Virus record (IMG/VR): IMGVR_UViG_3300044730_000954
Reading direction: 5' to 3' (one strand)
Source: an uncultured virus (IMG/VR IMGVR_UViG_3300044730_000954)
Lineage: Duplodnaviria > Heunggongvirae > Uroviricota > Caudoviricetes
Length of the DNA stretch: 36,743 bases
Shown here: positions 1 to 36,743 of the stretch, piece by piece
How the letters are laid out: each line of letters begins with the position of its first letter
Position numbering within the stretch: position 1 is the first letter of the stretch
Notes under the pieces: model-generated
The model's input: only the letters and a program-made list of their open reading frames with translations
What the model was told of the DNA's origin: nothing
Databases searched by the model: none
Translations under genes and position numbers: made by a program

Positions 1-393
1 TTTCCCAATATGTCTTGTTAAAAATTTAGAAATAATAACCTTATCTTTACCAGTTATTTGTTTTAACTCATTAAATTTTTTAATTAAATTAATATCACAG
101 TTTTTTTCAAAAAACATATGAGAGTCTATTTGCAAAAAATAATCTTGATTACGCATTAATTTTCTTAATATGTACCTAATACGAACAACGCCAGGTCTGT
201 TTTTAGCATTTAAATTTAATAATGATAAATTTTCTGTTTTAATAAAAGAAAAATCTGGAATTTTTATTTTTTCATTTTGAACTGCTATTCCAAAATATAA
301 ATTTTCAGGATACAGAGCATTATCTATAGCAGATTTAACTGTTCTTTCTAAAAAAGGGTCTTCGTATGATGCAATAGATACATATATGGACAC
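1..393 (-). CDS. GT60/GlcNAc-family glycosyltransferase (Skp1-hydroxyproline GlcNAc-transferase-like); 3' end runs off the window
   Basis: Translated by hand from GTG at 393: (M)SIYVSIASYEDPFLERTVKSAIDNALYPENLYFGIAVQ...DYFLQIDSHMFFEKNCD. The IASY and QIDSH motifs match this family and the paralogue at 34078-34986. Confidence 0.8.
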   Translation of the reverse strand, partial: MSIYVSIASYEDPFLERTVKSAIDNALYPENLYFGIAVQNEKIKIPDFSFIKTENLSLLNLNAKNRPGVVRIRYILRKLMRNQDYFLQIDSHMFFEKNCDINLIKKFNELKQITGKDKVIISKFLTRHIGK

Positions 394-394
394 A

Positions 395-1018
395 TTACTC
401 CGTTCCGTCTGACATTAACATATCATGTCTATTGTGAAACCAAGCTGGTATTGAGTATCTAGTTCCAGAAACGATATCCGATATTGTATGAACATACAAA
501 AAGTTTGATGGGAATAAGACAACGCTTCCAGCTTTTGGTTTTATTGTTATATTTGAAATTGGAAAAGATATTTCTCCACCTTCATAATCGTCATTTAAAT
601 ATATTAACACACTTAAGGCTCTTGTACTTACTCCATGATCTTGATGGGGAGGTAAAAATCCACCTTTAACATATTTTAATATATTTGGCCTTTCTCGCCC
701 CTTTAAATTAGCTCTAGCAAATGTATACTCACTAAAGTACTCTTCTAGTGCTTTGTCTGCAATTAAGTTAATTTCATTTATTAAAAATAATTCTTCTTCA
801 TAGTATTTATGATTTGTAAAAAGCTCTTCCTTGTTTTGTAGTCTTTTTTGATAACAAAATACACTGTTTTGTCCATCCACCCATGGATTCCAAATTGTTC
901 CATTATTTTCTTGTTCACTTTTACTATTATAGTTTTCTAAGAATTCAATTATTTGATTTCCATTATTAAAAACATCCTCAACCATAATTAAACCAAGATC
1001 TAATTTTTTAGTTATCAT
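395..1018 (-). CDS. 2OG-Fe(II) oxygenase, prolyl 4-hydroxylase-like
   Basis: HQD facial-triad motif, LSVLIYLNDDYEGGE, FPSNFLYVH and GTRYS. Start placed at ATG 1018 behind a GGAGG RBS. Confidence 0.9.
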   Translation of the reverse strand: MITKKLDLGLIMVEDVFNNGNQIIEFLENYNSKSEQENNGTIWNPWVDGQNSVFCYQKRLQNKEELFTNHKYYEEELFLINEINLIADKALEEYFSEYTFARANLKGRERPNILKYVKGGFLPPHQDHGVSTRALSVLIYLNDDYEGGEISFPISNITIKPKAGSVVLFPSNFLYVHTISDIVSGTRYSIPAWFHNRHDMLMSDGTE

Positions 1019-1574
1019 TTTTAGCCTCCAATATATCTGGATCTGCAAAAGCAATATCCGAGCAGTGATGAAATAAAAGTGTATATCTATGTCCGCTTGT
1101 TACCTTAGTAATTCCATGAATATAGGAAGAATTTTTTTGTGGAAATAAGACAGCGGAATATTTTACTGGAACATATTTAAAGTTTTTTTGTGGAAAATAT
1201 ATTACTCCACCTTCAAATTCTGGTGGCTCATTTAGATATATTACAGTACTCCACTGAATAAATGGTTCTTTTTCAATATCGTCAAGATGTGGCGGTCCTT
1301 CATTATCTGTTTCCCAATGCGAAGAATACCCTTTTGTTGCATAAATATTTTCATCTAAATTAAATAATTCTTGAATTTTTTTATTTGCTTTTTCTCCATA
1401 TTTTTTTAACATTGACACAGTAATTTTATTATATGGCAAAGCCGTTCCACCATTTCTATTATTATAAAACTCTGGATATGGGTTAAATTCAGAAGGATGA
1501 TTTATTTCATTTATAATGATTTGTGCATCTTCAGGTTCAATAAAATTTTCAATAATAAATATTTGATTGCTCAT
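1008..1574 (-). CDS. 2OG-Fe(II) oxygenase, prolyl 4-hydroxylase-like
   Basis: HLD motif, STVIYLNE..FEGG and HGITKVTSGHRY. Confidence 0.9.
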   Translation of the reverse strand: MSNQIFIIENFIEPEDAQIIINEINHPSEFNPYPEFYNNRNGGTALPYNKITVSMLKKYGEKANKKIQELFNLDENIYATKGYSSHWETDNEGPPHLDDIEKEPFIQWSTVIYLNEPPEFEGGVIYFPQKNFKYVPVKYSAVLFPQKNSSYIHGITKVTSGHRYTLLFHHCSDIAFADPDILEAKNDN

Positions 1575-2326
1575 ATTCTACTCCCGTGGGTATAAAATCT
1601 ATCACGCTGTAATTCTCCTATTTGATGCCTTAAATATTCCACATCATTTAATTGATGATAATTTTTTTTAATAGGATTAATTAACGCATACTCTTTGAAA
1701 TTTCTTTGTAATCCAATAAGATTTATAAACTTATTGCTACCAGTATCATATAAGCTTTGAACTTGATCATAGTTATGAGTTTTAGAAAAAGGAATATAGT
1801 CGTGCTCTTTTTTATCTAAAATATTTATAATTTCTAGTAGACTATCTTCAAAATCATACCCATTGCAAAATGCCCTAATTGATAAATCTTCTTCTTCACC
1901 CATTAATCTAAGATAGTGAGGATATCCAAAAATATCAAGATCTTGTTTTTTAATAAAAGTACCATCTACTGAAAAACTATTTTTTATGCTTTTTATTTTG
2001 TTTGATTTTAGATTATTTAATATCTTAATATCCCATTGGTCAGTAAATTCTGTAGCAGAAGATACAAAAAGAATATATTCTTCTGCTGGAATATAAGAAG
2101 TTATTGTAAATCTTTGTGTTGCAAATCCTTCAAAATTATCCCAGGGAAGATAATTAATAAGATCTTTTTCTGTTTTTTTTACTTTATAATGATAGCTATC
2201 TTGAATAGTTACAAAAAATTTTATTCTATCTTTTAATGCAGCTTTATTATATGCATTATTGATAGTTTCAACAATTCTTTTATCTCTATAAGAAACTATG
2301 CAAATATTTATTGAAGCGGAATCCAA
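1571..2326 (-). CDS. Divergent GT60/GlcNAc-family glycosyltransferase homologue
   Basis: ICIVSYRD...TINNA N-terminus and GEEEDLSIRAFCNGYD resemble 34078-34986. The QIDSH motif is replaced by FVSSA. The TTG start is uncertain. Confidence 0.65.
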   Translation of the reverse strand: MDSASINICIVSYRDKRIVETINNAYNKAALKDRIKFFVTIQDSYHYKVKKTEKDLINYLPWDNFEGFATQRFTITSYIPAEEYILFVSSATEFTDQWDIKILNNLKSNKIKSIKNSFSVDGTFIKKQDLDIFGYPHYLRLMGEEEDLSIRAFCNGYDFEDSLLEIINILDKKEHDYIPFSKTHNYDQVQSLYDTGSNKFINLIGLQRNFKEYALINPIKKNYHQLNDVEYLRHQIGELQRDRFYTHGSRI

Positions 2327-2940
2327 TGCTGTTCCTGATCTTTAGGATATGTTTTTATTCTTTCAAAAGGAACAACATCGTATGCAACTGTAATTCTTGG
2401 ACCATCCCATGACCAATCTCCCATTGCATGTGGATGTCCCATCTCAGAAAGAATTGCTCTATTGTTTTTATTAATATTTTCTACTACCTGTGCTGGATCT
2501 CTAAATAATTGATAGTATGTAGATGACGGCTCTGCACTTACACAGTAATATCCATGAAATAGCGGAGCAAAATCTTCTGGACCAGCGTGGTCATGCCAGT
2601 CTAGCTTTCCAGTATCTGAATAGTTAATATTAAACCATCCCTGCATCATATACTTTTGTTCTTCAAAATTTATCTTATAATATTCACATGCTTCTTTAGT
2701 CATACTAGAAATAGCATTATATAGATTTCTAATACCAGTAATATGGAACTGAAAAACATTATATTGATTCCATTTAGCAGTAGATATACTTCCAGAACTT
2801 ACCCACGCACCGTCATCAGTTACTGGAGTAACTCCATCTATTTCTGCATTTTTTATTCTTCCATATCTATCTTTTAATTCCTCGGATAAATCTAAAAGAT
2901 CGTTATCTAAAAATCTTTCAAAGAATTTATGCTCTCTCAT
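2308..2940 (-). CDS. Putative 2OG-Fe(II) oxygenase (TIGR02466-like)
   Basis: WFNIN, WHDH, HGYYCV, HPH and RITVAYD pattern of a double-stranded beta-helix dioxygenase. Confidence 0.7.
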   Translation of the reverse strand: MREHKFFERFLDNDLLDLSEELKDRYGRIKNAEIDGVTPVTDDGAWVSSGSISTAKWNQYNVFQFHITGIRNLYNAISSMTKEACEYYKINFEEQKYMMQGWFNINYSDTGKLDWHDHAGPEDFAPLFHGYYCVSAEPSSTYYQLFRDPAQVVENINKNNRAILSEMGHPHAMGDWSWDGPRITVAYDVVPFERIKTYPKDQEQHWIPLQ

Positions 2941-3638
2941 TAATTAAACTCCTTTGGTTGTTGTAATTGTTTAGTATACCACGAGTGAATATATGTTCGC
3001 CTATTTTCGTGCTCCCATAGCATTTCATCTTTAATAGAATTATCTATCTCCATCTTCCAAGACTCTCTTGTAAAAGGTAAAAGTTGATATATTGGTGTGC
3101 CTTCTTTTATTATTCCTTCAAAATCTCTCCTTAACACAAATCTAATATCTGCTGGTGGAAATTTTTTATCTGAATCTACTATTGCTGACGGAACATAAAA
3201 TGGCAAATCAACTCTGTTAAAAGGATGTGTAACAAGCACTGATGTGCCAGGGGGAGTTGATATTCCATGCATCATCCTAAATGCAAAAGCAATTGGGTGA
3301 TAAAAAGGAGGTATTGGAAATTCAACTAGTGGCATTCTATTTATAGTAAACAAATTAGATTTCCATGAGATTTCTGGAATACCATACTTATTTATTTCTA
3401 CTAAAATATCTTCTGCCAATAAAACTTGATAGCCAGATGCGAAAGCATCAAATGTTGGAGAACAAATTTTTAATGATATGGCAGAAGAGTCTATTCCATC
3501 TTGATTGCTTAATTTTACATCTGCTAAACTGTTTGACTCATTATATTTACTAATATCTTTATACCACTGAGGAATTATTGTTTTTGCTGGAACTGGATCT
3601 GGTCCAAGTCCAACTTGATAAAATTTTATTGTTTTCAT
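2940..3638 (-). CDS. Conserved phage protein (DUF6065-like, dUTPase-like beta-clip fold), paralogue of 4156-4866
   Basis: PxPA..IPxW, KxCxxxxD...GY, IVDSD and IKEGTPIYQLLPFTRE, all shared with 4156-4866. Confidence 0.6.
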   Translation of the reverse strand: MKTIKFYQVGLGPDPVPAKTIIPQWYKDISKYNESNSLADVKLSNQDGIDSSAISLKICSPTFDAFASGYQVLLAEDILVEINKYGIPEISWKSNLFTINRMPLVEFPIPPFYHPIAFAFRMMHGISTPPGTSVLVTHPFNRVDLPFYVPSAIVDSDKKFPPADIRFVLRRDFEGIIKEGTPIYQLLPFTRESWKMEIDNSIKDEMLWEHENRRTYIHSWYTKQLQQPKEFN

Positions 3639-4156
3639 AATACTTCCATATAGTATGCAGATGTATGTTTTTCTATTTTACCATAGTCTGCTTTTATAAA
3701 CTTAGAATCTTTTTTTACAAAAAATGGAACCCATACTGGCTCTAAAATATTTTTATTCTCTGGATATATTTTAGAAAAATTTATAATAATCTCTTCTGGA
3801 ATATAAAATGGATAATCCTCATCATTTGAATTTTTTATTTTTACATCTATATCTTTGTCAAAAAACCAAGAACAATACCACGCAAACTTTGTATTAAAAC
3901 AATCACTTGGAGCGTCTTTTGCATATATATCAATAGTTTTAAATTGTTGAATTGCTGGCCTACTTACCATTCTTATCATATTATTGCTATCAAAATTAAT
4001 TAAATATTCACTATAACACTCTTGTCTATATAAATTTTCAGATATTTCTTTTGGTTTTGGAGATATTTTCATTGCATACAAATGTAGTGGCTTGATTAAA
4101 TCATTTTTAATTTCTTCTTTATTTGGAATTTCATAATAATAGCTTTTATGATTCAT
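3635..4156 (-). CDS. Hypothetical protein
   Basis: 173 aa ORF translationally coupled to both neighbours. Confidence 0.7.
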   Translation of the reverse strand: MNHKSYYYEIPNKEEIKNDLIKPLHLYAMKISPKPKEISENLYRQECYSEYLINFDSNNMIRMVSRPAIQQFKTIDIYAKDAPSDCFNTKFAWYCSWFFDKDIDVKIKNSNDEDYPFYIPEEIIINFSKIYPENKNILEPVWVPFFVKKDSKFIKADYGKIEKHTSAYYMEVL

Positions 4157-4866
4157 TATTTATATTCTTTTCTTGTCCAAAATTTTAATTTATATCCGTG
4201 AAGAAATGTTGACCTTACAACTTTTCTTTGAATATTTTCTATGTCTGGGTTGTATCCATGTATTTCGTGTTCCCATTTTTCCCTATTAAAGGGTATAACC
4301 TGAACTAAAGGAGTTCCCTGTTTTATAATACCTTTAAAATTCTTTTTTACAAAAAATGATAAATGTCCGTCACTAATAAATTTATCAGTATCTACAATTG
4401 CTGTAGTTGCAAGTATTGGAGAGTTTTCTCTAAAAACTGGAGGCATAAATAATGTACTAGAACCAATATCTGTTTTAATAAGCCAAAAAGGATGGATTCT
4501 TAATACATCTGACATATATATCTCTGTATCTATTGGCATATTGGATAACTGTTGGTTTGGATGTGCAGATATAATATGTGGTCTAAACCTTTCAAATTCA
4601 AATGGTAACTGAGTTAATATTTGATTTCCAGTTGTATCTACATAAATATCTATTGGCATTTTAATAATATATCCTGCAGTTATTGAATCAAGAATTGCTG
4701 GACATTTTTTTACAGTTGACTGATATGTTCCATTTGAAAGTTGACCATTATCCATAAAAGGTTGCTGTAGTTTCCACCACGCTGGTATATTTTGTATTGC
4801 TGGCTCTGGTTTTGGAGCTATTCCTAGCATTTGAGAGTGTGCTTCAAAAAAACGAATTTTTGTCAT
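4156..4866 (-). CDS. Conserved phage protein (DUF6065-like), paralogue of 2940-3638
   Basis: TVKKCPAILDSITAGY, IVDTD and IKQGTPLVQVIPFNRE. Start at ATG 4866 overlaps the upstream stop. Confidence 0.6.
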   Translation of the reverse strand: MTKIRFFEAHSQMLGIAPKPEPAIQNIPAWWKLQQPFMDNGQLSNGTYQSTVKKCPAILDSITAGYIIKMPIDIYVDTTGNQILTQLPFEFERFRPHIISAHPNQQLSNMPIDTEIYMSDVLRIHPFWLIKTDIGSSTLFMPPVFRENSPILATTAIVDTDKFISDGHLSFFVKKNFKGIIKQGTPLVQVIPFNREKWEHEIHGYNPDIENIQRKVVRSTFLHGYKLKFWTRKEYK

Positions 4867-5108
4867 TACCATTTTCCTAACGGACATTCTGCATTTTCTA
4901 ACTTAGTTTTTAATAACATAAAACATCCACATTTTTTACATTGTTTTGTTGCACTAGTCAATTGAGGACAAGAAAGACATATCTCATATCTTTCTTTAGC
5001 AATGCTTTCTGCTACATATCCTGTTTCTGGATTTAAAAAATCCCAAGGTCTTGTCTGACCTAAATTTTCTTTATATTTTTGCCAAGCACTTTTGTTGTCA
5101 TTTTCCAT
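4866..5108 (-). CDS. Small Cys-rich protein (DUF6171-like)
   Basis: RYEICLSC...CKKCGCFM..KTKL...CPLGKW; paralogue at 9831-10025. Confidence 0.75.
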   Translation of the reverse strand: MENDNKSAWQKYKENLGQTRPWDFLNPETGYVAESIAKERYEICLSCPQLTSATKQCKKCGCFMLLKTKLENAECPLGKW

Positions 5109-5113
5109 AATTA

Positions 5114-5554
5114 TTAGTCAGGGTTAGTAAAATTAGAACCATCGTACAGCCAGCCAACTTCAACAAAAGATAACTGCTCTGAAGTTAACTCAACAATTTC
5201 TGAAGAAATTATAATATTAACATATTCATCAATTTTTTCTTGATTTTCAAATGTGTCTTTTCTTTTTCCATATTGTCCAACTATTTCCCCATCCATAATT
5301 CCTGCAAACCTTATTGAATTTGGATGTGTAAATACGCCTTCTTCTAGCAATGTGGTAGTTCCATCTTCTATATCTTTTTTATAAAATTTACCGTCTAAAA
5401 ATAAATCTCCTGGCATTACATCATACCTTGTTGTTTCTTTTAAAAGAACTCCAGATCTAAATAATGCAATCCATTTTTCTGTTGATGGACCAGCAGGACT
5501 TACTGACTCTATAAAACGAACTACCCCATCTTTAATAAATGCAAAACTTGGCAT
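5114..5554 (-). CDS. Hypothetical protein with two repeated modules (fibre-assembly-like)
   Basis: FAFIKDGVV / FAGIMDGEIV and PGDLFLDGKFY / VGWLYDGSNF. It has its own TGTATAAT -10 and AAGGAG RBS. Confidence 0.65.
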   Translation of the reverse strand: MPSFAFIKDGVVRFIESVSPAGPSTEKWIALFRSGVLLKETTRYDVMPGDLFLDGKFYKKDIEDGTTTLLEEGVFTHPNSIRFAGIMDGEIVGQYGKRKDTFENQEKIDEYVNIIISSEIVELTSEQLSFVEVGWLYDGSNFTNPD

Positions 5555-5616
5555 TTTTTCTCCTTTTTTATAAATTATACACTATAAAGCATAATGTGTC
5601 AATAAGTGATTAAATA

Positions 5617-6282
5617 TTAACAGAAGAATGTTCCACCGCAACATGGCGGTTCGCCACCACAGCAGCAAGGGCTGTAGCAGTCACAGAACGGTGGTGTAAA
5701 GCTGAACGGCGTAAAGCTAAATGGTGCTGGCGTAAAGCTGAACGGCGTAAAGCTAAATGGTGCTGGCGTAAAGCTGAACGGCGTAAAGCTAAATGGTGCT
5801 GGCGTAAAGCTGAACGGTGTAAAGCTGAACGGCGTAAAGCTAAATGGTGCTGGCGTAAAGCTGAACGGTGTAAAGCTGAACGGCGTAAAGCTAAATGGTG
5901 CTGGCGTAAAGCTGAACGGTGTAAAGCTGAACGGTGTAAAGCTAAATGGCACAGAAGGAGTAACAGTATTACTTATAGTAGAAGGCAAAGATGTAGCAAT
6001 AATAGAGTTAGCAGCAGTTCTTGTGCTTAATGTAACAGTAAAAGTATAAGATGTACCGTTTGTTAGTCCAGTAACAGTAATTGGACTTGATGTTCCAGTA
6101 GCAGTAATTGATCCAGGATTGGATGTTACAGTATATAAATTATTATTTAGTGGTTTACCTAAATATGATGAAGCAGTAAAACTTACTGTAGCTTGTGCAT
6201 TTCCTGCACTTGCAGATGGACTGGTTGGCGCACTTGGTTGACGACCAGCAGACGACTGAGATCCACTGACATATGGTAGCAT
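5617..6282 (-). CDS. Fibronectin type III domain protein with (PFSFT)n repeat region and Cys-rich C-terminus
   Basis: PSAPT..SASAGNAQATVSFT...ITVTGLTNGTSYTFTV is an FN3 signature, followed by 15 PFSFT units and an 8-Cys tail. Confidence 0.85.
   Translation of the reverse strand: MLPYVSGSQSSAGRQPSAPTSPSASAGNAQATVSFTASSYLGKPLNNNLYTVTSNPGSITATGTSSPITVTGLTNGTSYTFTVTLSTRTAANSIIATSLPSTISNTVTPSVPFSFTPFSFTPFSFTPAPFSFTPFSFTPFSFTPAPFSFTPFSFTPFSFTPAPFSFTPFSFTPAPFSFTPFSFTPAPFSFTPFSFTPPFCDCYSPCCCGGEPPCCGGTFFC
5695..5949 (-). repeat. Coding tandem repeat: 15 x 15-bp units (PFSFT) in blocks of 3,3,3,2,2,2 separated by 6-bp Pro-Ala spacers
   Basis: Plus-strand unit (c/t)gtaaagct(g/a)aa(c/t)gg, read directly; 255 bp = 85 codons. 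Confidence 0.95.
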
Positions 6283-6283
6283 T

Positions 6284-7087
6284 TTAAGCCACCAAATCGC
6301 CTAATGCAACCCAAGTATCTGTGGCTCGTTTTATTAATGTAACGGAAGAGTATTGAGCTCTTAGTTTTAATCCTGGGGTACCATTTACGGTAACACCGCC
6401 AGATCCAGCAATTGTTGTTTGTCCTGCTCCTGTTTGTAATATAATTATCTGTGACCCTGTTGGAAAAGCTACTGATGAATTTAATGGAATAGTTAATGTA
6501 TTTGCAGAAGCATTAGATATTTCTACTATCTTAGAATTATCTGACAAAACCAAGGTATATGATGAAGTCTGTGCATTTGTAGCTAAATTAATTACAGGAG
6601 CAGTCAATGTTTTGTTTGTAAGAGTGTCAGTAGTTGCACGTCCTACTAGTGTATCTGTGCTTGTTGGTAAAGTTAGCGTTCCAGTATTAATAATACTTGA
6701 AATTGTTGGAGTTGTAATTGTTGGTGAATTTAGAGTGCTTGTCCATTGTAATCCACTAGCCGTTGCGCTATTTGCAATTAATATTTGATTATTAGTTCCA
6801 ACATTTAAAATTGAAGTTGTGCTTGCTGCTGAAGCAGAAATTAAATCACCTTTTGCTGTTAATGCACTTTTTAAAATAGCATTATTTGATCCAGAAGTTA
6901 TCTGTGTTTGAAGATCGTTTAAAGTATAGGCAATAGATGGATTTACTAAAGAAGCAGTGGATGTGTTTGCAGTATTATATGAATAAGATCCATAATGATA
7001 TACACGTAAAGCAGCTTGAATGTCTGCTGCATCAGAATACCCTGGTATTGCTGTGGGGTATAAAGAACCAATTGATTCTGCTGCCAT
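6284..7087 (-). CDS. Putative virion/tail-fibre protein
   Basis: Thr/Ser-rich; AKGDLI, TDTLTNKTLT and the C-terminal YTLVLSD...LTIPLNSSVAFPTG...WVALGDL module typical of phage fibres. Confidence 0.7.
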   Translation of the reverse strand: MAAESIGSLYPTAIPGYSDAADIQAALRVYHYGSYSYNTANTSTASLVNPSIAYTLNDLQTQITSGSNNAILKSALTAKGDLISASAASTTSILNVGTNNQILIANSATASGLQWTSTLNSPTITTPTISSIINTGTLTLPTSTDTLVGRATTDTLTNKTLTAPVINLATNAQTSSYTLVLSDNSKIVEISNASANTLTIPLNSSVAFPTGSQIIILQTGAGQTTIAGSGGVTVNGTPGLKLRAQYSSVTLIKRATDTWVALGDLVA

Positions 7088-7115
7088 TATTTCACCTCTC
7101 TGAAATTATATCATA

Positions 7116-7688
7116 TTAAGATACAGGATCAATCTCTATAATCGTAATATGAATATGAACTGTTACCTGCTCATCTAAAGCAGCCCAAGCGCTACTAACA
7201 TATTCTGCTGCTTCAATATTAATAACTAGATTTTCCTCAGCTCCAGCCAATGGTGGAATTTGCATGCTTGAGGCTATTGGGCTATCGTGAACGATACTAT
7301 ACTGGATGCTAAAATTTTCAGAAGTCAGACCAGAAACATCAGTAATATCAGATATTGGAATAATAATTTCAGCGGATCCAGATTCAAAAACCACATCATA
7401 ATTAATAGAATATGAAGCTGGAAAAATATTAACTAATTCAGTCCATGTATTTGATCCAGGCTGTGAAACATATTGGTATATATAGCCGTACTGTTCGCTT
7501 GGAGCTATATTTAAAAATAAATCATTAAGCTCTGGAGTTTGTCCAATTTCAATTAAATTTGGATTTCCAAGTCCTACAAAAAATTGACTTCCACGTTGAC
7601 CTTTTGGCCCTATGTCTATCAATAGTTCAATATTTGGAGGTGATCCAAGAACTGTAATATCATCATTACTAATTATTACTTCTGTCAC
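7116..7688 (-). CDS. Hypothetical protein, probably virion structural
   Basis: Acidic, beta-rich, short GPKGQRG collagen-like motif, and in a structural gene context. Confidence 0.6.
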   Translation of the reverse strand: MTEVIISNDDITVLGSPPNIELLIDIGPKGQRGSQFFVGLGNPNLIEIGQTPELNDLFLNIAPSEQYGYIYQYVSQPGSNTWTELVNIFPASYSINYDVVFESGSAEIIIPISDITDVSGLTSENFSIQYSIVHDSPIASSMQIPPLAGAEENLVINIEAAEYVSSAWAALDEQVTVHIHITIIEIDPVS

Positions 7689-8047
7689 GGAGCAGCACCA
7701 GATACCTGTTCTGTTACCGTAATAACTCCAGTTAATAATGTGTAAACAATATCTGGGGTAGCATCGGTATTTACAATTTCAACATCATAAACATACTGTC
7801 CTGCATTTAAAGTTAAACCAACACTCGGTACTATTCCACATACAACAACGTCTGACTCTGTATTTATATCTGCACCTGCTTCTACACTAAAATCTGGATT
7901 ATCTCCACGAGATGATGCTATTGTAAAAGTTGCTTCTGAAAAATTATTTAAATCAAATGCAGATCCGTCAGAATTTTTAGGGCGTATTACAAAATTATAT
8001 GTATCGCCTTTATAATAATTAAAACTATATGTTGCTGGAAATGCCAT
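7685..8047 (-). CDS. Putative tail/baseplate Ig-like protein
   Basis: KGDTY.F...YVYDVEI...LLTGVITV pattern; distant resemblance to 8139-8564. Confidence 0.55.
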   Translation of the reverse strand: MAFPATYSFNYYKGDTYNFVIRPKNSDGSAFDLNNFSEATFTIASSRGDNPDFSVEAGADINTESDVVVCGIVPSVGLTLNAGQYVYDVEIVNTDATPDIVYTLLTGVITVTEQVSGAAP

Positions 8048-8138
8048 TATTTTTCCACCTTAAATATTTTACCGTCTATTTTAATAATAGGCGGTAGTTC
8101 TGGACGATCAACACTAATTTTTATAACTGGTGGATACA

Positions 8139-8564
8139 TTACAAACTACCTCCTGGGGTTACATTACCTAATACACATATTGTACCAATAACTGGTGTCC
8201 AAATGGTGTCACAAGATGAAGATCCACTAACTTCTTCTCCTGGAATTGTTACACGAATATCAAATTGCAATTCTGCTACAACGCTAGCATAGGTAGTTCC
8301 CCAACGCTCTGTCGTAGAAGATGGCACTACAAGGGTTATAGAGCCTGTTGTAGCCTCAACTGGGAGATCATCTAGTACATTGCCCTGTGGATCATATGAA
8401 GTAGCCTTATAGGTCCACCCACTAGTATCCCAATCAGTAGTCTCATCTGATTCTAAAAAATCAACGGTAAGGGTAGCAGTATTTCCACGAACAACTTTCC
8501 ATTGTACAGAAACTGGTTCTACACCATATTGAGAAATAGTATTTGAGCAATATCCACAGGCCAT
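8139..8564 (-). CDS. Putative tail/baseplate Ig-like protein
   Basis: VVRGNTATL...FDIRV...GTICVLGNVT; first gene of the minus-strand structural operon. Confidence 0.55.
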   Translation of the reverse strand: MACGYCSNTISQYGVEPVSVQWKVVRGNTATLTVDFLESDETTDWDTSGWTYKATSYDPQGNVLDDLPVEATTGSITLVVPSSTTERWGTTYASVVAELQFDIRVTIPGEEVSGSSSCDTIWTPVIGTICVLGNVTPGGSL

Positions 8565-8590
8565 AATGTTTGATTATATCATAAAATAAG

Positions 8591-8645
8591 GCTGAACCCG
8601 CTAGGGGCAGTGGGGGTGGGTAGAGAGCAACCTAGCGGGAACAGC
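8591..8645 (-). ncRNA. GC-rich stem-loop with C-rich loop (small RNA, leader or attenuator candidate)
   Basis: GCTGaaCCCGCTAGG ... CCTAGCGGGaaCAGC inverted repeat, with a minus-strand TGTTATAAT -10 just upstream (about 8654-8662). Confidence 0.45.
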
Positions 8646-8843
8646 AAGTTGATTATAACATTTGTTTATATTAAAATAGTACAAATCGTATCAAACCAGA
8701 CACTGTTATTAAAAGTTATAAAATCGTTATAAAGAAAAACGGTAAAAAGTTAAAAAAGTTTAAAACCAGAGTGTATACTTAAATATATATTAAAGAAAAG
8801 AATATATCTTAATAATTAAATATCTTTTATATATTATATATAG

Positions 8844-9071
8844 TTACTTTTTAGAATGATCTTCTAGGTGACTAATCATCATATCAAACATCTTATCCAT
8901 TTTATCTTCAAGCCGTGTTACCTGATCTTTCATTGAAGATCCACTATTTGGCTTTAATTCGGACATAATATCTTCTACGTATTTTTTCACGATCCACCTT
9001 CCAAAAAGTCCAACAGCGCCAAGTATGGAAATAATTGTTAATATAAATCCAGCCCAATCTTGTGCGCTCAT
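8844..9071 (-). CDS. Small single-TM membrane protein with coiled-coil tail (holin/lysis-accessory-like)
   Basis: MSAQDWAGFILTIISILGAVGLFGRWIV followed by LKPNSGSSMKDQVTRLE. ATG 9071 lies 7 nt from a TGATATAAT -10. Confidence 0.6.
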   Translation of the reverse strand: MSAQDWAGFILTIISILGAVGLFGRWIVKKYVEDIMSELKPNSGSSMKDQVTRLEDKMDKMFDMMISHLEDHSKK

Positions 9072-9228
9072 GAGATGAATTATATCATTATTTGATACAA
9101 AATCGGGCGGTATAAAGCGAAGCCGAAAATAGAACACCAAACACCCAATAGACAATACATGAATATAAATATTCACTATGTCTGGATATGGTTGACTTTT
9201 CTATATATCCGCTGTATACTGATAAACA

Positions 9229-9831
9229 ATGATAGAGCAAATAATAAATATATTAAAAGTGGGATTGGTTGATAAATTAAAAATCCATCACAGCCTTTAT
9301 AGGCTTCCATGTACCGCCGAATTTTTAGAAGAATTAATATCAAACATTCTGGCTGAAAATGGATATATTAATGATTGGCAACCAAATAGAAGTCATTCCA
9401 TTAGTGTTGATATGACAATAGAAGATGGACCTAGTTTTTCTGTAAAATCAGGGATATATGATGTCTCTAAATCTACCCTTACTTTTTCTGGATCTCGTCT
9501 AGGAAAACACGAAACATTGCCAGAAATGGTAAATAGTGTTATGGAGAATAAGGCTGATTATTATATATGTGTTTCAAAGACAGACCAGGATTGGTCTAAT
9601 ACCCCCGCACTTTTCAATATGAAAACATATTATTTGTTTGTATTTGAATCTACCGCTTTGAAATATGATTCTATTTGGAATACCGTTGAATCATCCAGAG
9701 GTGGATATAAATATGCTATGGAGATAGATGGAATGAAAGCTTCTATTCATCCCTCGCTTTCTCATCAATTATGGACAACTGTATCTACAGATGTTGTTGG
9801 TATACCCCACAAAATTGATATACTAATGTAA
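9229..9831 (+). CDS. Hypothetical protein, possible PD-(D/E)xK nuclease fold
   Basis: 200 aa; E...SVDM...SFSVKSG pattern (weak). Confidence 0.5.
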   Translation: MIEQIINILKVGLVDKLKIHHSLYRLPCTAEFLEELISNILAENGYINDWQPNRSHSISVDMTIEDGPSFSVKSGIYDVSKSTLTFSGSRLGKHETLPEMVNSVMENKADYYICVSKTDQDWSNTPALFNMKTYYLFVFESTALKYDSIWNTVESSRGGYKYAMEIDGMKASIHPSLSHQLWTTVSTDVVGIPHKIDILM

Positions 9832-10025
9832 TGAGTGATGACGTCAAGCCTTGGGATCTTATTAATGGAGATAGAAGTCCAGAAGAACTTGCTGCATACC
9901 GCCTTGAAATTTGTAAAGGTTGTGAGTTTTTTAGACCAAGAACTCAGACATGTAGAAAATGTGGATGTTTTATGAAATTGAAAACTACGCTTGAGAAGGC
10001 AAAATGTCCAATTGGGAAGTGGTAG
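9831..10025 (+). CDS. Small Cys-rich protein (DUF6171-like), paralogue of 4866-5108
   Basis: KPWDL...RLEICKGC...CRKCGCFMKLKTTL..AKCPIGKW. Confidence 0.8.
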   Translation: MSDDVKPWDLINGDRSPEELAAYRLEICKGCEFFRPRTQTCRKCGCFMKLKTTLEKAKCPIGKW

Positions 10026-10091
10026 ATTCTTTACAGCTACAGTTATCACAGCATTGTTCTTTAAATAGCTTCAATGCTAAATTTGGATCTT

Positions 10092-10277
10092 CTATATTGA
10101 CCACCATCCTCTAATTGTACCGCCTTCTATTGGGCATATATACGCTTTTGGAGCATCGGATTCATAATATTCTTTAAATAGCTTTAATTGTAATTCTCTA
10201 TCAGTTTCATGCGTATACCGCCCACAATCAGGACATATTTCTAATCCTATATCTTCATATATATGGTGGCATGGCAT
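10092..10277 (-). CDS. Small zinc-ribbon-like hypothetical protein
   Basis: MPCHH...CPDCG; ATG 10277 lies 6 nt downstream of TATAAT. Confidence 0.6.
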   Translation of the reverse strand: MPCHHIYEDIGLEICPDCGRYTHETDRELQLKLFKEYYESDAPKAYICPIEGGTIRGWWSI

Positions 10278-10418
10278 TTTTCTATTATACCGCCAAATCT
10301 GAAAAAATTTCATTTTGGGAAAATCTGAATATTTTGTTAAGATGTATGATGCATGATTTAAAAAAAATAATGAAAAATAATAGTGAGCACACTCTTGGGA
10401 GATCCCCAAAGGGGGGCA

Positions 10419-10601
10419 TCAGCGCAGAGGCGCTGTGCCTTGTAAATATCCGTCAATTCCTAAAATATCACAAGTAATTTTTACTCGTTGATTTTTCTTG
10501 AGAGATTTTTTATACAAGTCTATAAAGTAATAGACATTTTCTTTAGTAGGCAATTCCATTGTAGAAGTATTGCCACTCATGCTAGTTATTGTTAGTTTCA
10601 T
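10419..10601 (-). CDS. Hypothetical protein
   Basis: 60 aa ORF with GAAAGGG RBS. Confidence 0.65.
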   Translation of the reverse strand: MKLTITSMSGNTSTMELPTKENVYYFIDLYKKSLKKNQRVKITCDILGIDGYLQGTAPLR

Positions 10602-10848
10602 TTTCTACCCTTTCATTTTCGTAGTGTGTTCTGTCATAGTTAGCAAGTGTCCCACCATTTTCTAGGTGGGCTTTCCTGCGTAATTGTTCATCTGAGTAGG
10701 TAGCCACTATGCTACACACTCGCAAGGCTCAACGCCGTAATCGTCATTGTCGCCATAGAATATAACGCCGTGCCCATAGCACTCATCGCATTTAATTCTT
10801 TCTAGTGAGTTAATCATTTACTTATTTCCTTTCTTTAGTCTTTTGATA

Positions 10849-10870
10849 ATTCTATACCCTACCACTGACA
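10849..10870 (-). promoter_or_regulatory. SigA-type promoter with TGTCAG-N10-TAGAAT
   Basis: Plus strand ATTCTA-N10-CTGACA. Confidence 0.65.
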
Positions 10871-11206
10871 AAATCACTAGGGCAATTCCTAGCCATGAGG
10901 CGTAGAAATCTGCTTGAGCGGTTTCTATTGCGATACCCTCTGAGCCTAACTCAATTAGTAAATATCTATCCATTTTGTTATTTATCCTTTCTTATCCGTT
11001 GAAGTGTGGAGAATATTCTCCGTCTGTAATCTCTGTTGAGATAATGTCATAACCATTTGATACAAGGGTATCTAGTAGGTCATTTATTTGATACTCACTT
11101 ACCATGAGTCTATTTTCTACTGAGACAAGACTATTGTCTTTCTCTGCTGTATAACTTAGTGTTAGCATTTTTGCTACCTAACCTTTCTTTAGTTTCTATA
11201 CTGCGT

Positions 11207-11228
11207 ATTCTAGTGGATACCACTGACA
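11207..11228 (-). promoter_or_regulatory. SigA-type promoter with TGTCAG-N10-TAGAAT
   Basis: Plus strand ATTCTA-N10-CTGACA. Confidence 0.65.
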
Positions 11229-11266
11229 TTTTGGGGGATATTTAGGGCGTGTCGCCCTTTTATTTT

Positions 11267-11282
11267 TGTGACTTACCTCACA
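11267..11282. promoter_or_regulatory. CRP/GlxR-like palindrome TGTGA-N6-TCACA
   Basis: Perfect match, tgtgacttacctcaca. Confidence 0.65.
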
Positions 11283-11415
11283 CTTTGTAGGGAATCTACA
11301 CAATTTGGACATATCGCAATAATGTTGCGTTTTGATACATAGGTGGTCTGACCACATAACTTACAATTTTTCTTACTCATTTTGAAATCCTTTCTGTTGA
11401 TTTCTTATACTGCGT

Positions 11416-11444
11416 ATTCTACACGAATACCCTGACAAAGTCAA
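11416..11444 (-). promoter_or_regulatory. Promoter TTGACT-17-TAGAAT with TGTCAG spacer motif
   Basis: Reverse complement reads TTGACT t TGTCAG ggtattcgtg TAGAAT. Confidence 0.75.
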
Positions 11445-11465
11445 GTCTAAACCATGCGTGTCTTT

Positions 11466-11532
11466 TGTGGTGTTGGTCACATGGACAAATCGGACATTTG
11501 GGACAGGCCCGGGACTTGTGGCATACCTCACA
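11466..11532. promoter_or_regulatory. Divergent control centre: two CRP-like boxes flanking AAATCGGACATTT and CCCGGG
   Basis: TGTGG-N6-TCACA at 11466 and 11517; other motifs at 11487 and 11508. Confidence 0.6.
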
Positions 11533-11570
11533 AAAATTCTTTTCCGACACGCCCGAAATACCCTTCAAAA

Positions 11571-11592
11571 TGTCAGTCCCCCATGCTAGACT
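11571..11592 (+). promoter_or_regulatory. Promoter TGTCAG-N10-TAGACT (extended -10)
   Basis: tgtcagtcccccatgctagact. Confidence 0.65.
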
Positions 11593-11637
11593 TCAGTCAT
11601 AACAAAATAAAGAAAGTTCCAAAGAAAGGAAACTAAA

Positions 11638-11796
11638 ATGAAAAATCTAATAGGTAGAATTACTGAACACGATTTAGCAATGGCTAATCGTATCGCTGAT
11701 AGAAGCAATAAGACACCTGCTCAGGTGCTTAAAGACTTCAACGCTTTTCTAAATGAAGTAGAAAAGTTTGAAAATGATGAAGAGGAGTGTGAGTAA
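11638..11796 (+). CDS. Hypothetical protein (52 aa)
   Basis: MKNLIGRITEHDLAMANR... behind an AGAAAGGA RBS; translated by hand. Confidence 0.65.
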   Translation: MKNLIGRITEHDLAMANRIADRSNKTPAQVLKDFNAFLNEVEKFENDEEECE

Positions 11797-11799
11797 TAA

Positions 11800-11946
11800 A
11801 TGAAAAAGAATGTTTTGATTTCATACATCGTTGATACAGATAGCGATGTGAAAGCAATTTTTGCTTTGCGTAAATCACTTTCAGTTTTGTCTGATAGTGA
11901 ATTAGAAAAGTTTGACGCATTTGAAGTTTTAGATGTTGTTGAATAA
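11800..11946 (+). CDS. Hypothetical protein (48 aa)
   Basis: MKKNVLISYIVDTDSD...; follows the previous ORF. Confidence 0.6.
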   Translation: MKKNVLISYIVDTDSDVKAIFALRKSLSVLSDSELEKFDAFEVLDVVE

Positions 11947-11988
11947 ATAAAAAAGTTTTTTACTAATTGACAAAGTTAGTAAAAAATT

Positions 11989-12110
11989 CCCGGGGCCGAC
12001 ACGCCCGACCTCGTTGTAAGATCTTGTGATAATCCTCACAAAAATAATTTTCAAAATGTCCGATTTATACTGATTTTAGATTTGATTTTGTCAGTCTAAT
12101 CTGCTAAACT
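11989..12110 (+). promoter_or_regulatory. Composite promoter cassette: CCCGGG, GACACGCCC, CRP-like box, AAATGTCCGATTT, TTGATT-17-TAAACT
   Basis: Motifs at 11989, 11998, 12025, 12054 and 12082-12110. Confidence 0.7.
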
Positions 12111-12144
12111 TACAGAGTAAGAAAATAGAAAGGTAGGTCAAAAA

Positions 12145-12342
12145 ATGACTACACTAAATAAAACAGAAATAATGGAATACCTAGTAGATAATGATTTCTG
12201 CGTGACTGATAAAGTCTGCGTATTCTGCTCAACGATCACAGACGGCTGGAATGCTATCTGCTATAAATGCGGTGACTATAAAGGAATGATGAGGCTTCCT
12301 GAAGCCGTAGAATACTATGGAACAGATGTTCTAGGGTTTTAG
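12145..12342 (+). CDS. Small zinc-finger-like protein
   Basis: CVFC...CYKC; AGAAAGG RBS. Confidence 0.7.
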   Translation: MTTLNKTEIMEYLVDNDFCVTDKVCVFCSTITDGWNAICYKCGDYKGMMRLPEAVEYYGTDVLGF

Positions 12343-12442
12343 TGACTAACCTCACAAAGCCCAAGCGTGTGTCTAATTTGACTTTCACGCTAAAAAATGA
12401 AATAATAGAATTATTAGAAAGTATCTTAGAAAGGATAACTAA

Positions 12443-12655
12443 ATGAAATCATATTCAATTCCAGACCTGCTCGTAGGTCAAACTTACTACCCTCGCTCAC
12501 TAGCGAGAAAATTCCAATATGGAGAAATAAACTTCGCTGAAAAGCGTGAGGATATTTATCTTGCTGAAGGATATGAGGCTTACGCAATTCGCTTCACTCC
12601 TAATTCTACTCACTCCTATAAGTGGGCTACTGTCGCCGTAAAGGTGGCAGACTAA
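12443..12655 (+). CDS. Hypothetical protein
   Basis: 70 aa; AGAAAGGA RBS and upstream TTGACT promoter. Confidence 0.75.
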   Translation: MKSYSIPDLLVGQTYYPRSLARKFQYGEINFAEKREDIYLAEGYEAYAIRFTPNSTHSYKWATVAVKVAD

Positions 12656-12775
12656 TGAAATTAGATGAATTCAAGGCTTATATTGAAAGCCAGCGCAAAG
12701 CGCAACAATTGACAAACTTAGAGAAAATCGCTAAAATTGTATCAACAACAAACACCAAGAAAGGTAATAACTAAA

Positions 12776-13033
12776 ATGAATACAGATTACAAAGACTATC
12801 CATTCACAGTTAATGGCGTAAAGTTTATTTCACGCATTAACGCAGACTCTCCATTCGCAGGCACACTTGCGAAACTTCCTACTCAGGTTGTAACTCAACT
12901 AAATATTGACGCAGTTACAGAAATTATTGGTGACGCTTCACTTCTAACTCATGATGAATTGTTGGAAGAATTAGAAAGAGTAAATGACGGCGGAACTCAC
13001 GCCTTCATTCTATTAGATGAGGTGGCTAACTAA
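12776..13033 (+). CDS. Hypothetical protein
   Basis: Start at MNTDY behind AGAAAGG. Confidence 0.7.
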   Translation: MNTDYKDYPFTVNGVKFISRINADSPFAGTLAKLPTQVVTQLNIDAVTEIIGDASLLTHDELLEELERVNDGGTHAFILLDEVAN

Positions 13034-13224
13034 TGATGACACGCAAAGACTATATTGAAACCGCTAACATTCTTAAAGGATTTAGCGGAGAAATTCACCC
13101 ACAAGTATTTGAGGATTTGGTAGAAGAATTTTCTCAATTCTTTTTATCTGATAACGATAGATTTGACAAAGCACGATTTGAGAAAGCGTGTGGCGTTGAT
13201 GAGTTAGGATTAATTCCAGCATGA
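13033..13224 (+). CDS. Conserved small phage protein (MTRKDY...RFDKARFEKAC type)
   Basis: Motif recognised from other phage hypothetical proteins; translationally coupled. Confidence 0.75.
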   Translation: MMTRKDYIETANILKGFSGEIHPQVFEDLVEEFSQFFLSDNDRFDKARFEKACGVDELGLIPA

Positions 13225-13376
13225 CAGATTTAATTTTAACTCTCGCTATAATTTCTTTCGCAACACTTTTCGGAATGAGTTTAATTACTATGAGAAAATT
13301 AGAAATTGAAAATAGAAAATTGCGAATTGAAAATTCTGAAATGAAATGGAATCAGATAAAGATCTAAATTGCTTTC

Positions 13377-13540
13377 GTTGAGATTTCAACTAAATTGGTT
13401 GAAGTTTCAACAAAGCCCCCCGGGGGGTTTTCCACAGGTTATCCACAGTGTGAATTAAGACACAATTACGGGATTTTGTGAGATTCCCCACATTTTTTGG
13501 GCGTGTCTAATTGGAAATTGTCAGTAGAAAATGATAGGCT
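13377..13540 (+). promoter_or_regulatory. Composite regulatory region: tandem GTTGA-N4-TCAAC palindromes, C6G6, two DnaA-box-like 9-mers, two CRP-like boxes, GGGCGTGTC and a TGTCAG promoter
   Basis: Motifs at 13377, 13398, 13416, 13428, 13439, 13449, 13477, 13499 and 13519-13540. Confidence 0.65.
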
Positions 13541-13570
13541 AGAAGCCTAAAAATGAAAGAAGGTAATCTA

Positions 13571-14068
13571 ATGGGATTAGATATGTATCTCCACGCTAAA
13601 AAATACGTGGAAAAAATAAATTGGCAGGCGTTACAGAATAATGATGAATTGTCCTATGACTCACCTGAAGCAGTATTCCCTTTGTGGAATAATATTGTTG
13701 AAACAGCAGGAATGAAAGATGTTGCTGTTGATATCTATGGCGTTCATGTTGAAGTGACTTGTGCTTATTGGCGCAAGGCTAATCAGATACACGCTTGGTT
13801 TGTAAAGAATGTTCAAGGTGGAGAAGATAATTGTGGGGAATACTATGTATCCCATGAGAAATTGAAATCCTTACTTGATCTAGTGAATAAGGCTTTGGCA
13901 GAGCGTGACCCTAACTTGCTACCGCCACAGGCAGGATTTTTCTTTGGCGGTACTGATATTGACGAATGGTATTGGCAAGACCTAAAGAATACTAAGGCTA
14001 AATTGGACAGAGTATTTGCCCTGCCCGAAATGTCCAAATTGTCCTTTTACTACACTTCATCGTGGTAG
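13571..14068 (+). CDS. Conserved phage protein (MGLDMYL...YWRKANQIHAWF...YTSSW family)
   Basis: Characteristic N- and C-terminal motifs; function unknown. Confidence 0.85.
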   Translation: MGLDMYLHAKKYVEKINWQALQNNDELSYDSPEAVFPLWNNIVETAGMKDVAVDIYGVHVEVTCAYWRKANQIHAWFVKNVQGGEDNCGEYYVSHEKLKSLLDLVNKALAERDPNLLPPQAGFFFGGTDIDEWYWQDLKNTKAKLDRVFALPEMSKLSFYYTSSW

Positions 14069-14141
14069 AAGGGCGAGGGGATTTGAAAATGTCAGCCCCC
14101 TATGATAGGATTTCAGTATGAACAGAAAGAAGGAAAGAAAA

Positions 14142-14357
14142 ATGGATAAATTGGAATACGCACTTCGCATGATTAGAAATTGCGATTTTTGTAATGGAAC
14201 AGGTAATCTGTATTGGTCAGTAGGCGAGGATTTTGACTCAGAGGTTTGCGTTTGTAATCCTTATGAACTAATCCTAGACGGAGATGAAGTTATTTGGGAT
14301 AATGGCTTACTAAGTGAGCCAGAATTGGCTATATTCGCAGGAAGCGAGGCTAACTAA
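14142..14357 (+). CDS. Small zinc-finger-like protein
   Basis: CDFCNGTG...CVCNP. An alternative leaderless start is possible at 14118. Confidence 0.7.
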   Translation: MDKLEYALRMIRNCDFCNGTGNLYWSVGEDFDSEVCVCNPYELILDGDEVIWDNGLLSEPELAIFAGSEAN

Positions 14358-14358
14358 T

Positions 14359-14643
14359 ATGGGAAGTAATTTTGCTAATGATTTGGCTTTGGCTGATAAT
14401 CTTGATATTGAAACTCAGATAGGTATCCACCTGAAGTCTAATCACTACCCGCCCGTTCCTGATTTTATGGTGCCTACTTGTATTGAGGCTATTGACGCCG
14501 TAAATGACGCAGGGCTTTGGCACTTAGAAATTCCCCTACCTGAAGGGGTATTCTATAAAGGTAATTTGACTACCGCACCAGCACACGCTATTATTGACCA
14601 ACACCACTTAGAAGCATGGATTATTGAAAGAGAGGAATACTAA
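14359..14643 (+). CDS. Conserved hypothetical protein
   Basis: HLKSNHYPPVP...HHLEAW. Confidence 0.75.
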   Translation: MGSNFANDLALADNLDIETQIGIHLKSNHYPPVPDFMVPTCIEAIDAVNDAGLWHLEIPLPEGVFYKGNLTTAPAHAIIDQHHLEAWIIEREEY

Positions 14644-14644
14644 G

Positions 14645-14854
14645 ATGGAATATATGTATGTAATAACTACTTACTATGACGGAGAGTTATATAATACTCA
14701 CCGAATTGCTGACTTTACTGATGCCGCCCGTGTTTGGGAATTGTGTAAAGATAGCGGTAATGCTAAAGAATACGCAACCTATAATCTCACAGACCCGACA
14801 GGTAAAATGTATACAAAAAACTTTTACACTGACGGCAGAGTATCTGTAAAATAG
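14645..14854 (+). CDS. Hypothetical protein
   Basis: Follows a GAGG RBS. Confidence 0.7.
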   Translation: MEYMYVITTYYDGELYNTHRIADFTDAARVWELCKDSGNAKEYATYNLTDPTGKMYTKNFYTDGRVSVK

Positions 14855-14861
14855 GTATACA

Positions 14862-15074
14862 ATGCTAACTATGGATTATCGCATGGTAGATGTTCTGAAC
14901 TCAGACCAACTAGAAATAAACGATCTAATTGGTTTGGGTGATGAAGTCGTAAAAGTTTTATTTATCACACCAACTAAAATTGGTTTTGATTTGCTAATTG
15001 AAAATGAATATGGCGAGAAAGATACAATTGAAATTGTTGATGATGAACAATTTGAATTATTTATTTTAGAATAA
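14862..15074 (+). CDS. Hypothetical acidic protein (beta-barrel-like)
   Basis: ORF track; the start may be 14871. Confidence 0.65.
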   Translation: MLTMDYRMVDVLNSDQLEINDLIGLGDEVVKVLFITPTKIGFDLLIENEYGEKDTIEIVDDEQFELFILE

Positions 15075-15158
15075 AAACCCCCCGGGGCGCCCGAAATGTC
15101 CGATTTGTTAAGAAACTCCTGATTTGCTTTAATGATATTTTTATGATAAGATTATTTT

Positions 15159-15284
15159 ATGTTTAAGAAAACTAGTGAAGATTTAAGACGCCTTATGGAA
15201 TTAAGGAGATCTAATGCTGCTCGCCCATTAAGGAATAAAAAGAAATACTCACGTAAAATTAAACACAAAAATTTGACACACTAA
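15159..15284 (+). CDS. Small basic peptide (41 aa)
   Basis: MFKKTSEDLRRLMELRRSNAARPLRNKKKYSRKIKHKNLTH; ATG lies 6 nt after TGATAAGAT. Confidence 0.6.
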   Translation: MFKKTSEDLRRLMELRRSNAARPLRNKKKYSRKIKHKNLTH

Positions 15285-15320
15285 TGATTTTTTGATATTA
15301 TTATTTCAGAAAGGTACCCC

Positions 15321-16037
15321 ATGAAATTAAAACGCTCTAATGATAGAAAAGTGGCTAATGCCGTATCCCCTAATGGTAAAACGCCTACTATTGCTAATAC
15401 CTTCGGACTACCCGCAGGAAAAGATTACTCATGCCCTAATCAGACACCGACATGCGCTAAAGTCTGCTATGCAGGGAAGTTAGAAAAGATATACAAAGGT
15501 GTTAGAGATACCCTATTGCATAACTGGAATTTACTTAAAGACGCAGACCATGATACTATGGAAGCGTTATTACAAGACATGATAAATGATTTCAGAAAAG
15601 ATTGTGATAAAAGGGAAGCTCCAAAGTTATTCCGTATCCATTGGGACGGAGATTTCTTTAATGATACTTATACACTAGCATGGAAAAGTGTTATTCTAAA
15701 TAATACAGACATACAATTTTGGGTTTATACTCGTGTACCCGCCGCCGCCCGTATGCTAAAAGAGATTGACAACCTATCTCTCTATTTTAGTACTGATACA
15801 GATAACAAAGATGAGGCTATTGAGTTATCACAAAGTGGAATTAGATTAGCATACTTAGCGGATACCTTCGCAATTGGGCAGTCAGACATGAAAGCCATGA
15901 TTGGCAGGGTAGGCGCAAAATGTCCTGAAAACAAAAAAGCAATTCCTCTAATTGACAAAGAGGGCTCTGCTTGTGTAAAATGTTCCTTGTGTGTCTATAA
16001 CAAAGCGGACATAGTGTTTAGTGCTAAGAAAAAATAG
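15321..16037 (+). CDS. Gp88-like protein (Fe-S, radical-SAM-related phage family)
   Basis: FGLPAG..SCP..TPTC.KVCYA, RIHWDGDF, FWVYTR and C-terminal CP...CVKCSLC. Confidence 0.8.
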   Translation: MKLKRSNDRKVANAVSPNGKTPTIANTFGLPAGKDYSCPNQTPTCAKVCYAGKLEKIYKGVRDTLLHNWNLLKDADHDTMEALLQDMINDFRKDCDKREAPKLFRIHWDGDFFNDTYTLAWKSVILNNTDIQFWVYTRVPAAARMLKEIDNLSLYFSTDTDNKDEAIELSQSGIRLAYLADTFAIGQSDMKAMIGRVGAKCPENKKAIPLIDKEGSACVKCSLCVYNKADIVFSAKKK

Positions 16038-16229
16038 GGGGAATAATGGAAATCTTTATCATTCTATTTATATTATTTATCATAACCCTTATGGGCATGG
16101 GTCATGAGTGATATAAGTCACAAAGAAATAATCTCAAAATATGAGATTTCTTAGATTTGGACTTGACAAATAAATACAAAAAATGTCATAATAAGACAGT
16201 AAGAAAAACAACTAACGAAAGGAAACACA

Positions 16230-16394
16230 ATGTCAGTATCAGTAGCAACTTACAAGGTAGGCGACACCTACACCTCTCAAAAGAGCAAGGTGACAGGCGT
16301 TATCAAGGAAATCGTGCCAACCGATAAGAATACAGTTAGAGTCAAACTAGATGTCAATGGCTCAACTCGCTGGACAACTTGGAAGCAAAAGTAA
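16230..16394 (+). CDS. Small SH3/KOW-like beta protein (54 aa), paralogue of 16993-17160
   Basis: MSVSVATYKVGDTYTSQKSKVTGVIKEIVPTDKNTVRVKLDVNGSTRWTTWKQK; GAAAGGA RBS. Confidence 0.75.
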   Translation: MSVSVATYKVGDTYTSQKSKVTGVIKEIVPTDKNTVRVKLDVNGSTRWTTWKQK

Positions 16395-16410
16395 TTCCTA
16401 ATACAGGAAA

Positions 16411-16440
16411 AGTCCTGAGCATGACTACTAAAAAGGCTCA
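16411..16440 (+). ncRNA. Pseudoknot motif copy 1
   Basis: AGTC-CTGAGCA-T-GACT-actaaaaag-GCTCA. Confidence 0.7.
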
Positions 16441-16508
16441 ATTTGATTTCTTTACTAGAAAATGCTAGTATAGGATAAGCCCTAAAACACCAACAGAAAG
16501 GAAATAAA

Positions 16509-16931
16509 ATGGCTAGACAGAAAGCAATTAGCGTGAAAATCGCTACCACTAAAGTTATCAAGGCTTTAGAAACTAAGTTAGCACAAATCAAAAATGATTA
16601 TGCTAAGCAAGATGAGAACGAGGCGAAGTTCCAAAAGGCTACTGAGAAGTGGAATAAGGAAATCGCTAAGTTAGCCGTAGCACAAATCTCTAAGGCTAAA
16701 AATGTTCGCACAAGTTATCGTTCTTGGAATAACACCCTAAATGTTGATTTTGACTTAGAACTCAACGAGAAGGAGTTTCCACCGCAACCTGAGCGTGATT
16801 TTGAGCAAATCCACCGCCACTCTTACAATGAGATGGTAGAGGAAATTGAGAACGCAATTCGTATTCTCAAGATGACAGATGAGGAAACAGTTTCCACTTC
16901 TACTTACAACGCTATCGCAAGATACTTGTAA
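16509..16931 (+). CDS. Hypothetical coiled-coil protein
   Basis: 140 aa; CAGAAAGGA RBS. Confidence 0.85.
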   Translation: MARQKAISVKIATTKVIKALETKLAQIKNDYAKQDENEAKFQKATEKWNKEIAKLAVAQISKAKNVRTSYRSWNNTLNVDFDLELNEKEFPPQPERDFEQIHRHSYNEMVEEIENAIRILKMTDEETVSTSTYNAIARYL

Positions 16932-16937
16932 AATTAC

Positions 16938-16965
16938 TTTCCTGAGCATGAAATAAAACTGCTCA
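16938..16965 (+). ncRNA. Pseudoknot motif copy 2
   Basis: TTTC-CTGAGCA-T-GAAA-taaaac-TGCTCA. Confidence 0.75.
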
Positions 16966-16992
16966 ACACACACCAACAGAAAGGAAAAACAA

Positions 16993-17160
16993 ATGACATT
17001 AGGCGGATACACTTATCAAGTAGGAGATTTATTCACTACTTCTAAAACAGGTATCACAGGTCGCATTGAAAAGTTTGTTCCACAAACTAAGAATGTTACT
17101 CGTGTAATGCTACGCTTGGCAAATGGTCAGCAAAGATTTGCTATGGTAAAAACTTACTAA
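16993..17160 (+). CDS. Small SH3/KOW-like beta protein (55 aa), paralogue of 16230-16394
   Basis: MTLGGYTYQVGDLFTTSKTGITGRIEKFVPQTKNVTRVMLRLANGQQRFAMVKTY; CAGAAAGGA RBS. Confidence 0.75.
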   Translation: MTLGGYTYQVGDLFTTSKTGITGRIEKFVPQTKNVTRVMLRLANGQQRFAMVKTY

Positions 17161-17165
17161 CAAAA

Positions 17166-17194
17166 TTATCCTGAGCAAGATAAAAAACTGCTCA
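17166..17194 (+). ncRNA. Pseudoknot motif copy 3
   Basis: TTATC-CTGAGCA-A-GATAA-aaaac-TGCTCA. Confidence 0.75.
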
Positions 17195-17306
17195 AAAAAT
17201 CCCCCCCGGGAAATGTGAGAATGATCACAAAGCTGGTTTACGGCACGATTTGTATTTTTCCCACATTTTTGATATGATTAGATATACAAACAGAAAGGAA
17301 ACCCCC

Positions 17307-17582
17307 ATGTTAGCAACTGCTATCGCACTACAAGAAGCAACACAAGAAGCCGTCCATGATGAAGAAACTATGGCTATGGCTTCTGCTTTATTTCATCACA
17401 GAAATGAATTAGAAGAAGATGATTTTATCAGAATGATTTATATGTATTCTGCTCATCTTGCTTCACTTACCGCTACCCTCGTCACACATGTCTGCTTGAC
17501 AGAAACACAATTAAATGAGATGATGGATACTATTAAAGAAATGAACACCATTGGAGAGGAAATAACAAATGGAAACGACTAA
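17307..17582 (+). CDS. Hypothetical protein
   Basis: Start MLATA behind CAGAAAGGA. Confidence 0.8.
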   Translation: MLATAIALQEATQEAVHDEETMAMASALFHHRNELEEDDFIRMIYMYSAHLASLTATLVTHVCLTETQLNEMMDTIKEMNTIGEEITNGND

Positions 17583-18021
17583 TGAAACTGTGGTACCAGC
17601 CCACTACAACCCTAATCAAATCGTGACTTATAAAGTTATTGATTCTGATTCAACAGACCAAACAAACTGGTACCCCACAGTAAAGGTTAGCGACCTTGAA
17701 TATGAATTGCACCAACACCGCAGAGAAAGACGGGAACTTAATAGATACACTCAGCATGTAGGCATGTTAGAAAGTCGTCTTCCTGATTATCTTGATATGG
17801 ATTCAGAGGAGATAGTTGCAGACATATGCAGTATCTTTGGATTTAATCCTACCAAGGAAATTCAATTTGAGGCTACCGCCACAATTACAGGAACAATATC
17901 AGTTCCGTTAGATGAAGTTGCTAACTTTGATGTCAGTGATATTGACTTAAATGTTTATGCTGAACTAAATTCATATGACGGAGATGTAGATGTTGAGATA
18001 GATAATATCTATAAAGCGTGA
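17569..18021 (+). CDS. Hypothetical acidic protein
   Basis: 150 aa; overlaps the upstream gene. Confidence 0.8.
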   Translation: METTNETVVPAHYNPNQIVTYKVIDSDSTDQTNWYPTVKVSDLEYELHQHRRERRELNRYTQHVGMLESRLPDYLDMDSEEIVADICSIFGFNPTKEIQFEATATITGTISVPLDEVANFDVSDIDLNVYAELNSYDGDVDVEIDNIYKA

Positions 18022-18035
18022 TAGTGGGGCTATCC

Positions 18036-18063
18036 AGGACCTGAGCACGTCCTAAAACTGCTC
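18036..18063 (+). ncRNA. Pseudoknot motif copy 4
   Basis: AGGAC-CTGAGCA-C-GTCCT-aaaac-TGCTC. Confidence 0.75.
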
Positions 18064-18145
18064 CACAAAAATCCCGGGCACATTTTTTGATCTTTGTCAA
18101 GCTTTAAGAGAATGTCCGATTTATCCCGATTCTTGCTAGTATAGT

Positions 18146-18174
18146 TTGACTTTGTCGGTTATGTCTGCTAAGAT
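18146..18174 (+). promoter_or_regulatory. Promoter TTGACT-17-TAAGAT with TGTCGG spacer motif
   Basis: ttgactttgtcggttatgtctgctaagat. Confidence 0.75.
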
Positions 18175-18205
18175 TGATTCTAAATGGCTATAGAAAGGAA
18201 AAAAA

Positions 18206-19222
18206 ATGGCTCATGAATTAGAAACGCAAAATGGCGTTGCTTCATTCGCATCATTCCGTGAACCTGCTTGGCATGGTCTAGGCACAGTATTCACAGAAGA
18301 AAAAACTACGGCAGAAATGCTCGCTGCTGCTAATCTAAATAATTGGAATGTTAGATTAGAAGATGTAAATATTCCATCACACCTTGTCTCAGATAAGGCT
18401 TACCAATATGTTGTTAGGACAAATCCTACAAATAACACTCAGACAGATGTTCTTGGTGTTGTAGGCGAACGATATGTTCCACTACAAAATGAAGAATTAT
18501 TCTCATTCGGTGATAATATCCTAGACGGCGGAGGTCGTTGGGAAACTGCTGGCTCAATTCGTGGAGGTCGTGTTGTATTCGGCTCTCTTGCTCTTGAGCG
18601 TGAAACTGTATTAGACCCTAGCGGTGTTGCTGATAAGGTAAAGACTTATTTGCTTATCAATACATCACATGATGGCTCTATTGCTATTCAAGCGTCAATC
18701 ACACCTGTTCGTGTTGTATGTGCTAACACTCTTAACCTTGCTCTAGGTGGCAGAAAGAAGAAAGACGGCGTAAAGCAATCTTTCAAGATTCGTCATACTC
18801 AGACAGCACAGGGTAAAGTACAAATTGCTCGTACTGCTCTTGGTCTTGCTAATGCTTACATGGACGAGTTTGATAAACTTGCTCATGCTATGATTCAGAA
18901 AGAAATCACTGCTGGTCAATTCAATGAGATTATTCTCGCTGCTTATCCTAAGCCTGAAAAGGATTCTAAGGGTTCAATCAAAAAGTGGGCAAATAAAGTT
19001 GATGTTATCAACGATATTTATACAGGTGAATTCAATGGCATGATTGCTGGCTCTGCTTGGGGCGCTTTCAATGCTCTAACTGAACGCCTTGATTGGCACC
19101 GCTCTGCTCGTGGAGATAATAACGAATCTCTACTTGCTGCTGCTTCTGGTTTTGATGCGACAATTACCGCAGAAAAAAATCGTTTGCTAAAAGTAGTAAA
19201 GGATGTTCTAGCGATTGCGTAA
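18206..19222 (+). CDS. DUF932 / TIGR03299 family phage-plasmid protein
   Basis: MAHE...PAWHGLG, ETAGSIRGGRVVF, NTSHDGS, TPVRVVCANTL and IRHT. Confidence 0.9.
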   Translation: MAHELETQNGVASFASFREPAWHGLGTVFTEEKTTAEMLAAANLNNWNVRLEDVNIPSHLVSDKAYQYVVRTNPTNNTQTDVLGVVGERYVPLQNEELFSFGDNILDGGGRWETAGSIRGGRVVFGSLALERETVLDPSGVADKVKTYLLINTSHDGSIAIQASITPVRVVCANTLNLALGGRKKKDGVKQSFKIRHTQTAQGKVQIARTALGLANAYMDEFDKLAHAMIQKEITAGQFNEIILAAYPKPEKDSKGSIKKWANKVDVINDIYTGEFNGMIAGSAWGAFNALTERLDWHRSARGDNNESLLAAASGFDATITAEKNRLLKVVKDVLAIA

Positions 19223-19231
19223 GTAATCGCA

Positions 19232-19259
19232 ACTCCTGAGCAAGAGTATAAACTGCTCA
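19232..19259 (+). ncRNA. Pseudoknot motif copy 5 (about 10 nt upstream of tRNA-Asp)
   Basis: ACTC-CTGAGCA-A-GAGT-ataaac-TGCTCA. Confidence 0.75.
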
Positions 19260-19268
19260 ATTTTTTTT

Positions 19269-19343
19269 GGTGCGTTAGATTAGTTTGGTTAAATCGTTAG
19301 CTTGTCACGCTAGAGATCATGGGTTCAAATCCCATACGCATCG
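19269..19343 (+). tRNA. tRNA-Asp (GUC)
   Basis: Acceptor GGTGCGT/ACGCATC, anticodon arm TTAGC-TTGTCAC-GCTAG, T arm ATGGG-TTCAAAT-CCCAT, G discriminator; CCA not encoded. Confidence 0.9.
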
Positions 19344-19476
19344 CAAAAAATCCCCCGGGGTGTCCGTTTTGTACCTTTTACGTAACTAAATTGTATTTCT
19401 TGAAATCTTTTATTAAGAGGGACTTGATTTTTTCCCAGTTTTTTGCTAAAATTTATTTACCACAGAAAGGGTATAT

Positions 19477-19638
19477 ATGTTAGGTTATACAAGATATGAT
19501 ATAGAAAAAATGATTGCATCAATAGATATTGCTATTATCTATTTAGAGGATCATGTAAGTAAAGAAGCATTGGCTATGAAGGGATTAGCAGATACCGCTA
19601 GTTTATTAGAAGGTTTAATTGCTGAAGGTCATGTTTGA
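19477..19638 (+). CDS. Hypothetical protein (53 aa)
   Basis: MLGYTRYDIEKMIASI...LEGLIAEGHV behind CAGAAAGGG. Confidence 0.7.
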   Translation: MLGYTRYDIEKMIASIDIAIIYLEDHVSKEALAMKGLADTASLLEGLIAEGHV

Positions 19639-19688
19639 CATACCCTGCCATTTTTGCTAGAATAATATCACCAACAGAAAGGACCCCC

Positions 19689-20429
19689 ATGCCAAATTGG
19701 GTATATAACACCTTGACAATTCAAGGACCAAAAGAGCAAGTTGATTCTATAAAAGATAGGCTCAATGCTCCATATAAGAAAACATTTGAGAATTGGAATA
19801 TGCAATCTCAACAAATGGAATTCAAGGAATATGAATTCTCTAATCCTGTCTTTGCATTTCATAATATATATAATCATTTGCAGGACGGTGTCTCAGATGA
19901 GACATATCATTTGCAGAAAGACCCAAACGAGAATTCTGAATATATGTTCTCAGGTAATAACTGGTATTCATGGAATGTCCGTAATTGGGGAACTAAATGG
20001 GATGTTGCTGTTCATAATGACGATAAGTATCCTGATACTTCTTTGCTAGAACATATGTCTAATGGTGAGGACCAATGGGTTGTATATTCATTCAATACCG
20101 CTTGGTCGCCGCCTGTGCCTGCTATGGAGAAGTTGTCTGCCCTTGTGCCTAACTGTGTAATTACTCTTACATATCAAGAGGAACAAGGTTGGGGTGGGGA
20201 AGTAGAATTTGTCAATGGAAAGATGACTGCTGAATCTAATTATGAATCTCAGTGCAGAGATTGTGATGCAATTGACTGCATGGATTATTGTGATAATGAT
20301 TGTGGCGAAATATGTAATGAATGTCACTATCTAGGCGAGGCAGACCTAGAGTGTGTTGCGGAATGCGATATACATAAAGTATACTTGGACGACGACCATG
20401 TTCCAGAATACAGAAGGGTAAAATCATAA
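19689..20429 (+). CDS. DUF1281/YubB (Api92-like) ferredoxin-like domain protein with Cys-rich C-terminal extension
   Basis: MPNWVYNTLTI, WYSWNVRNWGTKWD, FNTAWSPP, and multiple CxxC motifs at the C-terminus. Confidence 0.85.
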   Translation: MPNWVYNTLTIQGPKEQVDSIKDRLNAPYKKTFENWNMQSQQMEFKEYEFSNPVFAFHNIYNHLQDGVSDETYHLQKDPNENSEYMFSGNNWYSWNVRNWGTKWDVAVHNDDKYPDTSLLEHMSNGEDQWVVYSFNTAWSPPVPAMEKLSALVPNCVITLTYQEEQGWGGEVEFVNGKMTAESNYESQCRDCDAIDCMDYCDNDCGEICNECHYLGEADLECVAECDIHKVYLDDDHVPEYRRVKS

Positions 20430-20647
20430 TGGAATCAGAATACATAGCACGTAAAACTAAACTAATAGAATATACCAAAATACATATTATTAGTTTAGAA
20501 CAAGACCTTGAAGGGATTGCTTCAGAAATGGAGTTGCTAGACCCTGCCTCTAAGGACTATAATGAGTTAGACTTTGAATATAATCATATGTCAGGGCAGA
20601 TTCTTTCTGCTCGTTACCTTTTGAAAACAATGGAGGAAATGCTGTGA
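20429..20647 (+). CDS. Hypothetical protein
   Basis: Translationally coupled ORF. Confidence 0.75.
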   Translation: MESEYIARKTKLIEYTKIHIISLEQDLEGIASEMELLDPASKDYNELDFEYNHMSGQILSARYLLKTMEEML

Positions 20648-20919
20648 TTGACCCATACCCGCTAGAAATACAACCACATCTGCAGAGGCAGATTGACGCA
20701 GGCTCTTCAGCCCTTGATATCATGCATGGGCACCTGAAGGAACTTCTATACGAAGCAGAGCAAGAACTGGAGAATGCACAACGTGTAGAGGACGAGACTG
20801 AAGAGGCAATGGATTCCATGGAGCGGCGGTACTGGGAAGGACAAGTAGACGCTCTATCTTATCTATATAGTCTTACATACCAACTATCATTTGAATATGC
20901 AGAAAGGGAAAGCAAATGA
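20644..20919 (+). CDS. Hypothetical protein
   Basis: GTGA overlap; MERRYWEGQVDAL. Confidence 0.75.
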   Translation: MIDPYPLEIQPHLQRQIDAGSSALDIMHGHLKELLYEAEQELENAQRVEDETEEAMDSMERRYWEGQVDALSYLYSLTYQLSFEYAERESK

Positions 20920-21284
20920 GTTTAGATCTACAAGAACAAACACGTAGGGACGATGTATATCGTGACCTAAATGATATCTTAGATAGGGTTACTAAACTTC
21001 CTGTCTTCCCATCATTAATGTGGGTATGGGCCTTTGATATCATGAAAGAGATATTTGAGAACTATCAGATGAAGGACCTTGCTGTAAATGATTATGTTGA
21101 TGAGGCTGTGCCTGAAGGCATAACTTTAAAACAAATCTTTGATAAGTTCTGGGAAGATGTAGACGGTTTCGGTCTTAGCATGGATTCGGGCGGGGACATC
21201 ATAGAAGAGACAATCAGAGATTGGATGAGAGATAACAATTTTCTTGTATCCCTGGAAGATGACGGGTGGCTGAACGATGTATGA
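20916..21284 (+). CDS. Hypothetical protein
   Basis: ATGA overlap; CAGAAAGGGA RBS. Confidence 0.8.
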   Translation: MSLDLQEQTRRDDVYRDLNDILDRVTKLPVFPSLMWVWAFDIMKEIFENYQMKDLAVNDYVDEAVPEGITLKQIFDKFWEDVDGFGLSMDSGGDIIEETIRDWMRDNNFLVSLEDDGWLNDV

Positions 21285-21343
21285 GCAGTTGACATTGCCA
21301 TTAGATTTTGATATGATTGAACAAACTATAGAAAGGAAATACC

Positions 21344-21706
21344 ATGGGAGATAGAGTTGTATTTAGTATAAAACAGGATAAGGACTTGTCTGTTAACCTT
21401 TATAGTCATTGGGGTGGCTATGATAGATTTGTTGCCCTTGCTGCTGCACTGAAGGCTGCAGAGCCACGCTGGAATGACATGTCGTATTGCACACGTATCA
21501 TTGTGAGCCAGTTGATTGGGGACCAGTGGGCTGAAGAGACAGGCTTTGGTTTGTGGGCCAGTAACAGTGACGGGGCATATGGAGGAGACCATCCTGATAT
21601 CACTATTGATTTAGAAAATAAAACAGTTATAGATGAAACAGGAACACATTCATTTACCAGTTTTATTGAATACCATATGTTAAAAGAAGCATATTTAAAT
21701 TCTTAA
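21344..21706 (+). CDS. Conserved phage hypothetical protein (MGDR...LYSHWGG)
   Basis: AGAAAGGA RBS; recognisable motif. Confidence 0.8.
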   Translation: MGDRVVFSIKQDKDLSVNLYSHWGGYDRFVALAAALKAAEPRWNDMSYCTRIIVSQLIGDQWAEETGFGLWASNSDGAYGGDHPDITIDLENKTVIDETGTHSFTSFIEYHMLKEAYLNS

Positions 21707-21809
21707 CTGAGGGTCTGAAGTGGTGACTCAGGCCGTTACGTGAGAATGAGGGGTCATCTCACGAATATAAGGGGTAGAGCGCAGGTTTTGGTAGGGCTTG
21801 CGCTCCCCC
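21707..21809. ncRNA. Three consecutive GC-rich hairpins (structured RNA candidate)
   Basis: CTGAG..CTCAG; CGTGAGA..TCTCACG; GGGG-ta-GAGCGCAGG..CTTGCGCTC-CCCC. Confidence 0.45.
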
Positions 21810-21836
21810 AACATCTTTGATACAATGAAAGGGACT

Positions 21837-22076
21837 ATGGCTATCAGACGAGGACTAAGATTACCGCCTTCTAAAGAAGAGAAGGTGGCTATTTCTATTG
21901 GCAAATTATTATCCGATTATTCATTAGATTTAGAATCAGTAGGTAGGTATCTTGCTACGGCACAACCTTATGTCGTTTATCGCAGGGCAGTAGAAGTATT
22001 AGAAGCAACAGAGTATAATAAAGAAGTAGCAGAATATAGAGAAATGGGTAAATACTATGGCGACGGACTTTTCTAA
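21837..22076 (+). CDS. Hypothetical protein
   Basis: Start MAIRR behind GAAAGGGA. Confidence 0.7.
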   Translation: MAIRRGLRLPPSKEEKVAISIGKLLSDYSLDLESVGRYLATAQPYVVYRRAVEVLEATEYNKEVAEYREMGKYYGDGLF

Positions 22077-22329
22077 TATATCAGAGATATTAGCAAAGCT
22101 TTATATACAATACAGAGATGATAGCACGTTCTCTGATTTTATTGAATATAATGATGTTGGATTGCCGCTTGCTTACCTTACCGCCGAAAATCTATGCGAG
22201 CCCAGTGACGATGGACGACGGTATGTAATAGAAACATGGGATCTATTTTTATCTGCACTAGAAATAAAAGATACAGGATATACATCTTTAGAAGAAATAT
22301 TTCAGGCAGCAGGAAATAAAGATACTTGA
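22057..22329 (+). CDS. Hypothetical protein
   Basis: FIEYNDVGLPLAY; 90 aa. Confidence 0.75.
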   Translation: MATDFSNISEILAKLYIQYRDDSTFSDFIEYNDVGLPLAYLTAENLCEPSDDGRRYVIETWDLFLSALEIKDTGYTSLEEIFQAAGNKDT

Positions 22330-22354
22330 CAATGGCATTGTATTTTGCTACAAT
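22326..22354 (+). promoter_or_regulatory. Consensus promoter TTGACA-17-TACAAT
   Basis: ttgacaatggcattgtattttgctacaat, including an extended TG. Confidence 0.85.
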
Positions 22355-22360
22355 AGATTT

Positions 22361-22458
22361 ACCAAGAGGCAGGAATTCTTAGGACGAGGGGATTTATCCG
22401 CTTCTGACATGGGACTAACACTCTCTTGGTCGCCCTGAGCATGGCGTAAAACTGCTCA
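22361..22458 (+). ncRNA. Small RNA candidate A: closing stem ACCAAGAG/CTCTTGGT plus 3' pseudoknot motif copy 6
   Basis: Begins 7 nt after the -10, has no convincing ORF, and ends in CGCC-CTGAGCA-T-GGCG-taaaac-TGCTCA. Confidence 0.7.
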
Positions 22459-23094
22459 TAATATTTTGCCCCGGGTCAAATCATATCAAATCGGACATTT
22501 ACGACAAACATAAATATTTCCCAAAATTTTATTAAGAAGCCTTTTCAAAAAATCCCAGAAAGTTTTGTTATATAATTGTTATATGCCTAAAAGATATTTT
22601 TCAAAAGCTATGTTTGATAAACATTATTCATATCATCATTATGATGAATCACCAGAAGGTATATTTGAATATAAGGTATATAGGGGATTACGAAGTATCT
22701 TTTCTATACCCCGATTTTTTTGGCGGCGGCTGCGGCGGCGGTAGCGGCGGGGCATAAAAAAGATTACGATCATTACAAATTATCCCCATATAAAACATTA
22801 CGAACATATCAAATTTTTCCTGGATATTTTCAAATATTTTCCATATGTTTTATAACTTTTTGTTATACTTTTAAAACATTTTTGGGCAAAATTATAACAT
22901 TTTAATATCAATATTTGAGACAATATTGCCCATATATTGGACTTGACAAATAGAATTTTATATGGTAATGGTTTGGGAACTGGGTTGGTTTGAACTGGAC
23001 ATTACGAACGCCTCTGTAAAAGATGCTTCATCCCCCACTTTCCTCCATTTTCCTCCACAAAATTAATAAGAAAATATTATCAGTAAGATTTATT

Positions 23095-23146
23095 TGTGGA
23101 TATCTTGTGTATAAACCTGTGGATAACTATATTAAATTGTGGACAA
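23095..23146 (-). promoter_or_regulatory. Cluster of four co-oriented DnaA-box-like 9-mers
   Basis: TGTGGATAT 23095, TGTGTATAA 23106, TGTGGATAA 23118 and TGTGGACAA 23138. Confidence 0.65.
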
Positions 23147-23174
23147 ATAGGGGTATTTATGATACAATGTTTAT

Positions 23175-23375
23175 ATGCCTAGCCAAGAAACTAAATGGTA
23201 TAAAGATATAAAGTTGATAGAAGCTTTGGACAAAATGCGCCAAGCTAATTTAGATTTTATGTCTAAATGTTATTTTTGTGGCGCTAAGTCCATAGGTATA
23301 AAGGCTATAGAAGAAAAGTTATTTTCTGTATGTTCTGATCATGAATTTAACGGGGTATCAGGAAAATCCGTATAA
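23175..23375 (+). CDS. Small zinc-finger-like protein
   Basis: CYFCG...VCSDH; leaderless geometry. Confidence 0.65.
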   Translation: MPSQETKWYKDIKLIEALDKMRQANLDFMSKCYFCGAKSIGIKAIEEKLFSVCSDHEFNGVSGKSV

Positions 23376-23539
23376 TCCCCATATGCTTCTTCACATAATG
23401 GGCAATATGAATTAACATTTCTGGTCTTATCTAAACTAACCAGCAATAATCCTTTATCCTGCATATCTAATATCTCTGGATCTAATCTACCATGTACTAT
23501 AGGTATTAGTTTAGTCTTACATGTTATACAGTTAAGCAT
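23339..23539 (-). CDS. Small zinc-ribbon protein
   Basis: CITC..LIPIVHG...YCPLC; leaderless geometry. Confidence 0.7.
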   Translation of the reverse strand: MLNCITCKTKLIPIVHGRLDPEILDMQDKGLLLVSLDKTRNVNSYCPLCEEAYGDYTDFPDTPLNS

Positions 23540-23566
23540 GAGATTATTATACTATACCGCCCCTGT

Positions 23567-23595
23567 TTGACATACCCCCAACATTTTGCTATACT
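23567..23595 (+). promoter_or_regulatory. Consensus promoter TTGACA-17-TATACT
   Basis: TTGACA at 23567, 17-bp spacer ending in TGC, TATACT at 23590. Confidence 0.85.
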
Positions 23596-23601
23596 TATAT
23601 C

Positions 23602-23736
23602 TAGAAGGCAAGAACGGTTAGTTACCCTTAAATGGGAGAACATGGCCGTAACTCTTCTCATCGCTCCCTTTCTGGCGATGAAGTCGTCCCTCCCTTTCTG
23701 GGGATGCGCTCCTGGGCATGAGCGATAAACTGCCCA
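23602..23736 (+). ncRNA. Small RNA candidate B: 5' stem-loop, two hairpins with identical UCCCUUUCUG loops, and 3' pseudoknot motif copy 7
   Basis: CATCGC-TCCCTTTCTG-GCGATG; CGTCCC-TCCCTTTCTG-GGGATG; CGCTC-CTGGGCA-T-GAGCG-ataaac-TGCCCA. Confidence 0.75.
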
Positions 23737-23969
23737 CTTTCTGTTGTATAATATCTTATGCCTCCAACTCATCTACATGGATATCAAATCTTTAAATTAG
23801 ATAAAAAAACGTTATATTCTTGTACTAGATGTGGATGGGAAAGGATAGTAGATGAAACAGATTACGAACGAGATATTTCCTATTCAACGTGATGTAGATG
23901 ATCACATTGATGATTTTGATAAATACGACATTATTTGACTTCCCCGCCCATTTGTGAGATACTGGGAAG

Positions 23970-24677
23970 ATGCCAGGTTTTATATCTAATTCAGCATACG
24001 GCGAAGATGCCATGCTATATGGTCTAATGGATAGACTAAAATCAATTAGTCATATTGATACATTTGCAAAACAAAGCTATATAGACATTGGATGTTTTCA
24101 TCCTGTTATAGATAATAATACTTATTTTTTGTATACCCTCGGTTGGAGGGGAACACTTGTTGATCCAAATCCAATAATTAAAGATGAAGTTGCAAAGCAT
24201 AGATATCTAGACCAGTACCTTCAGGTTGCAGTTGATGTTGAGGCAGGAACAAGAGAGTTATATATGTTTGGCGATACCAGTTCAATCAATACTCTAGATA
24301 AAGAGTTTTCAGAAAGACTTGCCACAGCAGGACAATTACAAATGCAAAAATCAATTAGCGTAGAATGTATTACGATGGATGAAATTTTTTCCAGACACAT
24401 GCAGAAGCATAACTATCCTCCAATTATTCTTAATATAGATATTGAGGGATTAGATTACGATGTCATTACTTCTTATTCCTTTCAGTACCGCCCATTGTTT
24501 ATCCTCATTGAGGATGATATTTTGGGCAGCTTTGAAGGTTCAAGATTAAAGACGCTAATGGAAAGCAAAGATTATAAAATAGTGTCTTCAAATTTCATTA
24601 CAGGTATTTATATGGACACCACTTCTCCTCTATATAAAGACTTGAAAAAAGTTGGCTATTATGATAGGATTGATTAA
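23970..24677 (+). CDS. FkbM-family SAM-dependent methyltransferase
   Basis: YGED, YIDIGCFHP..NNTY.LY..GWRG..VDPNP, and LNIDIEGLD. Confidence 0.9.
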   Translation: MPGFISNSAYGEDAMLYGLMDRLKSISHIDTFAKQSYIDIGCFHPVIDNNTYFLYTLGWRGTLVDPNPIIKDEVAKHRYLDQYLQVAVDVEAGTRELYMFGDTSSINTLDKEFSERLATAGQLQMQKSISVECITMDEIFSRHMQKHNYPPIILNIDIEGLDYDVITSYSFQYRPLFILIEDDILGSFEGSRLKTLMESKDYKIVSSNFITGIYMDTTSPLYKDLKKVGYYDRID

Positions 24678-24850
24678 TGAAAAAACAAAAATATTATACA
24701 AAAGATATTGATAACAATTGGGTTGAAATTGATGAAGAAGTTTCAGACAATGTATTGAGACAATATTTTGAAAGACGTTATGTAGGGGCATTAGTTATAG
24801 GAACCTTTATAATTGGTTTTCTACTAGGGGTAATTGCAAATGCTGCTTGA
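24677..24850 (+). CDS. Small membrane protein (57 aa)
   Basis: Translated by hand; C-terminal TM segment YVGALVIGTFIIGFLLGVIA. Confidence 0.6.
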   Translation: MKKQKYYTKDIDNNWVEIDEEVSDNVLRQYFERRYVGALVIGTFIIGFLLGVIANAA

Positions 24851-25079
24851 TGATGATAGTTGGAAAGTTATTCATAAATCCCGCCCACCTTTGCGTTGGA
24901 TCGCAAATTTGTCGGGAGAGATTGCATCTAGTGGTTTACTAGATATGACTTATATGGAAGAAGATGGGTATACAGGTTGGAAGTATAAATTTAGATTGTG
25001 GAAATGGAAGACTTTTTGGCCTTTATATGAAAAGTATGGAACTTATTACAAAATAGTAAGGGAAGATGATTACGAATGA
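24840..25079 (+). CDS. Hypothetical protein
   Basis: ORF track, start moved to ATG; PLRWIAN motif. Confidence 0.65.
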   Translation: MLLDDDSWKVIHKSRPPLRWIANLSGEIASSGLLDMTYMEEDGYTGWKYKFRLWKWKTFWPLYEKYGTYYKIVREDDYE

Positions 25080-25207
25080 CAGAACAAGAAATCAGAGAAG
25101 AGATCATAAGAGAGATTGAAAAGATTGATATCAATACTCCTTCACAATTAAATGCATTAGGAATGAAGATGCTTGTATTAGATATTGTTAGGGGCAAACA
25201 GAAATAG
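25076..25207 (+). CDS. Hypothetical protein (43 aa)
   Basis: MTEQEIREEIIREIEK...; ATGA overlap. Confidence 0.6.
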   Translation: MTEQEIREEIIREIEKIDINTPSQLNALGMKMLVLDIVRGKQK

Positions 25208-25210
25208 ATA

Positions 25211-25240
25211 ACCATATTGCCCCGCAAAGGGGCAAATGGT
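25211..25240. terminator. Hairpin between convergent genes
   Basis: ACCAT-a-TTGCCCC-gcaaa-GGGGCAA-ATGGT. Confidence 0.65.
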
Positions 25241-25252
25241 GGTTGTGTACTT

Positions 25253-25909
25253 CTATTTTGCGCCGAGCTTTAAACGCATTTTTTCCCATTTAAGTAAGTC
25301 TTCAGGGTAGTCAAAATCATCTGTCCAGTCATTGATTTCTATGTACCCTCCATTTTTAAAATAGTCTACATAATAACTAGATTGTTGTTTAAATCCTTGC
25401 ATATGTAGATATAGACGCCAAGCCCCTGCTCCACGTTGTTTTGCTGCCACTAACTCATTTATATGCTGTTTAATTTTTTCATTCATGCTGCCGTCAAAAG
25501 CCAATGCAAATATTTCTTTATGTCCTTTGCCAGTATATTTTGATGGCCCTTTTCTCATAAAAAATTTATATGGATCTTGGTTTGACATAATTTTTTTAAC
25601 TGCTTCATCTGTAAAATATACATCTCCAAAGACTATTATTGTTCTTTCATCAGACCATAAATGACTAGATGAATATATTTTCCCGAAGTCTAACCAGTCA
25701 CCTATCATTGGTGGTTCTAAGGTTGCGCCCTCAATTGCATATCTTTCATCAGAAGAAATTATTACGATATCGTCAGAAAAATGCCTGAACTGTTTATATA
25801 TTCTATGTAGCAATGTTTCATTCTCTATTGTTATTAAATGTTTTGGTATATTACGAAAGTTATTCCAACGTTTACCTTCGCCAGCAGCAGCAATAATAAT
25901 TCTGGTCAT
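25253..25909 (-). CDS. NTP-transferase (sugar/phosphocholine nucleotidyltransferase-like)
   Basis: IIAAAGEGKRW...PKHL, VFGDVYF and DDFDYPEDL. Confidence 0.85.
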   Translation of the reverse strand: MTRIIIAAAGEGKRWNNFRNIPKHLITIENETLLHRIYKQFRHFSDDIVIISSDERYAIEGATLEPPMIGDWLDFGKIYSSSHLWSDERTIIVFGDVYFTDEAVKKIMSNQDPYKFFMRKGPSKYTGKGHKEIFALAFDGSMNEKIKQHINELVAAKQRGAGAWRLYLHMQGFKQQSSYYVDYFKNGGYIEINDWTDDFDYPEDLLKWEKMRLKLGAK

Positions 25910-25994
25910 TTATAAAGTATATCAGTTGACAATGAAAAATCATTATGATACACTTGTAAAGCAGTACAAAACAATTGATTATAGGAGAAATATA

Positions 25995-26378
25995 GTGAAT
26001 CTATACGGTACTTTAGTTGGGCGCTTAGGAACAGATCCTGAAAAAATCGGATCTACTGGTGCCCGTTTTCGTTTGTCATCTAGTGATAGAGCAAAAAACG
26101 AACAGGGTCAATGGGAAGATCGTGACCAAACCTGGACAACGATTAAGGTCTGGGGTAAGAACGCTGACTATGTAATGTCTAACCTTAAAAAGGGTCAAGA
26201 AATTATTGTAGTTGGAACGATGATTGAGGATACTTGGACAGATAAAGAAGGTAATAAGCGTAGCTCATATGAGTTTAAAGCAGAGCATATTGGGGTTACA
26301 TTGTTTACTTTGTCTAAGAATTCTGTTGCCACTACAGAGGTGTCATCAGATAATCCTTGGGTGAAAACTCCATTCTAA
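25995..26378 (+). CDS. ssb: Single-stranded DNA-binding protein
   Basis: GRLGTDPE, KVWGKNA..V...LKKGQEIIVVG, WTDKEGNKRS and C-terminal PF. GTG start behind AGGAG. Confidence 0.9.
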   Translation: MNLYGTLVGRLGTDPEKIGSTGARFRLSSSDRAKNEQGQWEDRDQTWTTIKVWGKNADYVMSNLKKGQEIIVVGTMIEDTWTDKEGNKRSSYEFKAEHIGVTLFTLSKNSVATTEVSSDNPWVKTPF

Positions 26379-26384
26379 GGAGAT

Positions 26385-26413
26385 GCTATAGTGCCCCGAA
26401 AGGGGCACATAGT
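26385..26413 (+). terminator. Hairpin after ssb
   Basis: GTGCCCC-GAAA-GGGGCAC with flanking pairing. Confidence 0.6.
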
Positions 26414-26422
26414 AAATAAATT

Positions 26423-26665
26423 ATGACAAATTGGACAGATGAACTAACGGATAAACAGAAAGAGCAAGTCTGGGACTTTATTGTTTTTACTGTAAAAGAA
26501 ATACGTGAACAAATTGCTCTAGATATTGAATTTACTTATGATGTATGGGCGCAACATGGAAAAGCCAAAAGTCGCAGGACTAAGAAGGCTTTTGAAGTCT
26601 GCGCCGATATCGCAAGAGGTTTAAATGAAATTTCAGACAATAAGAATGATATAATAAAGTCATGA
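26423..26665 (+). CDS. Hypothetical protein
   Basis: VKEIREQIALDIE...CADIARG. Confidence 0.7.
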   Translation: MTNWTDELTDKQKEQVWDFIVFTVKEIREQIALDIEFTYDVWAQHGKAKSRRTKKAFEVCADIARGLNEISDNKNDIIKS

Positions 26666-26943
26666 CAACAAACAAAATAGTTGCTCTTAGCACAACTTCT
26701 GCAATATTGCTAAGTCCTCCAGTAACACACTCTGGAGTTGACATTACTGTTCAAAACATTAATGCTGAAGGATATGTTTATATTGGCGGATCAAACTTAA
26801 CTAATGGAAACTATGGTTTTAGAATTGATCCCAGCCATGCAATTTCAATTGAATTAAATGGAAGAGATGCTTTGTATGCCCTTGGTTCTACCAGCGGATT
26901 ATCTGCTTCTATTCTTATGACTAACCTAGAACAAGGTTCATGA
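26662..26943 (+). CDS. Hypothetical beta-rich protein (possibly virion-associated)
   Basis: TVQN...YVYIGG..LT..NYG...DALYA; leaderless geometry. Confidence 0.7.
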   Translation: MTTNKIVALSTTSAILLSPPVTHSGVDITVQNINAEGYVYIGGSNLTNGNYGFRIDPSHAISIELNGRDALYALGSTSGLSASILMTNLEQGS

Positions 26944-27515
26944 TGGCTCGTTTTTATACACCGCCAGATGGTGGAGCAATTCCTGGTCCACAAGGACCAA
27001 CTGGTGCAACAGGTGCAACTGGACCGCAAGGACCACAGGGAATACCTGGAACAGCAGGTGGATTTGGATCTTATGGATCTTGGTACGATACTGTAGATCA
27101 AATCATAAATACAGTTTCTGTTGGTCAACCAGTTTTAATTAGACAACAAGACATTGTTAGTGGTTTTTCTAGAAGTGGTAATAGCAGAATAGTAGCAGCA
27201 AATGCTGGAATATACAATCTTGCATTTTCACTTCAATTACACAATCGTGGTGGTGGAGGAAACGGAACTACCGCTGAAATTTGGTTTGCAAAAAATGGAA
27301 TAGCAATTCCATATTCAAATACTCGTGTTGCAGTAAACACCAATAGTCCTTATATTGTTGCTGCATGGAATTTATTTCAGCAGTTAAGCGTAGGAGATTA
27401 TTTAGAGATTTATTGGGCAACAGATAATGCTAGTATAACTTTAGAAAATAATACTGGCTCTATGGGTGGACCAGCAATTCCATCTGTTATTGCTACTATA
27501 AATCAAGTAGGGTAA
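26940..27515 (+). CDS. Collagen-like repeat protein with C1q/BclA-like C-terminal domain
   Basis: About 8 Gly-X-Y triplets, then YGSWYD...AGIYNLAFSLQ...GDYLEIYW. Confidence 0.75.
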   Translation: MMARFYTPPDGGAIPGPQGPTGATGATGPQGPQGIPGTAGGFGSYGSWYDTVDQIINTVSVGQPVLIRQQDIVSGFSRSGNSRIVAANAGIYNLAFSLQLHNRGGGGNGTTAEIWFAKNGIAIPYSNTRVAVNTNSPYIVAAWNLFQQLSVGDYLEIYWATDNASITLENNTGSMGGPAIPSVIATINQVG

Positions 27516-27551
27516 TTTGACAAAAACTGGGGTAGGGTATATAATAGAAAT

Positions 27552-27665
27552 GTGGATAAGGGTAGAGTTGTAATTTGTAACACATGCAATAAAGAAATTG
27601 AAGTGCGTTGGGGGATTTTTGCTCACGACACAATTAATCGTCATAAGAAAGTAGAGCATAAATAA
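27552..27665 (+). CDS. C2H2-like zinc-finger peptide (37 aa)
   Basis: (M)DKGRVVICNTCNKEIEVRWGIFAHDTINRHKKVEHK; GTG start 6 nt after TATAAT. Confidence 0.55.
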   Translation: MDKGRVVICNTCNKEIEVRWGIFAHDTINRHKKVEHK

Positions 27666-28417
27666 TGTCACATAGCGTTAAAGAAAGAATAACTATTGGT
27701 TGGTGTGATGGTGGCACTGTAGAAGGAAGATTCATGAGCGGTGTTACAAATGTTATCATTGAATCACCAAAAGAAAACATTAATATTGTAAATACAATAC
27801 GTGTAACAGGAAATCAAATTGCACGTCAAAGACAATCCCTATGGGACTTTTGGGCTGATAGTTCTGATAGTGAGTGGTTGCTTTGGGTAGATAGTGATAT
27901 TGTAGTTACTCCATCAGTTTTAAAAAAGCTTTGGGAAGTTGCAGATAAAAAAACAAAACCAGTAGTAACTGGAGTATATTTTGTATCTAATCAAACAGAA
28001 CAAAGTTTAATGGAGCCAGTGCCAGCAATTTATATGGAGACTGGAGATATGTATAGAACAAAACTTATACACCCACTTCCTGAAGATAAAGTCATCCCAG
28101 TTGATGTTGCAGGTTTTGGATTAATGCTTATGCATAGATCAATTATTGAACCAGTACGTGCAATTGCTGGAGAATTTTCTGTATTTGGAGAAAATCAGCA
28201 AGCCAAAGATAAATTTGTTAGTGAAGATGTTTCTTTTTGCCGTAAATTAAAACAGGCTGGTATTCAATTGTATGCTCATACTGGGGCAACTGTTCAACAT
28301 ATGAAAACATTTTCATTTGATAATAATTATTATAAAGTATATTGGAATGGAATTGAAACAGATTTTATAAGAAAGCCTGGACGTGGCGGATCCGAATCAA
28401 ACACCTCAGAGGGGTGA
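27665..28417 (+). CDS. GT-A fold glycosyltransferase-like protein
   Basis: WLLWVDSD, VAGFGLMLMHR and SEDVSFC...H.K. Confidence 0.8.
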   Translation: MSHSVKERITIGWCDGGTVEGRFMSGVTNVIIESPKENINIVNTIRVTGNQIARQRQSLWDFWADSSDSEWLLWVDSDIVVTPSVLKKLWEVADKKTKPVVTGVYFVSNQTEQSLMEPVPAIYMETGDMYRTKLIHPLPEDKVIPVDVAGFGLMLMHRSIIEPVRAIAGEFSVFGENQQAKDKFVSEDVSFCRKLKQAGIQLYAHTGATVQHMKTFSFDNNYYKVYWNGIETDFIRKPGRGGSESNTSEG

Positions 28418-28550
28418 TTGGGTATGCCCATGCACTGGCTGTCAAAAGGCTAGGAAAAAGGCATTTAAAGAAATAACTGACATACTTGATGGTGGCGGGG
28501 ATGCTTATTCTAGAATAGATGCTGTTAGAAAATTAATCAATAAAAAATGA
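28383..28550 (+). CDS. Hypothetical protein (55 aa)
   Basis: (M)ADPNQTPQRGDWVCPCTGCQKARKK...; translated by hand. Confidence 0.5.
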   Translation: MADPNQTPQRGDWVCPCTGCQKARKKAFKEITDILDGGGDAYSRIDAVRKLINKK

Positions 28551-28606
28551 TAGCAAACGAAATAACTAGACCTATTAAATTAAATATTTAGAAGGTTAAA
28601 TGCTTA

Positions 28607-28680
28607 GGAACATTAGCTCAGTTGGTTAGAGCCCCCGACTCATAATCGGGTCGTCGTAGGTTCAAGTCCTACATGTTCCA
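28607..28680 (+). tRNA. tRNA with CAU anticodon (probably Ile2, otherwise elongator Met)
   Basis: Acceptor GGAACAT/ATGTTCC, anticodon arm CCCGA-CTCATAA-TCGGG, T arm GTAGG-TTCAAGT-CCTAC; no initiator features. Confidence 0.92.
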
Positions 28681-28709
28681 CAGATGCTATAATTGAATAA
28701 AGGGGTAAT

Positions 28710-29663
28710 ATGGCTAAAATTGTTTTCTTAGGAAACTTTGGTGTTGATTATAGTAGTGAAAGTCATCATGCTAAATCTTTAGAGGCTCTAGGGCATACCG
28801 TCGTAAGGATGCAGGAACAAAAGGCTAAGAGCAATGTTATTCTTGCCGAAGCACTACAAAGTGATTTGTTTGTATGGGTTCATACACATGGCTGGAAAAC
28901 TCCAGGATTACCTTCTATGGATGTAGTTTTAACTGAGTTAAAAAAGTTTGGAATACCAACAATGACCTATCATCTTGATCTTTGGTTTGGATTAAAGCGT
29001 CAAAAAGATTTAGATAACGACAACTTTTATAAAACAATTGGTCACTTTTTTACAGTAGATAAATTAATGGCTGATTGGTTTAATGAAAATACCTCAGTTA
29101 AGGGGCACTATCTTCCTGCTGGAGTATACGGAGAAGAATGTTATATTGATAAATCATATGGAAATGGATATGAACACGATATTATATTTGTTGGAAGCAA
29201 AGGATACCACCCAGAATACCCATATCGTCCAATGCTTATTGACTATTTAAAACAAACCTACGGTAAAAGATTCTTGCATGTTGGTGGAGATGGTGATACT
29301 GGAACAGTACGTGGAGATAAATTAAATAGGATTTATGCAAAAAGCAAAATTGCAATTGGAGATAGTTTAAATTTAAACTTTGACTACCCATACTACACAA
29401 GCGATAGGTTATTTGAAAGTACTGGTCGTGGTGGTTTTACAATATATCCTGATATTAAAGGTCTTAGAGATTTGTTCGTAGATAAAGAAGAAATTGTTTT
29501 TTATGAACATGGTAATTTTAAAGACTTAAAAAACAAAATTGACTATTATCTTGAACATAATGAAGAACGTGAAAAAATAAGACTATCTGGGCATGAAAGA
29601 ACTAAGCGTGAACATACATATGTTCATAGATGGCAAACTATTTTAGGAGAACTTAGCATATGA
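28710..29663 (+). CDS. CgeB/YkvP-like glycosyltransferase (GT-B)
   Basis: DIIFVGS, SDRLFE..GRGGF and GHER..REHTY.HRW. Confidence 0.85.
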   Translation: MAKIVFLGNFGVDYSSESHHAKSLEALGHTVVRMQEQKAKSNVILAEALQSDLFVWVHTHGWKTPGLPSMDVVLTELKKFGIPTMTYHLDLWFGLKRQKDLDNDNFYKTIGHFFTVDKLMADWFNENTSVKGHYLPAGVYGEECYIDKSYGNGYEHDIIFVGSKGYHPEYPYRPMLIDYLKQTYGKRFLHVGGDGDTGTVRGDKLNRIYAKSKIAIGDSLNLNFDYPYYTSDRLFESTGRGGFTIYPDIKGLRDLFVDKEEIVFYEHGNFKDLKNKIDYYLEHNEEREKIRLSGHERTKREHTYVHRWQTILGELSI

Positions 29664-30373
29664 CAGAAATGATAAAAGTAATAATTAATGGAGAGTTTGA
29701 AATTATATTGCCAAAACATCGTGCAGATAGGCCAGACTGGTATCAGCCACATGGATGGGAAAAGCCAAGACTAAAGTCAATGCATAGCAATATTAGCAAA
29801 GGTGATGTTGTTTATTATGTAGGTGCAGAAGAAGGAGAGATGCCAGCATTGTGTCAGATGTGGGGTGCAGAAGTTGTTTTATTTGAACCTAATCCCAAAG
29901 TTTGGTCACATTTTCCATTATTATGGAGTGCAAATAATTTAGAAAAACCACTAGCCTGTATACCTGGATTTGCATCAGATAAGGATAATAAACTTGCTAG
30001 AATTTATTACAATGAGTTTCCACCAGAAGCAAATGCTCCAATAGAATCTGCACACGGATTTAAAGAGTTGCAGTACGAAGCTGATAAGTATGGACAAACA
30101 AAAATTGATACATTAGTTTATGAAAAAGGTATGAAGCCACCGACAGCAATATCTCTAGATGTTGAAGGTAGCGAGTGGCGTGTTCTTGGTGGAGCAGAAA
30201 AAGTAATGAAAGAATTTAGACCAAAAATTTGGCTATCTGGTCATCCAGAGTTTATGATGATGTATTGGAAAGAATACCTGTATGATCTAAGACAGTTTAT
30301 TAAAGGTATTGGATACAAAGAAACTTTATTAGACTATCAACACGAAGTTCATTTTTATTATGAGCCAGCCTAA
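29660..30373 (+). CDS. FkbM-family methyltransferase
   Basis: YYVGAEEG, FEPNP and SLDVEGSE.RVL.GA. Confidence 0.85.
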   Translation: MTEMIKVIINGEFEIILPKHRADRPDWYQPHGWEKPRLKSMHSNISKGDVVYYVGAEEGEMPALCQMWGAEVVLFEPNPKVWSHFPLLWSANNLEKPLACIPGFASDKDNKLARIYYNEFPPEANAPIESAHGFKELQYEADKYGQTKIDTLVYEKGMKPPTAISLDVEGSEWRVLGGAEKVMKEFRPKIWLSGHPEFMMMYWKEYLYDLRQFIKGIGYKETLLDYQHEVHFYYEPA

Positions 30374-31220
30374 AGCATATATTTTTTCTGTTAATCCATT
30401 AGATTCTGCTGATGGTAAATGGGATTATGGATTATTAAAAGAAACATTTGAGAGACATCATATTGAGCAGGTAGTTGTAAAAAATATACCACAAGACGAA
30501 AGAGCATTCGTAGTAATACCTGGACAAGGTAATGCTGGTAATGAAGAATTAATTAATAAAGAACTTACTAATATTAAAAGAGTTGTGTTGTTTATAACTG
30601 GAGATGAATCTGCACACTTTGATGTAGATCTTATTAGTCATCCTAATATTAAGATATGGGTTCAATACCCCCACAAAAAACATGAAAAATATCAAAAGTT
30701 TTTTATTGGTGTTCCACAGCATCTAAAGGCTGAAAAGCCAGATTATCCTAGCAAAGATTATGACGTTTATTTTGGTGGACAGGTTACACATCAACGTAGA
30801 AAGCAACTAGGAGAGGTCATGCAAACCCTTCCAAATGCCCTTTATAAGCCCACAAAAGGCTTTGCACAGGGTGATACACCAAAAGAATACTATAAGACGC
30901 TATCAAAGGCAAAGATAGCCCCTGCGCCAGCGGGTGCTGTAGTAGTTGATTCTTTTAGATTTTTTGAGGCTATAGAAATGTTATGTATGCCTGTTGGAGA
31001 TGGAAGAAACTCTCAAGGAGAAGTTGATAGTTATTTCAACTATATTTATCTTAAAGATCTACCTTTTCCGATAGTAGATAATTGGAATGAATTAAATAAA
31101 CTGTTACCAGATCTTATTTATAACTATCCTAATAATATGCATCAAGTAGTTTGTTGGTGGTTAAAATATAAAAGAGATTTTGGTTTTAAGGTTATGAGGC
31201 AACTTTATGAACAAGAATGA
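30360..31220 (+). CDS. Exostosin-like (GT47-related) glycosyltransferase
   Basis: YFGGQ...RR, and APAPAG..VDSFRFFEAIE..C.P. Confidence 0.7.
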   Translation: MSQPKAYIFSVNPLDSADGKWDYGLLKETFERHHIEQVVVKNIPQDERAFVVIPGQGNAGNEELINKELTNIKRVVLFITGDESAHFDVDLISHPNIKIWVQYPHKKHEKYQKFFIGVPQHLKAEKPDYPSKDYDVYFGGQVTHQRRKQLGEVMQTLPNALYKPTKGFAQGDTPKEYYKTLSKAKIAPAPAGAVVVDSFRFFEAIEMLCMPVGDGRNSQGEVDSYFNYIYLKDLPFPIVDNWNELNKLLPDLIYNYPNNMHQVVCWWLKYKRDFGFKVMRQLYEQE

Positions 31221-31938
31221 TATTACGGCTATACTTGTTACTTCCATATTGCCAAGCCATCCAGATACCCGCGTTCTTGATGAAACTCTTTCTTCTATTC
31301 GTGCACATTTACCAGAAAATGAAATTATATTGCAAATTGATGGACTTAGAGATGAAAGGCTTAATCGTAAAAAAGATTACGATGAATTTAAAAATCGTGT
31401 TTTGTGGAAGTGTTTACATGAATGGAAAAATGTTTTACCTATAATATTTGATGAACACTGTCACCAAACTACAATGATGAAAAAAACTATTGATATTGTT
31501 AATACATCAGCTTTATTATATGTAGAGGGAGATGCTCCACTTACTCCAGATCAGCCAATTGACTGGCAGAAATGTCTAGATATGATGGAATATGAAAAAG
31601 CTTATACTATTAGATTCCATTTTGAAGCATCTATTCCTACAGAACATAATCATTTGATGTTTGGAATAGATGATGGGTTTATGAAAACAAATCAATGGAG
31701 CCAAAGACCTCATCTAAGCTTAACTAAATATTACAGAGAAACAGTTCTTCCATTCTCGGATGAAAAAACATTTATTGAAGATAGGTTTCATGGAAAAGTT
31801 CAAGATGATTTATGGAATAAACATAGATTGTGGATATACCATCCAGAAGGAAGTATCAAAAGGTCTTATCATTTAGACGGTCGTGAGGGTACAAGAAAGT
31901 TTACGGTTGATGATGAGGTATGGGGATATAAAGAATGA
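31207..31938 (+). CDS. Putative GT-A glycosyltransferase
   Basis: TS..PSHPDT, LYVEGD, WSQRPH and HLDGR. Confidence 0.6.
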   Translation: MNKNDITAILVTSILPSHPDTRVLDETLSSIRAHLPENEIILQIDGLRDERLNRKKDYDEFKNRVLWKCLHEWKNVLPIIFDEHCHQTTMMKKTIDIVNTSALLYVEGDAPLTPDQPIDWQKCLDMMEYEKAYTIRFHFEASIPTEHNHLMFGIDDGFMKTNQWSQRPHLSLTKYYRETVLPFSDEKTFIEDRFHGKVQDDLWNKHRLWIYHPEGSIKRSYHLDGREGTRKFTVDDEVWGYKE

Positions 31939-32966
31939 ATATAGGTATCATTGCTAGATCAGACAATACTGGCTTAGGAAATCAGACTAGGGAGCTTACC
32001 TACATGCTAAACCCATCTAAAGTTATGTTAATTAACTCTCAACCTTTTAATAAGAATAAACAGCATCCAGAATGGTACCAAGGGTATGAAGTCTATCCAA
32101 TTAGAGGATTTCCAAGAACTGAAGATATAAATTATTTTTTAAAAGGATTAGATGTAGTAATTACATGTGAGACTTTTTATAATAATAATTTTGTAGAAAT
32201 TGCTAGAAAGAAAAATGTAAAAACTGTTTTACAGTATAATTATGAGTTTTTAGATATGGTTGTTAATCCTAAAATCCCTATTCCAGATATTTTAATTGGA
32301 CCTACCCTTTGGTATTTTGATCATATGCAAGAGTTATTTGGAAATAAAGCTAAAGTTATTCATATGCCACCTCCAATTGATCATTTAAAATTTGAAGAAG
32401 TTAGAAAAATAAATATGTCCAAAGATCATTTTAGAATTTTACATGTTGGTGGTAAGGCAGCGTCCGAGGACAGAAATGGAACTCATTCGGTTATTGACAT
32501 GTTAAAACATTCAAAAACAGATTATGAACTTGTTATAAAAACTCAAACTTCATTAAATATTAATTTTAAAGATTCTAGAATAAAAATAGATCATAATGAT
32601 GATCCAGTAAGAGAAAATCTTTATCGCGGCTTTGATTTAATGATCTTACCACGAAGATACGCTGGACTATGCTTACCAATGAATGAGGCATTGATGAGTG
32701 GATTGCCAGTGTTTATGACTAATATATCGCCAAATAATACGATATTACCAAAAGAATGGTTGGCAAATTCTGAAAAAAGTGGTACATTAAAAACACGAAT
32801 GTTATTGGATGTATATTCTGCAGATCCAAAACATCTTGGTAAAATGGTTGATAGTTTTATAAATCAAAGACATAAACTACAGTACAAAAATCATGCTTTT
32901 GAAATAGGAATGAATAATTTTTCTACAAACAATCTTAAAGATAGGTATTTTGATATATTAAAATAG
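31935..32966 (+). CDS. GT4-family (GT-B) glycosyltransferase
   Basis: DLMILPRRYAGLCLPMNEALMSGLPV. Confidence 0.85.
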   Translation: MNIGIIARSDNTGLGNQTRELTYMLNPSKVMLINSQPFNKNKQHPEWYQGYEVYPIRGFPRTEDINYFLKGLDVVITCETFYNNNFVEIARKKNVKTVLQYNYEFLDMVVNPKIPIPDILIGPTLWYFDHMQELFGNKAKVIHMPPPIDHLKFEEVRKINMSKDHFRILHVGGKAASEDRNGTHSVIDMLKHSKTDYELVIKTQTSLNINFKDSRIKIDHNDDPVRENLYRGFDLMILPRRYAGLCLPMNEALMSGLPVFMTNISPNNTILPKEWLANSEKSGTLKTRMLLDVYSADPKHLGKMVDSFINQRHKLQYKNHAFEIGMNNFSTNNLKDRYFDILK

Positions 32967-32994
32967 GGCAAGTCTATTTCTAGACCTGCCCTAT
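32963..32994. terminator. Hairpin terminator between convergent operons
   Basis: ATAGGGCA-a-GTCTA-tttc-TAGAC-c-TGCCCTAT. Confidence 0.75.
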
Positions 32995-33008
32995 CTCTGC
33001 CGATTTAT

Positions 33009-33260
33009 TTACTCAGACTTCTTTTTTCTTGGCTTTGCAGCCTTAAGAGCTGCTTCTACTTCAGATACCTTTGGCATACGACCAAAAGCTGCATCGTTTG
33101 GATTTACATAACGTGCTGCCACTGGGATTAGTGCACCTACAAGTGCTGCCCATAGATCCTTTGGATCTGTTACTCCAGCGATATAAAGTGTTGATGCTGC
33201 ACCTACTACTGAACGAGCATATGATGCAAGCATTGCCTTATTTTTTTTACTTAGTTCCAT
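33009..33260 (-). CDS. Putative holin
   Basis: Two hydrophobic segments, SYARS...RYVNPND.AFG, and a basic C-terminal tail. Confidence 0.6.
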   Translation of the reverse strand: MELSKKNKAMLASYARSVVGAASTLYIAGVTDPKDLWAALVGALIPVAARYVNPNDAAFGRMPKVSEVEAALKAAKPRKKKSE

Positions 33261-33268
33261 TATTCCTC

Positions 33269-33427
33269 CTAGGATAGAACTTTAATTAGTATAGCATAGC
33301 CAGCCCAAAGACCAATTATTCCTGCAACTCCTGCAAAAACTGGTGGTGCTGGAACTGGCAATTTGAATGCTGCGAATACTACGCCACATCCAAAACCTGT
33401 TAACATTGATAATAAAATTTCTTTCAA
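33269..33427 (-). CDS. XapX-domain / DUF1427 membrane protein (52 aa)
   Basis: (M)KEILLSMLTGFGCGVVFAAFKLPVPAPPVFAGVAGIIGLWAGY; translated by hand. Confidence 0.8.
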   Translation of the reverse strand: MKEILLSMLTGFGCGVVFAAFKLPVPAPPVFAGVAGIIGLWAGYAILIKVLS

Positions 33428-33639
33428 AACTTTTCTCCTTTATTCTTATCTTCTGGATTTGCTTCAGGATTATCTAGCGGAGTAGGTGCAGTAGCAAGAG
33501 TTCCACAATTATGACATTGAATATCTAAATGGTACATACCAACAGTATAAGTTTCTGGATCAAATGATACTAATGCTCTAAATAAATTATCCCCACAATT
33601 TGGACATATGCATGTAGGGATACCTCTAGCGTCTATCAT
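33424..33639 (-). CDS. Zinc-ribbon protein
   Basis: CPNCG...CHNCG...APTP.D. Confidence 0.75.
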   Translation of the reverse strand: MIDARGIPTCICPNCGDNLFRALVSFDPETYTVGMYHLDIQCHNCGTLATAPTPLDNPEANPEDKNKGEKF

Positions 33640-34051
33640 CTATATCCTCGGGAAGCAACTTTTTCAAATCTTGAAATTCTTTTGATATTTTTTTTAAAGC
33701 AAAGTCATGCGGTGGTACCATACCTTCAATTACTATTCCATACTTATTATAATATTCAAGCTGTGGCTCTACTTCGGTTATAAATTTTTTTAATCCTGAC
33801 TGTACCTCTTCAATATATCCAAAAGCCCACTCCCTTGAATCTGATAAAAACTTAATAAAATTTTCTTTGTGAACATCATCATCTTCTTTTAATAGGCCAT
33901 TAGATGACTCAGCCATTTGATTTATTGCACTGTACGCTACAAACAAACTTGCAAAACTGTCTGACATATTTTTTAATTTTAAAGTAGCCGAAATTAATCC
34001 AATTAAAAGTGATACAGAAAGTATACTTAATGCAACTAAAGCTATCTCCAT
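33626..34051 (-). CDS. Membrane-anchored hypothetical protein
   Basis: N-terminal TM segment; FIKFLSDSREWAF. Confidence 0.75.
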   Translation of the reverse strand: MEIALVALSILSVSLLIGLISATLKLKNMSDSFASLFVAYSAINQMAESSNGLLKEDDDVHKENFIKFLSDSREWAFGYIEEVQSGLKKFITEVEPQLEYYNKYGIVIEGMVPPHDFALKKISKEFQDLKKLLPEDIDDRR

Positions 34052-34077
34052 ATTCTAATTGTACTCCTTTTATATTA

Positions 34078-34986
34078 CTATGTCAAGCCATACATTTTTT
34101 TAAAATTTATTCCAGTCATTTTTTCATATAGCTTAATATGTCTATATGTGCCTAGCCCAAACATTCCTTCTTCTATACCACACAAAACACGCTTTTGTTT
34201 GTCTTTTGATATATCTTCAAGTTCTTTCCAAGAAACTTTTCTTATATTTCTATCTTTCCATATTTTACTATAACCTTCACGAGAGTAAAAATGATACAGA
34301 ATATTTACTGAAGGGGAGTAAATGTCCCACCCTCTTGTCCACGCTCTTACAGCAAAACAAATTTCTTCACCAAAAAAACTAATCTCTGGATCATAAGGAA
34401 TTTCATTTACTATAGAGCCATCTGCAAAAACAAATCCAGCTAATATAGTAGTTGACAGCTCTGGGAATTTTTTTTGTTTATCACTAAACTCTATACGCTC
34501 TGCAGTCCATTGGCTTTTTTTTGTTAACTTTGGTATTTGTTTGGTAGGGTATGGAGGTTGGGTCTTAGAGTTTTTTATTATGTATGTTTGGTTATTGCTT
34601 TCAACACGAAACGGTGGGGGAAAGGCTGAAATGATTATTTTATTATTATTAGAAATATTTTTTGCTTTATTTAATTGATCTATACAAAGTACATCCCAAT
34701 TTTTTTCAAACATTGTGTGAGAATCTATTTGTAAGAAATAATCTTCATTATTATATAAAGTCATAGCATGTGCTCTAGCAAATCCAGCGCCCCTTGCAAA
34801 CTTAGGGTGAATTTTGATTAATGATAGATTAGGCACCCAAGATAAATCTGGTTCAAATTTTTCTATTTCTTGTAACACAACTCCAAAAAATAAATGCTCT
34901 GGATGTGCAGCATTTTCAATAGCAGATTTAATTGTTCTATTTAATTCAGGATCTCTGTAACTTGCTATTGATATAAAAATACTCAT
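34078..34986 (-). CDS. GT60/GlcNAc-family glycosyltransferase (Skp1-hydroxyproline GlcNAc-transferase-like)
   Basis: IFISIASYRDPE, YFLQIDSH, AGFVFA, IPYDP..FFGEEI...RAWTRGWDIY.P and H.Y.R. Confidence 0.9.
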   Translation of the reverse strand: MSIFISIASYRDPELNRTIKSAIENAAHPEHLFFGVVLQEIEKFEPDLSWVPNLSLIKIHPKFARGAGFARAHAMTLYNNEDYFLQIDSHTMFEKNWDVLCIDQLNKAKNISNNNKIIISAFPPPFRVESNNQTYIIKNSKTQPPYPTKQIPKLTKKSQWTAERIEFSDKQKKFPELSTTILAGFVFADGSIVNEIPYDPEISFFGEEICFAVRAWTRGWDIYSPSVNILYHFYSREGYSKIWKDRNIRKVSWKELEDISKDKQKRVLCGIEEGMFGLGTYRHIKLYEKMTGINFKKMYGLT

Positions 34987-35462
34987 CTGTTTTCGTGTGT
35001 TACCCAGTAATATTTGCATGTTGAACAGCAAGGTTGATTATATATACTATGTTTGGCATAGCCAAACTTTGCATAATACATAGGATCTTTGTCAAATAAA
35101 CTTGCTTTATGTGTAGTAATTACACGCATTAATTTATTTGTATCATTCCAGAATGACGGTGGCTGTTCTCCCCATTGTTCCCAGCATTGATCTTTTAACC
35201 TATTAAGATTTGCCTCGTTGTTTTCTGTACGAATACCACGTTTACGAGCTTCACGAACCATTGCTTGGACATATTGCCACAAACCACGTTCATAACCTTT
35301 CCACATTAGGACTGCTGGATGATTGCGCCATCCTCCAGTTGGAGACTTGCCAGATAGTACATTAAGAATTTGATAACACTCTAATATTTGTTTGTTTAAG
35401 CGCTTGCTGTCAAGCCATTTTGCTGTGGTGACTGGATTTGCTGATGGTAAAAATGTTTGCAT
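34983..35462 (-). CDS. Pyrimidine-dimer DNA glycosylase/endonuclease V-like (MSMEG_6728 family)
   Basis: MQTFLP...LDSKRLNKQILE.YQIL...GWRNHPAVLMWKGYE...H.ASL.KDP.YY. Confidence 0.88.
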   Translation of the reverse strand: MQTFLPSANPVTTAKWLDSKRLNKQILECYQILNVLSGKSPTGGWRNHPAVLMWKGYERGLWQYVQAMVREARKRGIRTENNEANLNRLKDQCWEQWGEQPPSFWNDTNKLMRVITTHKASLFDKDPMYYAKFGYAKHSIYNQPCCSTCKYYWVTHENR

Positions 35463-35692
35463 TATCGTAATGGCTCCCTAGTAACTAACACAATAGCACC
35501 CTCCATTTCTAATGCTTTCTTTACCATGCTTACATATTTTACTGCTTCTAACTTTTGATCATGTGTCATACGAACAAAAGACTTCTCATCTAATTTTATC
35601 GTAATGAATGAGTCATTGTCAATAAGAGTTACCCCAAAATTTTTAGGGGCAGATATGGAATGAAATGCCATACGCATTTTATCTGTATACAT
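35462..35692 (-). CDS. Hypothetical protein
   Basis: Start MYTDK overlaps the WhiB stop codon. Confidence 0.7.
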   Translation of the reverse strand: MYTDKMRMAFHSISAPKNFGVTLIDNDSFITIKLDEKSFVRMTHDQKLEAVKYVSMVKKALEMEGAIVLVTREPLR

Positions 35693-35976
35693 TATTGCTC
35701 CATAGTTAATGCTTGCCATGTATAAAACCAGTCTTTTTTAGTCTTATGGCTGTTAAATTCTTTAGATATTTCTCCACTTTCTAGATATATACCGCCCCAT
35801 ATACCCCATTCTTTTCCAGAAACCCCTACTGCAAAACATTTTTTAGCTACTGGACAGGTACGACAAAGAGAATCAACAAACTCTCTAGTTTCTGTTTTTT
35901 CTTCATATATATCAAAAAATAAATTTGTATCAGAATTTAGACAAAGTGCTTCATCTTTCCATAGATGTTGCTTCAT
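35692..35976 (-). CDS. whiB: WhiB-family transcriptional regulator
   Basis: W...ALC...D.NLFF...C..CPV...C...EWGIWGG. Confidence 0.93.
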   Translation of the reverse strand: MKQHLWKDEALCLNSDTNLFFDIYEEKTETREFVDSLCRTCPVAKKCFAVGVSGKEWGIWGGIYLESGEISKEFNSHKTKKDWFYTWQALTMEQ

Positions 35977-35978
35977 AT

Positions 35979-36188
35979 TTACCTTTTATATTTATTCGGT
36001 ATGTCCCACCCTTGGCGAGTTACAGGATAAACTCTTTGAAGATACCAAAGTCCATTGACTCTTACGCCATCAAGCGAAGTTCTAGCTCCATCAGATCTTT
36101 TGCGATCAACTACATCCCATCCAACCCAAGACAGGTTACTATTTTTGGAAACAATTTTTTCCATTTGTTCTAAATTTTTAATAATCAT
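35979..36188 (-). CDS. Hypothetical protein
   Basis: LSWVGWDV; part of the operon. Confidence 0.7.
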   Translation of the reverse strand: MIIKNLEQMEKIVSKNSNLSWVGWDVVDRKRSDGARTSLDGVRVNGLWYLQRVYPVTRQGWDIPNKYKR

Positions 36189-36195
36189 TTTACTC

Positions 36196-36546
36196 CTAGT
36201 ATCTAAAAATTCCTACTTCAATATTTTTTAATTCTGCTTCTGCTGCTAACTTTGAAATACTTTGCTTTGGCTTTGATAGAAAAGCAAAATAGTGCATATG
36301 TTCCATATTTTCATACACCCATTGGGATGGAACTCTGTAGTATTTAATCTTTTTACCACGAGCCTTCATACCACGTTCAGATAAGTTGCAGAATTCAGAA
36401 GTCATTGAATTAATTTTTGTTGGACCAACGGTATATATATTTAACTCTTCATCACCATTCTTCATTCCAGACATGGCTACGCCCATAGCACGAATAAATA
36501 CATTATAGTCATCAAAGTCATTAGTTCCCTGAACTACCACGTTCAT
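36196..36546 (-). CDS. Hypothetical protein, SLOG/DUF2493-like
   Basis: VVVQGTNDFDDY N-terminal motif. Confidence 0.55.
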   Translation of the reverse strand: MNVVVQGTNDFDDYNVFIRAMGVAMSGMKNGDEELNIYTVGPTKINSMTSEFCNLSERGMKARGKKIKYYRVPSQWVYENMEHMHYFAFLSKPKQSISKLAAEAELKNIEVGIFRY

Positions 36547-36742
36547 CTTTTTTCCCCCTACCTAAATTATCCAGTATAAAAAGCATTTTGTCAATATCTT
36601 CTTTTGACAAATTAGAAGTATCAATAGGTTTAGCAGTAGACATATCTGGATGATCATTAATAATATCTGCAATATAGAATATATTATTATCAACCCAATA
36701 TGCTTTATCTTCAGCCAAAATTATTTTGGCATTATTGTTATC
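36521..36742 (-). CDS. Hypothetical protein (5' end probably outside the window)
   Basis: Frame is open to the window edge; AYWVDNNIFY.A. Confidence 0.65.
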   Translation of the reverse strand, partial: DNNNAKIILAEDKAYWVDNNIFYIADIINDHPDMSTAKPIDTSNLSKEDIDKMLFILDNLGRGKKDERGSSGN

Positions 36743-36743
36743 T

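Follow-up and report, generated by a model that had tools for sequence, protein, structure and literature searches.

A conserved, previously undescribed phage RNA family whose invariant loop core is complementary to early-type ribosome-binding sites

RESULTS

A structured element with its own promoter and two identical loops

A promoter-bearing element in the window (i.e., the whole 36,743-nt stretch of uncultured viral DNA analyzed here) is, on comparative sequence evidence, a conserved and previously undescribed RNA family. Its two hairpins share a loop core that is exactly complementary to the (C)AGAAAGG sequence found in 17 start regions of the same phage. A first-pass annotation of the window had proposed a promoter followed by two hairpins with identical loops, and direct reading of the sequence confirmed both (Table 1). 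The promoter scored 11/12 in a promoter scan, which was the joint best among 20 promoter-like sites at positions 22000 to 24500; the number of such sites was itself unremarkable relative to shuffled sequences (12.5 ± 3.8). In family members, a -35/-10 pair occupies the corresponding position, again with TGN preceding the -10 box.

TABLE 1 Coordinates of the RNA locus, the neighboring genes, and related features of the window
Feature	Position	Strand	Description
Early-type gene cluster	10834..21336	both	17 (C)AGAAAGG Shine-Dalgarno sites
Six further pseudoknot copies	16414-16439, 16941-16964, 17170-17193, 18040-18063, 19235-19258, 22434-22457	+	Pattern match
Neighboring 66-aa gene	23175-23375		Built leaderless like up66
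up66	23339..23539	-	66-aa four-cysteine zinc-ribbon gene; divergent, leaderless
Promoter	23567..23595	+	TTGACA 23567-23572, 17-nt spacer, TATACT 23590-23595; extended -10 (TG upstream)
P1, long 5' stem-loop	23603..23658	+	AGAAG 23603-23607 pairs with CUUCU 23654-23658; interior variable in length and sequence
Hairpin 1	23659..23680	+	CATCGC 23659-23664, loop TCCCTTTCTG 23665-23674, GCGATG 23675-23680
Hairpin 2	23685..23706	+	CGTCCC 23685-23690, loop identical to that of hairpin 1 23691-23700, GGGATG 23701-23706
H-type pseudoknot module	23707..23735	+	S1, CGCUC 23707-11/GAGCG 23720-24; S2, GGGCA 23714-18/UGCCC 23731-35
3' tail	23736..23747	+	ACUUUCUGUUGU, U-rich; third CCUUUCUG copy in many relatives
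Downstream 44-aa ORF	23758..23892	+	Leaderless; TATAAT 23747-23752 ends 5 nt before ATG

The predicted folding energy of the + strand was -52.9 kcal/mol (z = -2.99; 0 of 200 shuffles were as good), compared with a z score of -0.54 for the - strand, and the G+C content of the element was 0.49 to 0.53 versus about 0.30 to 0.36 in the adjoining DNA. In hairpin 1, the stem CAUCGC/GCGAUG closes the 10-nt loop UCCCUUUCUG. The stem of hairpin 2 (CGUCCC/GGGAUG) includes one G-U pair, which ties this structure to the + strand. The only sequence common to both hairpin units is a 12-nt direct repeat, CTCCCTTTCTGG, the two copies of which are 26 nt apart; the stems differ. An A-rich linker (AUAAAC) joins S1 and S2 of the pseudoknot.

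The U-rich tail is the probable transcript end, and in some relatives it consists of plain U runs (e.g., UUUUUUUG in L028). A simple terminator scan called no intrinsic terminator at 23707-23747; the closing helix at the 3' end has a 12-nt, pseudoknotted loop followed by the U-rich tail, compared with a loop of 3 to 8 nt in a canonical terminator. In the minimum-energy structure, a 5' AGAAGG pairs with the 3' tail. We disfavor this alternative fold, given that the internal partner of P1 covaries with it in L018-type members (both strands are changed, CAGUCAA/UUGACUG) and that several members have no tail. P1 pairing was retained in 90.7% of cells in the family alignment described below. The RNA length in the family ranged from 115 to 152 nt, with most of the variation in P1.

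Family members, covariation, and fixed loops

A scan of viral contigs with a loop-spacer-loop pattern found 29 loci, including 18 family members, and a second pattern (loop 2 plus the pseudoknot, with loop 1 left free) found 21 loci, all of which were members and 3 of which were new. The motif scan of metagenome contigs yielded 92 loci, 42 of them family members; the other 50 were unrelated repeats, about 24 of which represented one coding repeat, largely from gut-metagenome records. In 185,579 bacterial and archaeal species genomes, a pattern scan gave only 6 matches, all chance occurrences in coding sequence, and 0 family members. Accordingly, this collection contained no prophage or host copy and offered no clue to the host.

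We took 41 distinct sequences, leaving out L077, which had no -10 box within its flank. After L119 (cut at the locus end) was dropped, the 40 distinct full-length sequences, which came from viral and lake metagenome contigs, were aligned (alignment A2). When the structure derived from the window was imposed on A2, 94.4% of cells were paired, compared with 83.4 ± 0.6 for column shuffles and 43 to 48% for slid partners. Double-change cells numbered 95 versus 24.7 ± 3.8 expected, and 0 of 500 shuffles reached as high a value. Hairpin 1 was 99.6% paired, with both-side changes at 4 of its 6 pairs, and hairpin 2 was 100% paired, with such changes at 5 of 6. The S2 helix of the pseudoknot also covaried, with an A-U pair in 27 and a G-C pair in 12 of the 40 sequences (GAGCA/UGCUC and GGGCA/UGCCC, respectively). 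The loop core CCUUUCUG(G) was invariant across A2, closing G included. The long 5' stem-loop, the hairpins, and the terminal pseudoknot that had been proposed from the window alone are thus backed by covariation in relatives.

Because motif scans force part of the loop, relatives were also sought by synteny. From 369 related phage stretches, we selected the 80 loci with an 83 to 92% identical DUF932 gene and searched them with a covariance model built from A2 (R1, the E values of which are rough). In 14 of these loci, R1 detected the RNA at the syntenic position; nine were two-hairpin members (86 to 139 bits), and five were one-hairpin members (34 to 49 bits). Their loops were UCCCUUUCUG, CCUUCCUUUCUG, AACCUUUCUG, UACCUUUCUG, and, once, UCCCUUUCUA. 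All of the loops contained CCUUUCU, and all but one had the final G, with the first two loop bases being free; this check is only partly independent of the motif scans, as R1 itself favors the motif. Invariant loops on covarying stems, which the first-pass annotation had named as the pattern to look for in related phages, were thus observed in the family.

The annotation had also not recognized the RNA as a described family, and the searches bore this out. Rfam 15 models detected only two tRNAs in the whole window at the gathering score and had 0 matches in region 23450-23850 at E <= 10. A blastn search of the phage collection gave no match. In the literature searched (subscription journals and bioRxiv supplements were outside its scope), there was no description of the motif or of such a phage RNA.

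The loop core matches the start regions of early-type genes

The sequence CAGAAAGG occurred 10 times in the window, compared with 1.01 ± 1.00 expected (0 of 100 shuffles reached 10); two of the 10 matches were the element's own loops, on the opposite strand. The eight others (15307, 16494, 16977, 17291, 19463, 19675, and 20900 on the + strand and 11396 on the - strand) were exactly those that had been listed by the first reading. The shorter AGAAAGG occurred 20 times versus 5.6 ± 2.4 expected. Of the 18 sites outside the element, 17 were located 6 to 13 nt before the ATG of an ORF of 35 to 338 codons, in agreement with the annotation of AGAAAGG as the type of ribosome-binding site used in this region. 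All 17 lay between 10.8 and 21.4 kb, the exception being at 695 (-).

The cluster that contains these sites encodes GP88 (1.2e-53) and DUF932 (5.3e-49), two Pfam families named from mycobacteriophage proteins, and we take it to be early from what is known of phages L5 and D29. Genes outside the cluster have other sites or a -10 box 5 to 8 nt before the ATG, giving them a leaderless appearance. The leaderless phage genes that had been postulated thus appear to be common outside the cluster, and both genes flanking the RNA are among the candidates. Each of four other RNA-bearing contigs had 4 to 9 CAGAAAGG sites, not counting the motif copies within the RNA itself; of these sites, all but 3 were on the strand of the RNA and all but one were upstream of it. 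A reversed control pattern gave 0 to 2 matches per strand in these contigs.

In five phages, we scored 70 AGAAAGG sites as ribosome-binding sites, including a spurious one that was antisense to the RNA. The preceding base was C or A in 30 sites each, T in 10, and G in none; in the following position, there was an A in 39 sites, a T in 20, a G in 8, and a C in 3. The variable loop positions (i.e., the first two) oppose variable target positions, and the fixed loop G opposes C in 30 of the 70 sites and G in none, with C making up about 17% of bases. The C preceding AGAAAGG would find no partner in a 16S rRNA tail that ends in CCUUUCU; the fixed G of the loop could pair with it. After AGAAAGG, the predominant A matches the 16S tail and the less frequent G would match the loop, and this position counts against loop pairing. 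The predicted loop-site duplexes ranged from -9.2 to -17.3 kcal/mol. For the 17 early start regions, the mean was -11.7 kcal/mol for the loop versus -9.9 kcal/mol for the 16S-tail motif, and the loop duplexes with 36 other gene starts averaged -5.5 kcal/mol; these energies ignore the strain of pairing inside a 10-nt hairpin loop.

The reading that we prefer, tentatively and with somewhat less than even confidence, is that of a trans-acting RNA that would occlude the ribosome-binding sites of early genes in the style of 6C/B11 or RNAIII (see Discussion). An RNA of about 140 nt, extending from roughly 23602 to 23745 (+), would be transcribed from the strong host-type promoter and closed by the pseudoknot module. 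The two hairpins, together with the 3' tail in many relatives, would each display single-stranded CCUUUCUG, the same sequence as the extreme 3' tail of the 16S rRNA that (C)AGAAAGG sites would need. The 16S tail concerned would end in CCUUUCU. The loops would pair with the (C)AGAAAGG Shine-Dalgarno sequences of early-type messages, and possibly with similar host sites, and this pairing would keep ribosomes off the early messages. We infer the transcription, pairing, repression, and timing of the RNA from its sequence. Because the RNA has a promoter resembling the early-gene promoters, some delay mechanism must be assumed.

An accessory cassette of the RNA and a zinc-ribbon protein gene

The RNA was part of an accessory cassette (14 of the 80 related loci). 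The gene up66 was present in 11 of the 14 synteny loci with the RNA and in 1 of the 66 without it (that one was cut at the contig end), and of 23 family loci, 18 had it next to the RNA. Most synteny loci contained the three genes that lie upstream of the cassette, regardless of the RNA. On the other side, the 44-aa ORF has its own -10 box, indicating a transcription unit separate from that of the RNA, and a homologue of it was found in only 7 of the 23 family loci.

In 18 of 18 loci, up66 lacked a Shine-Dalgarno sequence and had a -10 box whose end was 6 to 10 nt upstream of the ATG. The neighboring 66-aa gene and the 44-aa ORF have a similar arrangement. If these genes are leaderless, both protein genes of the cassette would remain translatable under the proposed block of Shine-Dalgarno-led messages. 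Such an escape would be consistent with the idea put forward in the first-pass annotation, and we do not count it as evidence. The up66 protein has invariant cysteines C4, C7, C46, and C49 in a CxxC...CPLC pattern and 80 homologues, all of which are unnamed and viral. It had no match in Pfam or PHROG. The best hit of its sequence profile in the PDB had an E value of 0.56, and a Foldseek search of the PDB with an AlphaFold2 model (pLDDT, 81.5) gave a best E value of 1.6. In the protein Atlas, up66 occurred only in viral clusters without a family.

The linkage of up66 to the RNA would fit a role as its protein partner equally well. The CCUUUCUG loops might then bind up66, or a host factor or nuclease that recognizes the 16S 3' tail, so as to titrate or redirect it. 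Multiple identical loops on variable stems have the layout of a protein sponge, and a third copy of the motif is often present in the 3' tail. The likeness to the CsrB/RsmZ sponges is confined to this repeated-loop layout, as the loops contain no GGA. We consider a protein-binding RNA or decoy unlikely: the co-occurrence may reflect mere linkage in a cassette with back-to-back promoters, up66 has no recognizable RNA-binding family, three RNA-bearing loci are without up66, and the exact complementarity of the loop core to the early sites, extra C:G pair included, would be left unexplained.

Sites in phages with and without the RNA

AGAAAGG sites were denser in the 14 RNA-bearing loci, with 157 in 202 kb, than the 182 in 493 kb of 29 loci without the RNA (i.e., those of the 66 that were at least 16.8 kb long). 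Eight of these 29 loci still carried at least 10 sites. The site type is therefore also used by relatives without the RNA and is not tied to it. Among distinct sites, C preceded AGAAAGG in 42 of 112 with the RNA versus 40 of 161 without it (p = 0.03), and G followed it in 18 of 112 versus 11 of 161 (p = 0.017). The direction of both flank biases fits loop pairing; the p values are modest, and the phages are related and thus represent nonindependent samples. No covariation was detected between loop flanks and site flanks, and loops starting with UACC or AACC (e.g., UACCUUUCUG) had no matching shift in their sites. The presence of the site type in RNA-less relatives, the A after the sites, and the unmirrored loop variants would argue against a simple co-evolution of loops and sites.

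These counts bear on a reading in which the pairing is aimed at Shine-Dalgarno-led messages of the host as part of host takeover, the match to phage sites being a by-product of the common ribosome tail. Host sites of the AGAAAGG type would also be bound by the loop core, RNA-less relatives use the same site type as if the ribosome dictated it, and an early-type promoter fits a takeover function. The RNA would, however, also hit at least 17 early genes of its own phage, and the excess of C preceding AGAAAGG in phages with the RNA points to phage sites. We accord this host-directed function a small probability.

The pseudoknot is a recurrent module

The 3' part of R1 alone matched four further places in the window. 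A pattern search (CCTGRGYANG, N4-10, AAANNGCYC) gave 7 matches, all on the + strand, versus 0 expected (Table 1). Four other RNA-bearing contigs had 5 to 7 copies each, and an unrelated contig had none. In the related loci, we found 252 distinct instances, 247 of which were on the early-gene strand. Helix S1, in which the three bases before CCUG and its first C face the G and the three bases that follow GAGCA-N, was paired at 4 of 4 positions in 225 instances and at 3 of 4 in the other 27, despite very different sequences. The modules sit directly 3' of early-gene stop codons, and some are followed by U runs. In at least one case (16941), the next gene's ribosome-binding site is 13 nt downstream, and the gap is without a promoter; this copy cannot, therefore, be a fully efficient terminator. 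An Rfam search of region 16350-19300 at E <= 5 gave two chance-level matches only, neither of which overlapped the pseudoknot modules. We read the pseudoknot as a putative general 3'-end-forming or stabilizing module. Units composed of a promoter, P1, and a pseudoknot without CCUUUCUG hairpins were also present (window 22355-22470 and L237:13381), which makes the RNA look modular.

The hairpin-less units, and the recurrence of the pseudoknot alone after early genes, could be taken to mean that the whole element acts in cis or structurally (as an insulator, terminator, processing block, or leader of the downstream gene) with no target in trans. We judge this improbable. The unit has a conserved promoter of its own, followed in some members by a full new promoter; the gene downstream differs between loci and has its own -10 box 5 to 6 nt before the ATG; and a cis-acting role would leave unexplained why the loops are invariant and the stems covary. 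A very improbable alternative is that the conserved feature is not an RNA, being instead the 82-codon antisense ORF at 23524-23772 (an antisense frame is stop-free in 10 of 12 members checked) or a protein-bound DNA repeat pair (the 12-nt direct repeat); the ORF was rejected, as every one of the three antisense frames is interrupted by stops in the other 2 members checked (L022 and L050) and family length differences are not multiples of three, and compensatory changes keep the hairpins paired, with G-U pairs and a low z score on the + strand only. The absence of a convincing ORF noted at first reading thus stands, and the element is best described as a noncoding structured RNA with a promoter.

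DISCUSSION

Comparison with known regulatory RNAs

One point of comparison for the proposed trans-acting RNA is the actinobacterial sRNA family 6C, or B11. This sRNA is reported to repress translation through base pairing of its two C-rich loops with ribosome-binding sites, and one of the loops is enough (PMC10470900). The likeness lies in two hairpins with pyrimidine-rich loops complementary to ribosome-binding sites (binding being predicted in our case), in Hfq-free bacteria, and in a similar probable host lineage. The loops of 6C/B11, however, have runs of six or more C, whereas the UCCCUUUCUG loops here have three C in a row, and none of the loop variants (UACC..., UUCC..., and AACC...) has a 6C-type run of six C. 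The RNA described here is also phage encoded and ends in a pseudoknot, has a long variable 5' stem-loop, and would target a whole class of early genes. It is not a member of 6C/B11, and no Rfam family matched even at E <= 10.

The RNAIII and RsaE-type sRNAs of Staphylococcus aureus use UCCC or C-rich loops as anti-Shine-Dalgarno sequences on several messages. They resemble the phage RNA in these C/U-rich anti-Shine-Dalgarno hairpin loops. They differ from it in being chromosomal regulators of host genes in Firmicutes, with no sequence or model match to the RNA, and in the part of the site that is addressed: the complementarity here spans the 3'-most portion of the ribosome-binding duplex (CCUUUCU) and not the GGAG core. 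Type III antitoxin RNAs (ToxI-like) and their phage mimics consist of short tandem structured units, some of them pseudoknotted. Short structured units, pseudoknots, and carriage by phages are thus common to both; in the present family, however, the units share only the loop (CTCCCTTTCTGG), and the stems differ. No toxin-like gene was found beside the RNA, where the neighboring proteins have no Pfam or PHROG family.

Early noncoding RNAs are also known from cluster A mycobacteriophages (L5, D29, and StarStuff), where they are described as abundant, toxic to the host, and of unknown function (PMC5712189). They occupy a different genome position from that of the RNA described here. A search of the right end of L5 (positions 47000-52297) with R1, filters off, found no similarity (best score, 1.6 bits; E = 5.8). 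In phage T4, the endoribonuclease RegB cleaves GGAG and inactivates early messages via their Shine-Dalgarno sequences. RegB offers a functional analogy only, namely, a class-wide shutoff of early genes by a phage; it is a protein, whereas here an RNA is proposed to mask the sites.

Phage, habitat, and host

The window has a G+C content of about 35% and encodes tail-fiber-like genes, many glycosyltransferases, and an SSB. Near-identical DNA was detected in 20 runs from 16 studies, most of them labeled lake water or freshwater. No RNA source emerged for positions 23000-24400: two RNA-Seq-labeled runs among the 20 contained whole phage contigs and behaved as DNA, and a genuine metatranscriptome gave no match. 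Among isolated phages, the best matches of two early proteins were to Streptomyces and Mycobacterium phages (53 to 55% identity). Together with an actinophage-like gene content, frequent leaderless genes suggest that the host may be an actinobacterium. The isolated phages of Nanopelagicales have G+C contents of 44.7 to 44.8% and genomes of 39 kb (PMC10202952). On these figures, the present phage group (35 to 38% G+C and about 100 kb) is unlike them.

Implications for phage gene regulation

An extension of the proposed occlusion of early ribosome-binding sites would be that this RNA mimic of the 16S tail serves as a class-wide timer that titrates the site shared by at least a dozen early genes, ends early synthesis, and frees ribosomes for leaderless genes (up66 among them) and genes with other sites, with the pseudoknot being a new 3'-end-forming or stabilizing element that is used across the early region and belongs to a modular platform of promoter, variable P1, cargo hairpins, and pseudoknot. 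We regard this combined scheme as rather doubtful. Temporal control in phages is usually attributed to transcription factors and nucleases. If the scheme is true, early genes would be shut off by a new route, namely, RNA mimicry of the sequence with which the ribosome itself pairs, and leaderless translation would be linked to the timing of phage infection.

The recurrent pseudoknot, with its 252 distinct instances, constitutes an undescribed RNA element in its own right and merits study. Lakes are rich in the RNA family, and the linked early gene occurs in 369 related phage stretches. With its fixed loops, defined sites, natural one- and two-hairpin variants, and RNA-less relatives, the family offers a clean test system for these ideas.

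Recurrent pseudoknot module

The H-type pseudoknot module of the small RNA (NNNC-CU-GAGCA-N-GNNN-(N)UAAAAC-UGCUC) recurs as six further copies, and the modules lie after the stop codons of early genes. Across the related loci (n = 252 distinct instances), covariation is strong in S1, one of its two helices. The module had no match in Rfam; it may be a terminator, a 3' stabiliser, or a protein site. Several modules are followed within ~10 to 25 nt by a short CCCGGG-centred palindrome (e.g., AUCCCCCCCGGGAAAU and UGCCCCGGGUCA). The tRNA-Asp gene starts ~10 nt past the module at 19235-19258 and the U run of that module.

A second small-RNA-like unit is driven by a TTGACA-17-TACAAT promoter (score, 11/12; with TG). 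Its 8-bp closing stem (ACCAAGAG/CUCUUGGU) encloses a variable insert, and a pseudoknot module comes next. This unit lacks the CCUUUCUG hairpins, scored 15.8 bits with R1 (the covariance model built from 40 aligned family members), and had a fold z-score of only -0.38.

Features in the window and in related loci
Feature	Position	Strand	Remark
Pseudoknot module	16414-16439, 16941-16964, 17170-17193, 18040-18063, 19235-19258, 22434-22457	+	besides the copy in the small RNA
CCCGGG-centred palindrome	17194-17215, 18064-18090, 22458-22480	+	each 3' of a module
Second small-RNA-like unit	22326-22470	+	promoter, closing stem, module
GGCGGC-rich run	22714-22752	+	
Tandem UUUCCUCCA copies	23032-23059	+	
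tRNA-Asp	19269-19344	+	within 19235-19344
tRNA-Met	28607-28681		
Genes with leaderless layout	8564(-), 23175(+), 23539(-), 23758(+), 25909(-), 26662(+)		TATAAT-like box near ATG
CAUCCUUUCUU-loop hairpin plus module	L188:7700-7900; likewise L165, L186, L187, L190, L214, L179		upstream of DUF932 gene

Anti-Shine-Dalgarno-like sequences and initiation styles

In relatives without the small RNA, a hairpin with CAUCCUUUCUU in its loop, followed by a pseudoknot module, stands directly upstream of the DUF932 gene (the early-type gene by which these loci were collected through synteny). This loop is another display of CCUUUCU, and the hairpin possibly acts in cis on the site of the next gene.

A tandem pair of UUUCCUCCA copies in the window (CCCCCACUUUCCUCCAUUUUCCUCCAC) is complementary to the canonical GGAGG ribosome-binding site. 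The surrounding stretch holds no ORF longer than 62 codons, a search for a good promoter found none, the fold was not better than those of shuffles (z = +0.84), and the region differs from strain to strain among the contigs compared. The low-complexity GGCGGC-rich run (ttggcggcggctgcggcggcggtagcggcgggg), which lies in AT-rich surroundings with no convincing gene, was treated as a repeat and omitted from read placement.

Outside the early-type cluster, many genes lack a Shine-Dalgarno sequence and carry a TATAAT-like box 5 to 8 nt 5' of the ATG (i.e., a leaderless layout), whereas genes within the cluster carry AGAAAGG on short leaders. Two distinct styles of initiation are thus present in this phage.
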